Shown one piece after another: positions 1 through 64,000 of a DNA stretch of 64,000 nucleotides. Position 1 is the first letter of the stretch, and each line of letters begins with the position of its first letter. Source of the DNA: Candidatus Hydrogenedentota bacterium. GTDB taxonomy: Bacteria > Hydrogenedentota > Hydrogenedentia > Hydrogenedentales > SLHB01. The notes under the pieces are model-generated. The model was not told where the DNA came from. It worked only from the letters and a program-made list of their open reading frames with translations, and made no database searches. The stretch covers positions 1 through 64,000 of the forward strand of contig BTVY01000031.1 of NCBI GenBank assembly GCA_045863335.1, read 5' to 3'. The translations under genes and the position numbers were made by a program.

Positions 1-75
1 GTTAGCACATGCTCCTCAACTTGTCTTCTGCACAGATTCTTGTGAGGAGCCAGAAGAAGTAAACTCATGAAGACC

Positions 76-232
76 GCGGGTTACCCACATCTCCACCGCC
101 CCGACGAGAGCCACGGCTGGAAACGCTCCGCTTGGGCCGTGGATATGTGGATAACCCGCTCAGGCTGACTCCTAAACACAGAGGACATTTCTAACGAGTT
201 AAGCCAGAGGACATTTCTAACGAGTCTTGACA
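76..232. mobile_element. Terminal segment of a TGT-ended DDE insertion element (IS1202/ISNCY-, IS481- or IS21-like); transposase lies outside the window or is lost
   Basis: Two perfect 21-bp direct repeats CAGAGGACATTTCTAACGAGT (179-199, 205-225) followed by CTTGACA ending at 232 (TGTCAAG on the - strand); subterminal inverted repeat 76-96/139-159. Confidence 0.6.
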
Positions 233-364
233 TTCCGCTCACCCTGCCTTGCACGTGATCCCCGTACGTGGTAGGCTCCCCGCTATGCCTCGCGCTGCAC
301 GAGGCGACTGGTCGGCCGCGGCACACGCCGCACTCACAAACAAGACAAAGGTGTAACTCACGCT

Positions 365-3300
365 ATGCGATTGACATACCGTCGTCTGCACTTGGCAGCG
401 CTCGCCACCGCGTTCTGCACAGTTCCTTTCTTCGCACTCGCGCAAGACATCGCCGTCGACGAAGACAGCGTGGACCGCGACTACAGCGCTGAACTCCCCC
501 GGATACCTCCGACCGAACCGGCGGACGTCATGTCGACGTTCCAGGTCAAACCGGGGTTCCGCATCGAACTGGTTGCGTCCGAACCGCTCGTCCGCGACCC
601 TATCGCCATGGCCTTCGATGAGCGGGGCCGCCTGTTCGTGGTCGAGATGCGCGGGTATTCCGAAGAGCGCGACGAGAACATCGGCGAAATCCGCATGCTG
701 GAAGACATCGACGGCGACGGCATCTACGACAAGGCCTCCACCTACGTGGGCGGGTTGGCATGGCCGACGGCCGTCGCGTGCTACGACGGCGGTGTTTTCG
801 TGGGCGTCGCGCCGGACATCCTCTACTGCAAAGACACCGACGGCGACGGCCAGGCCGACATCAAGGAGGTCGTCTACACGGGGTTCAATCTCACCAACGT
901 GCAAGGCCTCATGAATACCTTCCTCTGGGGCCTCGACTCGCGCATCCACGGCGCAACCAGCAGTTCCGGAGCCGAGGTCCGGCCGGCGGACGATCTCGCG
1001 CGCCTTCCGATTTCGCTGCGGGGGCGTGATTTCAGTTTCGATCCCGTGACGCGGGACTTCCGGCCCGAAAGCGGCGGCGCGCAGCACGGTATGAGTTTCA
1101 ACGACTGGGGCCGCAAATTCGTCTGCTCGAACAGCGACCACATCCAGCTCGTCATGTTCGAGGACCGCTACATCGATCGCAATCCCTATCTCGCCGCGCC
1201 GGGCCCTCGCATCAGCATCGCGGTGGACGGTCCCTCCGCCGACGTGTTTCGGATCAGCCCCGTCGAACCCTGGCGGATCGTGCGCACGCGCCTGCGCGTG
1301 AAGGGACTCGTGCCCGGTCCCGTGGAAGGCGGCGGCACGGCTTCCGGTTATTTCACCAGCGCGACAGGCGTGACGATTTACCGGGGCGACGCGTGGCCCG
1401 AGGAGTACCGCGGCAATGCCATTATCGCCGATGTGGGCAGCAACCTCATCCACCGCAAAGTGATTTCGCCAAAGGGCGTCGAACTCTCCGCCCAGCGCGC
1501 GGAAGGCGAGGAGAAGGTCGAGTTTATTGCGTCGTCCGACATCTGGTTCCGTCCAGTCCAATTCGCGAACGGACCCGACGGCGCACTGTACGTGGCCGAT
1601 ATGTACCGGGAGATCATCGAGCATCCCGACAGTCTGCCGCCGGTGATCAAGAAGCACCTCGACCTGACCAGCGGCCGCGACCGTGGGCGCATCTACCGCA
1701 TCGTGCCGGAGGAATTCTCGCAACCCGCGATTCCCAATCTTGGCCCCGCGCCGTCCTCGGGACTGGTCTCGTTGCTGGACCATCCAAACGCGTGGCACCG
1801 CGAAACGGCAGCCCGGTTGCTTTATGAGCGCCGGGACACCGCCGTGGCGTCGGACATCCGCGACCTCGTGTCCAACGCGTCGAGTCCTGCCGGTCGCATT
1901 CAGGCTTTGTATGCGCTGGACGGTATGGGCGAACTCGATGCCGATACGATTTTGAAGGCATTGAAGGACGACGATCACCACGTGCGCGAACACGCCGTCC
2001 GGCTGTCCGAGCCGTTTCTTCGGGAGAACAATGAGGCGCTTCGCAACGAAGTCATCGCGTTGGCGGACGACCCGGAACTACGCGTGCAGTATCAAGTTGC
2101 ATTCTCGCTGGGCGAATGCCAGGGAGCGGATCGCAACGGGGCGTTGGTGGATATTGCGAAAGCGCATAGCGACGACCAGTGGTTTCGGCTCGCGCTGCTG
2201 AGTTCGTCCGTCTACGGTTCCGGGGAGATTTTCGCCGCGCTGGCGGACGACGTGGACTACCGCAAGTCCGGCGCGGGCCGCGGGTTTCTGGAAGACCTCG
2301 CGTTGCAGGTTGGCGCAACGGGTCTCGATTCTGACGTGACCGTGGCCCTTGAGCGTATTGACGCGCTGCCGTCCGAAGAGGATGCGCTGGCGCAGAACGC
2401 CGTACGCGGCCTCATCCAGGGCATGAAACAAGCCGGCAAAGGCGGCGAAGCGCAGGCGGTGCTGGCGTCCAGCGAGCGGGCCGAGGCCTTGCTGGCGCAG
2501 ATGTTGGCGTCGGCTCATCAAGTTGCCGGCAATACGGACGAGGAAGTCGCGAAACGCGTCGATGCAATTCAGACCCTTGGATTCGACAACTACGACAACA
2601 CCCACGAGATTCTCTTCTCGATGTTGGATCAACGTCAGCCGGTGGAAGTGCAGCGGGCGGCCCTGGCTACACTGCGCAAATTCGAAAACCTGGAAATCGC
2701 GTCGGCGATCCTCGAAGCCTGGCCCGGCATGACCCCGCCGTTGCGCGCCCAAGCCATCGAAGCCCTGTTCTCGCGGGAACCCTGGCTGGTGAAACTGCTG
2801 GACGCCATCGGCGAAGGCGATTTCCGCGCGACGGACCTCGACTCACTACGGGTCCGCTCGCTTCTCGCCTACGACAACGCGGATATCCGCGCCCAGGCGG
2901 AACGCGTGTTGGCCGATTACAATCTCGGCTCGCGTCAGGAAGTCGTCGATGCCTATCAGGACGTGCTCGCCATGAAGGGAGATCCGGAGCGGGGCAAGGC
3001 CGTGTTCACCGAGAATTGCAGCAAGTGCCACAAGCTGCAAGGCGTGGGCTTTGAAGTCGGCCCCGACCTTTCAACCGTGGCCCAGGCCGGGCCCGACAAG
3101 ATTCTCGTGAACGTGCTCGATCCGAACCGTGAGGTGAACCCGCAATACGTGAACTATACGATCGAAACCAGTGACTGGGAGTCCCACAGCGGCATCATCG
3201 CGTCGGAGACCGCGACGAGCATCACGCTGAAGCGCGCCAACGGCGAAGCCGACACCGTGCTCCGCGTGAATATCGATGACATCAAGAGCGATAATCTATC

Positions 3301-3382
3301 CATCATGCCCGAAGGTTGGGAGCAGACCATCAGCAAGGAAGACCTCGCGAGTTTGATTGCGTATCTGACTTCGTTGGAGTAA
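365..3382 (+). CDS. PVC-type heme-binding CxxCH protein (putative membrane-bound dehydrogenase: beta-propeller + HEAT repeats + cytochrome c)
   Basis: Signal peptide; ELVASEPLVRDPIAMAFDERGRLFVVEM, FRPVQFANGPDGALYVADMYR and C-terminal CSKCH...GPDLS...SIMPEG motifs. Confidence 0.85.
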   Translation: MRLTYRRLHLAALATAFCTVPFFALAQDIAVDEDSVDRDYSAELPRIPPTEPADVMSTFQVKPGFRIELVASEPLVRDPIAMAFDERGRLFVVEMRGYSEERDENIGEIRMLEDIDGDGIYDKASTYVGGLAWPTAVACYDGGVFVGVAPDILYCKDTDGDGQADIKEVVYTGFNLTNVQGLMNTFLWGLDSRIHGATSSSGAEVRPADDLARLPISLRGRDFSFDPVTRDFRPESGGAQHGMSFNDWGRKFVCSNSDHIQLVMFEDRYIDRNPYLAAPGPRISIAVDGPSADVFRISPVEPWRIVRTRLRVKGLVPGPVEGGGTASGYFTSATGVTIYRGDAWPEEYRGNAIIADVGSNLIHRKVISPKGVELSAQRAEGEEKVEFIASSDIWFRPVQFANGPDGALYVADMYREIIEHPDSLPPVIKKHLDLTSGRDRGRIYRIVPEEFSQPAIPNLGPAPSSGLVSLLDHPNAWHRETAARLLYERRDTAVASDIRDLVSNASSPAGRIQALYALDGMGELDADTILKALKDDDHHVREHAVRLSEPFLRENNEALRNEVIALADDPELRVQYQVAFSLGECQGADRNGALVDIAKAHSDDQWFRLALLSSSVYGSGEIFAALADDVDYRKSGAGRGFLEDLALQVGATGLDSDVTVALERIDALPSEEDALAQNAVRGLIQGMKQAGKGGEAQAVLASSERAEALLAQMLASAHQVAGNTDEEVAKRVDAIQTLGFDNYDNTHEILFSMLDQRQPVEVQRAALATLRKFENLEIASAILEAWPGMTPPLRAQAIEALFSREPWLVKLLDAIGEGDFRATDLDSLRVRSLLAYDNADIRAQAERVLADYNLGSRQEVVDAYQDVLAMKGDPERGKAVFTENCSKCHKLQGVGFEVGPDLSTVAQAGPDKILVNVLDPNREVNPQYVNYTIETSDWESHSGIIASETATSITLKRANGEADTVLRVNIDDIKSDNLSIMPEGWEQTISKEDLASLIAYLTSLE

Positions 3383-3401
3383 CTCCACGAGGGAGGTGGG
3401 T

Positions 3402-4127
3402 ATGGCCCAAGACTGCATCCAGAAGTCCCGAGCGGGGAAGCCTCTTAGTTTTATGGCAGGCGCTGCGCTCACGGTGCTGGCATCCGCGTGCGGGCCCGCC
3501 AAAGCGCCCGAAAAACCTGTGGAAGCAGTCGCCCCGGTCGCCCAGGCGGCGGAGGTCCATCTCGTGCCGGCTTCGCCCATCGACTTTTCGGACCGGAGCG
3601 GCAAACCGGAATTTCAGAACGCGCTGGGCCAATTATCGAGTGAGTTGGGACTTCGCTTCTCCCCGATGGAAGCAATTGGCGGCGCGTATCAAGCGACCGC
3701 GTCGCACGAGAGCGCCGAGGAGAATCTGCTGGCGTGGCATCAGGCGGCTTTGAAGCACGGAGCGTTCCTGTTTCGAGTCGAATGCCATTTCGGCATCGGT
3801 ACGCAACCTGACGTGATCGCCGTGCTGCCGACAACGGATCAGTACGAGGTCATCCAGGCCGTGGGCACGGACGGTGTCAATTTCGACGTGGACAACGCAG
3901 AGGTCATCGTCTGGCTGCGCGGCATGGAAGAGCAGAACCCCTTTACCCTGACCGGCGCCGGGCAGGATTTTCTGGAAGGGTACTTCGTGACGCCTCCGGA
4001 GAACGCGCCCGCGCTTGCCAAGCGCATGTACGACTTCTGCCCGGACATCGTCGATCAAGGCACTGGTACGGTCGAAGCCTTGGCCGGCGAATTGAAGCAC
4101 GGAAAGCTGTATCTCTGGTGGGACTGA
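3402..4127 (+). CDS. DUF4253 domain-containing lipoprotein
   Basis: GGAGG SD before ATG 3402; lipobox-like LASAC; C-terminal YDFCPDIVDQG...LYLWWD typical of DUF4253. Confidence 0.75.
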   Translation: MAQDCIQKSRAGKPLSFMAGAALTVLASACGPAKAPEKPVEAVAPVAQAAEVHLVPASPIDFSDRSGKPEFQNALGQLSSELGLRFSPMEAIGGAYQATASHESAEENLLAWHQAALKHGAFLFRVECHFGIGTQPDVIAVLPTTDQYEVIQAVGTDGVNFDVDNAEVIVWLRGMEEQNPFTLTGAGQDFLEGYFVTPPENAPALAKRMYDFCPDIVDQGTGTVEALAGELKHGKLYLWWD

Positions 4128-4155
4128 GCCTCGGGAATTTTACGAAAGGTAGTTC

Positions 4156-5127
4156 ATGAGACACTCGGTAAGTGAAAGGAATCCGCGTAAACTCTCTCGT
4201 CGCGGGTTTCTCGGTGTGACCGCCGCCATGGCAATCGGTTTGACCGCGCGCGGGGTTGACCCGGAAGAGACGTCCGCGATGGCTACGGGTCCTTTCTTCG
4301 ACATACACACCCACCTCGGTCAGAATTGGGGGAACCGTCCGCCCCTCGATCCCGAGGGATTGCTGCGTTGGATGGACAGCCGGAACGTGGCGCAGGCTGC
4401 CGTGCTGCCGTTGATTTCGCCCGAATCCTGGGATCACGTGCTGACGCCCGATTATGTGTTGTCCCAAACGGAACCCTACCGCGACCGCTTGATTCCTTTT
4501 TGCTCCATCGACCCGCGCACGCTCAACTTGAACGGATACCAGCCCAAGCTCGATCTCCTGCTCCGGTACAAGGAAGCAGGCGCCAAGGGATTCGGCGAGC
4601 ACAAATGTGGAATCGCCATGGACGACCCGCGCAATCTGGAGATCTACGCCGCCTGCGCGGAAGCCAAGCTGCCCGTGCTGTTCCATATGGACAACCAGCG
4701 CAACATGGACCAGCCGGGCCTGCCCGGACTCACGAAGGTTTTAGAGCAAGTTCCCGAAGGCGTGTTCATCGGTCACGCCAACGGGTGGTGGGCCGCCATT
4801 TCCGGCGACTGCACGCAAGAGGATATGGGCAGCTACCCGAACCGGCCCGTCACGCCGGGCGGCGCCATGGACGCGCTCATGGATCGGTTCCCGAACATCT
4901 ACGCGGATCTGTCCGCGGGCAGCGGCGCGAACGCGATCATGCGCGACATGACGTTCGGGAGAGAGTTCGTAATACGGCGCGCGGACCGGCTCCTGTTCGG
5001 GACCGACTACCTCGCGCCGGGGCAGAAGGTCGTTCAGTTCAGTCTGTATGGTGAGATGGATTTGCCCGAGGATGTGAAGGCCAAAGTGTTCCGCGACAAC
5101 GCCCGCGCGTTGCTGGGACTGCAATAA
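4156..5127 (+). CDS. Amidohydrolase family protein (Amidohydro_2), Tat-exported
   Basis: SRRGFLG Tat motif; DIHTH metal motif, GFGEHK, LFGTDY. Confidence 0.85.
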   Translation: MRHSVSERNPRKLSRRGFLGVTAAMAIGLTARGVDPEETSAMATGPFFDIHTHLGQNWGNRPPLDPEGLLRWMDSRNVAQAAVLPLISPESWDHVLTPDYVLSQTEPYRDRLIPFCSIDPRTLNLNGYQPKLDLLLRYKEAGAKGFGEHKCGIAMDDPRNLEIYAACAEAKLPVLFHMDNQRNMDQPGLPGLTKVLEQVPEGVFIGHANGWWAAISGDCTQEDMGSYPNRPVTPGGAMDALMDRFPNIYADLSAGSGANAIMRDMTFGREFVIRRADRLLFGTDYLAPGQKVVQFSLYGEMDLPEDVKAKVFRDNARALLGLQ

Positions 5128-5139
5128 CGAGGAAGTATC

Positions 5140-6060
5140 ATGCGCAAACGTGGATTTACGTTGATTGAACTATTGGTGGTTATCGCCATTATCGGCATAC
5201 TTGCCGCCATTCTGCTGCCCGCCCTGGCGCGGGCGCGTGAAGCGGCGCGGCGCGCGTCCTGCCAGAACAACCTCAAGCAGATGGGCGTCGTGTTCAAGAT
5301 GTACGGCAACGAAAGCATCGGCGAGATCCTGCCGCGCGTACACGGCGACCAAGCCTTCGGGGCCGCGGCCAACGCGACCGGCTGCGATCCGGATTCATTC
5401 CATGACGACACCGCGTTCGGTCCCCACATCCCGGCGGTCTATCCCGAGTACCTCACTGACCTGAACGTGCTGCTTTGTCCTTCTGACGGCGATCTCGGCT
5501 CGGACAATCCCCTCCTCATCGTGGCCGACGATGGTAGCGGCACCTGCGAGCACGAGCACGAAGTCACCTATGCGGACCAGAGCTACAACTATCTCGGCTA
5601 CGTCCTCGATCGCGTCGATGAATCCGATCCGACGGTAAGCGTGCCTTTTCCGGGTCCGGCACAAATGGTCGGGTTGTCGCTCATGTTCGGCAGCGTTCTC
5701 TTCAACATGGATCCCGCCGATGACGAGGTGACAGACGAGCCGGTTGATTTGGCGGCATACGGATTCGGAGGCTTGGGCTATGGCAACGGCGCGGGTGATA
5801 CGATCAACCGGCTGAAAGAAGGCATCGAGCGGTTCATGGTCACGGACATCAACAACCCGGCCGGGTCCGCGGTGGCCCAAAGCGAAATGCCCATCATGTG
5901 GGACAAGATCAGCACGAATCCCAGCGGCGGGATCGGGTACAATCACATTCCCGGGGGATGCAATACGCTGTACTTCGACGGGCATGTGGCGTTCGTGAAG
6001 TTCGGCGAACGGTTCCCCGCAACGCGTTCGCACGCGACCTTGAACTCGCTGTTCGAGTAG
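5140..6060 (+). CDS. Prepilin-type N-terminal cleavage/methylation protein, DUF1559 / H-X9-DG family
   Basis: [44 protein letters not shown]-terminus; C-terminal [16 protein letters not shown]. Confidence 0.9.
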
Positions 6061-6083
6061 TCGCTGCATCGGAGGAGGCCGGC

Positions 6084-6956
6084 ATGCAGTACCATGGTCA
6101 CCGCGTAACCCGCAGGTCGATGCTCCGCCATATGACCGCCGCGGCCGGGGCGGTTGCGTTTTTCCCCCACGTCAGCAAGGCGCAGGACGCTGCGCCGCGA
6201 TTCCGCATTGGCGCTTGCGACTGGTCTCTGGGGAAACAGAGTGACGTCGCCGCGTTTGCCGTTGCCAAGGAGCTGGGTCTCGACGGCGTGCAGGTCAGCC
6301 TCGGTACCGAGGCCAACGACATGCATTTGCGGCGTCCGGATATCCAGCAGCAGTTTCTCGACGCCGCATCGCAACAGGGCGTCGCGATCGCATCGTTGGC
6401 CATCGGCGAACTTAACCGCATTCCCTACAAGAGTGATCCCCGCGCCGAGGTGTGGGTTCGCGACAGCATCGACGTGTGCACCGCGCTGGGAGTCAACGTC
6501 GTGTTGCTCGCGTTCTTCAGCGAAGGCGATCTCCGCGACGATCCGCAAGGCGTCGATACCGTGGTCGAACGCCTGAAACTCGTTGCCCCCAAGGCCGAAG
6601 AAGCGGGAGTGTACCTCGCCATCGAATCCTGGTTGAGCGGACCCCAGCACCTTGAGATCATTGAACGCGTCGGATCACCAAACGTCAAGGTGTACTACGA
6701 CGTGGGCAACAGCCACCTCCGCGGCTACGACATCTACCAGGAAATCCGCGATCTTGGCACCAAACACATCTGCGAGTTCCACGCGAAGGATTACGAACAC
6801 ATCTTCGGGCAGGGCAAAGTCGATTTCGTCGAAGTCCGAAAAGCCATGGACGACATTGGCTACAGCGGCTGGATCCAGATCGAAGGCGCCCAACCCCTCG
6901 GCCTCATGGAAAGCTACACCGCCGACGAGAAATACCTGCGGCAAGTCTTCTCCTAG
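6084..6956 (+). CDS. Sugar phosphate isomerase/epimerase (xylose isomerase-like TIM barrel), Tat signal
   Basis: GGAGGAGG SD before ATG 6084; TRRSML Tat motif; LAIES, YYDVGN, FHAKD, IQIE metal ligands. Confidence 0.85.
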   Translation: MQYHGHRVTRRSMLRHMTAAAGAVAFFPHVSKAQDAAPRFRIGACDWSLGKQSDVAAFAVAKELGLDGVQVSLGTEANDMHLRRPDIQQQFLDAASQQGVAIASLAIGELNRIPYKSDPRAEVWVRDSIDVCTALGVNVVLLAFFSEGDLRDDPQGVDTVVERLKLVAPKAEEAGVYLAIESWLSGPQHLEIIERVGSPNVKVYYDVGNSHLRGYDIYQEIRDLGTKHICEFHAKDYEHIFGQGKVDFVEVRKAMDDIGYSGWIQIEGAQPLGLMESYTADEKYLRQVFS

Positions 6957-7156
6957 CCGGAGCTTCCTCGCATCGTCAACTCCTCGAACGGGGATTTCCA
7001 GAAGCGGGATCCATATTCAGCCCCCGGTTCTTGCCCAAGTACGGAGCCATGCTATTATACGGTTGCGCTCCGCGCCTCTGGGGGACGCCTTTTCAGGCGG
7101 TGCGGCGTGCTGTCAGGTAGCCGGAAACGGACCTGGGGGTCCGTAAAGGGGGAATC

Positions 7157-8215
7157 ATGCCAACCAACTATCCAACTCGCCGCAGATTCTTGACCACCGC
7201 CACCGCCGGCGCGGCTGCCCTCGGCGCCTTGCAGCTAGCACCAACTTCCACGGCGCAACCGCCGGAGCCCGAGTCCGGAGCCCAGCGCCTGCCTCTTGAA
7301 AAGCTCCAGGAATGGGAAGCCTGGAAGTACGGCATGTTCATCCACTACGGCATGAGCACCTACGTGGAAAACGAGTTGCCGGACGGCAAGGCCCCGGCCT
7401 CCACCTACGCACCCACGGCACTGGATGTGGACCAATGGGTGGCCGTCGCCCGGGACGCCGGCATGAAGTATGCCGTCCTCACCACCAAGCACGTCGCCGG
7501 CCACTGTCTCTGGCCCACGAAGCATACGGATTATTCGGTGGTGAACAGCGGCGACACAACGGATGTGGTCGGGAAGTTCGTCGAATCCTGCGAAAAGCGC
7601 GGGCTTCTCCCAGGGTTCTACTATTGTTCCTGGGACAACCACAACCGCTTCGGCAGCCAGACGCCTTCCGATGGTAAGCAGGAGTTCCCGGCCTACACCA
7701 CGTCCTTGTATCAGACTTTCCAGACCGCGCAGATCACGGAACTTCTAACGCAGTACGGCCCCATCGCCGAAATGTGGATCGACATCCCCGGTGTGCTTGG
7801 CAGAGGCTACCGGACCTTCCTCTATAACCACGTCGCGACGTTGCAGCCGGATACCGTCATCATGATGAACAGCGGGATCTCCACCGGCGAGGATTACAAT
7901 GTCGACTACGCCTGGCCCTCGGATCTCATCGCCATCGAACGCCGCATCCCGCCCGACCAGGGTCACAACCCCTGGCGCGAAATCGAGGGCAAACACTACT
8001 ACATACCGGGCGAAGTCTGCGATCCCATCGGCAAGGAGTGGTTCTACGTCGAAGGCGACGTTCCCCGCCCCGACGCGGAACTGCTAGAACAATTCCAGAA
8101 CTGTAAGGCACGCGGGGTGAATCTTCTCCTCGACGTTCCCCCGGACAAGAGCGGGAAGATCCCGGACATGCACGTCGAAGCATTGAACCGTCTTGCAAAG
8201 AATGCGGGCCTCTAG
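7157..8215 (+). CDS. Alpha-L-fucosidase (GH29), Tat signal
   Basis: TRRRFL; KYGMFIHYG, AGMKYAVLTTKHVAGHCLWPT, EMWID, NLLLDVPPDKSGKIP. Confidence 0.85.
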   Translation: MPTNYPTRRRFLTTATAGAAALGALQLAPTSTAQPPEPESGAQRLPLEKLQEWEAWKYGMFIHYGMSTYVENELPDGKAPASTYAPTALDVDQWVAVARDAGMKYAVLTTKHVAGHCLWPTKHTDYSVVNSGDTTDVVGKFVESCEKRGLLPGFYYCSWDNHNRFGSQTPSDGKQEFPAYTTSLYQTFQTAQITELLTQYGPIAEMWIDIPGVLGRGYRTFLYNHVATLQPDTVIMMNSGISTGEDYNVDYAWPSDLIAIERRIPPDQGHNPWREIEGKHYYIPGEVCDPIGKEWFYVEGDVPRPDAELLEQFQNCKARGVNLLLDVPPDKSGKIPDMHVEALNRLAKNAGL

Positions 8216-8271
8216 TCGGGAGGAAATCGCGCAGCACTATCCGGCAAGCCAATGCCCTGAAGTCCCTCCAA

Positions 8272-8533
8272 ATCGCTATCGGTATCGGTATCGGTATCGG
8301 TAAATATTCATCCAAATGGCGCAGCCTTCATCATCATGCCAACACATGCGCAAACTCCCCATACCGTCATCCCCGCGAAAGCGGGGACCCATCTTCAGCG
8401 TTGCGGCGTCGAATGCGAATAGACGTGGTTACGCGCTCTTGCAGGGATGACGAGGTGGATGACCGGAACCGGAATCGGAACTGGGCCGAAGGAGTCTGTC
8501 AATCCCGATACCGATAGCGATACCGATACCGAT
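8272..8533. repeat. Composite intergenic repeat: (TATCGG)n and inverted (CCGATA)n hexamer tracts flanking a REP-like hairpin
   Basis: TATCGG x4 at 8277-8300; GTCATCCCCGCGAAAGCGGGGACCCA at 8366-8391 with partner GGGATGACG 8444-8452; CCGATA tract 8505-8533; lies between convergent genes. Confidence 0.75.
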
Positions 8534-8548
8534 GAAGATTGCCCGGGA

Positions 8549-9736
8549 TCAGTCTGCTGCAAACCCGGTGTACAAATCCCGCAACGCCTGCCCGGCCGCA
8601 GCCTCGTACGCTATCGGATCAGGCCGGAAATACAGCGACGCCGTCGTCTCACCCTCCGTCTCGCCCATGGTGAGTTGCCCGTGATCGGACACCTCGAACA
8701 CGCAGGGCATCAAACCTTCCTCGATCGCCGTTGCATCGGACCCGGCTGATGACTTCGGCAACAGCCGGTACGGCTCACCCCCCCGCGCGATGAACCGCCG
8801 CTCCGCAACCTGTGCCCATACCGCTGTTTCCCACACGTGGTGCTCGTGGCCGTAGTGTTCCGTCATGTCCGTTAAGGGTTCCGTTTCATCCATGGCATTC
8901 AGGAAGTCCATGCGAGTCGAACCACCAAATGCGAACTCGATGTACCGTTGGAGCGGCGGCGCCATCTCGCGCACCCAGTTCAGGTTCTCCAGGGTCCAAT
9001 AACAATTGTGAGTGCCGAGCGCAAAAGGGCTCTCCTCCGTAGCGCAAGGATAGAGCGCCAGGGGCAGGTCCGAACGAATGAGCCGTACATACGCGTGCAC
9101 GTCCAGTTGCACGTTCCATTCCAGGTACCCCGGCGGATACCCGCCGATGCACAGATGCGCCAGCCGCACCTTCTCCCGCAGCAGTTTCGGCTCGCGGTTC
9201 TGCGCCACCGCCAACGGCCGCGCCGATCCAAAGGAAACTACGTCGACCGGCTCATTGCTCTCCCGAAGGGTCTCAATCAGCAGGTCAATCCCGCTCTGCT
9301 GAAACTTCGGCGCATCCGCCATGTCATCATCCGGCGAGCGCATAGGGTCAAACGGCGCGCACGCGCATGGCACGTTGCGGTCAAAGATGTAGTTGAGCTG
9401 GTGCACCGGGATGAACCCCGGCGCCCGCTGACCGCGCGGATCGTTGTAGCCGGGATATTCCTCGTTGATGTACGGACGCAGATAACGCCCGGTGACGTCC
9501 AGAATCACCGCCCGCAGATCCACCTCGGGAAGGGCATACGCCGCAATCAAATCGAAATTGTCCCCTCGATCCTGATGCGGATGATACAAATCCGTGATAT
9601 CAATCACCGGCCGCCGAACCGCACGCGGCCGCTCGACCCCGTCAGCACGCGCACCGGCGCTCGCGAGAGCAGCGCCCACGGCAAGTCCGGAACCGATCTG
9701 CAAAAATCCACGGCGGGAAACGGGGATGTGTTTCAT
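8549..9736 (-). CDS. Nucleoside hydrolase-like protein (IU-NH fold), Tat signal
   Basis: MKHIPVSRRGFLQ start after GAGG SD; VIDITDLYHPHQDRGDNFDL resembles the N-terminal Asp cluster; EWNVQLD motif. Confidence 0.65.
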   Translation of the reverse strand: MKHIPVSRRGFLQIGSGLAVGAALASAGARADGVERPRAVRRPVIDITDLYHPHQDRGDNFDLIAAYALPEVDLRAVILDVTGRYLRPYINEEYPGYNDPRGQRAPGFIPVHQLNYIFDRNVPCACAPFDPMRSPDDDMADAPKFQQSGIDLLIETLRESNEPVDVVSFGSARPLAVAQNREPKLLREKVRLAHLCIGGYPPGYLEWNVQLDVHAYVRLIRSDLPLALYPCATEESPFALGTHNCYWTLENLNWVREMAPPLQRYIEFAFGGSTRMDFLNAMDETEPLTDMTEHYGHEHHVWETAVWAQVAERRFIARGGEPYRLLPKSSAGSDATAIEEGLMPCVFEVSDHGQLTMGETEGETTASLYFRPDPIAYEAAAGQALRDLYTGFAAD

Positions 9737-9925
9737 GACGTCCTCATTTCTTGCGTATGGCCATAGCGGCAGCGTATCGCAGGAGCCGGCTGGCGTCGGA
9801 CAACTCCCATGCGTGCTACACTTCATCCAATGTGATTACTGTTTGGCTTCCCCCAGTCAGAGTGCGTCTTTAGTATAGCCGACGATTGCGCGTCGGTCTG
9901 AATCGACCGCGAGAGAGACCGCAGA

Positions 9926-10126
9926 GTGTCTGATTCGATTGATAGTCCTGCCAAGTCCGATCCCCGTGTTGGGCTCTGCCTGACCTGCGTCCACGGTCGC
10001 GCGATCACACATCCCCACGGCGGCGATCCCTACTGGCGCTGCGGACTCTCCGATGCCGACAAGCGTTTCCCAAAATACCCGCGCCTGCCGGTGCTGCACT
10101 GCATTGGCTACGTACCGAAACCGTAG
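9926..10126 (+). CDS. Small conserved-looking Cys-rich hypothetical protein (possible metal binding)
   Basis: 66 aa, GTG start after GAGAGAG; CLTCVH...C...DKRFPKYPRLPVLHC pattern; fills the gap between divergent genes. Confidence 0.6.
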   Translation: MSDSIDSPAKSDPRVGLCLTCVHGRAITHPHGGDPYWRCGLSDADKRFPKYPRLPVLHCIGYVPKP

Positions 10127-10174
10127 CCATGAACGTAGCATTTGGCACCAGTGTGCTGAATTCGCGGGCCACCT

Positions 10175-10347
10175 CAAGAACATCCCCCTTGTCCCCCTTC
10201 AAAGGGGGAATTTGCACGTAATTCGGTCATTCGCATTTCTCATGTCGTGCAGTGCTCCGAAAAACATCGATTGGCTTCACGGTTCGCAATGCAACGCAAC
10301 GCGTTGCGAATACTCCCCCTTAAGGGGGATCAAGGGGGATGTTCTTG
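10175..10347. repeat. REP/MITE-like element with terminal inverted repeats
   Basis: Perfect 17-bp IR CAAGAACATCCCCCTTG (10175-10191) / CAAGGGGGATGTTCTTG (10331-10347), each next to a CCCCCTT..AAGGGGG hairpin. Confidence 0.7.
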
Positions 10348-10420
10348 GGTTTTCATGGAGAATTCTCCCTGCCAGGCGCGTACAATACTTCCAGACCATT
10401 CACCACAGGGGAGACCGATC

Positions 10421-12418
10421 ATGATGCAGCTTGTCGCACTACTCGTAATCGCCGCGGCGGGGGAGGGGGCCGCCCAATCCACAGCCGACTGGCCGGCCCA
10501 TGCCTTCTTCGGGTTGCATTACGATCTCCATCCCAACGCCAACGACACCGAACTTGGCCGGGAGACCACCTACGAACACATCCGCGCGGAGCTGGAAAAG
10601 GTCCAACCGGATTTCGTCCAGTACGACTGCAAGGGCCATCCCGGCTATTCGGGCTACCCCACCGAAATCGGCTCGCCGTCCCCCGGCATCGTCAACGACG
10701 CATTGCGAGTCTGGCGCGACGTGACCCGCGATATGGGCATCCCCCTGTCCATCCATTTTTCCGGCGTCTGGGATACCCGCGCCATCGAGTTGCACCCGGA
10801 ATGGGCGCGCATCGCGCCGGACGGCACGCCCAACCCGAACAACACAGACCCGCTCAGCGACTACACGGAATCCCTCATGATTCCGCAGCTCATCGAAGTC
10901 GTCACGAAATATGACCTCGATGGTGTCTGGATCGATGGCGAGAACTGGGCCAGCCAACCCTCCTGGAGCGAGCGCTGCATGGCCGAGTTCACGCACCGGA
11001 CCGGCATCGAGGAGATCCCGCGCAGCGAAGGCGACCCGCACTGGTTCGAATGGCTCGCGTTCCAGCGCGACCTCTTCACGGAACACGTCACGAAATACGC
11101 CAAGGCCCTCCACGAAGCCAAACCCGATGTGGCGGTCTGCAGCAATTGGATGTACAGCGTCCGCCAGCCGGAACCCGTCGTTGCGCCGGTCGATTACCTC
11201 AGCGGCGACTTCGATCCCTCCTTCGGCGCGGAACGGGCCTGTGCCGAGTCGCGGTTTCTCGCGAGCCGCGGCATGCCGTGGAACCTCATGGCCTGGTCCT
11301 TCCTGCGCACCGGCAATGAACAGTGGACGATGAAGACCGTCCCCCATCTGTGCCAGGAGATCGCCGTGTCGATCGCCCAAGGCGGCGCGGTGTTCATCTA
11401 CAACCAGCCGCAACGGTCGGGACGCCTTACGGGATGGCATCAGGATATCCTCGCCGGCGTCGCGGATTTCTGCCGCAAGCGCGAGGAATTCTCCTTCCAG
11501 ACCGAGACCATCCCGCAGGTCGCGTTGTTGCACAGCGAATCCTTCTACTACCGCCACAACGATCCGCTCTTCAACTTCCGCTCCGCCAACCACCCCATGG
11601 AAGGCGCGCTTCACGGCCTGCTCGAAAACGGATACTCCGTGGATATCCTCAACGAAGAAATGCTGCTCAAGCGCTTGGGCCAGTATCCGGTCGTAGTCAT
11701 CGCGGAGCAGGAAGGATTGCCGGAGAACGTAAAGTCCGCCGTGGCCGAGTACGTCCAAAAGGGTGGCCGTCTGCTCGTATCGGGCGCTACGGCCGCTGCC
11801 GAGTTCCCCGAACTCTCGGGCTGCGCTCCCGTCGAGGGACAACAACACGGCAATGCTTACGTCCCCGCAGGCAATGGGTGCGTCGTCGTGTCCGGACCCT
11901 GGCAGCAGGTGACAACGAACGGCGCCGAGGAAATTGCCCCGCTCTTGAACCAGCAGGAGCCAGGTCTTAACCAGATCGGTACCCCCGCCGCGACGCGCAA
12001 TCGGGTGGGGGACGGCGTCGTGGTCACCATCCATGGCCCCGTCTTCCGCGCGTATCATGCGGCACACTATCCCATCCTGCGCCGGTTCATCGGCGACTGC
12101 TTCGCGTCGCTCGATGCAGAAGGACTGGCCCATGTGGAAGGCCCGTCCTGGATTGAGATGTCCGCGCGCGCGAAAGGGGAGCGGAGGCTTTATCAGCTCG
12201 TGAATCGCTCCAACGCGGGACATACCGCCCCCAACCGCCACATGGTCGAGCACGTCGCCGACTCGGGACCCTTCAGCGTCACCATCCCCGTCGAAGAGAA
12301 ACCCGCGCGATGCTACCTCGCCCCCGACGAAGAAGGCCTGGACTGGACCTACAAAGACGGAACCCTGACCGCCCAAATCGCGGGCCTGAACATCCACAAC
12401 GTCCTCGTGATTGAATAA
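10421..12418 (+). CDS. Glycoside hydrolase, GHL6/GH151-like (putative alpha-L-fucosidase) with beta-galactosidase trimerisation-like domain
   Basis: GGGGAG SD and signal peptide at 10421; GLHYDLH, VQYDCKGHPGYSGYPT, DGVWIDGE; C-terminal YVQKGGRLLVSG GATase-like segment. Confidence 0.65.
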   Translation: MMQLVALLVIAAAGEGAAQSTADWPAHAFFGLHYDLHPNANDTELGRETTYEHIRAELEKVQPDFVQYDCKGHPGYSGYPTEIGSPSPGIVNDALRVWRDVTRDMGIPLSIHFSGVWDTRAIELHPEWARIAPDGTPNPNNTDPLSDYTESLMIPQLIEVVTKYDLDGVWIDGENWASQPSWSERCMAEFTHRTGIEEIPRSEGDPHWFEWLAFQRDLFTEHVTKYAKALHEAKPDVAVCSNWMYSVRQPEPVVAPVDYLSGDFDPSFGAERACAESRFLASRGMPWNLMAWSFLRTGNEQWTMKTVPHLCQEIAVSIAQGGAVFIYNQPQRSGRLTGWHQDILAGVADFCRKREEFSFQTETIPQVALLHSESFYYRHNDPLFNFRSANHPMEGALHGLLENGYSVDILNEEMLLKRLGQYPVVVIAEQEGLPENVKSAVAEYVQKGGRLLVSGATAAAEFPELSGCAPVEGQQHGNAYVPAGNGCVVVSGPWQQVTTNGAEEIAPLLNQQEPGLNQIGTPAATRNRVGDGVVVTIHGPVFRAYHAAHYPILRRFIGDCFASLDAEGLAHVEGPSWIEMSARAKGERRLYQLVNRSNAGHTAPNRHMVEHVADSGPFSVTIPVEEKPARCYLAPDEEGLDWTYKDGTLTAQIAGLNIHNVLVIE

Positions 12419-12453
12419 GCCGACCGCCGTTTCCAGCAGATTGTCGCTCTCTT

Positions 12454-12519
12454 AATCGCTATCGAAATCGAAATCGGGATCGAAACGGGAAATTGCTTTC
12501 GATCCCGATAGCGATTTCG
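12454..12519. repeat. Inverted hexamer (ATCGRR)n tract, same family as 8272-8533
   Basis: ATCGCTATCGAAATCGAAATCGGGATCGAAA ... TTTCGATCCCGATAGCGATTTCG. Confidence 0.65.
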
Positions 12520-12554
12520 GTCTTATCCTCCGTCTACTCAGATCCAAAAAAATA

Positions 12555-12585
12555 CTTGCACTACAGACAAGTTTGTGATACAAAC
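12555..12585 (+). promoter_or_regulatory. Putative operator overlapping the promoter of the membrane protein-wHTH operon
   Basis: Palindrome GTTTGT-GAT-ACAAAC (12571-12585) preceded by a degenerate copy containing TTGCAC (-35-like, 12556-12561). Confidence 0.5.
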
Positions 12586-12616
12586 AATATATCAGGCAGG
12601 TGTCGGGAGAACGAAT

Positions 12617-13363
12617 ATGACGCCAGAGCACCAGAAGCCGACCAACCCATCGGATTTCAGTCAACTCCACGAAACTATCCGCTGGGGAAGGACTTACGCG
12701 CAAAATCGCAGTCTGCCGGTCCTGGTTTATCTCATTGCCTACGGCGGCTTCTTTCTGCTCTTATTCGGGCTGGCCCGAGGCGGCGGCATCGCCGCCAAGG
12801 CCGGGTACCCCGTACTGGGCACCGTCGCAATGGTCGCCTTCTTCGTCGTGTACGTGCTGATGATGTACCTCGTGATGTCAAAACGCGGCCGGCGCTGGGT
12901 AGAGGCCCAGTTGCAGCGTCCGTACGCCAGGGAAGGCTCCGCGCGAATCGACTCTTACCGGAAGCAGAAGTATGCCCGGGTGGGCTACATCGTCGGCGCG
13001 GTCTTTGGCGCGTGTGTCGTGGGCGAAGTACTGCTCGGACTTCTCGGCTACCTGCCAATAGCCCTCATGCAACCCGTGTCGGCCCTGTACTGCGTCCCAT
13101 TCATGGTCTTCCTGTGGTGGTGGCAACGCCCCGCCTCGACCTGGGTCATGCTGCTCTGGCCGGTCCTGTACGCCGTCCACGCCCTGCTCCTGGTTAGCGG
13201 ACTCCCCATCCCAACCGAAGGCTCCTGGGCGATGTTTCATTCAGTCGGCGCCATCTGTGGCTACGGCATACTCGCCGCAGGCTTGTCCCACCTTTACAGC
13301 CGGTACGCCTTGCGCCGCTTACAGCGCATCTCGCACATCGACGCCGATGAGGAGATAGCGTAG
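12617..13363 (+). CDS. Hypothetical integral membrane protein
   Basis: GGGAGA SD, ATG 12617; about 6-7 hydrophobic segments; 2 nt from the regulator gene. Confidence 0.75.
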   Translation: MTPEHQKPTNPSDFSQLHETIRWGRTYAQNRSLPVLVYLIAYGGFFLLLFGLARGGGIAAKAGYPVLGTVAMVAFFVVYVLMMYLVMSKRGRRWVEAQLQRPYAREGSARIDSYRKQKYARVGYIVGAVFGACVVGEVLLGLLGYLPIALMQPVSALYCVPFMVFLWWWQRPASTWVMLLWPVLYAVHALLLVSGLPIPTEGSWAMFHSVGAICGYGILAAGLSHLYSRYALRRLQRISHIDADEEIA

Positions 13364-13365
13364 CC

Positions 13366-13695
13366 GTGGCGGGTCTGGACAAAACCCTCCACGAACCCGC
13401 CCGGTTGCGCATCGCCATGGTACTCTCCGGTATCGACGTGGCAGACTTTAACTTCTTGCTCACGGCCTTGGGGCTCACCCGGGGCAACCTGTCGTCCCAC
13501 ATGGACCGCCTCGAAAAAGCCGGCTACGTTGCCATCGACAAGGGGTATAATGGAAAGATCCCCCGTACGGAATACCGCTTAACAGAAGAAGGCCGTGCGG
13601 CATTAGCGGATTACTGGAAAGCCATGGACCATATCCGGGAAATTTCCGGCAATTCGATGGCCGGGCGCAGGGCTGAAGCCGTATCGGAAAACTGA
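13366..13695 (+). CDS. Winged-helix transcriptional regulator (HTH_34, ArsR/MarR-like)
   Basis: LDKTLHEPARLRI...LGLTRGNLSSHMDRLEKAGYV..K......PRTEYRLTEEGR. Confidence 0.9.
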   Translation: MAGLDKTLHEPARLRIAMVLSGIDVADFNFLLTALGLTRGNLSSHMDRLEKAGYVAIDKGYNGKIPRTEYRLTEEGRAALADYWKAMDHIREISGNSMAGRRAEAVSEN

Positions 13696-13905
13696 TCGTA
13701 TCGGCATTATCAATTGAATGTCTGGGTGGCTTTGAGAGGGTCTATTCACGTTCGATTGCCCTCGTTGTTTCCGGACATTGGCTACAAGTCAGAATGCGCG
13801 TACAGAGTTTGGTGCGGTGGAGGAGGCGTTTGCCGTGAAACCGTACGTCGCCTTAGTAATACTCGCCGTTTGTCGGTTCTATCGAGCAGAAGGAAGGTGC
13901 ATATC

Positions 13906-14901
13906 ATGCGAAACCGTATTGCGTATCTCACATCGGCACTCTGCGTGGGGTTTGCAGCAGCGTTAGTCATGGTGTTGCTGAAGCTGGGTGACGCGCAATC
14001 CAAAATCAAGCACTTGGAAGCGGAAGTTCGGCGACTCCAGGACTTCATTGAGGGAGATGGGGTTTACAAAGACTTTGGAACGGTGCCTGTCGACGTGATT
14101 AAAGCTGAAATTGAGAAGCGTAACGCGGCTGAAGCGCAAGTCGCTGAACTTGTAGCGGCTCTCGAATCGGCCCAGTCGAAGTTGGCGAAGGTTTTGAAAG
14201 CCGAAGAGGTCCCGGAATCTGAAGAAGACGGGCACGATGCTACCCCACCCTTCTTGCGAATGTTTGAGGATGACGAGGCCATCGTGGCCAGCGCGAAGAT
14301 GCAGGTGGGCATGCAGTACGGAATGCTATTGGCCGATTTGAAACTCCCCGCCGAGGTCGAGGACGAAGTGCGCGAGATCCTCGCAGGTTCCATAGCGGAG
14401 CAACTTCGAAAGACCATGAAGGCCATGCAGGACGGCACGATGAAAGACTTCCGGGCCAACCAGTCAGACGAAGCAGTTACCGAAGCCCTGCGCACCGAAC
14501 TGAGTACCGTGCTGAATGCGGAGGAAATGGCGATTTGGGAAGACTACGAAGCGAATAAGGGCTACTACATGCTCGAGCAAAGCTACGACATGCAATTGGG
14601 CATGTACGCGCCAACCATGTCGCGCGAAACCCGCGACACGGTGAAACAGGTCTTGGCGGAAGAGATGACCGTTTCGCAGCAGGATCAACCCAATTCAGGT
14701 GATTCGAACCCCAATGATTGGGTGGCCACGCAGTCCGATGCCATGAACCGCGGCCTGGAGCGGCTATCCACCGTGCTGACCGAGGACGAGTACGCGCAAG
14801 TCGAGCGATTCATCGAGCAGCAGAACGAGAATCTGCGCGCCTCACAACGCATGATGCAATCCATGATGGGCAACGATGGGGACGACGGCTCCGATTCGTG
14901 A
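13906..14901 (+). CDS. Hypothetical membrane-anchored coiled-coil protein
   Basis: AGGAAGG SD before ATG 13906; N-terminal TM segment then acidic helical sequence. Confidence 0.7.
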   Translation: MRNRIAYLTSALCVGFAAALVMVLLKLGDAQSKIKHLEAEVRRLQDFIEGDGVYKDFGTVPVDVIKAEIEKRNAAEAQVAELVAALESAQSKLAKVLKAEEVPESEEDGHDATPPFLRMFEDDEAIVASAKMQVGMQYGMLLADLKLPAEVEDEVREILAGSIAEQLRKTMKAMQDGTMKDFRANQSDEAVTEALRTELSTVLNAEEMAIWEDYEANKGYYMLEQSYDMQLGMYAPTMSRETRDTVKQVLAEEMTVSQQDQPNSGDSNPNDWVATQSDAMNRGLERLSTVLTEDEYAQVERFIEQQNENLRASQRMMQSMMGNDGDDGSDS

Positions 14902-14908
14902 AGTATGG

Positions 14909-14937
14909 TTGACCGCCAATTCGTGATTCCGTATACT
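14909..14937 (+). promoter_or_regulatory. Sigma70-type promoter of bioY (near-leaderless)
   Basis: TTGACC-17 nt-TATACT, ending 10 nt before the ATG, no SD. Confidence 0.6.
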
Positions 14938-14947
14938 CCCGCCCACT

Positions 14948-15475
14948 ATGAAAAACGTACACGCACATCTTCTGCAAAATGTCCGGACCACGGACTCGTG
15001 GGCCGTGGCTTGTCTCGAAGCGACCGCCGTCGCGGGCGTCATTATGTTGTCTGCGCTGGTCAAGCTCCCCCTCCCCTGGACGCCCGTACCGGTGACGCTC
15101 CAGACCTTGCCGGTTCTTGCGGCCGCGTATGTCGTCGGTAGGGATCGGGCCATGGCGGGAATCCTGTTGTACCTCGCGCTGGGCATCGCGGGCGCCCCGC
15201 TCTTCGCCGTCCCGTTTGGCGCGACGATGGGATACTTGCTGGCCTTTGCCTTCGCCCCGTACGTGACGACGGCATTCAAACGGCCTGCCGTAGGCATGGT
15301 GGCAGCCATCGCCGCGATCTATGCCGTTGGCACGGCGTGGTTGTGTCTTTGGGCGGGCATCGGGCTTTGGACGGGCCTGCTCATGGGCGTCTTGCCCTTC
15401 ATTCCGGCCGATGCCGTGAAAGTGGGCATGGCCTATCTCGTCGCGCGGCGCGCGCAACCCGCGAAATCGATCTGA
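14948..15475 (+). CDS. bioY: Biotin transporter BioY
   Basis: LPWTPVPVTLQT, YLALGIAGAPLFA, GATMGYLLAF, GVLPFIPADAVK. Confidence 0.85.
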   Translation: MKNVHAHLLQNVRTTDSWAVACLEATAVAGVIMLSALVKLPLPWTPVPVTLQTLPVLAAAYVVGRDRAMAGILLYLALGIAGAPLFAVPFGATMGYLLAFAFAPYVTTAFKRPAVGMVAAIAAIYAVGTAWLCLWAGIGLWTGLLMGVLPFIPADAVKVGMAYLVARRAQPAKSI

Positions 15476-15510
15476 CGGATCGGTCCGATCAGTCAGATCG
15501 GTCCGATTGG
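15472..15510. repeat. 9-bp-period GATC-containing repeat (family with 17497-17539 and 46231-46260)
   Basis: GACGGATCGGTCCGATCAGTCAGATCGGTCCGATTGG between convergent genes. Confidence 0.6.
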
Positions 15511-15547
15511 AAAACGACCAGCCCAAATCGAGGCCGTTCCTTGATGC

Positions 15548-16576
15548 CTATGCCAGTTCCACAGTCCTTCCCTCGCGCGCGGAATCGTATACAGCCTGAA
15601 TCACCTGCATGTACTTCATCCCATCGAAGAAGTTCGGGTGATACTCCTTGCCCTCGCGGATGGCATCGATGAAGTCGCGTTCCACGGGCCAGTTGGCGAT
15701 GTCGTAGTCATTGTCCGTGCCCAACGTGGCGCTGCCCATGCGTTCGCCGGGCCCCGCACCGTACAGCACGTCCTCGTTCACCTCGTATTGTAGCGTCCAG
15801 TCGCTTCCGTGGATCGCGACATGGTCGGTGCCGTGATGGACCGCCGCGCTGATGACGTACTGCACCGGAATGCCGTTCTCAAGTTCCGTGTTGAAAAGAA
15901 TCTGATCCGGAATTTCCACCGCCACGCGTTCTCCGCTCGTATCCGTTCGTTCCTTCACGAACGTCTGCGTCATCGCACTTACCGTTTTGGTCCAGCCGAA
16001 CCAACGATGGATGACTTCGATATACATGCCCAAAGTAAACGCGTTTAGCCCCGAAAGCCGGTGATCCTTTCGCCACGTCATGGGCGTGCCGCGATCGGCG
16101 AATACGCCGGACATGCTCTGCACCCGCACCAGCCGCACTTCGCCCAGTCGGCCACTATTCACGTAGCGGAGGATGGTGGAATCCTTCGTCAATCCAATGG
16201 GAACGGGACACACCATGGCAACACGTCCGGATTTCCGCGCGGCCTCGTGCATCTCCTTCGCCTGCGGATAGTCCATGGCCATGCGCGCCTGACAGAACAC
16301 GTGCTTGCCCGCTTCGAGCGCCGCGATGGACATGTCGCGATGCGTGTAGGGCCACGTGCCGATGAACACGGCATCGACGTCGTCCCGCGCAATCACGTCT
16401 TCCCACCGGTCGCACACGTTCGGGATTTCAAACTCCGCCGCCGCACGTTCGCTGGATTCCCGCGTGCGATTTGCGACGGCCACGATCTCCACGCCAGGAA
16501 TCCGGCGCAGACCCGGCAGATGCCGATCGCGACAGATGCCGCCCAACCCGATGAAACCGACCCGAACTCGATCCAT
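15548..16576 (-). CDS. Gfo/Idh/MocA family oxidoreductase
   Basis: RVGFIGLGGI Rossmann motif; DVDAVFIGTWPYTH, ALEAGKHVFCQARMA. Confidence 0.9.
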   Translation of the reverse strand: MDRVRVGFIGLGGICRDRHLPGLRRIPGVEIVAVANRTRESSERAAAEFEIPNVCDRWEDVIARDDVDAVFIGTWPYTHRDMSIAALEAGKHVFCQARMAMDYPQAKEMHEAARKSGRVAMVCPVPIGLTKDSTILRYVNSGRLGEVRLVRVQSMSGVFADRGTPMTWRKDHRLSGLNAFTLGMYIEVIHRWFGWTKTVSAMTQTFVKERTDTSGERVAVEIPDQILFNTELENGIPVQYVISAAVHHGTDHVAIHGSDWTLQYEVNEDVLYGAGPGERMGSATLGTDNDYDIANWPVERDFIDAIREGKEYHPNFFDGMKYMQVIQAVYDSAREGRTVELA

Positions 16577-16585
16577 GACGATGAC

Positions 16586-17401
16586 CTATCCTTCTTGGTT
16601 CCCGCGTTTCGACCAGAGGAATGCCTGCAACTGCGCAAGGTTATCGGTGTTGATGAGATCGACTCCGCCCGCCAACAGGGCGTCCCACAAGTCCTCACGC
16701 GGCGGAATCCCCCAGAAGCGCACGATGCAACCTGCCGTATGTGCCTTGGTAGTGATTTCCTGCAGCTTGCGCCGTGCATCGTCCGGCATCGTGCCCGTCC
16801 CAAACCAGTCGAAGTGACTGCGCCAGTTGTCGCTAATCAACGGCATCAGGTGCGGGTTCACTTCACCAGCGAGATCGGAAACGCGTCCATCAATGCCCAC
16901 AACACGCTCAGTCTCCGCCGCGACCACGTCGATGGGCCGGTCGCCGGAGAGAATGACCGTCACCGCGCCTTTCGTGGTGCTGTCCGCCGTAAACGAGGTC
17001 AGCATTTCCGCATACTCCGACAAGACCCCGCGAAGAACGTCGTAGGTCGCCGCACCGTCCTCCTTGATATCCACGAGCAGGATAAATTCGGGACCATCGG
17101 GATAAACCCGACCGCCGTTTGCTTTGACGCGCGCCAGCAACGGGTCAAGGTACAAGGCCTGAAGCGTGCGCTCCGGCTGGACATCTTCCCGGTCGTGTGC
17201 GACCAAGAGTTCGCCGTCCACCAGGAAGATGTCCGCCTCCACGCTACAGAATCCGTGGTCCAGGGCGTCCAGCAAAGGCCGCTCATGATTGTAATCGTTG
17301 TGGGCATGCGCGTGGGGAAGGGGAGTGACCGCATTCTGGCCCGAAGCCGAACATGCCAACACGAGCGACAAGGCCATGGGAAAAAACAGACGGTTCATCA
17401 C
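16586..17401 (-). CDS. PI-PLC/glycerophosphodiester phosphodiesterase-like protein (Aim6-like)
   Basis: Signal peptide; HAHAHNDY, GFCSVEADIFL, LLVDIK, GVDLINTD. Confidence 0.8.
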   Translation of the reverse strand: MMNRLFFPMALSLVLACSASGQNAVTPLPHAHAHNDYNHERPLLDALDHGFCSVEADIFLVDGELLVAHDREDVQPERTLQALYLDPLLARVKANGGRVYPDGPEFILLVDIKEDGAATYDVLRGVLSEYAEMLTSFTADSTTKGAVTVILSGDRPIDVVAAETERVVGIDGRVSDLAGEVNPHLMPLISDNWRSHFDWFGTGTMPDDARRKLQEITTKAHTAGCIVRFWGIPPREDLWDALLAGGVDLINTDNLAQLQAFLWSKRGNQEG

Positions 17402-17496
17402 CTGGTGAAATCTCCTTGCGAATCGTAAGGCTACGGCAAACCCGATTCGCTGTCAAACCGCAGCCACTCCCGTCGGCGAATTGGCCAAAAAACAAC

Positions 17497-17539
17497 CGGA
17501 CCGATCGGACGGATCAGTCTGATCCGTCCGATCGGTCCG
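17497..17539 (-). terminator. Perfect 21-bp-arm palindrome built of 9-mer repeats, likely terminator for pfp
   Basis: CGGACCGATCGGACGGATCAG-T-CTGATCCGTCCGATCGGTCCG, followed on the - strand by GTTGTTTTTT. Confidence 0.65.
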
Positions 17540-17571
17540 CAAAAAGATAAGCGAAACTCTTGGTGCCGGCG

Positions 17572-18783
17572 TTACTTCTTCAACACCTTCGCGACCGACG
17601 GCGCGGCGATGCGCTCCATGACCGGCATGGGGCCTACCAGCGGGCGCACGTAGTTCTTGAAGGCTTCGGTCACGCCGTTGCCGTCCGCATTGAGAAACTC
17701 GTCCGGCATTTCGGTGGCTTCGCGTGCGACATCCTTCAGCGGTGCCAGGAAGTATTCGACAGCATAGTCGCCGATGCGGCGGATGCAGACCGATCCGTCA
17801 AGGTTGTGCCAGATCGCGTACTGCGCGGCCTTCTCGCCGACTTCGCGGGCTTCACTCTGATCGACGGAACTCACGCAGCCCAGAAAACTGCGCTGAAGAT
17901 ATCCAAGCGTGTCAGCACGGACTCGCTTGATGTCAGTCCCTTCCTTGACCCAAGAGCTGAGCAGGTCGCCAAGGGCGCCGGTACCGGAGAGTTGTACGTT
18001 TCCATGGGAGTCCGTCTCTTTCGTGAACTCCGCCGCGATCGCCTTTCCGCTCGGGCCCACGATCCCTTCCGACACCGCAACGATGCAGCGGCCGTACTTG
18101 TCATACGCAGTTTTCACGTCCGCGATGAACTTGTCCTTCGACACCGGCCGCTCCGGAACGTAGATGAGGTGCGGACCGTCGTCCGGATACTTCTTCGCGA
18201 GGCAGGACGCCGCAGTGAGGAATCCCGCATGCCGGCCCATCACCACGCCGATATACACGCCGGGCAGCGCGCGGTTATCGAGATTCACACCCGCAAACGC
18301 TTGCGCCACAAATTTCGCCGCGGAGCCGTAGCCCGGGCAATGGTCGGTGACCTTCAGGTCATTGTCGATGGTTTTCGGAATGTGAATCACGCGAAGCTCA
18401 TATCCGGCTTTCTCCGACTCCTCATTCACGATGCGGCAGGTGTCCGCGCTGTCGTTGCCGCCAATGTAGAAGAAGTAGCGGACGCCATGGGCCTTGCACA
18501 CCTGGAAGATTTCTTTGCAGTACTCCAGCGTCGGCTTGTCGCGCGTGGAAAGCAGACCGGACGACGGCGTCTGCGCGACAGCTTCGAGGTTGTGCGTCGT
18601 CGCCTCCGTCAAATCCCAAAAATCCTCGTTCACGATACCACGGATGCCGTGCTGAGCGCCGTAGACTCGGGTAACCTGGGGAAACTTGCGCGATTCCAGC
18701 ACCGCCCCGACAAAACTCTGATTGATGACCGCGGTAGGGCCGCCCCCTTGGGCCACCAGTACCTTCCCCTCCAACTTCGACAT
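17572..18783 (-). CDS. pfp: Phosphofructokinase, predicted pyrophosphate-dependent
   Basis: QGGGPTAVINQS, YIGGNDSAD (Asp at the PPi-specificity position), IPKTIDNDL, MGRHAGFL; start MSKLEG after GGAG SD. Confidence 0.85.
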   Translation of the reverse strand: MSKLEGKVLVAQGGGPTAVINQSFVGAVLESRKFPQVTRVYGAQHGIRGIVNEDFWDLTEATTHNLEAVAQTPSSGLLSTRDKPTLEYCKEIFQVCKAHGVRYFFYIGGNDSADTCRIVNEESEKAGYELRVIHIPKTIDNDLKVTDHCPGYGSAAKFVAQAFAGVNLDNRALPGVYIGVVMGRHAGFLTAASCLAKKYPDDGPHLIYVPERPVSKDKFIADVKTAYDKYGRCIVAVSEGIVGPSGKAIAAEFTKETDSHGNVQLSGTGALGDLLSSWVKEGTDIKRVRADTLGYLQRSFLGCVSSVDQSEAREVGEKAAQYAIWHNLDGSVCIRRIGDYAVEYFLAPLKDVAREATEMPDEFLNADGNGVTEAFKNYVRPLVGPMPVMERIAAPSVAKVLKK

Positions 18784-19222
18784 GGTCCGTTTCCTCCATC
18801 GGCTTTCGCCGTCGCTATCCGGGTATTCGAGGCGCCAGGCACATTTCCCCCGACGAATGAACACCGGCCTGGGATTGATTGCTTTTCAGCTCAATAGAAC
18901 CGGGCAAGAAAAAATCGGCTAATTATACACGGGATGGGAGTACCCTTTCCACGCGACGTACTGCGCAGCGTTCCATTCCCGATGCGCCGGGTCAAGCCGG
19001 TCCGCCGAAATGCCGATGAATGTGTTATAATTGACCATGTAATAAGAATATCGCGAATACCGACGCGAGTTGCGTTGGCACTGCAAGGAATTTCAGCGAT
19101 TGGGACTAAGCCGCGAAATCGCGGTGTTGACCAGGTGAAGCGCCGCAAACCGCGCCCGGCGTAGGCACAGCATGTCGGATGTTTCTCGCGGGGCGTTGGC
19201 GGCAGATTGGACTAGACGTACC

Positions 19223-19927
19223 ATGAAAGTCGAGATTCATTGCCACACCGATACCTACTCGCCCTGCTCCCGCATACCTCCGCGCGAACTCGTTGCGATG
19301 GCGGACGCGGCCGGCTATGACGCGATCTTCATTACCGACCACGGCAAGATTTGGTCCCCGGCCGAATTGGCCAGCTTGCATGAACTGAGCGACCGGCTGC
19401 GGGTGTTTCCGGGAATCGAAATCTCCTTCCCGAATGGACGCGATCTCCTGGTCCTCGGAGCCGACAGCCCCGTTTATGAGTCGCTCCAGACTCCCAGCGA
19501 GGTCTTTGCCCAAGCCTGTGCGGACGGCTACCTCACCGTAATCGCCCATCCCTACCGCTGGCACGACGACATGCCGGACTTTTTTACGCTGGCCGATGCC
19601 GCGGAGATCCTCACCTGCAACCATCCCGACGAGGATATGGCGACACGCGCCCGGGCTTACGTGGAAGAGCACCGCATGGCGGGGGTCTACTCGTCCGACG
19701 CCCACGGCCTGAACTTTATGAACAAGTTCTGGATCGAAACGGAAGAGTCCTTCGAAACCCCGCAGGAGTTCCGGCGTATCGTCGTCGCCGGACGTTACCA
19801 GAACCGGAGCCGGGAAATCGTCGAGCCCTTACCGCCCAACCACAAGGCCGCCGTCTTCGGCGAACTTTCCGAGGCGGACATGATGGCGCTCTACGTCCAG
19901 CCCACCCAGGAACCCACCAGCTTCTAA
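19223..19927 (+). CDS. PHP domain-containing metal-dependent phosphoesterase
   Basis: EIHCHT, ITDHG, PGIEIS, IAHPYR, SSDAHG motifs. Confidence 0.85.
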   Translation: MKVEIHCHTDTYSPCSRIPPRELVAMADAAGYDAIFITDHGKIWSPAELASLHELSDRLRVFPGIEISFPNGRDLLVLGADSPVYESLQTPSEVFAQACADGYLTVIAHPYRWHDDMPDFFTLADAAEILTCNHPDEDMATRARAYVEEHRMAGVYSSDAHGLNFMNKFWIETEESFETPQEFRRIVVAGRYQNRSREIVEPLPPNHKAAVFGELSEADMMALYVQPTQEPTSF

Positions 19928-19936
19928 CCTTGACCT

Positions 19937-21010
19937 TTAGAAATCGTACTGGTTGATATTCGAAGCGTCGAACACAATCGGATCGCCCAGGACCACCACG
20001 TCGCCCTCGACCTTCACCTCGCCCAGACGTCCTGCCTTGAATGTCTCGACGGTATTCGGCTGCAACTCGCCTTTCGCCGCTGCCGCCGCGACCTGCACGG
20101 CCAGATAGCCCAGATCCACCGGGTTCCAAAGCACGAACTTCTTAACCGTCCCGTCTTCGACGTAGCCCTTCATGTCATTTGGCGTGGTCAGCCCCGTCAG
20201 GAAGACTTTATCCGCCGCACCCGCCTTGCGCAGCGCTTCCGCCGCACCGGGAAGGGCGACCGATGTAATCGCAAACACCCCGTCCAGGTCCGGGTACGTC
20301 TTGAGGCAGTCCGTCATGACCTGCGTGGCCAACGCGAGATCCTCTTCGGATACCTTCGGCGTTTCCGACAGGTTCGTCATGTTCGGATACTTCTCCTGCC
20401 GGTACTGCTCCATGGCCTCCATCCACATGTTCTGATTGGCCGCCGTAAGCGAGCCGGTGATGATGATGTAATTCGCGTCTTCGCCGGCGCCTTCCGCCAT
20501 CACGTCCATCAACGTCTTGGCGATACTCTCGATCGTGCATTGGTTGACGAAGAAGTCGCGCGCCGCCGGGCTCGCGTCCGCATCCCACGTGACCACTTTC
20601 ATCCCCCGCTTCCGCGCCTTCTCCAACACCGGCACGATGGCATCGGGATCGTTCGGCGCGACCGCGATGGCGTCATACTTCTGCGCGATCCACGATTCCA
20701 GCATTTCTACCTGGCGTTGGACATCGTTCACCGCCGGACCGTCGAAGTTCACGCCGATGCCCAACTCGCGTCCCCCCTCTTCGGCGCCCACTTCGGTCGC
20801 GTTGAAGAAGGGAATGCCGACCAGCTTCGGCATCACGCCCACGCGCAGCCGCGCGGAGCCGCCTTCGCCCGGCCCCGTGCCGATTGCGGTATTAGGTTCA
20901 GGCAAGGGGGCCGACTTCTCGCACCCGGGCGCGATCAGGAGTAGTGCCGTCGCTACGGCGGCGATGAAACCGAAACCAACCTTGATGTATCCGCGATTGC
21001 CCTGACTCAT
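19937..21010 (-). CDS. Sugar ABC transporter substrate-binding protein (RhaS/LsrB-like)
   Basis: Start MSQGNRG after GGAGG; PKLVGIPFFNA, DAIAVAPND, VVTWDAD, LWNPVDLGY. Confidence 0.85.
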   Translation of the reverse strand: MSQGNRGYIKVGFGFIAAVATALLLIAPGCEKSAPLPEPNTAIGTGPGEGGSARLRVGVMPKLVGIPFFNATEVGAEEGGRELGIGVNFDGPAVNDVQRQVEMLESWIAQKYDAIAVAPNDPDAIVPVLEKARKRGMKVVTWDADASPAARDFFVNQCTIESIAKTLMDVMAEGAGEDANYIIITGSLTAANQNMWMEAMEQYRQEKYPNMTNLSETPKVSEEDLALATQVMTDCLKTYPDLDGVFAITSVALPGAAEALRKAGAADKVFLTGLTTPNDMKGYVEDGTVKKFVLWNPVDLGYLAVQVAAAAAKGELQPNTVETFKAGRLGEVKVEGDVVVLGDPIVFDASNINQYDF

Positions 21011-21987
21011 GTTTTCCCTCCTGTGCGGCCGCCCATCCATTCGTTGAAGACCGCCGTAACGATGAGCAGCGCGCCCACCACGATTACGATGTTCTCCGAG
21101 TCCACCCCTGCCATGTCCAAACCGTATCGTAGAATACCGATGATGAGCAGTCCAAGCAACGTGCCGATGACCGACGCGTCGCCGCCGCTGATGCGCGTTC
21201 CCCCCACCACGACGCAGGCGATCACTTCCAGTTCCAGGCCCATGGCCGTGTCGGCCTTGGCCGTCGCATAAAGCGCCGTGTGAAAAAGGGAGGCGAGGCC
21301 GCACACCAGCCCGCTGGCCGCGTATAGGCCCAGTTTCAGGCGTCGTGTCCGGATCGCGGCAAATTCCGCGGCCGTCTCGTTTTCGCCAATGCACTCGGTA
21401 AAGCGGCCAATCCACGTCTTTCGCAGGATCAGGCTTCCGACGACGATCGTGATGACCAGCGCGAACAGCGGCACCGGCACGTACGCGTACTCCGTCCCGC
21501 CCAGCGGCACCCGGAAGGCGTCGCCCTGGCTGATCCACTGGAATCCGCGCGGGAAATCCCGGATGGGGTCGGCTTTACTCAGCCCCATGGCGATGCCGCG
21601 AAACAAGGCCATCGTGGCCAGCGTGACCACCAACGGCGGCACGCGTAGATAGCTGCTCACGCCACCATTGAACGCGCCTGCCGCGCCCCCTGCCAAGATC
21701 GCGCAAATACCGGCGAGAACCAGCGGCATGCCCGCGTCCTGGTAGAGCAGTCCCAACACGATGCCCGACAGGGCCACCATGGAACCGACCGAGAGGTCGA
21801 TACCGGACGTGGCGATGATAAAGGTCATGGGCACGGCGATCATGCCGGGAACCACCCAGTAGCGGGAGCGTTCGAACAAGTTGAACCAGTCAAAGAACCC
21901 GTCGACGAACAGGGCAAACCCGGCAAACATGAGCGCCAGCGCAAGCAGCAACGCGGATTCGCGGCGGAGGAGCATGGCGCGAATCAT
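21007..21987 (-). CDS. Sugar ABC transporter permease (BPD_transp_2)
   Basis: TFIIATSGIDLSVGS, VPPLVVTLATM, ELEVIACVVVGGTRISGG; overlaps neighbours by 4 nt. Confidence 0.9.
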   Translation of the reverse strand: MIRAMLLRRESALLLALALMFAGFALFVDGFFDWFNLFERSRYWVVPGMIAVPMTFIIATSGIDLSVGSMVALSGIVLGLLYQDAGMPLVLAGICAILAGGAAGAFNGGVSSYLRVPPLVVTLATMALFRGIAMGLSKADPIRDFPRGFQWISQGDAFRVPLGGTEYAYVPVPLFALVITIVVGSLILRKTWIGRFTECIGENETAAEFAAIRTRRLKLGLYAASGLVCGLASLFHTALYATAKADTAMGLELEVIACVVVGGTRISGGDASVIGTLLGLLIIGILRYGLDMAGVDSENIVIVVGALLIVTAVFNEWMGGRTGGKT

Positions 21988-24464
21988 TCCGCATGTCCTT
22001 TCCAGCGCTGAAGGCCCACGTCCACGACCACCGCCAGCAAGATGAGTCCGCCGACGAAGAGGTTCTGCCAATACGAACTGATTTCCATCAGGATCAGCAT
22101 GTTGCGGAGCATGGCTACCAGAAACGCGCCAATCAGCGTGCCGATCGCGGAACCGCGCCCCCCGAGGATGTTCGTACCGCCGATGACCGCCGCCGCAATC
22201 GCCTGCAACTCCATCCCCGCGCCGGTGTTCGCCTGAACTTTCGTGTAGTACGCGGGATGAAGAACCGACACCAGTCCCACCAGCACCCCGGAGAAACCGA
22301 AGACGAACAGCGTCAGCCGCGTCTTCGACAAACCGATAAGCCGCGCCGCACTCTCCGAATTGCCAAGCGCAAGCACGCGGCGCCCCGTCAATGTGTATCG
22401 CAGGACGATGTGCGCGAGAAACGTCACCGCAATCACGTAGTAACAGATCTTCGGAATTCCCAGTACATACCCGTCGGCCAACGCACGGTAGGCGTCCGGC
22501 AAGTCCGTCACTTCCTTGCCGCCGGTGAAGATCCGCATCACGCCCCGGTAGATGCTGATGCCGGCAAGGGTCACGATGATGGGATGAATGCGCGCGATGA
22601 GCGCGATTCCGCCGTTGATTATGCTCAGCGCGCAGCCCATGGCCATCGCCAGAGCGAGGCACACGACGGGCGGCGCGCCGCTCACGGCGGACATGCCCGC
22701 CACCGCCGCGACGAGCCCCATCATGGATCCAACCGAAATGTCGATGCCTCCGGCGCAGATGATCAGCATGGCGCCCTGCGCCACGATCGCCGGGATGGCC
22801 GCGTTCGCGAGGACATCCAGGAAGTTGTTGACGGTGGCGAATTCGTGGGGCTTCAGGAACACCATGACGCCTGCGAGCAAGAGCGTGAACGTCAGCAATC
22901 CGACTTCCCGCATGCGCACCAGCGCAGCGGCCCGCGAAGGCTTCGCCTCAACCGACACGCCCTGATCTTCCGCTACGCGCGGGACTGCCGCCGCGGCAAT
23001 GGTCCTTTCATCATCTACGGCTGGGCGAAACTCACCGGTGACGCGGCCTTCGGACAGCGCGATCACGCGATCGCTCATGGCCATGATCTCAGGCAGTTCG
23101 GAACTGATGAGCAGAATCGCCGCGCCTTGTTCCGCCATGTCGCAGATGAGGCGATGAATTTCCGCCTTAGCGCCCACGTCCACGCCGCGTGTGGGTTCGT
23201 CGAGAATCAACACCTTGGGATTGGTCGCTCGCCAGCGCCCAAACACAACCTTTTGCTGGTTACCGCCGCTGAGCGTGCCGATGGCCTGCTCGCGAGATTC
23301 CGCGCGCACGCGCATATCGCGAATCACGTCATCGGCCAATTCCCGTTCGGCGCCCGCGCGAATCCAGCCTGCCGTGGAAAGCCGCGGCAATACCGCGACG
23401 CTGGCATTGGAGCGCAAGGGATGGCCGCGAAACACGGCCTGCACGAGACGGTCTTCGGGGAGGTAAGCCAAGCCGGCGCGCACCGCGTCGCGTGGAGATG
23501 CTGCCGCGACCGGTTGCCCGTCGATCTTTATCGAGCCGGAAGCGAGCTTGCGCAACCCGAACAAGGCCTGTCCGAGTTCGCTGCGGCCCGCGCCGACGAA
23601 TCCGTACATGCCCACGATCTCGCCCGCGCGCACCTCGAGGTTCACGTCGCGAAACACGCCATCCGCCGAAGTCGCTCCCTTGACCTCCAGCCGCACCTCG
23701 CCCTGCGCCACTTCCCGCTTGGCGAACATTTCCTTCACCTCGCGGCCCACCATAAGCGACACGATTCGGTCCATGGTCAGGTCAGCGGTGTCGTTCGTCT
23801 CGACGGTTTCGCCGTCGCGCATGACGGTAACGCGGTCGCAAAGCTCCAGAATCTCTTCCAACCGGTGGCTTACGTATACGATCCCGACGCCTTCGTCCCG
23901 CAGCGCGCGAATCCGCGCAAAAAGATTCTCAATCTCTTTCAGGGTGAGGGAAGAAGTCGGTTCGTCCAGGAACAGCACGCGCGCCTTCTCGGATACAGCC
24001 GCCGCGATCTCCGCCATCATTCGCCGCGCCACGGACAGCCCGCTCGCCGTCATACGCACGTTGTACGACTCGCCCATGCGCTGAACCATCCGGTCCGCTT
24101 CACGATACGTGGCGGGCCAGTCGACCAGCCCCGCGCGGCGAACCAGACCCCGCCCCAGCAGCATGTTCTCCGCGATGCTGAGTTGGGGGAAGAGATCGGC
24201 CTCCTGGTGGACCACCGCGATTCCGAGCGACGCGGCATGCCGGGGATTGGCGACCTGAACCACCTGGCCATCGACGGAGATGCTGCCGTCGTCGGGACGC
24301 AACACGCCCGTGGCGATGTTGATCAAAGTGCTTTTGCCAGCGCCGTTCTCGCCGACCAGCCCCAGGACTTCCCCCGACCGAACCTCCAGTTGCGCCCCCG
24401 ACAGGGCAGGTACCCCGCCGAAGCTTTTCCGGATGGAATTCAAGTGTAGAATGGTGCTCCCCAT
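21984..24464 (-). CDS. Fused sugar ABC transporter ATP-binding protein (tandem NBD) + permease
   Basis: GENGAGKST Walker A, LDEPT, LSGGNQQK, then GGIDISVGS / ELQAIAAAVIGGT permease motifs in one 826-aa ORF. Confidence 0.9.
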   Translation of the reverse strand: MGSTILHLNSIRKSFGGVPALSGAQLEVRSGEVLGLVGENGAGKSTLINIATGVLRPDDGSISVDGQVVQVANPRHAASLGIAVVHQEADLFPQLSIAENMLLGRGLVRRAGLVDWPATYREADRMVQRMGESYNVRMTASGLSVARRMMAEIAAAVSEKARVLFLDEPTSSLTLKEIENLFARIRALRDEGVGIVYVSHRLEEILELCDRVTVMRDGETVETNDTADLTMDRIVSLMVGREVKEMFAKREVAQGEVRLEVKGATSADGVFRDVNLEVRAGEIVGMYGFVGAGRSELGQALFGLRKLASGSIKIDGQPVAAASPRDAVRAGLAYLPEDRLVQAVFRGHPLRSNASVAVLPRLSTAGWIRAGAERELADDVIRDMRVRAESREQAIGTLSGGNQQKVVFGRWRATNPKVLILDEPTRGVDVGAKAEIHRLICDMAEQGAAILLISSELPEIMAMSDRVIALSEGRVTGEFRPAVDDERTIAAAAVPRVAEDQGVSVEAKPSRAAALVRMREVGLLTFTLLLAGVMVFLKPHEFATVNNFLDVLANAAIPAIVAQGAMLIICAGGIDISVGSMMGLVAAVAGMSAVSGAPPVVCLALAMAMGCALSIINGGIALIARIHPIIVTLAGISIYRGVMRIFTGGKEVTDLPDAYRALADGYVLGIPKICYYVIAVTFLAHIVLRYTLTGRRVLALGNSESAARLIGLSKTRLTLFVFGFSGVLVGLVSVLHPAYYTKVQANTGAGMELQAIAAAVIGGTNILGGRGSAIGTLIGAFLVAMLRNMLILMEISSYWQNLFVGGLILLAVVVDVGLQRWKGHAE

Positions 24465-24472
24465 GGCGAGGG

Positions 24473-24501
24473 ATCATAGAACGGCAGCGCCAACGATTCA
24501 A
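24473..24501 (-). promoter_or_regulatory. Sigma70-type promoter of the ABC operon (leaderless)
   Basis: TTGAAT-17 nt-TATGAT on the - strand, ending 8 nt before the ATG at 24464. Confidence 0.55.
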
Positions 24502-24531
24502 CCGGGAGCACTTGCGCGGAGCTAGCTGCGC

Positions 24532-25530
24532 CTATCCTGTGACCAACGCAACGTCGGCGTACTTGGCGAGTTCCTGGTCGCGCAGCTTCTTGAACGCCTC
24601 GTAATCCTCCTGCGAAAGCGTCCGGGCCGGTTCAAAGTTTGGATTGCCCTTCATCGTACGGTGGTGGGGCTGGACCGGAAATCCCTGCTCGGCGGCGTAG
24701 CGTTTCAACCACACGACCGGCACCGTGCTCCGATCGCACAAGAGGTTCAACGAACGTTGCGCCTCGATGGCGCCTCCGCGGTCATCGGCCTCATAGCAAT
24801 CCTGGAGGGCTTTCACGATGATCGGGTTCACCGTGCAACCCTGGCCGATGCAGGCCTTGGCGCCCACGTACAACGCCGCCAGGAAAGACGTCTCAGCGCC
24901 CGCGATCATGCCGATATCCTTATCCTTCACGGCGTAGTAGATATCGGAAATGTATTTGGCGTCGTTGGTGGACAGCTTCATGCCCTTGACGTTGGGCAGG
25001 TCGGCCAGCTTCGCCACAAGCTCCATGTCCACCCAATAGTCTTTGTGCGTGTTGCCGGGCTGATAGATGAAGATGGGAATGTTGATCGCTTCGTTGACGG
25101 CCTCGAAATAGCGAAGCGTCACGTCCGCTTCCGTCTCACCATCCTTGGGAAGGACCGCTTCCGGCATCGTGTGCACGACACCCGCCGCGCCCAGGCCCTC
25201 GGCAAGTTTGCTTAACTCGATGGACTGCTTGAGAAACAACGCCGGATCCGGCCGCTTATCGTAGTTCTTGTCCCAGATCCCCGCGGTTCCCACCAACACG
25301 GGTGCCTTCCCGTTGAGGTGATTGCACGCGAGTTCCGCCATCGCGGTCACGTCGTCGTACTCATATGCGTACATCTGGCCCATGCCCGAGCGAACGAAAT
25401 AGGCGCTGATCGCGCCGGTGCTGTAGAGAAAATCGAGCAACGCGCGCTGGCCGTCCGGATCGAACCGGCCTTGTTCATCCCACGCGGTAAATACATTGGA
25501 AATTGCGCCATAGACATACTTCGGAACCAT
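24532..25530 (-). CDS. Dihydrodipicolinate synthase family (class I aldolase/lyase)
   Basis: FVRSGMGQ, APVLVGT, IPIFIYQP and LPNVKGMKLS with the Schiff-base Lys. Confidence 0.8.
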   Translation of the reverse strand: MVPKYVYGAISNVFTAWDEQGRFDPDGQRALLDFLYSTGAISAYFVRSGMGQMYAYEYDDVTAMAELACNHLNGKAPVLVGTAGIWDKNYDKRPDPALFLKQSIELSKLAEGLGAAGVVHTMPEAVLPKDGETEADVTLRYFEAVNEAINIPIFIYQPGNTHKDYWVDMELVAKLADLPNVKGMKLSTNDAKYISDIYYAVKDKDIGMIAGAETSFLAALYVGAKACIGQGCTVNPIIVKALQDCYEADDRGGAIEAQRSLNLLCDRSTVPVVWLKRYAAEQGFPVQPHHRTMKGNPNFEPARTLSQEDYEAFKKLRDQELAKYADVALVTG

Positions 25531-25533
25531 GAA

Positions 25534-25998
25534 CTAATACCTTCCTTTCGGCGGCGCACCTTGACCGGGGGGACGTACTTGCGGTGCCACGCCTTTGCGT
25601 AACGCTTCTCGTTTCTGGCCTGCCTTCTGGGTCTTCATCGGGCGGAGCCGGACCATCAACGCAAAGGCGACGACCACGAATGCGACTTCGAACCAGAAAA
25701 TCCACGAGGGCTTATACAGTTCCTGGTTCCAGAATTCAATCAACGGGGTTTGCCAGCCGGCACTCACACGCTCATCCTTGAGCATTTTCATTTGGGATTC
25801 GTAATTGAACCAAGTAGCCACGGCCACAACGTAATGCAATGCGATGTGGAAGATGGCCGTGTAAACACACAATTCAAGCGCCCATTGGATCACGGGCAAG
25901 GTCCACTGCCGGGTGAAGTAGAGCGTAGCCAGCACAAATACGGCCCCAACGCCATATTCCACCATGTGATCCTGGATGTGGGTAAATATCGCGTCCAT
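25534..25998 (-). CDS. Hypothetical membrane protein
   Basis: GGGAGA SD before ATG 25998; three hydrophobic segments. Confidence 0.7.
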   Translation of the reverse strand: MDAIFTHIQDHMVEYGVGAVFVLATLYFTRQWTLPVIQWALELCVYTAIFHIALHYVVAVATWFNYESQMKMLKDERVSAGWQTPLIEFWNQELYKPSWIFWFEVAFVVVAFALMVRLRPMKTQKAGQKREALRKGVAPQVRPPGQGAPPKGRY

Positions 25999-26263
25999 CG
26001 CACTCTCCCGAACCTTGGTCCCGAATCGGATTGTACCACGGGTAGCGAATTCCACAAAATCCGCGATTCTGTAAGGTGTTGTCAGTGTGGACCCCGCGCC
26101 ACAACCTGACCTCTAACCTGATGCGCCGCCGAACTGGGAACTCACTCCTCCGTCTGCTATAATCCCGCTCCGAAAGCGGATTGATCAACGCCTCCCCCGA
26201 ACCCCCGGGGAAGGATCACGCGTGGCGGCGGAGCTGCCAAACCCCAGGGAATCGACAGTTCGG

Positions 26264-26731
26264 ATGGATAAACTGTACGTAAGCGAGGATGGCCTCGTTA
26301 AGTTGAAGGAAGAACTCGCCGCATGCAAGGCGCGCCGCATGGAAGTCGCGGCCATCATCGAGCATGCCCGCGGGTTCGGCGACCTGCGCGAGAACGCGGA
26401 CTACCACGCCGCGAAAGAAGAGCAAGCTATGTTGCACGCGCGCATTCGCGACCTGGAAGACAAGGTCGCCCGCGCGGTTACGATTGATGACCAGGAAATT
26501 GACACCAGCAAAGTCTACCTCGGAGCCACCGTCCGCGTGCTGAACAAGAAGTCGAAGAAGGAGTTCAGCTACACCCTGGTCAGTCCCGTGGAAGCGGACA
26601 TGGAGCACGGCAAGATCTCCGTGCGTTCGCCCGTGGGGGAGGCGTTGCTGGGCAAGTCCGTCGGTGAAGTGGCCGTGGCCAACGTCCCCGCCGGCGCAAT
26701 AGAATTCGAAGTCCTAGAAATCACCCGCTGA
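26264..26731 (+). CDS. greA: Transcription elongation factor GreA
   Basis: ARGFGDLRENADYHAAKEEQ, KISVRSPVGEALLGK; upstream TGcTATAAT at 26155-26163. Confidence 0.95.
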   Translation: MDKLYVSEDGLVKLKEELAACKARRMEVAAIIEHARGFGDLRENADYHAAKEEQAMLHARIRDLEDKVARAVTIDDQEIDTSKVYLGATVRVLNKKSKKEFSYTLVSPVEADMEHGKISVRSPVGEALLGKSVGEVAVANVPAGAIEFEVLEITR

Positions 26732-26827
26732 AAAGAGGGCGTACTTACAGTCGCTGCGTTGGGGTAGCCGGCGCCGGTGCGCATGGCCTGCGTTCCGATA
26801 ACGGCGTTACGAGGATGTTGAGGGTCC

Positions 26828-30076
<3,249 letters not shown>

Positions 30077-30103
30077 CGAAGACGTCCCGCAAATGAGGTG
30101 GTC

Positions 30104-30946
30104 ATGTCATCCGGACGATTGTTCGTGGTCGCGACACCCATCGGTAATCTGAAGGACATGTCGCCGCGTGCTGTCGACGTACTGCGCGCGGCGGACCTTG
30201 TCGCCGCCGAAGACACCCGCCATACGCGCCGTCTCCTGGCGCACTTCGAGATTGACACGCCGCTGACCAGCTACCACGATCACAACGAACAAACGAAGAC
30301 CGATTCCCTCGTGGCCGAGATTCGCGCGGGGAAAGATGTCGCCCTCGTAACCGATGCGGGCACGCCTCTTGTCTCCGATCCCGGTTTTCGGCTGGTCCGT
30401 GCCGTGCAGGACGCCAACCTCCCGGTCCTGGCCGTGCCCGGTCCATCCGCGGTACTCGCCGCCTTGTCTGTGAGCGGCCTTCCCACCGACCGGTTCACCT
30501 TTCAGGGGTTCTTCCCGCGCAAGTCGCGCGCGGCGGAATCGGTCATGGCGGAAGGTGCCCGGTCCTCCGGTACTCACGTTTTCTTCGAAGCAGCCAACCG
30601 GCTGACCGAAACGCTGTCGGTTATGGCGCGACATGCCCCTCAGGGAACGGAGGCCTGTGTGGCCCGCGAACTGACCAAGGTGCATGAGGAATCCCGGCGC
30701 GGGACCCTCGATGAATTGGCCATCCACTACGCGGACAATCCGCCCCGTGGCGAGTGCGTGATCCTTCTCCATTTTCCTTCCGGCGCGTCCTCCAAACCGG
30801 CACGGTCCGCCGAAGAAATCCGGGAGATGGTCGAGTCCCTGATGCAGTCCGAGAACCTGTCGCGCCGGGACGCCGTACGCTTGCTGTCGAGCGAACTCGG
30901 ATTGCCCCGCAACGCCGTCTACGCAGCGGCCCGGGAGTCCAAATGA
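30104..30946 (+). CDS. rsmI: 16S rRNA (cytidine(1402)-2'-O)-methyltransferase
   Basis: LFVVATPIGNL, AEDTRHT, DAGTPLVSDPG, ARELTKVHEE. Confidence 0.95.
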   Translation: MSSGRLFVVATPIGNLKDMSPRAVDVLRAADLVAAEDTRHTRRLLAHFEIDTPLTSYHDHNEQTKTDSLVAEIRAGKDVALVTDAGTPLVSDPGFRLVRAVQDANLPVLAVPGPSAVLAALSVSGLPTDRFTFQGFFPRKSRAAESVMAEGARSSGTHVFFEAANRLTETLSVMARHAPQGTEACVARELTKVHEESRRGTLDELAIHYADNPPRGECVILLHFPSGASSKPARSAEEIREMVESLMQSENLSRRDAVRLLSSELGLPRNAVYAAARESK

Positions 30947-32181
30947 ACGAGGCCGCCCGCGTCGCGATCCCGGTCATCATCGAACGCATGGGGCTGGCGA
31001 TCCGCTACTTCCTTTACATACTGCTGCTCTCGCTCGTCGGTTTGGGCTATGCGAAAGGCAATGCAGCCGATATCGCAATAATCTCGATAATCCTCCTGGT
31101 CCACCACGGCTTTATTCACACGGTGTTGTGGAAGAAGCGCTACGACCTCTTGTTCACGCGGGCCAACTTCCTTATTAGTTTCTTCGAAGTGTCCGCCATC
31201 GTTGTCTTGACAGGCGCGGACACGACAGCCGGATACTTGCTGTACTTCGCCCTTATCATCGCGTTTAGCGCGTACGATCGAAGGTACTGGCGCGTCTTGT
31301 TTGTGTCCAGCCTATGCGCTGCGAGCTACACCTTGGCCGTGCTGTGGGAAGCATGGCGCGCCGGCCTCGCCGAAGAGCCCGGAATCCTGATCGTCAAGAT
31401 CGTTTATATATTCGTCATTGGATGGCTGGTCGCCGTGCTTTCGGAGCGGCTGCGCGTGGCTGAGGAGGTGTCCTCCCGGCAGACCGCCCAGTTGGCGTCC
31501 TCAGAAGCCACGCTCCGGACCATTCTGAATTCCGCCGGCGATCCGATCATTGTGTTCGACGAGAACGAGTTCATTACAGAGACGAACCAGCGGGCTGCGG
31601 AATTCCTCATGGTCCCGCACGAACAACTCGTTGGAAGGCGCGTTCGGGCATTTCTGTTCGATGATGGGACCCTCGCGAACAAGTTCGCCCATTTGCGCGT
31701 GCGCGGCGAGGGGCAAAGCGAAGAGGTTTTTGTGAATGCGGAAGGGGAAGAGCGTTCCGCCGAGATGGTCGTGCGGTCGTACAACCGGGACAATACGCGT
31801 TACTTTGTCGCAATAGTTCGTGATGTAACCAACCGAAAAGAGCTGCAAGAGGCCACGCGTCTCGCCAACATCCAGTTGGAGCGCCTCAACAGCGAGCTGC
31901 GCCAGGTCGAGCGATTGAAAACGAACTTCCTCGCTTCCATCTCGCGCAACATGCGCTCCCCCTTGTCCGCCGTGGCGGGTTATGTGGAAATGATGCTTGA
32001 CGAGGAACTCGGCGAAGTCAACGCGGAACAGCGCAAGGCGCTCCAAACCTGCCGCCGCGGCTTGCTCCGGGTCTTTCGCCTAATCGAAGAAGCGCTGGAC
32101 CTGCACCGCCTCGAAACAAAGCGCTCGCAGATCGCCGCCGCGCAAGAAGGCGCGCGCAAGCGCGACCACACAAACCAGTAG
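30943..32181 (+). CDS. Membrane PAS + degenerate HisKA protein lacking a HATPase domain
   Basis: About 6 TM segments, PAS (ILNSAGDPIIVFD...VRDVTNRK), then FLASISRNMRSPLSAV; ORF ends about 60 aa later; ATGA overlap with rsmI. Confidence 0.75.
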   Translation: MNEAARVAIPVIIERMGLAIRYFLYILLLSLVGLGYAKGNAADIAIISIILLVHHGFIHTVLWKKRYDLLFTRANFLISFFEVSAIVVLTGADTTAGYLLYFALIIAFSAYDRRYWRVLFVSSLCAASYTLAVLWEAWRAGLAEEPGILIVKIVYIFVIGWLVAVLSERLRVAEEVSSRQTAQLASSEATLRTILNSAGDPIIVFDENEFITETNQRAAEFLMVPHEQLVGRRVRAFLFDDGTLANKFAHLRVRGEGQSEEVFVNAEGEERSAEMVVRSYNRDNTRYFVAIVRDVTNRKELQEATRLANIQLERLNSELRQVERLKTNFLASISRNMRSPLSAVAGYVEMMLDEELGEVNAEQRKALQTCRRGLLRVFRLIEEALDLHRLETKRSQIAAAQEGARKRDHTNQ

Positions 32182-32191
32182 CCGCTTGAAT

Positions 32192-34639
32192 TCAATAGGA
32201 CCCGTAGGGATCCAGGTCCACCTTAAGCCGGGTCTTCGTACTTGCCTCTGCGTTGAAGGTGTCGCGCACGCTGCGGCACAAGACATTGATCCGTTTCGCG
32301 CTCTTCGACAGCAGGCCCAGGTTCCAGCGGTACTTCTTTTTCACGCGCCGCACCGTCGCAGGTGATGGCCCGAGTATCTCGATTCCCTGGTATCCCAGAT
32401 CTTCGATGGCGGTCCGGACCATTCGGAGGAGGACGCCCGCCATTCGCCCTGCCTCCTCGGGGTCCTCGCATTCGACCATGAGGTTCGCCATGCGCCGAAA
32501 CGGCGGATACAACGCCGTCTCGCGCTCCCGGATCTCGCGCGCGTAGAAACCGGCGTAATCGTGCTGCGCCGCAGTTGCCATCGCATAGTGGTAAGGCCGA
32601 TAGGTCTGAATCAACACCTGCCCCGGCCGTTCGCCTCGGCCCGCCCGGCCCGCCACTTGCGTCAGCAATTGAAACGTCGACTCGGCCGCGCGAAAATCCG
32701 GCAGACTCAATCCCGTATCCGCATTGATCACTCCCACCAGCGTCACACCCGGGTAGTCGTGACCTTTCGCGATCATCTGCGTGCCGATGAGGATGTCAAT
32801 TTCGCCTTCGGCTAATCGCCCAAGAATCTTCGCGTGCCCGCCCTTGCCGGAGGTCGTGTCCGCGTCCATGCGTTCCACCCGCGCGTTCGGAAACGCGCGC
32901 ATCAGGTAGTCCTCAACCCGCTGCGTGCCCGTCCCTAGGAAGAGCAGGGGATTGAAGTGGCACTCGTCGCAGACCAACGGAACCTGGCGGCGGCCGTTGC
33001 AGTAGTGACAGCTCAGGAACGCCCCCTTTGTGTGATACGTCAGCGTGACCTGGCAGTCGGGGCATCCCGCCACCCAGCCGCACTGAGGACACAATACGAA
33101 CGGCGCAAACCCCCGCCGGTTCAGGAGCAGCAGCACCTGCTCGCCGGCGTCCACGCGAGATAGCACGGCTTCCTCGAGGCGCCTAGACAGGATCGCATTC
33201 GGACCGGTTTCCCGTGTTTCGACCCGCATATCGATAAGATCGACCTCGGGCAATTTCGCCCGAGTCGCCCGTTCGCTCAGTACGAGACGCGCCGATTTCC
33301 CGCGATCGGCGTTGTATGCCGATTCAATCGACGGTGTCGCCGACCCCAGAACGCAGACGGCATTGTTGCGTTGCGCGCGCACGATGGCTACGTCCCGCGC
33401 ATGGTACCGCGGCGATTCGGACTGCTTATACGACGAGTCGTGCTCTTCGTCGACGACGATAATTCCCACATTCGGGAGCGGCGCGAAGATCGCCGAGCGC
33501 GCACCCACCACAATCCGCACTTCTCCGCGATGCGCCCTGCGCCATTCGTCGAACCGTTCACCCGCGCCCAGCCCGCTATGAAGGACCGCGATGTCCGTCG
33601 AGAACCGGGCCTTGAATCGCCCGACGGTTTGCGGCGTGAGTGAGATCTCCGGAACCAGGATGATGGCGTCCCGTCCCTGAGCCAACACGTACTCGATGGC
33701 CTGAAGATAGACTTCTGTCTTGCCACTGCCGGTGATTCCCTGCAACAGAAACGTTTGAAACTGCCTCTCGCGTACGGCCGCCGCAATCGCGTCGTACGCG
33801 GCTTGCTGCTCGCGGTTGAGTTCGTGCTTCGAGCCGCCGTGCCCGTTGTATTCGGGCGTCCGGTAGTACTCCCGCTCCACGCGCGCGACCAATCCCCGTG
33901 CTTCCAATTGCCGGATGATCGCCGCGTTGCCCCCGTGTTTCTCGTAAAGATGCGTCGCCAGCCGCTCCGGTTCACCGTTCAGCAGATCGAGATAGATTGC
34001 CGCCTGCTTGGGCGCCTTGCGCTGAAGGCGGGCAAGTTCCTCCTCGGCAGGAATGGCCTCTTCAATCAATTGCACATACGTTTCGGTCTGAGCGGAAACC
34101 CCACCCGAGACGGCCATGGCCTCGGCTCGCAACAGCCCGCGATTCACGAGCGCCCGCAACGTGTTGCTCAGCGCGGTCGCGCCGACGGACTTCGCCAACT
34201 GCTTTTCCGTAAGCGGCCCGCGCCGGTGCAGTTCAGCGATAACGGCCCGCTGCCGATCCGTATAGCGTCCCGCCGCAATCTGATCGTGCTGCAACACGTA
34301 CCGGACCTTCGTGCGAACCGCGATCCCGGCGGGCACCGCGCTCTGCAGCGCCTCCCCCCAGGAGCAACAGTAGTACTCCGCCATCCATTGGCACAGATCG
34401 AGCAGTTCCTGGGAGTAGATGGGGCCTTCATCCGGAAAATCGATGAGATCGCGCACGCCTTCCTGCTCGGAATCCGCCTGCAGACCCACAATGGTTCCGG
34501 TTTCAATCCGCTTCTGAAAGGGGGCAATAGCCCGCATGCCCACACAGGCCCGGTGACGAAGGGAAGGCGGAATCCGGTAGGTGAAGGGCCGGTCAAGGGG
34601 GATCGGAAGGATAACGTCGGCGAACGCGTACTCGCTCAT
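32192..34639 (-). CDS. priA: Primosomal protein N' (PriA helicase)
   Basis: GITGSGKTEVY, DEEHDSSYKQ, four CxxC zinc motifs, QVAGRAGR. Confidence 0.97.
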   Translation of the reverse strand: MSEYAFADVILPIPLDRPFTYRIPPSLRHRACVGMRAIAPFQKRIETGTIVGLQADSEQEGVRDLIDFPDEGPIYSQELLDLCQWMAEYYCCSWGEALQSAVPAGIAVRTKVRYVLQHDQIAAGRYTDRQRAVIAELHRRGPLTEKQLAKSVGATALSNTLRALVNRGLLRAEAMAVSGGVSAQTETYVQLIEEAIPAEEELARLQRKAPKQAAIYLDLLNGEPERLATHLYEKHGGNAAIIRQLEARGLVARVEREYYRTPEYNGHGGSKHELNREQQAAYDAIAAAVRERQFQTFLLQGITGSGKTEVYLQAIEYVLAQGRDAIILVPEISLTPQTVGRFKARFSTDIAVLHSGLGAGERFDEWRRAHRGEVRIVVGARSAIFAPLPNVGIIVVDEEHDSSYKQSESPRYHARDVAIVRAQRNNAVCVLGSATPSIESAYNADRGKSARLVLSERATRAKLPEVDLIDMRVETRETGPNAILSRRLEEAVLSRVDAGEQVLLLLNRRGFAPFVLCPQCGWVAGCPDCQVTLTYHTKGAFLSCHYCNGRRQVPLVCDECHFNPLLFLGTGTQRVEDYLMRAFPNARVERMDADTTSGKGGHAKILGRLAEGEIDILIGTQMIAKGHDYPGVTLVGVINADTGLSLPDFRAAESTFQLLTQVAGRAGRGERPGQVLIQTYRPYHYAMATAAQHDYAGFYAREIRERETALYPPFRRMANLMVECEDPEEAGRMAGVLLRMVRTAIEDLGYQGIEILGPSPATVRRVKKKYRWNLGLLSKSAKRINVLCRSVRDTFNAEASTKTRLKVDLDPYGSY

Positions 34640-34685
34640 CTACTTGCCTCTGCACCGTATGGCGACGGGTGACCGGCGCCTTACG

Positions 34686-35300
34686 CTAAGACGCGCTCGA
34701 TACCGCTTTCTTGCCTGCGCTGCCCCAACGGCTCGCATCCACGAACCGCTGCCAGACCACCAACTGCTCCTCGGGGACCCGCGCACCGAAATGGGGCATC
34801 CAGGCCGGCTTCACCGGCCGCTTCAGCAGCGGCATGCCTGCCTCGTCCGGCGTGCGGTTGCCCTTGCGCACGTTGCACTGGAGGCACGCGATCACCAGGT
34901 TCTCCCACGTTTCACCGCCGCCTCGCGACTGCGGCAACACGTGGTCTAAAGTAAGTTGAGACTTCGGGAAATGCTTGCCGCAGTACTGGCAAACCCCCGC
35001 GTCCCGTTCGAAGATGCTGTGGCGCGAGAACCGCACCTCGTGCCGGATGAATCCGTTGAACAACGTCAACAGCACCACCTCCGGAACCCGAATGCGCGTC
35101 GTCGGCGTATGGATGTACCGCCCGCCCAATCCATTCTGCGATAGGACCATCCAGTCCTCAAAGTCGTGAAGCGAATAGTCGTGCGGGTGCACTGCCCGGG
35201 CCGCGCCGAGATAGAGCAGGGAGAGTGCGCGCCGGACGGGGGCAATATGAACCGCCGTCCAACTCTTGTTCAGGACGAGTACACTCCCTTCCAACATCAC
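34686..35300 (-). CDS. HNH endonuclease (McrA-like HNH_5)
   Basis: [46 protein letters not shown]. Confidence 0.9.
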
Positions 35301-35486
35301 GCAAACTCCAAGTCAAAATACAACTACTACACGGTGCCCTCATGCATATGTCGAAACCCTTCCGCTGCCCCATACCCGCCAAAACGATGGGGCGACAGCA
35401 GTATAGAAGCCTTCGAACGGTCAGTCAAACGGCGGTTGCCGGGTGTTGTTTCGATACCCGTTCGCGCGCGTATAATGCACGCGCCA

Positions 35487-36074
35487 ATGAATGATCTAGA
35501 CTACCAAGATGTTGTGACTTCGTTCGCCGAGCGGTACCACGTGCTGGCTGGTCTCGCTCACGTGGTTCACAACCCTGCGGAGGCCGGAGCAAAGGCGGCA
35601 GATATCCTCCGTGAGGCGGGCGTCACGCTCGCAGCGATGGCCGGACTTCCGGGGGACTTGGTAGACCCCGTTGTGCGCGGGCTGGCGGACGCCGGCATCG
35701 ACTGCGATTCCGGACCGTTTCCATCAGTCGAACTTCCCGGGCGAATCGACCGCGCGTCCGCTGGAATTACCGGCGCTGATTTCGCCATCGCCCAAAGCGG
35801 TACCCTTGTCGAGATCGCCACGAACGACGCTGTCAGGCTGGTATCCAGTCTGCCGCGAACGCACATCGGCATCGTGCGCGCCCGTGACATCGTCCCCCGC
35901 TTCGAAGACGCCGCCCCGCGTCTTCGGGAGATCTTCAATGCCCACGGCGGCGGTTGCACCGTCTCCTTCATCTCCGGACCCAGCCGTACTGGCGATATTG
36001 AACTGAAGCTCACCCTCGGCGTTCACGGACCCGAGATCGCGCACGCGATTGTCATCGCGGATGGGGAGCAGTAG
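35487..36074 (+). CDS. LUD-domain protein, LutC/YkgG-like
   Basis: GITGADFAIAQSGTL, SSLPRTHI, FISGPSRTGDIE..LTLGVHGP; TATAAT at 35471-35476 just upstream. Confidence 0.85.
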   Translation: MNDLDYQDVVTSFAERYHVLAGLAHVVHNPAEAGAKAADILREAGVTLAAMAGLPGDLVDPVVRGLADAGIDCDSGPFPSVELPGRIDRASAGITGADFAIAQSGTLVEIATNDAVRLVSSLPRTHIGIVRARDIVPRFEDAAPRLREIFNAHGGGCTVSFISGPSRTGDIELKLTLGVHGPEIAHAIVIADGEQ

Positions 36075-36078
36075 GCGC

Positions 36079-38205
36079 GTGGCCAGCCAACGCAACAAAG
36101 CCCTGTACACCAAGATCGCGGATGCCCTCGAAAACCCCGACCGGAGCCGTGCCCTGAACCGGTGCATGCAACGCGGCCGCGACAACCGCTCCCGCGCAGT
36201 TTCTGCGCTTCCCGATGGGCTTGAGTTTCGCAATCGGGTCAAAGCCATCAAAGATCGCTGCACCGAACAGCAGGAATCGCTGCTGGAGAAGTTCGTCGCA
36301 AAAGCCCGCGAACGCGGCGCAAAGGTCTTTCTGGCCAGGGATGGCGCTGCTGCCATTGACTACGTGCTCGAACTGGCGCGCGCGCGAAACGCCAGGTCCG
36401 TGGCGAAGTCCAAGTCGCTCACCACCGAGGAGATCGACATCAACGACCCGCTGCTCGACGCCGGGCTAAGAGTGGTGGAAACCGACTTGGGCGAACTTAT
36501 CCTGCAACTGGCCCACGAGCGTCCCTACCACCTCGTGTTTCCATCCGTCCACAAAATGGCCGCCGACGTCGCTGATATCTTCGCGAAGGAAACCGGACAA
36601 ACCATCCCGCCCGACATCCCGTCCATCATGAAAGTCGTACGCGCCTACCTGCGGCCGATCTTTTTAAACGCGGACATCGGAATGACCGGCGCCAATATCG
36701 GTGTCGCCGAATCGGGCGCCATCGTCATCGAAACGAACGAAGGCAACGGCCGCCTTGTGTCCAGCATCGGGGATTGCCACGTCTGCGTCATGGGTGTTGA
36801 GAAGATTGTCGATACCTTTGAAGATGCCCTGGAACTCGTCCTGGCCCATCCGGTCAGCGCCTCCGGCCAATTGCCGACGACCTACGTGACCTGGATGGGC
36901 GGCCGCTCGCCTCTCGGAGAGGGTGAAGGCAAAGCGCCGCGCGAGTCCCATATCATCATCCTGGACAACGGCCGCGCCGCGATGCGGGACGACCCCGGCA
37001 TGCGAGAAGCCTTGAACTGCATCCGCTGCGGCGCCTGCATGAACATTTGCCCCACGTACAGCGTCGTTGGCGGCCACACCTTCGGCTACATCTATCCCGG
37101 ACCCATCGGCATCCCCTGGACCGCAGGCGTCCACGGACTGGAGAAGGCGGGAGATTTTGCGGCGTTGTGCATCTCCTGCGGACTGTGCAAGGAGATTTGC
37201 CCCGCCAAGATCGACATGCCCATGATGATCGCGGAGGTCAAACACCGCGACGCCCGCGTCCACGGATATTCCCGCTCGGAACAAACCATGATGGCGGCAG
37301 ACGATTTTGCACGCCTCAGTAGCGCGCTTGCTCCTCTCGCAAATCGGACCCTCAAGAACTCGCTCGCCCGGAAGGCGATGGCCAGTATCCTTGGCGTTGA
37401 TGAACGAAGGAATCTCCCACCCTTTGCCAAGGAGTCGTTCACCCGCTGGTTCTCGCGGAGAACTCCCCGCAATGAGGGCGCTGCCCATCGCGTTGCTTTC
37501 TTCGTTGACGTGTTTGCCAACTACAACCGGCCCGATCTCGGGATGGCGGTCGTAGAACGGCTCGAGGCTTTGGGCTGTGAAGTCGTGCTCCCCGAACAGA
37601 AGTCGAGCGGCTATCCCTACGTCGCCTACGGCGACCTCGATCGGGCCCGGGAAGTCGCCGCGTACAACGTGGCCCGCTTCGCGCCCTATGCGGAACAGGG
37701 CTGCGACATTATCGCCATCGAACCCACCGCCGCCTACTGCCTCCGCGAGACGTATCCCAAGCTGTTGAACCACAGCCGAAAATCCGTGCTCGTCTCGGAC
37801 CGTTCGTACGAGCTGTTCGCCTATCTGAGTTTACGCGAGGGCGATTCGGCCGCTCTCGACGCCCGCGTGCGAGGCAAGCGCTTCGGCTTTCACGTGTCCT
37901 GTCACCAGCGGCCCCTCGGTTCCGGATGCGAAGCGCAGGAATGGCTTCGCCGTCGCGGAGCGGATGTAACCCTCGTCGAAACGGGAACCTGTTGCGGCAT
38001 GGGAGGAACGTTTGGGCTGAAGGCCGGCCCCCTTGGGTACGACTTGTCCAAGGCAGCGGGTGAATCGCTTTGCGCCTTGTTTCTAGAGGCAGGCGTGGAC
38101 GCGATTGTTACCGAAAGCAGCGTCTGCGCAATTCAACTGCGGGAAGGCACCGGGCTTCCTGTATGCCACCCGCTCGAACTCCTTGCCGGTCCAGCACTGG
38201 ATTAA
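36079..38205 (+). CDS. LutB/LldF-like iron-sulfur protein fused to C-terminal CCG (GlpC/LutA-like) domains
   Basis: KSKSLTTEEI, ETDLGE, NEGNGR, CIRCGACMNICP, CISCGLCKEICP, HVSCHQR, CCGMGGTFG. Confidence 0.85.
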   Translation: MASQRNKALYTKIADALENPDRSRALNRCMQRGRDNRSRAVSALPDGLEFRNRVKAIKDRCTEQQESLLEKFVAKARERGAKVFLARDGAAAIDYVLELARARNARSVAKSKSLTTEEIDINDPLLDAGLRVVETDLGELILQLAHERPYHLVFPSVHKMAADVADIFAKETGQTIPPDIPSIMKVVRAYLRPIFLNADIGMTGANIGVAESGAIVIETNEGNGRLVSSIGDCHVCVMGVEKIVDTFEDALELVLAHPVSASGQLPTTYVTWMGGRSPLGEGEGKAPRESHIIILDNGRAAMRDDPGMREALNCIRCGACMNICPTYSVVGGHTFGYIYPGPIGIPWTAGVHGLEKAGDFAALCISCGLCKEICPAKIDMPMMIAEVKHRDARVHGYSRSEQTMMAADDFARLSSALAPLANRTLKNSLARKAMASILGVDERRNLPPFAKESFTRWFSRRTPRNEGAAHRVAFFVDVFANYNRPDLGMAVVERLEALGCEVVLPEQKSSGYPYVAYGDLDRAREVAAYNVARFAPYAEQGCDIIAIEPTAAYCLRETYPKLLNHSRKSVLVSDRSYELFAYLSLREGDSAALDARVRGKRFGFHVSCHQRPLGSGCEAQEWLRRRGADVTLVETGTCCGMGGTFGLKAGPLGYDLSKAAGESLCALFLEAGVDAIVTESSVCAIQLREGTGLPVCHPLELLAGPALD

Positions 38206-38218
38206 GGACCTCCGCGGC

Positions 38219-38253
38219 AAAAAAAAGAAAGCGGGCATGCTGGGCACACCCGC
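38219..38253 (-). terminator. Rho-independent terminator of the small-peptide gene
   Basis: - strand GCGGGTGTGC-CCA-GCATGCCCGC followed by TTTCTTTTTTTT. Confidence 0.8.
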
Positions 38254-38281
38254 CGGAATCGCGTATCAAAGTTTCTTGTAC

Positions 38282-38377
38282 TTAGTTGGGCTGAACAAAC
38301 AGCAGATCGGGCAAACCAAGACCCGCACCGACGAACGCCCAGAAGAACCACCACACCAACCACAGCAAAAAGAACAT
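38282..38377 (-). CDS. 31-aa hydrophobic Trp/Phe-rich small membrane peptide MFFLLWLVWWFFWAFVGAGLGLPDLLFVQPN
   Basis: AAGGAGGT SD (38386-38393) 8 nt before ATG; own promoter and terminator; below the 60-aa ORF-track cut-off. Confidence 0.7.
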   Translation of the reverse strand: MFFLLWLVWWFFWAFVGAGLGLPDLLFVQPN

Positions 38378-38439
38378 AGCGGAAGACCTCCTTTCTCGTT
38401 ATCCATTTCCACACCCCCGACGGACCAGAGGTTAGCCGG

Positions 38440-38468
38440 AGTCTAGCATAGCGGTTTGGGGTTGTCAA
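38440..38468 (-). promoter_or_regulatory. Strong sigma70 promoter of the small-peptide gene
   Basis: TTGACA (38463-38468)-17 nt-TAGACT (38440-38445) with extended TGn. Confidence 0.75.
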
Positions 38469-38562
38469 GGAAGCGAAATCTTCGAACGCTGAATTTTGCG
38501 GAACATGCAGTGCATCGGTCCCGGATACCCCTTATATATAGTGGGGCGTCCTGTCGCAGCGT

Positions 38563-39141
38563 CTAACTGACCTCGATCCCGACCCGGGCAAGGACGCGCC
38601 GAAGATCGTCCGGCGTGAAAGGCTTGCCAAGTGTGACGGCTGCGCCGTATTCCAACGCGCGCGCCGCAAGATCCCGATCCTCAGGGGCGGCAATCGCAAC
38701 AATGCGCACATTCGGAAGGTCCGGCAACTCCTTAATCCGCCGGCACACATCCAGTCCGTCCACGCCTGGCAGCCGGAGATCCAGGAATACCACGTCGGGA
38801 AGGAACGCCGATACCTGGCGGCCAGCGTCAAACCCATCCAATGCGCCTTCAATCTGGAAGTTGCCCCGCGAACGCTCCAGGAAACGGCGCACGACGGCCA
38901 CTACGGAAGGTTCACTGTCGATGACCAGGACGCGCAACCCGGCCGAGTTCAAGTCCCCGTGAATGGGGATGTTGTTCTCCCGCAGGAACTGAATCAGATC
39001 CTCACGGCGAATGCGGCGATGACCGCCCGGCGTTTTGAACACGTGAATGCGGCCGGCTTCGGCCCATTTGCGGATCGTGTCTGCCGTAACATGGCAGTAC
39101 TTCGCCACTTCGGACGTGCTGTAGGATTGTTTCATTTCCAT
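38563..39141 (-). CDS. Response regulator: excisionase/MerR-type HTH + receiver domain
   Basis: YSTSEVAKYCHVTADTIRKW...KTPGGHRRI; PDVVFLDLRLPGVDG, LGKPF. Confidence 0.9.
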   Translation of the reverse strand: MEMKQSYSTSEVAKYCHVTADTIRKWAEAGRIHVFKTPGGHRRIRREDLIQFLRENNIPIHGDLNSAGLRVLVIDSEPSVVAVVRRFLERSRGNFQIEGALDGFDAGRQVSAFLPDVVFLDLRLPGVDGLDVCRRIKELPDLPNVRIVAIAAPEDRDLAARALEYGAAVTLGKPFTPDDLRRVLARVGIEVS

Positions 39142-39285
39142 CGGGTCGGAGACTTCGTCCTGTGAACAGCGCGGTTTCCGGGCTCACCCCTTCACCGCAC
39201 GCGGTTACTCAACAAAACCCTTACGGAAGGCAGGCCCACAAAAACCCCCTCAAACGATTCCTTCCGCAAGGACCATTAAATCAGA

Positions 39286-39361
39286 TGGAGCTGGATCGGG
39301 GAGTCGAACCCCGGACCTCATCATTACGAGTGATGCGCTCTACCAACTGAGCTAATCCAGC
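39286..39361 (-). tRNA. tRNA-Thr(CGT)
   Basis: GCTGGATTAGCTCAGTTGGTAGAGC...CATCA-CTCGTAA-TGATG...GGTTCGACTCC...CCA; 76 nt. Confidence 0.97.
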
Positions 39362-39369
39362 AAGAAAAA

Positions 39370-39445
<76 letters not shown>

Positions 39446-39457
39446 ACGTGTCGCAAA

Positions 39458-39487
39458 AGCATACGAAATGAAGTCCCACGAAGTCAA
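39458..39487 (-). promoter_or_regulatory. Promoter of tRNA-Phe/tRNA-Thr
   Basis: TTGACT-18 nt-TATGCT just upstream of tRNA-Phe. Confidence 0.6.
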
Positions 39488-39504
39488 GTTGGCACAGGCT
39501 GCCA

Positions 39505-40431
39505 TTACTCGATTCCCGCCCGCCGGTCGGCGAAAACGCCCCCCTCCGAAGAGGTCATCGCCATATGGCGAATTTGGGACAGCACTTCAAAGATCTGTTG
39601 GGGCGTGACCGTTTCCTTGGGATCGTGTTGCGTAATGCAGAACATCACGTCCAACTGTTTTTCCGCCTCGTCGGCGGACGTTTTCGGCTTCGGGCTTCCC
39701 GTCGTCGCCATATACAACTTTTCAATCTGGGCCAGCCAAACCTTGCGCGCCCAGCGGCTGAACGCCTGGATGCGTTTGGGCGACATGATTACCATGAAGT
39801 GACCACCGCCCATGTGGCCCACGAAGATTTCTTCATCCTTGAGTTCTTCGGTGCACCGGGCAAGCGCTCGCCCCAAATGCCGCACCGCCTTGGTCCGGGC
39901 TTCCGCGCCGTACTTCCGGCCAAACTCCCGCACATACAGCAACTCGCAATGCGCCAGCGCAAACCCCTTGCGTAAACTGATCTGCCGTTGGATCTCCCGC
40001 TTCGTGGCGTCCGCCGAAGGGAGCGAAGTGAGTTCGTCCACTCCTGTGCCGCCGGAGCCAATCCGCAGCAGCGCCTCGATCCGTTGCAGTACGTTCCCCG
40101 CGTCGAACGGCTTGGCGACGTAATCGTCCGCGCCTTGCGCCAGTCCGTGGAACACCTCTTCTTCGTTGTTCATCGCGGAAAGGAACAAAATCGGAAGGGT
40201 GTACAGCTCCGGGTCGCGCCGAATCTGACGGCAAATTTCGAAACCGGATGTGTGCGGGAGCATGACGTCCAGCACGAGCAAGTCATGCTTCTTGTTCTGG
40301 ATCGTCTCCAAGACGTTCTGACCGGAGCGTTGGACGGTGCACTCGTGGCCGCTCTTGACCAAGTGATCCCGAACCAACTGGCTGGCCCGTTCGTCGTCGT
40401 CTACGATCAGGATCGTCGCCACCCGCTGCAC
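39505..40431 (-). CDS. Response regulator with receiver domain and degenerate GGDEF-like domain
   Basis: ILIVDDD, LVLDVMLP, ADDYVAKPF; DELTSLP, FGRKYG, GHMGGGHF in place of GGD/EEF. Confidence 0.85.
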   Translation of the reverse strand: MQRVATILIVDDDERASQLVRDHLVKSGHECTVQRSGQNVLETIQNKKHDLLVLDVMLPHTSGFEICRQIRRDPELYTLPILFLSAMNNEEEVFHGLAQGADDYVAKPFDAGNVLQRIEALLRIGSGGTGVDELTSLPSADATKREIQRQISLRKGFALAHCELLYVREFGRKYGAEARTKAVRHLGRALARCTEELKDEEIFVGHMGGGHFMVIMSPKRIQAFSRWARKVWLAQIEKLYMATTGSPKPKTSADEAEKQLDVMFCITQHDPKETVTPQQIFEVLSQIRHMAMTSSEGGVFADRRAGIE

Positions 40432-40464
40432 CTCTCTCCGGTGGGAAGGTTCCGGCTGGTTTCA

Positions 40465-40550
40465 TGGTGGGCGAGGAGGGACTCGAACCCTCAAGCCCGT
40501 TGGGGCAGCGGATTTTAAGTCCGCCGTGTATGCCATTCCACCACTCGCCC
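40465..40550 (-). tRNA. tRNA-Leu(TAA)
   Basis: GGGCGAGTGGTGGAATGGCATACAC..GCGGA-CTTAAAA-TCCGC, long variable arm, GGTTCGAGTCC, CCA; 86 nt. Confidence 0.97.
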
Positions 40551-40641
40551 AAAAGCGCGAACCAACAACACCATGGCCGCACGTGATTTGGGCAATCCGA
40601 CCGATTCACCCGCGCCACGCGGTGGTAGTTAAAAATCAATA

Positions 40642-40717
40642 TGGAGGCGGCACCCGGACTCGAACCGGGGAATGGAGGCTTTGCAGGCCTCTGCCTTACC
40701 AACTTGGCTATGCCGCC
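40642..40717 (-). tRNA. tRNA-Cys(GCA)
   Basis: GGCGGCATAGCCAAGTTGGTAAGGC.GAGGC-CTGCAAA-GCCTC...GGTTCGAGTCC...CCA. Confidence 0.97.
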
Positions 40718-40727
40718 TTAGATCGGA

Positions 40728-40757
40728 ATTCTATCGAACGCAGACGAAGCGTGTCAA
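40728..40757 (-). promoter_or_regulatory. Promoter of tRNA-Cys/tRNA-Leu
   Basis: TTGACA-18 nt-TAGAAT. Confidence 0.7.
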
Positions 40758-40785
40758 GGAATGAACCCGGTTCGCCCTACGCAAG

Positions 40786-42096
40786 TCAATGAGATAAAGG
40801 GATATTCGATATGCCGCCCCGGCCGGAATGAAAGATATTGTCTCGAAAAACCAGTCCCTCAGGACGGGGCTCGGGCGTGATGAAGACGGCGTACTCATAC
40901 CGCGGTTCGATCGTTACCGGCTGTCCGTCCTCCAGCACCTGATCGCGCCCGGTGTCATAGACGATGTTCCCCTGGATCAACACGTCCGTCATGATCGGAT
41001 TCTCCGGCAGTTGCCCCGATTCAAGGCTGATGACGCCGCCGCGGGAGCCTTCCCAGTTGAAGTACTCGTAGCCAAATCCAAAATCCGAAAAAATGTTGTT
41101 CGCGATGATGTTCCCGCGCGTAAAATTGGCGCCCCGCGCAGGCTCCGTATCCGTGGCCGCCTCCGCGGGATGCGACGCGGTCCCGGGCATCATGATGAGT
41201 CCCCAAAGATCCATATGAGATACGTTGTTCCCCATGATGATGACGTTGCGTGATCCGTGCATGCATTTGATTCCGACAAATGCGTGGTCGATCACATTGT
41301 TGGCGCAAGTCACGGAGTCCGCGTGGATGTCAATTCCCTGTGCCGCGTTCTCGATCAGGTTTCCTTCCACCAACACATGCGAGGTCTTCTCCGGCGAGGT
41401 CACGACAATGGCCGAACCCTGATGCCAGTTGTTTGCGTAATCTCCTTTGGGCGCGAGCCGGCCCTTCTTCGTGGGATGTGCGCCGTCTGTGAGTTGGCCA
41501 AGGTTGTGCTCTTCCTTGAACTCCTTCGTGGGAAAGATGTTTCGCTCTACCACCTGGTTGTCCTGAATGCTGATATCCGTCGATCCGTTGACGACAATGC
41601 CCGTCCCATCGATCACCCGGAACGCGTAACCGTAGAGTTCGCTCGCTGTCCGGTCGTCGACACCTACCCGTTTGTAGTTGATGACGGTGCTGTCCCGCAT
41701 GCTGCTGGACCGGCTGTTCTCGAAATAGACGGTCCCCGCCGTGCTGCGGTTGTCGATGACGCGAATGCCTCGCAAATCGACGCGTTCCGAGTTCCCGATA
41801 TGGATCGCGTGCCGGTTGGAATCCTGCTTGCCCTCCGCGCGGGTCAACGTGATGCCCTCGATGCGGATGTCTTCGGTTCCCGCGATCTCGAGGATGTTGG
41901 CCTCCGGGTTGTCCTGCACGATCGTACCCTGGCCAAACAGGCCCGACCCCGGCGTGGTGATCCGCAGCGGCCGGTCGATGTGAATCTCGCCGGGCGGCAC
42001 CTCGACCAGTTGTCCCGGGTTCGCGTCGATGGATTCCTGAAGCGTGGCGAGGGCCGTAGCAGCGAACAAGAAGACACAGACCATGACTCGAACCAT
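40786..42096 (-). CDS. Secreted right-handed parallel beta-helix (pectin lyase fold) protein
   Basis: Signal peptide; VPPGEIHIDRPL start and repeated I.GN/N.I.NN beta-helix units. Confidence 0.75.
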   Translation of the reverse strand: MVRVMVCVFLFAATALATLQESIDANPGQLVEVPPGEIHIDRPLRITTPGSGLFGQGTIVQDNPEANILEIAGTEDIRIEGITLTRAEGKQDSNRHAIHIGNSERVDLRGIRVIDNRSTAGTVYFENSRSSSMRDSTVINYKRVGVDDRTASELYGYAFRVIDGTGIVVNGSTDISIQDNQVVERNIFPTKEFKEEHNLGQLTDGAHPTKKGRLAPKGDYANNWHQGSAIVVTSPEKTSHVLVEGNLIENAAQGIDIHADSVTCANNVIDHAFVGIKCMHGSRNVIIMGNNVSHMDLWGLIMMPGTASHPAEAATDTEPARGANFTRGNIIANNIFSDFGFGYEYFNWEGSRGGVISLESGQLPENPIMTDVLIQGNIVYDTGRDQVLEDGQPVTIEPRYEYAVFITPEPRPEGLVFRDNIFHSGRGGISNIPLSH

Positions 42097-42133
42097 GATT
42101 ACCCCCTTTTTCGAATCGTCCGCTAACGGGATG

Positions 42134-44755
42134 CTATGCGGTTACCGCTTCGCTCGCTGGCGCCGGATTGCTCGCAAGAAACGTCTCACGCTTGAGCACT
42201 CTCGTCGACTGCGCGTCGAGACCCAGCAGCGGCAGGATTTCGCGCATGCGCACAGAGCGGCCACCGACCAACTCAATCTCGAGTTCGATCGTCGCCTGAT
42301 GCTCGCTCGCCTCGGCCAACTCCAAACGGCGTATCATGGGGCGGATATCGACCTCCATCTTCGGCGCGCGCCCTTTTCTGCCGCGAGCCTTCTTTGCCTT
42401 GCCGTCGCGTTCCACGATGATCTCGGGCGCGCCGTTTACGGCATCGATTCGCTCCCGGAGGGCGTCAGGATCGCCGGAAGCAAACAACGTGTAGGCAAAC
42501 CCTGTCGTGCATGCCATCAGGGCCGGGGCCTTGAGCGGCACTTCTTCGACCTGATAGGCCCGGATGCCTTCCGGCAGCGTCGCCTGGATCCGCCGCAACA
42601 GGTCCTCGGGATCCACGCGCTCCTTCAACACGATGTCCATGTAGTCGCCCCTGGATTCCTCGCCCACGGGCGGAGCGGTCGCGAAGGACAATTTCGGGTG
42701 GGCATGGAACCCCTGCGAATAGGAGATGGGCGTCCGCGCGCGCCGCAACGTGCGCACCCAGGAATTGACCAATTCCAGATGCGAAAGAAATCGCGCTTCG
42801 CCGTTGCGCCCGATGCGGAATCGCAGGCGCTGCACGGCCTCCGGCTCCTGGTACTCAGGCAAGGGAGTGGGCTTCCAGTTTTGCTCCTCGATGCGGCCCT
42901 GTTTCTGCCGCTTGAGCATGTGCTTGCACAGTTCCCGCTCGCGGTAGATCACGCCGCAGAGATGGCACTTGCCCGCCCGGCAATCCTGTGCGTGCTTCAG
43001 CTCCATGGCCCGCTGCCAGTCTTCCTGGAACCACTTCTTGGGAATCAGCATGTCGATGTGGTCCCACGGCAACCGCTCGTCGAGGTCGCGCGCGCGTAGC
43101 GCGTCGTCCACGTCGTAGTTCGTCTGCTCGATCGCATCGAGCCACGCCTTGAAGTTCAGGTGCTCGCCCCAGGATTCGAGGCGCGCCCCATTCCGCCACG
43201 CGGCCTCCAGCAAGTCGGCGCCCCGGCGGTCGGCCCGGGTCAGCAGACCTTCGATGAACGTGATCTCCGGCTCGTGCTTGCCAAACTTGATCGCGCCGTT
43301 GCCCCGGAATCCCTTCTCCAGAATGCCCTGACGCCGGTACGCCTCTTCCAGCGTGATCTGCTCAGCCCATTGGAACGGGGTGAACGGCTTGGGCACAAAG
43401 GTTGAAACGCCCGTGTTTACCTTGGCCCGGGGATTGATCGTGCGTCCCAGCTTCAAGGTCCGCAGACATAGGTCGACGATGGCTTCCACATCCTCGTCGC
43501 GCTCCGTGGGCAACCCGATCATGAAATAGGTTTTCACGTGGTTCCAGCCGCGCCCGTACGCCTCCGAGGACATGTTCAGCAGGTCTTCGTCGGGGATCCA
43601 CTTGTTGATAACCGCGCGCAGCCGCGGCGTGGCCGCTTCCGGCGCGAAGGTCAGGCCGCTGCGCCGGACGCCTGCCACCATATCGGCGAGTTCCACGGAA
43701 AAGGAATCCAGACGAAGCGATGGCAGCGACACGCTGACATTGCTCTCCGCTGCGCGCTTCGCCGCTTGCTCGACGAGCATGCGCGGCCGCGAAAAATCGC
43801 AAGTCGACAATGAAACCAGCGAAACTTCCTCATACCCCGTCGCGTCCAGGGTGCGCTCCATCAATTCGTCCACTTTCTCAATGGAACGCTCGCGCACGGG
43901 CCGCGTCACCATGCCCGCCTGACAGAACCGGCACCCTTGGGTGCAGCCGCGCAACACCTCCAGCCCGACACGGTCGTGGACCTGTTGCGTGTACGGCACG
44001 ATGTAGTTTGTTGGAAAGGTCGCGCCGTCCAAATCCTGCAAGGTGCGCTTCACGATCTTCGGCGCGTCCTCCTTCGGCAGAATGCGCCCGTCTGGCATCG
44101 TCTCAAAGGGATACAACTCCGGAACATAGATCCCTTCCAGTTTCGCCAGCGCTTCGAGCTTCGTTCGCCGCGGTTCGTCTTTCATCGCGCGGAGGACTTC
44201 CGCGATTTCAACGATCACATCCTCGCCATCGCCGATAACAAAGAAGTCGATAAATGGCGCCAGCGGTTCCGGATTGAACACCGAAGGTCCACCCGCCATC
44301 GTGAGCGGATGCGAATCGTCGCGGTGCTCCGTACGCAACGGAATTCCGGAAAGATCGAGCAAATTCAGGATGTTCGCGTAGTTCAACTCCGTCTGCAGCG
44401 TGAACCCAATCAGATCCATCGCGCCGAGAGCGTCTTTCGACTCGTTCGTGAACGCCGGGAGCCCGCGCTTGCGGAGCGCCGCTTCCATGTCCGGCGCGGG
44501 GGTATAGCCCCGCTCGCACCAGCACCAGGGCAGCTTGTTCAGGATCGCGTACAGAATGAGGATGCCCAGATTCCCGAGCCCCAAGTCGTAAAGGTCGGGA
44601 AACACAAGCGCGACTCGCAGATCGATTTCCGCCGGGTCCTTGTGCGTCGAATTCAACTCCGTTCCCATGTAGCGGGACGGCTTCTCCACACCCGGCAGAA
44701 TCTCGTTATACAACACGTCGCGAAGGGACGTGGTCTTTTCCGAAACGGTCGCCAT
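42134..44755 (-). CDS. B12-binding radical SAM protein (TIGR03960-type) fused to DUF2344 (TIGR03936) domain
   Basis: VEKPSRYMGTE, RGCTQGCRFCQAG, GLTFAPEA; C-terminal RFLSHLEL...YSQGFHAHPKLSF; start MATVSE after AGGAG. Confidence 0.9.
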   Translation of the reverse strand: MATVSEKTTSLRDVLYNEILPGVEKPSRYMGTELNSTHKDPAEIDLRVALVFPDLYDLGLGNLGILILYAILNKLPWCWCERGYTPAPDMEAALRKRGLPAFTNESKDALGAMDLIGFTLQTELNYANILNLLDLSGIPLRTEHRDDSHPLTMAGGPSVFNPEPLAPFIDFFVIGDGEDVIVEIAEVLRAMKDEPRRTKLEALAKLEGIYVPELYPFETMPDGRILPKEDAPKIVKRTLQDLDGATFPTNYIVPYTQQVHDRVGLEVLRGCTQGCRFCQAGMVTRPVRERSIEKVDELMERTLDATGYEEVSLVSLSTCDFSRPRMLVEQAAKRAAESNVSVSLPSLRLDSFSVELADMVAGVRRSGLTFAPEAATPRLRAVINKWIPDEDLLNMSSEAYGRGWNHVKTYFMIGLPTERDEDVEAIVDLCLRTLKLGRTINPRAKVNTGVSTFVPKPFTPFQWAEQITLEEAYRRQGILEKGFRGNGAIKFGKHEPEITFIEGLLTRADRRGADLLEAAWRNGARLESWGEHLNFKAWLDAIEQTNYDVDDALRARDLDERLPWDHIDMLIPKKWFQEDWQRAMELKHAQDCRAGKCHLCGVIYRERELCKHMLKRQKQGRIEEQNWKPTPLPEYQEPEAVQRLRFRIGRNGEARFLSHLELVNSWVRTLRRARTPISYSQGFHAHPKLSFATAPPVGEESRGDYMDIVLKERVDPEDLLRRIQATLPEGIRAYQVEEVPLKAPALMACTTGFAYTLFASGDPDALRERIDAVNGAPEIIVERDGKAKKARGRKGRAPKMEVDIRPMIRRLELAEASEHQATIELEIELVGGRSVRMREILPLLGLDAQSTRVLKRETFLASNPAPASEAVTA

Positions 44756-44805
44756 TACCTCTCCTGTAAGAATCGTGCCGCAGGCGTCCCGCCTGCCAAA
44801 TTTCG

Positions 44806-46128
44806 TTACGCGGCCGGCGAATTCCATGCCGCCAGGGTGCCTTCATAATCGAAAATCTCGTGGGCGTTCCCGCGCATAATGCGATCCACCAACGCGGGCA
44901 CTTCGCCGTCGTTTACCCACCCGTCCGAGATCAATTCGCTGACTGCCTGCGCCAACCCTTTCCGCGCGATTGCCGCGTGGCCCGGCACCATTTCCACCGG
45001 ACCGTAGTCCCCGCCGAATGTCAAGAGCTTCGTGTGCGGCGCGGCCATCAAGAATTCCTTCGTAAACCGAACACTCGCGAGGGGATTGATAATCCAGGCC
45101 CAGCACATGTCCACATACGCGTTCGGGTAGTGCTTGGCCAGCGCAATCGCCTCGTCCTGATACGGATACGAGATATGCATGATGATGAACTTCGCATCCG
45201 GATGCGCCTTGATGATGGGGCACAAGTCTCCAACGTTCGCGCCCACGCGATGCAAGGGCATGTGGTTGTTCCCTGCGTAATACCCCGTGTGCAGCTTCAC
45301 CGGCAGGTTGTAATCGACCGCCTTGCGGATGCAGTAGTGGAACAAGTGGTCCTGAATCGCCTTCTTCTCAAACTCGGCGGAACCCTTGGCATCCCGAATA
45401 TGCCGGGCGAACAACGGTGCCGCGTCGTTCGCCGGTACGTCATCATAATCCAGCCTTCGCGCATAGGCGCTCTGATTCTTGATGGCAATGGCGCGGGGTC
45501 CATACGTCTCAAACACCCAGTCGATAATCTCATGCCAGTCCTGCAGCGAGCCGACTTCCCGGTTCGCCTTTTTCGCGTAGGGCTCAATATTCAATCCCGA
45601 ACTCATCCCCACGAAGCTCAGGTCCTGGCAAAGCAGATCGGGATACTCCGTCTCATTGAACACCGGGTCTTCGAAGCTGTTGACCTGCGTATGTTCAATC
45701 TTCGATACATCCCGCAGCAGCCGCTTGAAATACCCGGGCGCGATCTGGCCGCGAATCAGATCCGAGATGCGCGCGTAGTTGTCGTCTGTGATGTCGTCCT
45801 CGCCGAACATGAGGCGCAAGGATTCCCGCACGTTCTGCAAATACCCGGTATGACGCGTTCGCGCATAGATGGGGCCAATCAATCGCCACTTCTCGTGCAC
45901 GTCGGTCATCGGATCGACCATCTTCTTTCGATCCTCCGCCGAAAGTCCTGCCGATACCAGGTCGGAGTCCGCATAATGATAGAAGAGGATACCCAAGTCG
46001 CTCGGCATCGGGTGCTGGCCCGGTTCCGCCAGCGCGGACAGACGCGTCCGCTCCTCCCACAAGTGCTCATGGGTGTCGACGAAAGGGGTCGCGTTGACAA
46101 GATCGAGGATTTCCGAGTGAATCGCCAT
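44806..46128 (-). CDS. Amidohydrolase superfamily protein (uronate isomerase-like)
   Basis: VDTHEHL, PVKLHTGY, MHISYPY, YVDMCWAW, FGGDY. Confidence 0.8.
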   Translation of the reverse strand: MAIHSEILDLVNATPFVDTHEHLWEERTRLSALAEPGQHPMPSDLGILFYHYADSDLVSAGLSAEDRKKMVDPMTDVHEKWRLIGPIYARTRHTGYLQNVRESLRLMFGEDDITDDNYARISDLIRGQIAPGYFKRLLRDVSKIEHTQVNSFEDPVFNETEYPDLLCQDLSFVGMSSGLNIEPYAKKANREVGSLQDWHEIIDWVFETYGPRAIAIKNQSAYARRLDYDDVPANDAAPLFARHIRDAKGSAEFEKKAIQDHLFHYCIRKAVDYNLPVKLHTGYYAGNNHMPLHRVGANVGDLCPIIKAHPDAKFIIMHISYPYQDEAIALAKHYPNAYVDMCWAWIINPLASVRFTKEFLMAAPHTKLLTFGGDYGPVEMVPGHAAIARKGLAQAVSELISDGWVNDGEVPALVDRIMRGNAHEIFDYEGTLAAWNSPAA

Positions 46129-46230
46129 GGCCGATAGCTCCGCGTTGGCCAGTACAATACCTTGCAACAAAATAGGGTAGCGCGTTGCGGGCTCTCCGGC
46201 AAGTTTTGTTCCTGTCGATATGCCCACTCG

Positions 46231-46260
46231 GACCGATCCGACCGATCGGTCGGATCAGTC
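46231..46260. repeat. 9-mer-based palindrome (family with 15472 and 17497)
   Basis: GACCGATCCGACCGA|TCGGTCGGATCAGTC, one mismatch. Confidence 0.65.
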
Positions 46261-46342
46261 CCACCAAAAAAGTACTCCACTACAGCAAGAAGCGCCGGAA
46301 GACCCTTGCCTTCCGGCGCCTTCACAAATCATTGTCTGTTCG

Positions 46343-47095
46343 CTATTCCTGCGGAATTGCGATGCTGCTGTCTTCAACGACCTCGAGCAGCTCGATGTCG
46401 AAAATAAGCGTCGCGTTCGGCGGAATGTCCTGGCCCGCGCCGCGCTCGCCGTAGGCCAAGTCCGACGGAATAAACAGCTTCCACTTGTCGCCCACCTGCA
46501 TCAACTGCAACGCCTCCGTCCAGCCTGCGATGACGCCATTGACGGGAAACTCGGCCGGTTCGCCGCGCGCATAGGAGCTGTCAAATTCGGTGCCGTCAAT
46601 CAACGTGCCGCGGTAGTGGGTCCGCACCACGTCACTCGCTTCCGGCGTCGCGCCGTCACCTTCTTCCACGACGACATACTGCAGGCCCGACTCGGTGGTC
46701 TTCACGCCCGGCTTCTCGGCGTTCTCGGCAAGAAACTTGGCGCCTTCCGCGCCGGCTTTTGCGCCGGCTTCCGCGCGCTCAGCCTGCATCTTCGCCATCA
46801 TTTGCTCGCGGAACGTCGTCATCGCCTGCTGCATTTCTTCCTGGGTCATGGCCAGTTCCCGGCCCGCACGCGCATCGGTCAGTCCGCGAACAAAGGCGTC
46901 CATATCAATTTCGATGCCGTCCGACTTGATGCTGGTGCCAATCTGCGATCCGATAACATACGAAACCTTTTGGGCTTCGGTTTCCAGCTTGATGGGCGCC
47001 GGCTTCGCCTCTTCTTTGTCGCCTTCGGCGGCAAACGCGGCGACCGGTGCCAAAATGACGGCCGCAAGCACGGCTAATGTCAACAGATTCTTCAC
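46343..47095 (-). CDS. FKBP-type peptidyl-prolyl cis-trans isomerase (FkpA/Mip family)
   Basis: Signal peptide from GTG 47095; KVSYVIG, TTESGLQY, HYRGTLIDGTEFDSS, VIAGWTEALQLM, IPPNATLIFDIEL. Confidence 0.95.
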   Translation of the reverse strand: MKNLLTLAVLAAVILAPVAAFAAEGDKEEAKPAPIKLETEAQKVSYVIGSQIGTSIKSDGIEIDMDAFVRGLTDARAGRELAMTQEEMQQAMTTFREQMMAKMQAERAEAGAKAGAEGAKFLAENAEKPGVKTTESGLQYVVVEEGDGATPEASDVVRTHYRGTLIDGTEFDSSYARGEPAEFPVNGVIAGWTEALQLMQVGDKWKLFIPSDLAYGERGAGQDIPPNATLIFDIELLEVVEDSSIAIPQE

Positions 47096-47233
47096 GGTAG
47101 ACTCCTTCTGGGTTTGGTGTAGCTGCACATACTCGACTGGTTGTCCCGTCCGGGGACCGGAAAGCGCAGAGAGGATATTGTACACGGAACAGCTGCGCGA
47201 TTCCGCAAAATTCTTTTGCGCCGGGATCTACGC

Positions 47234-47605
47234 CTAACTATCCCGCAAGAACGCCTCAATCGAAGCCCGGTGGTCGCCCTGGATCTCCACGTCCCCATCC
47301 CGGAGAACACCCCCGGCTCCGCATCGTTTCTTCAAGGACTTAAGCAGGTGCTCGGCATCGCCGGATACATTGCGCACCACCGTGACCACCTTGCCTTTCG
47401 CACGCCGTTCAACGAACACCGGCAGGCCACCCTTCCGCGTATTTTCAACGCGAAACCGAGGACCCGCAGACTTTTCCGCCCCGACCGGACTGGTTTCCGG
47501 TTCCGGCTGCTGCGGAAGACCCGCATTCAGGTCGGCCAGCGAACCGAAAGGGTTGTCACTCAAAGGCTTACCATCGCCACTGAGGTCGTATCGTTTCTTG
47601 CTCAA
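47234..47605 (-). CDS. Translation initiation factor SUI1 family (YciH-like)
   Basis: KGKVVTVV, LKSLKKRCGAGG, VEIQGDHR. Confidence 0.85.
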   Translation of the reverse strand: MSKKRYDLSGDGKPLSDNPFGSLADLNAGLPQQPEPETSPVGAEKSAGPRFRVENTRKGGLPVFVERRAKGKVVTVVRNVSGDAEHLLKSLKKRCGAGGVLRDGDVEIQGDHRASIEAFLRDS

Positions 47606-47690
47606 CGTAAACTCCAGCTAAAATCAATAGCCGCCAAAAGACTTCGGCTACGGAACCTTATCCAGATATGGCGGGACAGTCCTTTTTGAA

Positions 47691-47740
47691 TTTTGGTCCT
47701 TCGAATTTGTTTCGGATTTCGTGTTTCGGATTTCGAATTC
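47691..47740. repeat. ~50-bp dispersed 7-mer-period repeat, copy 1
   Basis: TTTTGGTCCTTCGAATTTGTTTCGGATTTCGTGTTTCGGATTTCGAATT; near-identical to 54491-54543 and to the reverse complement of 49969-50030. Confidence 0.75.
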
Positions 47741-48752
47741 ATTCGCCACCATCGGCTGCACCATTCTCCACACCTTGAAACGGTCCCGGAACCCCCTCCC
47801 GGGGTGCCAGTACCGCCGCTATCTCGTTCAGAAATAAGCGTCGCAATGCATCGTAGCCCCGATTATTGGGATCTTCAAGGTTGGTGAAATACCAATAGTG
47901 CGGGTCCTCCGGCCGGTAATGCTCGCGCCACCATTGGATACAATGCACGCCGTGTCCGAGGAACGGACCGCGGATGTCGACTAGATGCACGTTGTCATGC
48001 CGGACCGTCGCGCCGGCAATGACGCTGTTGTAGGCTTCATGGATGGCGAGCAGATCCGGCCAGGGAGGAAGTCCCGCCGCAGCCGGATTCCCAACTCCAT
48101 CCGAGGGGTCGTAGATGTTCGCCAGGAAGATCTGACACCCGCCGGGAAAGGCCGCCTCTACTTTCGCCAGCATGCGGTCCAAACGTGCGCGAAAGTTTTC
48201 GATCCACGGTCGCGCTTGATCCATGGTCGCTCCATACATCGCGCCTTCCTTAGACTCGCCCCGGCCATACCAATGAATGAGGTCGTTTCCACCGGTAGTC
48301 ACCACCACGATCCCATAGGTGTCGGGCGGAAACGTTTCCAGGGGTTCAATCTGCTCGGACCAATGCTCCAGCGACGTAGACCCGGAGACGGAGATATTCA
48401 TTGGCTTGAGTTGAGGGAACACGGCGTTCAGGCATATACCCTCCATGTCCTCGAACTCGCCCGGCGGATTCTGCACGAGCCGCTCGAAATACGAGAGGCC
48501 CGGGTCCGCGCCGAATCCCGCCGTCACGCTGTCGCCAAGCCCGAGGAGCACCACCGGCCTGTCCGTCCAGGTCGATTCAAACGGCTCGCGCGCCACGGCT
48601 GGTCCGGCCGGTCCATCGCCCACCGGCGGCGGGAACCAGAATCGAAACGTCGCGAAATAGCGGAGGTAGGCGAGCGATCCGCCGACTACCAGCGTGCCAA
48701 TTATTAGAAGCGCGAGGGTGCGTCGCGGGCTGCTGTTCGTTATTTTGGACAT
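47739..48752 (-). CDS. SGNH/GDSL hydrolase family protein
   Basis: LGLGDSVTAG, NISVSGSTS, TGGND; N-terminal TM; block V reads EDPNNRGY rather than DxxH. Confidence 0.8.
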   Translation of the reverse strand: MSKITNSSPRRTLALLIIGTLVVGGSLAYLRYFATFRFWFPPPVGDGPAGPAVAREPFESTWTDRPVVLLGLGDSVTAGFGADPGLSYFERLVQNPPGEFEDMEGICLNAVFPQLKPMNISVSGSTSLEHWSEQIEPLETFPPDTYGIVVVTTGGNDLIHWYGRGESKEGAMYGATMDQARPWIENFRARLDRMLAKVEAAFPGGCQIFLANIYDPSDGVGNPAAAGLPPWPDLLAIHEAYNSVIAGATVRHDNVHLVDIRGPFLGHGVHCIQWWREHYRPEDPHYWYFTNLEDPNNRGYDALRRLFLNEIAAVLAPREGVPGPFQGVENGAADGGE

Positions 48753-48884
48753 TTCAGACTACCCGTAGTTTTCTTTCCGGCGCAGAGCATGGCGAATCAG
48801 AATGATGCCGGAAACGCGACGCGATCAGGAAAACATCACGAAATTTTCCTTTGCGAATCCGGTGCGCATAGGGTAAGGTATATT

Positions 48885-49130
48885 CAGTGAGACACGTGGC
48901 GGCGAAGGCACTCGATGGGGAGTGGCCGGGATACGTCAGCGGCGTCGGAAAGGAGGTGGTCCATCTATGAGTAGTCCGAGTACGATTCCTGACGCCATAG
49001 TTGGACATGCCCTAGGTATGACCAAAATGGAGATTCTTGTCAAGGAGATCCGTTCGTAACTGTGGCGTTAGGAGCTACAGAGGACTGTATCTAACACGGG
49101 GCGGCGTCCAGCAGGATGCCGCCCCGCGTT
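48885..49130 (+). ncRNA. Candidate structured small RNA / sORF-containing transcript
   Basis: Promoter-like TTGCGA-17-TAAGGT (48851-48879); 16-bp stem 48987-49002/49058-49073 with two G-U pairs enclosing two hairpins; closing 13-bp hairpin 49097-49126. Confidence 0.55.
48967..49059 (+). CDS. 30-aa small ORF MSSPSTIPDAIVGHALGMTKMEILVKEIRS
   Basis: Preceded by the extended SD AAAGGAGGTGGTCCA (48949-48963). Confidence 0.45.
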   Translation: MSSPSTIPDAIVGHALGMTKMEILVKEIRS

Positions 49131-49134
49131 CCTT
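49097..49134 (+). terminator. GC-rich hairpin closing the candidate RNA
   Basis: CGGGGCGGCGTCC-AGCA-GGATGCCGCCCCG then CGTTCCTT (weak U tract). Confidence 0.55.
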
Positions 49135-49156
49135 ATCTCGCGGGAGGGGACTTGCG

Positions 49157-49843
49157 ATGGGGAATGGGGAGCGAACCTACCGGATTCGCCGGGCCATGGC
49201 GCGGCCCGGTCTGGACGGCGACTGGGACAGCGAGGTCTGGTCGCACGCGGACACGGCGCACATCAACCTATTCCGGCCGGAAGGCAGCAATCATCACCCC
49301 GATACCCGGGTCAAGCTGCTCTACGACGACGAAGGCCTCTATCTGATTTTCCGCGTATACGACCAATTCGTGCAATGCCTCGCCACCGAATATCAAGGGC
49401 ACGTCTACGAAGACGCCTGCGTCGAGTTCTTCGTCCAACCCCGGCGCGACGCCGGATACTTCAACTTCGAAATGAACTGCGGCGGGGTACTGCTGCTTAA
49501 GTACATCGAGGACGCCCGGCGCACCGAGACCGGCTTCGAGAAGTTCGTTAATGTGCCATCCGAATTAGGTTCCGAAGTCGTCGCCTTTCATTCCCTGAAC
49601 GCCCCGATCGAGGAAGAGATCGTAGACCCCGTCGAATGGCGCGTCGAGTACTCCATCCCCTTCAGCCTTTTCGAGCATTACGTCGGCCCCTTGGGAAACG
49701 TTTCCGGCCAGACCTGGCGCGGCAACTTCTACAAATGCGCCGACGGCAGTTCCCATCCCCACTGGGCCTCCTGGGCCCCCATAGGCCGCGAACTCAACTT
49801 CCATGTCCCGGAGCATTTCGCCACGCTTCGCTTCGACCCGTAA
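49157..49843 (+). CDS. Carbohydrate-binding family 9-like (DOMON-like) protein
   Basis: GGGAGG SD; LDGDWD..VW, VKLLYDDEGLY, VYEDACVEFF, YFNFEMNCGG, WRGNFYKC, NFHVPEHF. Confidence 0.85.
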   Translation: MGNGERTYRIRRAMARPGLDGDWDSEVWSHADTAHINLFRPEGSNHHPDTRVKLLYDDEGLYLIFRVYDQFVQCLATEYQGHVYEDACVEFFVQPRRDAGYFNFEMNCGGVLLLKYIEDARRTETGFEKFVNVPSELGSEVVAFHSLNAPIEEEIVDPVEWRVEYSIPFSLFEHYVGPLGNVSGQTWRGNFYKCADGSSHPHWASWAPIGRELNFHVPEHFATLRFDP

Positions 49844-49919
49844 CGCGCCGCAGAGAAAGGGAACAGCCACGCGCCTCGGCATCGCTATTTCCTGAGTTTC
49901 TGCAATCGGTTCGTTTTTC

Positions 49920-50196
49920 ATGACCCCGAAAGGGTGTAACAGGACAGCCCAGCGCGGCACAGCCGCAACCAAATTCGAATCTCGAAGCACGAAATCGGAA
50001 ACAAATTCAAATGACCGAAATCCGAATGAGGAAAACACTTCAGCCGGGTCGAGGACAACAACGGCCAACACGAGGACGGGTGCCACGGTAGCCCCGGATG
50101 GGGCGACTCGAATGTAGCCCAAGGTGGAGCGAGGCACGAGCGGAACCTTGGGTCACCCGGCCCCCCCCCACCATACAGCCCCCGAATGGGGGCGGC
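49920..50196. repeat. Cluster of intergenic repeats: 7-mer repeat copy 2 (49969-50030) and REP-like doublet (50090-50196)
   Basis: AGCCCCGGATGGGGCGAC..TAGCCCAAGG..CCTTGGG..AGCCCCCGAATGGGGGCGGC; ACCCCGAAAGGGT near 49923. Confidence 0.65.
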
Positions 50197-50274
50197 AGGG
50201 CTGGCGCGCAAGTCTGCGGTCTGCCGACCTTCGCGACCAATTGCGGATGGGGATGCCCTGTATCGGCGATATAG

Positions 50275-50311
50275 AAAAACGAGTCAGCCACGCTCTCGGT
50301 GTGGCTGACTC
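50275..50311 (-). terminator. Rho-independent terminator of the DUF4349 gene
   Basis: GAGTCAGCCAC/GTGGCTGACTC stem with TTTTT on the - strand. Confidence 0.7.
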
Positions 50312-50345
50312 TCCATGTACTAGGCTCCTTCATCGTCCGATCGGT

Positions 50346-51275
50346 CTACGACGCCGCCTGCTGCTTCCGCCAACGGCGATAGCCGAAGTACGCCGCCAGC
50401 ACCGGCAGCAACCATACCGGGCTCCAGACCAGGATCCAGATCACCTTCGTCCAGATGGCCTGCCCGAATCCGACCAGGGACCGAATCGCTTCGGAGAACA
50501 CTTTGCCCGTGCTGAAGGATTGGGCCGGCACGACCGGCTCGGATTTCGCCGCTTCCTGCAAGGTGATTGAAATGGTCGAATAGGCGACCCGGTCGGCCAG
50601 GAACCGCAGTTGCCCTTCCAGCCGCTCGATCTCCTCGCGGATACGCGTCAGCTCCTGCTCGACGCGCAGCACTTCTTCCAGCACGCCCGCCCGGCTGAGG
50701 TGGTCGAGCAGGCGCTCTTCCGTCCGCTTCAGATTCCGCGAACGCGCCTCCGTGTCCACGTACTGCTCGGTCACGTCCTGCGTGTTGACCTGTTTGTTCA
50801 ACACCTTGCCCAGCGTCTCCACCTGCATCATGGATTGATCGAAACGATCCGACGGAATCCGAACCTGCATGATTACCGTGCGCTTGCCATACGCGTTCAC
50901 CGACTCCCGCAGATCCGACACGTAACCATCCACTTGCGCCAACGCCGCCGTGAGCTGTTCCGTCGCCGCGCGAGCGTCCTCCGTCTCGATGACGACCGTC
51001 GCGTTTTTGATGAGATAGCGGTCCGGTTTGCTCCGCGCCAGCACGTCCAGCCCGCCAACCCCCGAGGCATCCCCAGCCGCCGCCGCCTCGTCCGAAGCGC
51101 CCATCGCACCTGCCTCCTGCTGCTTTCCGGCAACGTTACGCCCCCGCATCTCCAGTTCGGCCATTGCTGCAGGAGCTTCAGATGCGTACGTGTCCGCCGC
51201 TTCCCGGTACCCTTTACCGCACGCGCCCACGACCAGCGCACATAGGCCGATTGCCACAAGTAGCTTCGTTTTCAT
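50346..51275 (-). CDS. DUF4349 domain-containing lipoprotein
   Basis: MKTKLLV...VGAC lipobox; QVRIPSDRFD, QDVTEQYVD, EIERLEGQLRFL.DRVAYSTI, C-terminal TM. Confidence 0.85.
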   Translation of the reverse strand: MKTKLLVAIGLCALVVGACGKGYREAADTYASEAPAAMAELEMRGRNVAGKQQEAGAMGASDEAAAAGDASGVGGLDVLARSKPDRYLIKNATVVIETEDARAATEQLTAALAQVDGYVSDLRESVNAYGKRTVIMQVRIPSDRFDQSMMQVETLGKVLNKQVNTQDVTEQYVDTEARSRNLKRTEERLLDHLSRAGVLEEVLRVEQELTRIREEIERLEGQLRFLADRVAYSTISITLQEAAKSEPVVPAQSFSTGKVFSEAIRSLVGFGQAIWTKVIWILVWSPVWLLPVLAAYFGYRRWRKQQAAS

Positions 51276-51411
51276 AGCTGATTCCTTCCCATCCGCCCAA
51301 AGGCGTTCCGGTGTATCTGCTGCCTTGGACACCGGCAAGTAGAGAAGGTTCGAGAAGTGGAAGGTCGGCGTATGGACCGAGGTGGGGGAGAAGTCGCGCC
51401 GTGAAACTTGG

Positions 51412-51858
51412 TTAGTTCGTGAAACCCCCTCCTGGTTCTGCCACCGGTTCGGATCGGTGGCCCTCAATTGCGTCGAGTATATCGGTAAACGATCCAAATC
51501 TCTTTGGTCCATTCTTGGGAAAAGTCACTCGACGGACACCAGCCGAGCCCTTAACTATGACCCGAACGTACCGATCGGTATCGCGATCGACTTCGCACCC
51601 GTACTCGTTGAGCTTTGCCCACAAGACCGCCGTACGGACTCGCCATTTTCCTTTTGGGCGATTCGTGCGGGGGGATGATGAAAAGAAACGAATCCGCTGA
51701 GGTAGTTCGTCTTCCTCGAAATGGCACTGGACGGCTTCACCGACTTCTTCGTACAGTTCGTCCAGGCTGGAAGCCTCGGCGAAAATATCAATGCCAAAGG
51801 CCCTTGCCAGATAGCTCCGATTCGAAACTTTCTCAATATCGAACAGGATTTCTCTCAT
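51412..51858 (-). CDS. Putative HicB-like antitoxin domain fused to a degenerate HicA-like domain
   Basis: N-term YLARAFGIDIFAEASSLDELYEEVGEAVQCHF (HicB partial RNase H fold pattern); C-term LNEYGCEVDR...RRVTFPKNGPKRFGSFTDIL (HicA dsRBD-like pattern). Confidence 0.55.
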   Translation of the reverse strand: MREILFDIEKVSNRSYLARAFGIDIFAEASSLDELYEEVGEAVQCHFEEDELPQRIRFFSSSPRTNRPKGKWRVRTAVLWAKLNEYGCEVDRDTDRYVRVIVKGSAGVRRVTFPKNGPKRFGSFTDILDAIEGHRSEPVAEPGGGFTN

Positions 51859-51896
51859 CGCGGTTCCCCGTCGCGACTAAACTCGAAACGTCAGCA

Positions 51897-53462
51897 CTAT
51901 GCGCCTTTGAGTGCCCGTTTGTCGATCTTGCCTGTCGGCAACATGGGCAGGTTCGAACTCACCTCAAAGCGCTTGGGCACTTTGTAGTTCGCGAGGCGTT
52001 CGCGGCAGTGGGCGGCGAGGGCGGCGGCATCGATTTCGCGGCCTGGGTAGGGCATGACATAGGCGTGGCCGACTTCCTGGAACGTCGGGTCGGGCGCGGC
52101 GATGACGGCCGCCATCAGCACGCCGGGATAAGATTCGATCGCATCCTCGATCTCGCGGGGATAGACGTTCTCTCCTCCGCTGATGAACATCTCGGACTTG
52201 CGCCCCGCGATGTGGATGTAGCCGTCCGCATCCATGGACGCCAGATCGCCGGAGTAGTACCAACCCTCCGCGTCCATCACCTCCGCCGTCAAGTCGGGCC
52301 GGTTGTAGTAGCCCTTCATGAGGAAGGGTCCGCGCACGGCGATCTCGCCAATCTTGCCCGACGGCAAGGGCTGCCGGTGGTCATCGACGATCCGGAGTTC
52401 AAACTCCGGCGCGCACTTGCCCGCGCTGTGTAGCAGCCGTTCCTTGCTGTCGCCGGGGATGGTATAGGTGACGAACCCGCACATCTCCGTCGTGCCATAG
52501 CCGGTCAACACGTTCGCGCCCGCTTTCTCGGCGATAGCGGTCAACACATCAACCACCAACGCCGGGGCCGCGGAACCGGACCAGATGAACGCGGTCACAT
52601 GGCTCCAGTCCGTTTCAGGAAACGTGGGCACCCCGAACTCCATCAGGAACATGGCGGGGACTTGCCCGAAGACGTGGACCCGCTCGCGCGCGACGGTTTC
52701 CAACGTCGCCGCCGGGTCGAAACGTTCCATCATCACGCAAGTTCCGCCCGCGTACACGCAGGCATACCCGATCTCCACATCCGCGGCCACGTGATTGATG
52801 GGGAAGTGGAGCAATCCCCGCACGCCTTCACCCATGCCGAACGCGCGTGCTTGCACGGCCAGATTCGCCAGAATACTGGCATGGGTATGGACGACCCCCT
52901 TTGGCTTTCCCGTCGAACCGGACGTGTACATGAGCAGCGCTTCGTCCTCGGGCGCGACCTCTTCGGCGCGCTTCGTTAGCGCCTCATTGAACTCTGGTCG
53001 CGGCTTCATGACGTACGACTCGAACGATTCCGTGCCCTCGACGGGATCGCCGATGACGAGGATCTTTTTGAGAAAAGAAAACTCACGTGCCAGGGCAGTC
53101 AAATCTTCGCCGAAGTCACGGTCGAGATAGGAACGGACCGCCACCAGCACCGTGGGTTTACAGTCCGCGATGATGAAGCGAAGCTCGTCCAGCCGGAACT
53201 TGGGCGACAAGCCAAACCACATGGCGCCCACCTTGTTCGCGGCCATGTACGTGGTCAGGAACTCCGGTCGCGCCATGGACAGCAGTCCAACTCGGTCTCC
53301 CTTCTCCACGCCTGCTTCGAGAAAGGCCTTCGCGACCAGGTCCATCTGATCCCTGAGCCAGCCGTAGTCGCGCCGTTCACCGCCGAAGGCAATGGCCTCC
53401 CGGTATGGGCAACGTTCCGCCCAGTGCTCCACGTAGTGCCACGTGAGGGATGAATCCGGCAC
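51897..53462 (-). CDS. Acyl-CoA synthetase (class I adenylate-forming, long-chain fatty acid-CoA ligase-like)
   Basis: YTSGSTGKPKG, GYGTTE, YSGDL, GRKSEMFISGGENVYP, GKIDK. Confidence 0.92.
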   Translation of the reverse strand: MPDSSLTWHYVEHWAERCPYREAIAFGGERRDYGWLRDQMDLVAKAFLEAGVEKGDRVGLLSMARPEFLTTYMAANKVGAMWFGLSPKFRLDELRFIIADCKPTVLVAVRSYLDRDFGEDLTALAREFSFLKKILVIGDPVEGTESFESYVMKPRPEFNEALTKRAEEVAPEDEALLMYTSGSTGKPKGVVHTHASILANLAVQARAFGMGEGVRGLLHFPINHVAADVEIGYACVYAGGTCVMMERFDPAATLETVARERVHVFGQVPAMFLMEFGVPTFPETDWSHVTAFIWSGSAAPALVVDVLTAIAEKAGANVLTGYGTTEMCGFVTYTIPGDSKERLLHSAGKCAPEFELRIVDDHRQPLPSGKIGEIAVRGPFLMKGYYNRPDLTAEVMDAEGWYYSGDLASMDADGYIHIAGRKSEMFISGGENVYPREIEDAIESYPGVLMAAVIAAPDPTFQEVGHAYVMPYPGREIDAAALAAHCRERLANYKVPKRFEVSSNLPMLPTGKIDKRALKGA

Positions 53463-53465
53463 GAC

Positions 53466-54353
53466 TCAGCTCCCGTCCTTGCGCAGTTCGACGTACCCAT
53501 CGCTGATCGCGTTTTTGCCGTCGGCATTTTCGATTTCGAAGAAGGCCTGATCCATGGCGTCGTTCTCGATTTTGCCAAGCAGACGCAACGTGATATTCGT
53601 ATCCGGCTTGACCATCCCCGAGAACCGGCAACTGACCCGCTTCAACCGTCGCGGGTCCCCGCCGGCTTCGCGATTGACGATATCGCGCAAGGCCCAGGAC
53701 AACGTGCAGGTTCCATGCACGATGGTGCCGGGCAGTCCGACAAACTTCGCGAACTTGGTTGATGTGTGAATGGGGTTGAAGATATCCGCGCACCCGTCGT
53801 ACACATGCGCTGCCAGTGGATGAACGTGCAGATTCTCTTCCCACAACGGCGGCCCGTTGCTGTCCAGCTTCGGAACTTCAGGAACATTCTCCGCGCCCGC
53901 TCCCTTGTCCGTGCACTTCACACCGCGCAACAGGGACCCCGCGTATTCGGTAAACACCGGCTCGCCGCTGGAGTCCGTCGCGCGACAGCGTATCGTGAGA
54001 AACGTCCCCGCGCGATGGGGCATGACCGACGCGAGATCCGCCACGATGGTCAGCCTGTCTCCGGGCCGCATGACGCGATGAAACTCGATGGTCTCCGTGT
54101 AATGCACTTGCCGGACCAGCAACTCCAACGGAAACTTGTCCGCGTCCCAATACTGGTCCGCATCTTTTCCAAACGGCCACGTCAGCGCCACGCTCAGCAT
54201 GGGCGGCGCGATGATGCCTTCCTCGCGTTCATCGTGAAAATACCAGGGGTTGTTGTCGTCCACGCCCGCGGCGAAGTTCATCGCGTGCCGCCAGGTGATT
54301 TCCTGTTCAAGTGGACGGGACACACTTCCCGTGTATGAAGACGTAACTTTCAT
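53466..54353 (-). CDS. MaoC-family double-hotdog (R)-enoyl-CoA hydratase-like protein
   Basis: IIAPPML, FHRVMRPGD, DIFNPIH, GLPGTIVHG, RFSGMVKP. Confidence 0.8.
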   Translation of the reverse strand: MKVTSSYTGSVSRPLEQEITWRHAMNFAAGVDDNNPWYFHDEREEGIIAPPMLSVALTWPFGKDADQYWDADKFPLELLVRQVHYTETIEFHRVMRPGDRLTIVADLASVMPHRAGTFLTIRCRATDSSGEPVFTEYAGSLLRGVKCTDKGAGAENVPEVPKLDSNGPPLWEENLHVHPLAAHVYDGCADIFNPIHTSTKFAKFVGLPGTIVHGTCTLSWALRDIVNREAGGDPRRLKRVSCRFSGMVKPDTNITLRLLGKIENDAMDQAFFEIENADGKNAISDGYVELRKDGS

Positions 54354-54490
54354 TGGTAGACTCCGTTTGCACCGGGTACAGCGAGGGGAACGGTACCATG
54401 TTTTCGCGCCGTTTTCGAGTCTAAATCACGGGGAAACAACCCGCCAGGCACCCTCGCGCGGAAGACCAAAACGCAAGCAATTCCTTTCAG

Positions 54491-54543
54491 GTTTTGGTCA
54501 TTCGAGTTTATTTCGGATTTCGTGCTTCGAATTTCGGATTTGG
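54491..54543. repeat. ~50-bp dispersed 7-mer-period repeat, copy 3
   Basis: TTTTGGTCATTCGAGTTTATTTCGGATTTCGTGCTTCGAATTTCGGATTTGG. Confidence 0.75.
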
Positions 54544-54560
54544 CTGCCCGTGCGTGGCGA

Positions 54561-55421
54561 TCAGACGCAACTGTCGAGATACTTGAGGATGATCCGGTCG
54601 CGCCACCGATCCGGCAGGTAGGTCAACAGGCACTGTATCTTGGCGTCGCGTCCCACGACGTATCGCGTGCGCGGCCGCGGCGAACAGAACGCGTGCTCGA
54701 CCACGCGCGAAACCTCGTCGACCGGTAGCGCCTTGCCCGCACTCAACAGAGCTGCCTTTTTTGCCTTCTTGATGAGCGTCCCGTAATACTCGCGCGTCTG
54801 CGGCGGAAGCTTCGCAATGCGTTCCTCCGCCGCACCCAATGACTTCTCCCAGATGGGCGTATGGATGGCGCCCGGTTCAATAATGACGACCTCGATCCCC
54901 CATGATCGCAATTCCATCCGCAGCGAGTCGGTCAGCGCTTCCATCGCGAACTTCGACGCGCTGTACGGTCCGCCCATGGCCATGGACATGCGGCCCGCAA
55001 TCGAACCGATGTTGACGATTCTTCCCTGCGCCTTGCGGATGAGCGGGAGAAAGGCTTGCGTCACCGCGATCTGCCCGACAACATTGATTTCCAGTTGACG
55101 GCGGAGATCCTCGATAGGCAGGAACTCCAATGGGCCGTTGATGCTAACGCCCGCGTTGTTCAGCAACCCGTTAAGGCCGCAGTCCCCGGCTTCATCCGTC
55201 ACGCGATCGGCCGCACGGGCGATTTGTTCCGCGTTCGTTACGTCAACGAGCAGCGAAGAAATCTGCCCCGGCCGCTGCGATTCCAGTGCCGCGCCGTCGG
55301 CCTCCTTGCGCACCCCCGCGAATACATGAAAGCCGCGGTCCGCAAGCCGTAACGCCGCCGCGTAACCGATGCCAGTCGACGCACCCGTGACAACGATGTA
55401 GCGCTTTGGGGATTCGGCCAT
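54561..55421 (-). CDS. SDR family oxidoreductase (retinol/17beta-HSD-like)
   Basis: TGASTGIG, LLNNAG, GRIVNIGS, YSASK. Confidence 0.92.
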   Translation of the reverse strand: MAESPKRYIVVTGASTGIGYAAALRLADRGFHVFAGVRKEADGAALESQRPGQISSLLVDVTNAEQIARAADRVTDEAGDCGLNGLLNNAGVSINGPLEFLPIEDLRRQLEINVVGQIAVTQAFLPLIRKAQGRIVNIGSIAGRMSMAMGGPYSASKFAMEALTDSLRMELRSWGIEVVIIEPGAIHTPIWEKSLGAAEERIAKLPPQTREYYGTLIKKAKKAALLSAGKALPVDEVSRVVEHAFCSPRPRTRYVVGRDAKIQCLLTYLPDRWRDRIILKYLDSCV

Positions 55422-55512
55422 TGCAGTCGCCCTTTCATCCAGTCCCACCGATGGGGCATCATTCTAACAACCTTGCTCGCACGGCGCGAACCCCAGGAGA
55501 CGTCCTATACCA

Positions 55513-56376
55513 ATGGCTGTCGTTCGCAAAACTACCTTGGTTTCCGGTTGTAATCTCCACGATCGGCTGGAAGCGCTCTACGGTCGGCTCAATCGGCCGG
55601 AGTACATCTCACCCGATCCCTTGCAGTTCCTCAGCGGTTACCCCGAAGCCGCGGACCGCGAAGTCGTCGGCATGATAGCGTCTTGCCTGGCCTTCGGCAA
55701 CGTCCGCCAGATTCTTCGCAGCGTTGCCAGCGTGCTCGATCGAATGCCCGCACCTGCTGAATTTTTGGACATCGCCACGCGGCGGAAACTCGAGCGAACC
55801 TTCGCCGGATTCCGGCATCGCTACGTCGCGGATGCAGAGCTTGTCGATCTGCTCCTGGGAATTAAGCAATGCCGGGAAACTCACGGAAGCTTGGAGGCGC
55901 TATTCCTCACCGGGGACCACGCGGAACACGAAACGGTTCTGCCGGCGTTGGAGCGGTTTGTCCATGAGTTGGCGTCGTTCAGCCGTTTACCCGCCAACTA
56001 CCTTCTGCCCGATCCCCGGCGCGGCAGCGCCTGCAAGCGGCTCCACTTGTTCCTCCGCTGGATGATTCGTAAGGATTCCGTCGACCCCGGCGGCTGGGAA
56101 CACATCAGCGCCGCCCGCCTCATCGTACCGCTGGACACGCACATGCACCGGATTTCACGTGCGCTGGGGCTGACCCGCCGCAACGCGGCGGATATGCGGA
56201 CTGCCCTGGAGGTGACGGAAGCGTTTCGTGCTGTCGTCCCAGAGGATCCCGTCCGGTATGACTTCGCCTTGACAAGGCTGGGCATCCGAGGGGATACTAT
56301 GGGCACTGAATTCCTTCGGGAACTCGGCCAACCAATCCGATCGGCCGGCATCCCGAAGGCCCCTTCAAGCACTTGA
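55513..56376 (+). CDS. TIGR02757 / DUF2400 family protein
   Basis: SPDPLQF, LAFGNV, SACKRLHLFLRWMIRKD.VDPGGW, PLDTH, DPVRYDFAL. Confidence 0.9.
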   Translation: MAVVRKTTLVSGCNLHDRLEALYGRLNRPEYISPDPLQFLSGYPEAADREVVGMIASCLAFGNVRQILRSVASVLDRMPAPAEFLDIATRRKLERTFAGFRHRYVADAELVDLLLGIKQCRETHGSLEALFLTGDHAEHETVLPALERFVHELASFSRLPANYLLPDPRRGSACKRLHLFLRWMIRKDSVDPGGWEHISAARLIVPLDTHMHRISRALGLTRRNAADMRTALEVTEAFRAVVPEDPVRYDFALTRLGIRGDTMGTEFLRELGQPIRSAGIPKAPSST

Positions 56377-56557
56377 AGGGGCGGCGCGAAACGACCTCCG
56401 CGTAGCGCCGCGATCATGGGGGATCCTTCCCGTTCAAGCAGGCAAATTTCGTCCTGCGGTGCAGGTACTCGGTCCGCGAGTTCCCACTGAACCAGGGAAA
56501 CCCATTAAACAAATGTGCAAGGAAAGTAATATCAATCGGCAGTAAGGAGAAACAGCT

Positions 56558-57160
56558 ATGCCTACCTTGGTGACAAAACCGGCGCCGGATTTCAAGTCGC
56601 AGACGGTCATGCCGGACAACTCGTTCGCGGAAAAGTCCCTCACGGAACTGCGCGGTGGAAAGTATGCCGTCGTGTTCTTCTATCCCTTGGACTTCACGTT
56701 CGTGTGCCCGTCGGAGATCATCGCCTTTGACAAGAAGCTCGGCGAGTTCAAGAAGCGCAACTGCGAAGTCATCGGAGTTTCCGTAGACTCGCACTTCACC
56801 CACCTTGCTTGGAAGAATACGCCCGTCAACAAGGGCGGAATCGGAAATATCCAGTACCCGCTGGTCGCCGACCTGACCAAGAAGATCGCGGAACAGTACG
56901 GCGTGTTGCTTACCGACGCGGGCGTTGCGTTGCGAGGCCTGTTCCTCATCGACCGGGACGGCGTCGTTCGCCATGCGCTCATCAATGACCTTCCGCTGGG
57001 CCGCAACGTCGACGAGGCCCTTCGTCTGCTCGATGCCCTTCAGTTCCACGAAAAGCACGGCGAAGTCTGCCCGGCGAATTGGAAGCAAGGGGAAGATGGC
57101 ATGCTGGCGACCGCAGACGGCGTCGCTGCGTATCTGACCAAACACGCGTCTGCCAACTAA
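56558..57160 (+). CDS. ahpC: Typical 2-Cys peroxiredoxin (AhpC/Prx1)
   Basis: [28 protein letters not shown]; AAGGAG SD. Confidence 0.93.
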
Positions 57161-57189
57161 CCGCAACTGCAAGCGGACCAGTCGATATC

Positions 57190-57223
57190 AGGGCGTTGGA
57201 ACAATAGTTCCAACGCCCTTTTT
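57190..57223 (+). terminator. Rho-independent terminator of ahpC
   Basis: AGGGCGTTGGAAC-AATA-GTTCCAACGCCCT followed by TTTT. Confidence 0.85.
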
Positions 57224-57237
57224 GCGCGTGGAATCCG

Positions 57238-58344
57238 CTAATCGGAGTCGACAAGGGCGGGCCGGTCGGAGGTGCTGGTCTCCGTCAACTCCTCCGCCTC
57301 TTCTACCGCGCTGCCGCTCAGCTCGCCAAAGCCAAATCCCTCCCGGTACAGCGAGTACAGCCCCAGGATGAGGATGGGAATCATGTTGGAGACGTGGGCC
57401 ACGATGGCCAGGGCTACCGCGTCGGGAAGTGTCACATTCGGCACCGTCATGAGCAGCCCGCCGACGATGGGGATATGGAACTGGCCCAGCATGCCCGGGA
57501 CGCCCGGCGCGCTCACGAAGAACGCCAACACCGTTTGCACGACGAACGGCGCGTACCAGGGCCAGTCCATCTCAAAGGCTTCCATGAGAAAGGTGTAGCT
57601 GAGAAGAAAAGCGGTCCAGGTCAGCGCCGTAAATGACAGCGATTTGATCATGTCGCCTACCGATCGAAAGACATGGAGCCCGTCCGCAAACTGTTGAAAT
57701 AGATGGCAGGCCCAATCGGCAAGCCTCTTTGACACCAGACCCAGCACGGATCCGGTCAGTCGAAGCACCAGTTCCTGCTTCCAATACAAGACAACCAGCG
57801 TCACCAGGATCGCGAAGAGCATTACCGTCGTGCCCTCGCCTCCCGCGACCACCAGTGTTTTCGGGATGGTTGGCGGATTCTCGATACCGAAGATTCCGGA
57901 GGGCAGCACGATATCGCTCTCGGGGCGATACGCGATTACCGCAACCAGCATCACGGCCATCAGCCCGATCAGGTCGGTGACCCGGTCCAGCGCGCATACG
58001 GCGAGGCCTTTGGAGAAGGACATCTTGCTCAACCGGGCCAGGACCAGCGGACGCACGAACTCACCGAGCCGAAGCCCGATTGTGAAGTTGACCAGGAATG
58101 CGAGTTGGGTGGCGCTGAACATGCTCCGAAATGTGGCCGGATGGACGGCGCGCACGATGTACTTCCAACGGACGATGCGAATCCAGAAACTGGCCCAAAT
58201 GGGAATCTGCGCCGCCAGCAGCCAGCCCCAGTGCATTTTGGTGAGGGAAGCGTACAGCTCCCGCCACTCGACACCCCGGAAAAGCAGCCAAGTGAGCAAT
58301 GCGGCAACCGCGATTCCGGCAAGGATTTGGATGATGCGTTTCAT
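57238..58344 (-). CDS. Lysylphosphatidylglycerol synthase TM-region (UPF0104, flippase-like) protein
   Basis: IRIVRWK, VNFTIGLRLGEFVR, LDRVTDL, APGVPGMLGQFH; multiple TMs. Confidence 0.85.
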   Translation of the reverse strand: MKRIIQILAGIAVAALLTWLLFRGVEWRELYASLTKMHWGWLLAAQIPIWASFWIRIVRWKYIVRAVHPATFRSMFSATQLAFLVNFTIGLRLGEFVRPLVLARLSKMSFSKGLAVCALDRVTDLIGLMAVMLVAVIAYRPESDIVLPSGIFGIENPPTIPKTLVVAGGEGTTVMLFAILVTLVVLYWKQELVLRLTGSVLGLVSKRLADWACHLFQQFADGLHVFRSVGDMIKSLSFTALTWTAFLLSYTFLMEAFEMDWPWYAPFVVQTVLAFFVSAPGVPGMLGQFHIPIVGGLLMTVPNVTLPDAVALAIVAHVSNMIPILILGLYSLYREGFGFGELSGSAVEEAEELTETSTSDRPALVDSD

Positions 58345-58502
58345 ATCGTTCCAGACTTTCAAGTGAACCGCGAACTATAGCATACGTCAACCCCCGGTTC
58401 ACCCGGACTGGGCCTCTCGAAACGCCGCACTAAACCATTGACCGCCCCCGCGCATCCCACAGGACGAGAAGGGGCAAGCCCGCCTCGGGGTCTTGAGGGG
58501 TA

Positions 58503-59837
58503 ATGGGAGGACGCAGTGTGCGGCGCATTTTCAACCTGCCAGTGCTGATCGCGGTTGTCGCATTGATCGGCGGAACCGGGGTCATGTTGCTGTTACTATC
58601 GATGCAGAACTCGAAAGCTTCCTCCGCTATTCAGGAGACAGAAAGCGCGCTGCGTGTGGAAGCCCTGCGCGTGCACCCGGCGCAAATCCCCGTCGTCATC
58701 GAGGGGCACGGGCAAGTCCACGTCCGAAAGACCGTCCGAATCGCGCCGGAAGTCTCGGGGCGCGTCGTATCCATCCACCCCAACCTCATCGCCGGCGGGC
58801 GGGTGCCCGCAGGGGAGCCGCTCTTCGAGATCGACGACCAGCCGTACAAGGCGCTGGTCGCGGACGCCGAAGGCACCGTCGCCCAACTCGAAGCCGCCGT
58901 CTCCAGGCTCCGGGAGGAGTCGAAGAACGAGCAGGCGCGGCTGGAGTCGCTGCAGCGCGCCCGCGATATCGCCCTCGCCCAGTTCGAACGGCTCAAGGAG
59001 TTGTTCGCCGAGGACGTGGGAACCCGGACGGGCGTGGACGCCGCGGAAGCGGAGTATGTGGCCGCCCGCGATGACGTCGATAAGCTCGCGCATCAGCTTG
59101 GGCTTTATCCGATCCGGATCGACGAAGCGCAATGCGCTCTCGATTCCGCCCGCTCGCGTCTGGATCTCGCCCGGCTCAATCTCGAGAAGACCCGCGTCCT
59201 TTGCCCCTTCAATGCGCGCGTTAAAGAACGGTCGATTGAAAAGGACCAATACGCTGTCGAAAGCGTGGACGCCGTCGAGTTAGCGGATGATTCCGTGCTG
59301 GAAATTCCGGTGCCGCTCGATAGCCGGGACGCGCGACGTTGGCTTCGGTTTCGCAACCCATCTGCCGGCAACGAAGCCATGTGGTTTGGCGATCCCGAGC
59401 CTGTGGAGTGTGCTGTCTACTGGACCGAAGACGAACGCGCGGCACCCTGGACGGGCATCCTGGACCGCGTGGAATCCTTTGACGAGACCTCGCGAACGTT
59501 GACCGTCGTCGTACGTGTCTCCGGCATGGACCATCAGGACAGCAGCGCCCGTTTGCCTCTGGTCGAAGGCATGTTTTGCCGCGTCGAGATCCCAGGCCAG
59601 GCCATGGAGGATGTCTTCACACTACCGCAAAGCGCGGTGAGTATCGACAACACCGTGTTCCTCGCCGTTGAGAATCGCCTCAAAACGGCCGCAGTCGAAG
59701 TGCGGCGCCAGCATGATTCTTTCGCCTACGTTTCCGGCGGACTCGAACCGGGCGACCTGGTCGTAACATCCCGGCTCATAAAGCCCCTCGACCATTCGTT
59801 GCTCGATGTCACCGTTCTTCCGGATCCCGCGCAATGA
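58503..59837 (+). CDS. RND efflux periplasmic adaptor (membrane fusion protein)
   Basis: N-terminal TM; IAPEVSGRV, coiled hairpin, LEKTRVLCPF, LVEGMF, GLEPGDLVV. Confidence 0.88.
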   Translation: MGGRSVRRIFNLPVLIAVVALIGGTGVMLLLLSMQNSKASSAIQETESALRVEALRVHPAQIPVVIEGHGQVHVRKTVRIAPEVSGRVVSIHPNLIAGGRVPAGEPLFEIDDQPYKALVADAEGTVAQLEAAVSRLREESKNEQARLESLQRARDIALAQFERLKELFAEDVGTRTGVDAAEAEYVAARDDVDKLAHQLGLYPIRIDEAQCALDSARSRLDLARLNLEKTRVLCPFNARVKERSIEKDQYAVESVDAVELADDSVLEIPVPLDSRDARRWLRFRNPSAGNEAMWFGDPEPVECAVYWTEDERAAPWTGILDRVESFDETSRTLTVVVRVSGMDHQDSSARLPLVEGMFCRVEIPGQAMEDVFTLPQSAVSIDNTVFLAVENRLKTAAVEVRRQHDSFAYVSGGLEPGDLVVTSRLIKPLDHSLLDVTVLPDPAQ

Positions 59838-62800
59838 GAACCATCCTCACGGCCGTCGTCGGTCATAACGTCCTGGCCAACGTGGTCCTCGTGATAATTG
59901 TAGTGGTGGGAATGCTCGCCGCTACCAACCTCGTGCGCGAAAGCATGCCGCAGTTCGACATCAACATGATCTTGGTGGAGGTCCCCTTCCCCGGCGCCGA
60001 CCCGGAAGAAGTGGAGGAGGGGGTCTCGCAACGCATCGAGGCGGCCATCGACGGGTTGGAAGGGATCAAACAGTATACGACGGGATCCTGGGAAGGCCAC
60101 GCGACGGTGGAGATCGAGGTGGCCGAAGGCTTCGACCTGAACGAAGTCAAAGACGAAGTGCAGAACGCCATCGACACCATCGATACCTTTCCCGTGCGCG
60201 TCGAACGGCCCCGCGTTTCCGAGATCAAGGATGACGAGTTGGTCATCGCGCTGGCCTTGTACGGCGATGTACCGGAACGTCAGCTCAAGGAATGGGCCGA
60301 GGACGTGCGCGACCGGCTGCAGCGGACCGATGGCGTATCGCTCGTGGAAGTGGGCGGCACGCGGCCCTATGAAATCGCCATCGAGATCTCGAAATCCAAG
60401 CTTCTCGAATATGGACTCACCCTCGAAGAGGTCGGCAATGCCCTGCGCCGGGGCAGCCTCAACCTCCCCGCTGGCACCGTTCAAACCGAGGGCGAGGACA
60501 TCCGCATCCGCATGATGGGCCGCAAATATACGGGGCGCGAGTTCGCCAGCATCGTCGTTCGGTCGTCCATGGATGGTGAACTGATTACGCTCGACAAAAT
60601 CGCGACGATTCAGGACGGCTTCGTCGAGAAACCCGCGTACACGTCGTTCAACGGCCACCCCTGTGTCATCGTCGAGGTGATGAAAGCGCCCGGTGAAGAC
60701 GCGCTGGATATTGCCGAGCGGGTGCACGAGTTCGCGGCAAAGGAAAGCGCCACGCTTCCGCCGCAGCTTCACGTGGAACCGTGCTTCGACGATTCCGAGT
60801 TCGTCCGCGGTCAGTTGGATTTGCTCGTGCGCAATGGCATCGTCGGACTGGTCCTCGTAGTGCTCATCCTCTGGTTCTTTCTGAATACCCGGCTGAGTTT
60901 CTGGATCGCCATGGGCATTCCCATTTCACTCAGCGGCGCCCTCATTCTCATGTGGGCCATGGGGCAGACCATCAACCAGATTTCGCTGATCACGTTCATC
61001 ATTGTGCTCGGCATCATCGTGGACGATGCGATTGTCGTCGGTGAGGCCATCTTCGTGCACCGGCAGCAAGGCCAGACCGCCCTGCAAGCGGCGGTCAACG
61101 GCGTATTCGAGATGAGCGCGCCCGTGCTGGCTGCCGTGCTGACGACCATCGCCGCGTTTCTGCCCCTCGCATTTGTCCCGGGTATCCTGGGCAGGATTAT
61201 CGTCATCATGCCGGTTGTCGTGATATCCGCCCTGCTGGTGTCGCTCGTCGAGTGCCTCTTCCTGCTGCCCGCTCACCTGAACCATCTTCCCGAACCAAAG
61301 CCGCGTCGCAACGCTCCGGACCATTGGCGCGCTCGGGTCCTGCGGATTCACGAATACACCAGCCACGCGCTGGAGCGGTTCGCCGAGCGCGTCTACGCGC
61401 CCATCGTGCGGGTCGTCGTACGCCATCGGTATGTCACGGCGTGTGTCTCGCTCGCGGTCGTGCTTGTGACCGTGGGCCTGGTCGGCGGCAAAGTCGTGCG
61501 GATCGTGTTCTGGCCGCCGGTTGATGGGAACACCCTCCGCGCGCTTGTCGAGTTTCCGGCGGGAACCTCGCCGGAAGTCACGCGCGACGCGATTGACCGG
61601 ACCCGCGAAGCTTTCCAACAGCTCGCCGAGCGAACCGCTACGGTCAGTGGCGAACCGCTCATTCGCAACATCTATACAAACGTCTATGACTTCTCGCCCC
61701 ATATGGGTCGCGTGATCGTCGAAATGCTCGGCACCTCGAAGCGCGGCATCCACTCGCAGGAACTGGCCGCGGCGTGGGAAAAAGAGGTTGGCGCCATACC
61801 CGGCGCGGTGCAGCAGTCCTTCGTCGAGGAACAGGTCGGTATGGACGGGCCGCCCATCGAAATCTGGCTTCAGGGCAAGAACCTCGACGCCTTGCGCGCC
61901 GCCGCCGAAGAACTAAAGGCAAAGCTCCGCGAATACGACGGCGTGTTTCAGGTGGCCGATGATTTCCGTTCGGGCCGGAAAGAACTGCGCGTCCATCTGA
62001 AGCCCGAGGCGCATACCCTTGGTCTCACGCTCGACGATGTCGCGCGCCAACTCTACGCGGGTTATTACGGCGACGAGGCCATCCGCCTGCAACGCGGCCG
62101 CGACGACATGCGCGTACGCGTGCGGTACCCTGAGGACGAGCGGCAAACCCTCGCGGAGCTGGACCAGATCCGCATCCGCACCGCGAGCGGCATGGAAGTG
62201 CCGATTCGCTCGGTGGCGGACGTGGAACTCGCCGAGGGTGTCGCGTCCATCAAGGGAAGCAACGGGCTCCGCCGCATCGCGGTAACCGCGTCGGCCGATG
62301 TGACCCGCGCGAATCCCAGTGACATCATTGCCGAACTGAGCAAGGGATATCTCGATGATCTCGCCGCGCGCTACGGGCAGATTCTGTGGACCGTCGAAGG
62401 GGTCGAGGAGAGTAACCAAGAGACCCTCGCGGGGCTCAAGAACGGATTCCTCGTCGCGCTGCTCGGGATTTATACGATCCTCGCAACGGTGTTCCGGTCC
62501 TACATCCAGCCGCTCGTGATCCTGCTCATCGTTCCCTTCGGCATCGTCGGCGCCATCTTCGGGCATCTGGCATTGGGAATCCCCGTGACGTTCCTGAGCC
62601 TGTTTGGAATCGTGGCCCTGGCGGGGGTAGTCGTGAACGACTCCATCGTGCTGACGGAATGCGTGAACAACCTGCTGGCCCACGGCACCCCGTTTGCCGA
62701 AGCCGTATGCCAGGGCGGCGTGCGGCGCTTCCGCGCCATCTTCCTCACCACCGCGAGCACCTGCATCGGCCTCACGCCGCTCATTCTCGAACGCGACTTG

Positions 62801-63031
62801 CAGGCCCAGGTCGTCATTCCCATGGCCGTGTCCATCGCGGCCGGCGTCGCCTTCTCCACACTGCTGACGCTGCTGTTTCTTCCCGCCATGCTTGCCATCG
62901 TCAACGATCTGCGCCGTGCGTTGCACCGCGCGCTGGCCGGCGAGTGGCCCACCGCGGAGCAGGTCGAACCCGGCGAAAGGCGCGTGATCACGCCTGTCGA
63001 AACGACCGCACCCATTCCCGCGGAATCATGA
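59834..63031 (+). CDS. RND efflux permease (AcrB/AcrD/AcrF family)
   Basis: FPGADPEEVE, LGIIVDDAIVVGE, GVVVNDSIV, RFRAIFLTT; ATGA overlap with the adaptor gene. Confidence 0.93.
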   Translation: MRTILTAVVGHNVLANVVLVIIVVVGMLAATNLVRESMPQFDINMILVEVPFPGADPEEVEEGVSQRIEAAIDGLEGIKQYTTGSWEGHATVEIEVAEGFDLNEVKDEVQNAIDTIDTFPVRVERPRVSEIKDDELVIALALYGDVPERQLKEWAEDVRDRLQRTDGVSLVEVGGTRPYEIAIEISKSKLLEYGLTLEEVGNALRRGSLNLPAGTVQTEGEDIRIRMMGRKYTGREFASIVVRSSMDGELITLDKIATIQDGFVEKPAYTSFNGHPCVIVEVMKAPGEDALDIAERVHEFAAKESATLPPQLHVEPCFDDSEFVRGQLDLLVRNGIVGLVLVVLILWFFLNTRLSFWIAMGIPISLSGALILMWAMGQTINQISLITFIIVLGIIVDDAIVVGEAIFVHRQQGQTALQAAVNGVFEMSAPVLAAVLTTIAAFLPLAFVPGILGRIIVIMPVVVISALLVSLVECLFLLPAHLNHLPEPKPRRNAPDHWRARVLRIHEYTSHALERFAERVYAPIVRVVVRHRYVTACVSLAVVLVTVGLVGGKVVRIVFWPPVDGNTLRALVEFPAGTSPEVTRDAIDRTREAFQQLAERTATVSGEPLIRNIYTNVYDFSPHMGRVIVEMLGTSKRGIHSQELAAAWEKEVGAIPGAVQQSFVEEQVGMDGPPIEIWLQGKNLDALRAAAEELKAKLREYDGVFQVADDFRSGRKELRVHLKPEAHTLGLTLDDVARQLYAGYYGDEAIRLQRGRDDMRVRVRYPEDERQTLAELDQIRIRTASGMEVPIRSVADVELAEGVASIKGSNGLRRIAVTASADVTRANPSDIIAELSKGYLDDLAARYGQILWTVEGVEESNQETLAGLKNGFLVALLGIYTILATVFRSYIQPLVILLIVPFGIVGAIFGHLALGIPVTFLSLFGIVALAGVVVNDSIVLTECVNNLLAHGTPFAEAVCQGGVRRFRAIFLTTASTCIGLTPLILERDLQAQVVIPMAVSIAAGVAFSTLLTLLFLPAMLAIVNDLRRALHRALAGEWPTAEQVEPGERRVITPVETTAPIPAES

Positions 63032-63063
63032 TCGGTTACGGTTCTCGACTCGTTCGCAACGAT

Positions 63064-63228
63064 CTACAAGATGACGTAGGAGTAGATCCCGCCGTCCTTG
63101 ACGGTGTCCTTGCAGGCGTCCTGTTCGCTCTCGGGGATGGTCTTGCACTCGCTCTTGGTTTCGATCTCGATGATGAAGATCGCGGACGCCGGAATGGAGT
63201 CCCGGGTAAGACGCTTGACATGCTTCAT
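63064..63228 (-). CDS. 54-aa small protein MKHVKRLTRDSIPASAIFIIEIETKSECKTIPESEQDACKDTVKDGGIYSYVIL
   Basis: GGGAGG SD before ATG 63228; upstream TTCTCA-17-TATAGT with TGn (63266-63294); GC3-rich codons like the host genes. Confidence 0.65.
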   Translation of the reverse strand: MKHVKRLTRDSIPASAIFIIEIETKSECKTIPESEQDACKDTVKDGGIYSYVIL

Positions 63229-63441
63229 GGGTATTCCCTCCCGTGGGCCTTGCAAGCTGATAGGCACTATAGCAGAGAAACCGCGATTTGAGAACCGCCG
63301 CGCCGTTCCGAGCGCGCCCGCGTCTGTAGCGTCCGGCTTCCACGCCGGACGTCTTCGCGCCCCTTAACTCCGTGGTGTGCCAACGACAAGAATTGACCAC
63401 GGGGTCACGGGGAGCACGGGGATGGAGAGAATACGCGGCAC

Positions 63442-63645
63442 GGGGGTGCACCCAATTTCATTTTGACGGTTCAAGGGGGGGATTCGATTGCGGATTGCGG
63501 ATTGCGGATTGCGGATTGCGGAATTCTTGCATTGTCCCGGTAACCCTCAAGTGTGTAGCAGTTTACATGAACTTCGCAAAAGGTGCAGGCGCGACGGCGA
63601 TGGGGTGCACCCCCTTTCTTTTTTGACGGTTCAAGGGGGTGCCCC
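63442..63645. repeat. Direct repeat (160-bp period) enclosing a heptamer tandem repeat
   Basis: GGGGTGCACCC...TTTTGACGGTTCAAGGGGG at 63443-63479 and 63602-63639; (GGATTGC)n at about 63486-63522. Confidence 0.75.
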
Positions 63646-63903
63646 TTTCTCGGGTTGCGGATTCCTGCTGTCGGCTCAGTGAGCCGATGGCGCTGATTGG
63701 ATACTCTGTCATGGGCGGAGTTTTCCTTATAGATCCAGACCGGGCTGTTGCATGTGATTCGATTGCAGGCCGACGCTGTGCTCTGGCCAGAGCTGATATG
63801 TAGCGGACTGTCAGTCGGGGGCGGTCAATGCGAGGGTTTGGTTGGTTGTCAGCAGCGCGCATCGATGGATGGACCGACGAATGGCCGGCACGCTGAGGCT
63901 CCG

Positions 63904-64000
63904 CTACCTTTTCGGCTCGTACCGCATCGCGACCGCGCCCGAGGCAAACTCCGTCCGGTCCACGAGCTTCAGGTCGAGAGGCTTCGACAGCCCCGCGAAC
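63904..64000 (-). CDS. Partial (3' end) dihydrofolate reductase/RibD C-terminal family protein
   Basis: FAGLSKPLDLKLVDRTEFASGAVAMRYEPKR-stop, a typical RibD_C C-terminus; runs off the window. Confidence 0.7.
   Translation of the reverse strand, partial: FAGLSKPLDLKLVDRTEFASGAVAMRYEPKR

What the first reader, a model, noticed from the sequence alone, without database searches (positions are those of the whole stretch)
48851..49134. Structured ~240-nt RNA with a 15-nt match to the 16S rRNA 3' end and a 30-aa ORF folded into a long stem
Seen: a promoter-like TTGCGA-17-TAAGGT, a hairpin-containing 5' region (e.g. CACTC/GAGTG), then AAAGGAGGTGGTCCA (48949-48963) and an ATG at 48967 opening a 30-aa ORF. 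Most of the ORF is enclosed by a 16-bp stem (TCCTGACGCCATAGTT 48987-49002 with AACTGTGGCGTTAGGA 49058-49073). Its only two non-Watson-Crick positions are G-U pairs on the + strand, which favours selection on RNA structure over a DNA palindrome. Two internal hairpins give a three-way junction; TACAG/CTGTA and a 13-bp closing hairpin follow. Established: the usual bacterial 16S 3' end is ...UGGAUCACCUCCUUU. The motif pairs with it over 15 nt (one G-U), extending past the anti-SD toward helix 45, far longer than ordinary SDs. Inference: a stand-alone RNA that captures or stalls 30S subunits (ribosome sponge/hibernation-type RNA), or a dual-function sRNA/peptide gene. This organism's own 16S sequence is not in the window.
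Basis: partly seen in the sequence, partly recalled or inferred. Interest (0 to 1): 0.78.

Follow-up and report, generated by a model that had tools for sequence, protein, structure and literature searches.

The report
Ribosome-docking small RNA with perfect Shine-Dalgarno
This is a real, conserved and apparently expressed stand-alone small RNA of the uncultured phylum Hydrogenedentota that can pair with the whole free 3' tail of 16S rRNA and carries a short reading frame, much like the poorly understood rreB small mRNAs of alphaproteobacteria.

Summary
Window 48886-49134 (+) is a stand-alone ~245-nt RNA. It has a promoter, a three-helix 5' domain, a 15-nt complement of the 16S 3' tail (one G-U), an ATG, a 30-codon ORF inside covarying stems, and a terminator.

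A covariance model finds one copy in 69 of 135 Hydrogenedentota genomes. A related RNA occurs in 39 of 121 sampled genomes of a Pirellulales-labelled order.

The 15-nt motif varies only by transitions that keep pairing with ...UGGAUCACCUCCUUU. The ORF frame stays open (median 35.5 codons, against 11 and 4.5 in the other frames). The peptide is hardly constrained: substitutions by codon position are 125:137:158.

A second SD-like motif lies 10-18 nt before the stop in 48 of 56 homologues. Short metatranscriptome contigs from three studies cover only this element.

Rfam has no family for it; the only hit is weak, to CC2171. The closest known kind is rreB/rreR (Hahn et al. 2016). Those are small mRNAs with a 16-17-nt 16S complement that bind 30S, are weakly translated, and have no known function.

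Verdict: a new, more elaborate variant of that kind in new phyla. A sponge or hibernation role is untested.

The parts
48851..48879 (+). Promoter-like site: -35 TTGCGA (48851-48856), 17-nt spacer, -10 TAAGGT (48874-48879). Predicted start of transcription is about 48886.
   Evidence: Sequence. It is below the consensus scan threshold. The best -35/-10 match sits at the same distance in 40 of 55 homologues. An RNA-library contig starts at 48888.
48891..48946 (+). 5' domain of three nested helices. P1 is about 48891-48896 with 48940-48946. P2 is 48897-48901 with 48934-48938. P3 is 48907-48913 with 48920-48927. A conserved internal loop, GCGAA / GGGATA, lies between P2 and P3 and is kink-turn-like.
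   Evidence: MFE. Covariation on MAFFT alignment A1 of 52 homologues: 76.6% of cells paired against 64.0% shuffled and 33-46% slid; 175 double-change cells against 79; P3 has 7 of 7 pairs compensatory. Loop pairs: column 22/56 is G.A 29, A.G 15, C-G 7; column 25/53 is A.G 51 of 52.
48949..48963 (+). AAAGGAGGTGGTCCA, a 15-nt complement (one G-U) of the 16S rRNA 3' tail UGGAUCACCUCCUUU, in the linker between the two folded domains.
   Evidence: Across 57 distinct homologues it varies only by A/G opposite U and C/U opposite G, while the flanks vary freely.
48967..49059 (+). Short ORF: ATG 48967, 30 codons, TAA 49057-49059 (MSSPSTIPDAIVGHALGMTKMEILVKEIRS).
   Evidence: A start codon is present in 56 of 56 homologues (55 ATG, 1 GTG). 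The frame is open far longer than the other two frames. The peptide is not constrained. It has been called as 'hypothetical protein' in a few assemblies.
48972..48977 (+). P4 5' strand TAGTCC, pairing with GGACTG 49082-49087. It closes the 3' domain.
   Evidence: MFE. 78% of cells are paired in 22 homologues, but most pairs are invariant, so covariation does not prove it.
48987..49002 (+).
   Evidence: 11 of 16 pairs have changes on both sides in 22 homologues.
49002..49054 (+). Two inner hairpins, 49002-49024 and 49026-49054. With P5 they form a three-way junction. They vary in sequence and length among homologues.
   Evidence: MFE; individual folds of homologues.
49042..49051 (+). Second SD-like motif AAGGAGATCC. 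Its GGAG begins 13 nt before the stop codon. In the MFE it is paired with TTCTT 49034-49038.
   Evidence: GGAG/GAGG starts 10-18 nt before the stop in 48 of 56 homologues: 79 motif starts in that 9-nt bin against 16 or fewer in any other 9-nt bin.
49058..49073 (+). P5 3' strand, AACTGTGGCGTTAGGA.
49082..49087 (+). P4 3' strand, GGACTG.
49097..49134 (+). Intrinsic terminator: 13-bp G+C-rich hairpin 49097-49126, then CGTTCCTT.
   Evidence: A strong terminal hairpin (-22 to -40 kcal/mol) is present in all 29 full-length homologues of the first set. RNA-library contigs end at 49130 and 49136.

Best explanation
This is an independently transcribed, single-copy small RNA of about 245 nt (240-335 nt in relatives). 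I read it as a ribosome-docking small mRNA of the rreB type.

Proposed mechanism:
1. The RNA folds into a three-helix 5' domain and a multi-helix 3' domain.
2. Between the two domains lies a 15-nt stretch that can pair with the entire single-stranded 3' tail of 16S rRNA, so a 30S subunit docks unusually tightly.
3. An AUG follows three nucleotides later, and a short frame is read through the folded 3' domain.
4. Near the stop codon, a second Shine-Dalgarno-like motif sits at start-like spacing, so the terminating ribosome could pair again.

What selection keeps is the RNA architecture, the tail complement, the open frame and its length. It does not keep the peptide sequence. The functional product is therefore most likely the RNA-ribosome engagement itself. 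The ribosome would control the RNA's folding or turnover, or the RNA would report on or modulate free 30S subunits. A small protein is a less likely product.

Shown here: architecture, conservation, covariation, complementarity, open frame, and presence in RNA libraries. Inferred: 30S binding, translation, the role of the second motif, and any physiological role.
For: Stand-alone unit:
- The promoter position is conserved in 40 of 55 homologues.
- A terminator is present in 29 of 29.
- No neighbour is conserved beyond the genus.
- There is one copy in the window genome, and one match per genome in 68 of the 69 genomes with a match (G027 has two).

Structure: covariation supports P1-P3 and the 16-bp stem. 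The + strand folds far better than the - strand.

16S pairing:
- 15 of 15 positions pair with the tail of five relatives' 16S.
- It is the longest such site of 14,325 GGAGG sites in the genome.
- No other part of 16S is complementary.
- All variation in 57 sequences is wobble-compatible.
- The genome does use SD sequences: GGAG peaks at -14 to -10 before starts.

Translation:
- 56 of 56 homologues have a start codon at fixed spacing.
- Median first stop is 35.5 codons in frame 0, against 11 and 4.5 in the other frames.
- The ORF is exactly 27 codons in 12 short-type sequences with very different peptides.

Peptide unconstrained: differences by codon position are 125:137:158, and dN/dS is mostly 0.3 to above 1.

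Second SD: present in 48 of 56, and also in the Pirellulales-labelled relatives.

Expression hint: contigs in three metatranscriptome runs from three studies cover 48901-49130, 48888-49036 and 48944-49136, with no cover of the flanks.

Precedent: rreB binds 30S, is weakly translated, and its start codon shortens its half-life (PMC5711450, Results and Discussion read).
Against: - No binding, translation or transcript-end experiment exists for this RNA.
- The RNA-library evidence consists of assembled contigs, which cannot show ends, strand or level. A fourth RNA run (X3) covers the flanks too and is uninformative.
- The window genome's own 16S tail is not assembled.
- The homologues are related, so the open frame and motif counts overstate independent support.
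- The predicted unpaired probability of the SD stretch is only about 0.35-0.75, so it is not clearly exposed.
- GGAG lies at -15 from the ATG, at the far edge of the genome's usual spacing.
- The RNA was not found in 66 of 135 genomes of the phylum, including 0 of 23 and 0 of 10 in two families. It is therefore dispensable or replaced there.
- One subclade shows dN/dS of about 0.1-0.5, so some peptide constraint cannot be excluded.
Confidence: 0.55

Rival explanations
1. Ribosome sponge or hibernation-type RNA. An abundant RNA titrates or parks 30S subunits through the 15-nt duplex and so lowers global translation.
For: The 15-nt complement is conserved with wobble-only variation. Two SD-like sites occur per RNA. 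Metatranscriptome contigs cover only this element, one at depth 20.5. rreB is found mainly with 30S (PMC5711450, Results read).
Against: Abundance relative to ribosomes is unknown, and contig depth is not a measure of expression. For rreB, 20-fold overproduction gave no growth effect, and ribosomes far outnumber the RNA (PMC5711450, Discussion read). An open, length-conserved ORF is not needed for a pure sponge. The RNA was not found in about half of the phylum's genomes.
Confidence: 0.12
2. An ordinary gene for a small protein with a very strong ribosome-binding site. On this reading the RNA structure only stabilises the mRNA.
For: A start codon is present in 56 of 56 homologues, and the frame is kept open. 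Gene callers have called the 30-aa product. RreB and RreR peptides are conserved within their clades (PMC5711450, Results read). In the Pirellulales-labelled relatives the 10-11-aa peptide MCS.NQRWL[AV] is conserved.
Against: In Hydrogenedentota the peptide length ranges from 23 to 44 aa, and the sequence is barely alignable beyond M-x-S-P. Substitutions are spread evenly over codon positions (125:137:158). Within the window's genus dS = 0 while dN > 0. The best-conserved part is the untranslated 5' domain plus the SD. The conserved codons coincide with covarying helix strands.
Confidence: 0.15
3. A protein-titrating sRNA, for example for CsrA. Its several GGA motifs, including the two SD-like sites, would sequester a translational repressor.
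For: GGA motifs average 9.05 per RNA against 6.36 in shuffles. CsrA is encoded in 104 of 135 genomes of the phylum, and by my reading of the two tables in 65 of the 69 genomes that have the RNA. The family that almost lacks CsrA (1 of 23) also lacks the RNA (0 of 23).
Against: The GGA enrichment is modest. One family has CsrA in 8 of 10 genomes and the RNA in 0 of 10. One 100%-complete genome (G011) has the RNA but no CsrA hit. CsrA binding does not explain 15 conserved nucleotides matching the 16S tail, a fixed start codon, or an open frame. Related genomes are not independent.
Confidence: 0.06
4. A cis-acting leader (leader-peptide attenuator or riboswitch) for the gene that starts at 49157, about 25 nt after the terminator.
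For: The order is promoter, leader ORF, alternative hairpins, terminator, then a same-strand gene with its own SD. That downstream gene is conserved in 7 loci.
Against: Those 7 loci all lie in or next to the window's genus. Elsewhere the flanking genes and their orientation differ. The peptide has no run of a regulatory amino acid. RNA-library contigs stop at the terminator.
Confidence: 0.03

Closest known systems
rreB / rreR small mRNAs of Alphaproteobacteria (Hahn et al., RNA Biol 2016, PMC5711450; abstract, Results and Discussion read; supplements not seen)
   Same: Both are stand-alone small transcripts with their own promoter and terminator. Both have an exceptionally long complement of the 16S rRNA 3' end directly before a very short ORF. 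Both are conserved within a lineage, have no conserved neighbourhood outside close relatives, and have a predicted conserved secondary structure. Function is unknown in both.
   Different: - No sequence similarity, and other phyla.
- 245-335 nt rather than 165 nt.
- A 60-nt three-helix 5' domain precedes the motif here, whereas rreB has only 8 nt before it.
- 15 nt with one G-U, rather than 16-17 perfect pairs.
- ATG 3-5 nt after the complement, rather than a GTG whose first base belongs to it.
- ORF of 23-44 codons with an unconstrained peptide, rather than 14 or 18 conserved codons.
- The ORF is buried in long covarying stems.
- A second SD-like motif precedes the stop. Whether rreB has one was not checked.
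Rfam RF01867 CC2171 (Caulobacter sRNA, function unknown)
   Same: It is the only Rfam hit. The family consensus starts with GAAAGGAGGUGAUCCAGUG and ends in a terminator, with a long stem in between. By my inference, CC2171 is the Caulobacter representative of the rre kind. Its expression was shown by Northern blot in Methylorubrum (bioRxiv 10.1101/2022.01.24.477521, passages read).
   Different: The score is 23.8 bits against a gathering score of 75. The match rests on the SD stretch and the terminator only; the middle of the model is replaced by insertions. It is not a member.
rpsU (bS21) mRNA of Flavobacterium johnsoniae, the one gene with a strong SD (PMC13000453; search listing and start of abstract only)
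   Same: One exceptional SD in a genome is used as a read-out of the state of the 16S anti-SD tail.
   Different: That case is a normal protein gene in a lineage whose ribosomes ignore SD sequences. Here SD sequences are in general use, and the ORF encodes no recognisable protein.
Dual-function sRNAs and leader peptides (SgrS/SgrT, RNAIII/hld, trpL; recalled, not tested)
   Same: A structured small RNA that also carries a translated short ORF.
   Different: Those have ordinary SD sequences and either a conserved peptide or a defined base-pairing target. No target-pairing region is evident here.

Membership tests
rre-type extended-SD small mRNA (rreB/rreR, PMC5711450) | Small stand-alone transcript with its own promoter and terminator | tested here: met
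   RNA-library contigs are confined to the element (a weak hint only).
rre-type extended-SD small mRNA (rreB/rreR, PMC5711450) | [quoted passage not shown] | tested here: not met
   15 contiguous pairs including one G-U in the window. Of 57 distinct homologues, 9 have A at the wobble position. The sequence after CCA is usually T, so 16 pairs are rare.
rre-type extended-SD small mRNA (rreB/rreR, PMC5711450) | Last base of the complement is the first base of a GTG start codon | tested here: not met
   ATG lies 3-5 nt downstream in 55 of 56 homologues, and GTG in 1 of 56.
rre-type extended-SD small mRNA (rreB/rreR, PMC5711450) | Very short ORF (14 or 18 codons) with a peptide conserved in the clade | tested here: not met
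   23-44 codons in Hydrogenedentota, with an unconstrained peptide. The Pirellulales-labelled relatives, with a conserved 10-11 codon ORF, come closer.
rre-type extended-SD small mRNA (rreB/rreR, PMC5711450) | Strong association with 30S subunits, weak translation, start-codon-dependent decay | not testable with these tools
   Needs gradients, reporter fusions and half-life measurements.
Rfam RF01867 CC2171 | Covariance-model score at or above the gathering score (75 bits) | tested here: not met
   23.8 bits, E = 0.0048 on 551 bases. Nothing at the locus in gathering mode.
Leader-peptide transcription attenuator | Conserved downstream operon on the same strand, and regulatory codons in the leader ORF | tested here: not met
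   Neighbours are not conserved beyond the genus. The peptides have no codon runs.
CsrA/RsmA-titrating sRNA (CsrB/RsmZ kind) | Many GGA motifs in loops, and co-occurrence with csrA | tested here: inconclusive
   GGA averages 9.05 against 6.36 expected. The phyletic overlap is partial.
Type I toxin mRNA | Short hydrophobic peptide and a cis or nearby antisense RNA | tested here: not met
   The peptides are hydrophilic and variable. No antisense promoter was found. The - strand folds poorly.

The most novel reading that the evidence does not exclude
A widespread but unrecognised class of ribosome-associated RNAs. It is found here in Hydrogenedentota and in a Pirellulales-labelled order, and is analogous to alphaproteobacterial rre/CC2171.

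On this reading the RNA cradles a ribosome between two anti-SD pairing sites. One site is a full-length complement of the 16S tail at the start codon. The other sits at the same spacing before the stop codon. A kink-turn-like 5' domain would act as a sensor or protein-binding module.

The RNA would thereby sense or set the pool of free, correctly matured 30S subunits, for example by checking or protecting the 16S 3' end or by parking subunits in starvation. The ORF would serve only as a track.
Probability: 0.2. Interest if true: 0.85.

Novelty: new variant of a known kind. Interest (0 to 1): 0.62.

Why it matters
Small mRNAs whose SD pairs with the whole 16S tail have so far been described only in Alphaproteobacteria, and their function is still open.

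This work finds a structurally richer counterpart, in single copy, in about half of an uncultured phylum. A related RNA occurs in many genomes of an order whose records are labelled Pirellulales. This suggests that the arrangement is either ancient or repeatedly invented, and therefore useful.

Several features give concrete, testable handles on what these RNAs do at the ribosome:
- wobble-only variation in the tail complement;
- an open frame of conserved length with an unconstrained peptide;
- a second SD-like motif at start-like spacing before the stop;
- a kink-turn-like 5' domain.

If cultured Pirellulales carry the RNA, experiments become possible that cannot be done in Hydrogenedentota.

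Tried and rejected
- **Rfam.** Gathering mode on the whole window gave only four tRNAs. E-value mode on seven Pirellulales-labelled loci gave only a chance IRES_Bip hit elsewhere in one locus.
- **RNAalifold.** On raw MAFFT alignments of all types it found almost nothing, because the two subtypes and the variable inserts misalign. I set helices by hand and tested them with the count of structure pairs instead.
- **Conserved neighbour.** A 12-locus cluster of flanking ORFs turned out to be response-regulator receiver domains in varying positions, so it is not synteny.
- **Stop codon in a hairpin loop.** By eye, the stop lies in the loop of a GTTGCC...GGCAAC hairpin in many long-type homologues, and of a GCTCG...CGAGC hairpin in the Pirellulales-labelled ones. 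Global MFE folds place it in a hairpin loop in only 6 of 56. I do not claim it.
- **Other complementarity to 16S.** Only G-U-rich 9-12-mers were found.
- **Exact-pattern search in families without the RNA.** Most AAAGGAGGTGATCC hits are the 16S gene ends themselves, read on the other strand. Of the nine non-16S places fetched, the five from genomes of those families (L140-L143, L146) read like coding sequence, and none looks like this element. So the RNA is 'not found' there, not 'absent'.
- **RNA run X3.** It covers the whole 901-base stretch and says nothing about transcript limits.
- **NCBI record titles.** 10 of the 50 pattern hits are titled Nitrospirales or Nitrospiraceae and one Bathyarchaeia. 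Six of those ten, and the Bathyarchaeia one, are identical to loci of genomes that the genome search places in the window's own order. I therefore treat these titles as unreliable.
- **Tool closures.** Supplements of PMC5711450 (extended alignments, Fig. S1-S12) could not be seen. They may show whether rre RNAs have a second SD-like motif.
- **Literature.** Searches for a Hydrogenedentota or Planctomycete version and for later work on rreB/rreR found nothing relevant in the held library.
Full report
**1. The observation**

- TTGCGA-17-TAAGGT is at 48851-48879.
- The CACTC/GAGTG hairpin is present.
- AAAGGAGGTGGTCCA is at 48949-48963.
- ATG is at 48967 and opens 30 codons up to TAA 49057-49059.
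- The 16-bp stem is 48987-49002 with 49058-49073. Its two non-Watson-Crick positions are G-U only on the + strand.

The + strand of 48885-49134 folds to -113.2 kcal/mol, with z = -5.69 against 200 shuffles and none as good. The - strand gives z = -2.82. The consensus scan finds the terminator at 49097-49126 but no promoter, because TAAGGT matches only 3 of 6 positions.

**2. The 16S partner**

The window's genome (G000, 105 contigs) holds only 16S positions 9-707, at a contig end. No 3' end is assembled. A same-genus genome and four other relatives all end ...GCGGCTGGATCACCTCCTTT. Against that tail the motif makes 15 contiguous pairs with one G-U. Among 14,325 GGAGG sites in the genome it is the only one with 15 contiguous pairs when G-U is allowed. 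No other part of the RNA is meaningfully complementary to 16S. The complement ends exactly at the mature 3' end.

The genome uses SD sequences normally. GGAG peaks at -14 to -10 before crude gene starts, and the element's GGAG is at -15.

**3. Relatives**

A DNA search found the element in 40 of 61 related genomes. The best-conserved part is the 5' region, the motif and the first codons.

A pattern scan of one genome per species gave 50 loci.
- 34 are titled Hydrogenedentota, Hydrogenedentes, Hydrogenedentales or Hydrogenedens.
- 10 are titled Nitrospirales or Nitrospiraceae.
- One is titled Bathyarchaeia.
- The remaining five carry other titles.

Six of the ten Nitrospirales/Nitrospiraceae loci, and the Bathyarchaeia one, are identical to loci of genomes placed in the window's own order. 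I therefore read those titles as mislabels and the organism as Hydrogenedentota.

After removing duplicates I had 56 distinct full elements. A covariance model of the 5' half (R1) hits 69 of 135 genomes held for the phylum, and 48 of 86 high-quality ones. There is one hit per genome, except two in G027, and all have E <= 2e-11. Hits by family are 41/53, 11/14, 4/4, 4/15, 3/6, 2/2 and three at 1/1. Two families give 0/23 and 0/10.

**4. Stand-alone unit**

- All 29 full-length copies of the first set end in a strong hairpin.
- The best promoter-like match lies 65-77 nt upstream of the motif in 40 of 55. Many are much closer to consensus than the window's own.
- Flanking genes are conserved only within or next to the window's genus (7 loci). 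The one larger cluster was receiver domains in changing positions.

Three metatranscriptome runs from three studies hold short contigs confined to the element. They cover 48901-49095 plus 49066-49130 (depth 20.5; the first is preceded by what I recall as Illumina adapter sequence), 48888-49036, and 48944-49136 from a close relative. None covers the flanks. Contigs cannot prove ends or strand, so this is a hint of expression, not proof. A fourth RNA run covers everything and is uninformative.

**5. Structure**

On a structure-blind MAFFT alignment of 52 copies (A1), three nested helices plus a 4-bp mini-hairpin are 76.6% paired. Shuffled controls give 64.0% and slid controls 33-46%. There are 175 double-change cells against 79 (0 of 500 shuffles reach this). 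P3 is compensatory at all 7 pairs.

The loop between P2 and P3 has near-invariant A.G (51 of 52) next to G.A (37 of 52). The next-but-one pair switches among G.A (29), A.G (15) and C-G (7). Tandem sheared G.A pairs beside a short bulge are what I recall as the signature of a kink-turn. This is an inference.

The closing helix TAGTCC/GGACTG is kept but hardly varies. The local TACAG/CTGTA hairpin is not used in the MFE.

There are two subtypes. The short type includes the window. The long type has an extra CCGGG-loop-CCCGG hairpin and further stems.

**6. The motif as a pairing site**

In 57 distinct model-aligned sequences, ten of the 15 motif positions are invariant. The other five vary only as follows: A/G (54/3), A/G (56/1), G/A (48/9), C/T (44/13) and A/G (42/15). 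Every variant is A or G opposite a U of the tail, or C or U opposite a G. There are no transversions. The columns just outside the motif vary freely.

Most rows come from model or BLAST searches, but some come from a pattern that fixed 12 of these positions, so the invariance is partly built in. The wobble-only pattern at the free positions is not built in.

**7. The ORF**

All 56 copies have a start codon 3-5 nt after the motif (55 ATG, 1 GTG), with ORFs of 10-44 codons. The first stop lies at a median of 35.5 codons in frame 0, against 11 and 4.5 in the other frames. Twelve short-type copies from several lineages have exactly 27 codons, with very different peptides.

Yet in 31 pairs of equal length, differences fall 125:137:158 on codon positions 1, 2 and 3. 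dN/dS is mostly 0.3 to above 1. Within the window's genus all changes are non-synonymous. One subclade shows 0.1-0.5. The conserved codons are those lying in covarying helix strands.

I conclude that the frame and its length are selected, and that the peptide is hardly selected. The 30-aa product has been called 'hypothetical protein' in a few assemblies. Four other peptides I looked up are not on record.

**8. A second SD-like motif**

GGAG or GAGG begins 10-18 nt before the stop codon in 48 of 56 copies. That 9-nt bin holds 79 motif starts, against at most 16 in any other 9-nt bin. Most exceptions have GGGGG(TG) there.

In the window it is AAGGAGATCC at 49042-49051, 13 nt before TAA. The spacing equals that of SD to start codons in this genome. 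A ribosome at the stop codon could therefore pair its anti-SD again. This is my inference.

**9. A second phylum**

Three pattern hits titled Pirellulales or Planctomycetaceae score only 25-33 bits with R1. Their genomes nevertheless carry a related element. A DNA search in the order of one of them hit 39 of 121 sampled genomes, one copy each. The features below are seen in 15 of the 16 loci fetched.
- AAGGAGGTG[GA]TC.
- ATGTGTAG....
- A 10-11-codon ORF, MCS.NQRWL[AV].
- AGAGGTGG 13 nt before a TAG, TGA or TAA stop codon, which by eye sits in the loop of a small hairpin.
- A long-range GGTGGC/GCCACC stem.
- A terminator.

Three of these genomes have the same 16S tail. Rfam has nothing for them.

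**10. What is known**

Rfam gives only a sub-threshold hit to CC2171: 23.8 bits against a gathering score of 75. The match rests on GAAAGGAGGUGAUCCA and the terminator. CC2171 is an alphaproteobacterial sRNA of unknown function that was seen on Northern blots (bioRxiv 10.1101/2022.01.24.477521, passages read; PMC5596092, table passage read).

The closest described kind is rreB (PMC5711450; abstract, Results and Discussion read).
- It is a 165-nt mRNA of Bradyrhizobiaceae.
- It has 17 nt complementary to the 16S 3' end, including the G of a GTG start.
- It has a 14-codon ORF.
- It is found mainly with 30S subunits and is weakly translated.
- It is stabilised when the start codon is removed.
- It gives no growth phenotype on overproduction.
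- Analogues with 16-17 nt complements occur in four alphaproteobacterial orders, including rreR with 18 codons.

That paper does not mention CC2171 or any other phylum. The CC2171 consensus has the rre hallmark: a 16-nt complement ending in the G of GUG. I infer that CC2171 is the Caulobacter representative of the rre kind.

The window's RNA fails three of the sequence-level hallmarks of rre. It has fewer than 16 perfect pairs, its ATG is set apart from the complement, and its ORF is longer and unconstrained. It also shares no sequence with rre. I file it as working like an rre RNA, not as a member.

**11. Mechanism and rivals**

Most likely (0.55) it is a ribosome-docking small mRNA whose engagement with the ribosome is itself the point. 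The 30S docks through the full tail duplex. A short frame is read through the folded domain. The ribosome re-pairs at the stop. The RNA's folding or decay, or the state of the subunit, is set by this cycle.

Rivals:
- A pure sponge or hibernation role (0.12) is not supported by the rreB precedent and does not need an ORF.
- A plain small-protein gene (0.15) fits the open frame but not the substitution pattern.
- A CsrA-type titrator (0.06) fits a modest GGA excess (9.05 against 6.36) and a partial phyletic overlap. It does not explain the 15-nt conservation.
- A cis leader (0.03) fails on synteny.

**12. Verdict**

The feature is real, conserved and probably expressed. It is a new and more elaborate variant, in new phyla, of a known but functionally unexplained kind. 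Interest is 0.62.

Noticed in passing
L121-L135 (genomes G135-G137 and others; for example L121 around 1450-1712 on the - strand): A related extended-SD small RNA occurs in an order whose records are titled Pirellulales or Planctomycetaceae. It was found in 39 of 121 sampled genomes, one copy each. It has a conserved 10-11-codon ORF (MCS.NQRWL[AV]), an AGAGGTGG motif 13 nt before the stop, and no Rfam family.
   Followed up: partly
L145 (G134:C548) and L148 (G036:C84): A second, different ~300-nt element begins AAAGGAGGTGGTCCGATAGA.GTG... and ends in a terminator. It occurs in two genomes of one Hydrogenedentota genus; one of the two (G036) also has the main RNA. It is possibly a paralogous extended-SD RNA.
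   Followed up: no
window 48902-48906 and 48928-48933 (alignment A1 columns 22-26 and 51-56): The internal loop between P2 and P3 has tandem A.G / G.A pairs (51 of 52 and 37 of 52). A neighbouring pair switches among G.A, A.G and C-G (29/15/7). This is kink-turn-like and could be a protein-binding or tertiary-folding module.
   Followed up: partly
L039-L088 (record titles): Several public MAG records that carry this RNA are titled Nitrospirales, Nitrospiraceae or Bathyarchaeia. Six of the ten Nitrospir* loci, and the Bathyarchaeia one, are identical in sequence to loci of genomes placed in the window's own order. These look like taxonomic mislabels in the records.
   Followed up: partly
window 39289-40717, - strand: Four tRNA genes lie in two pairs: 39289-39361 and 39373-39445, then 40468-40550 and 40645-40717.
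   Followed up: no
G000 contig C39, 69671-70397: The genome's only detected 16S rRNA gene is cut off at a contig end after position ~707. The organism's own anti-SD tail therefore had to be taken from a same-genus genome.
   Followed up: yes
phylum-wide: The family that lacks the RNA (0 of 23) also almost lacks csrA (1 of 23). Another family has csrA (8 of 10) but no RNA (0 of 10). This is lineage-level co-variation of uncertain meaning.
   Followed up: partly
window 48960-48972: In most relatives, TCCA of the motif and TGGA (the start codon's TG plus the next two bases) can form a 4-bp mini-hairpin. It is 88.5% paired in 52 copies, with changes on one side only. In the window (ATGAGT) one of its four pairs is lost. 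It could occlude the start codon until the 16S tail pairs.
   Followed up: partly
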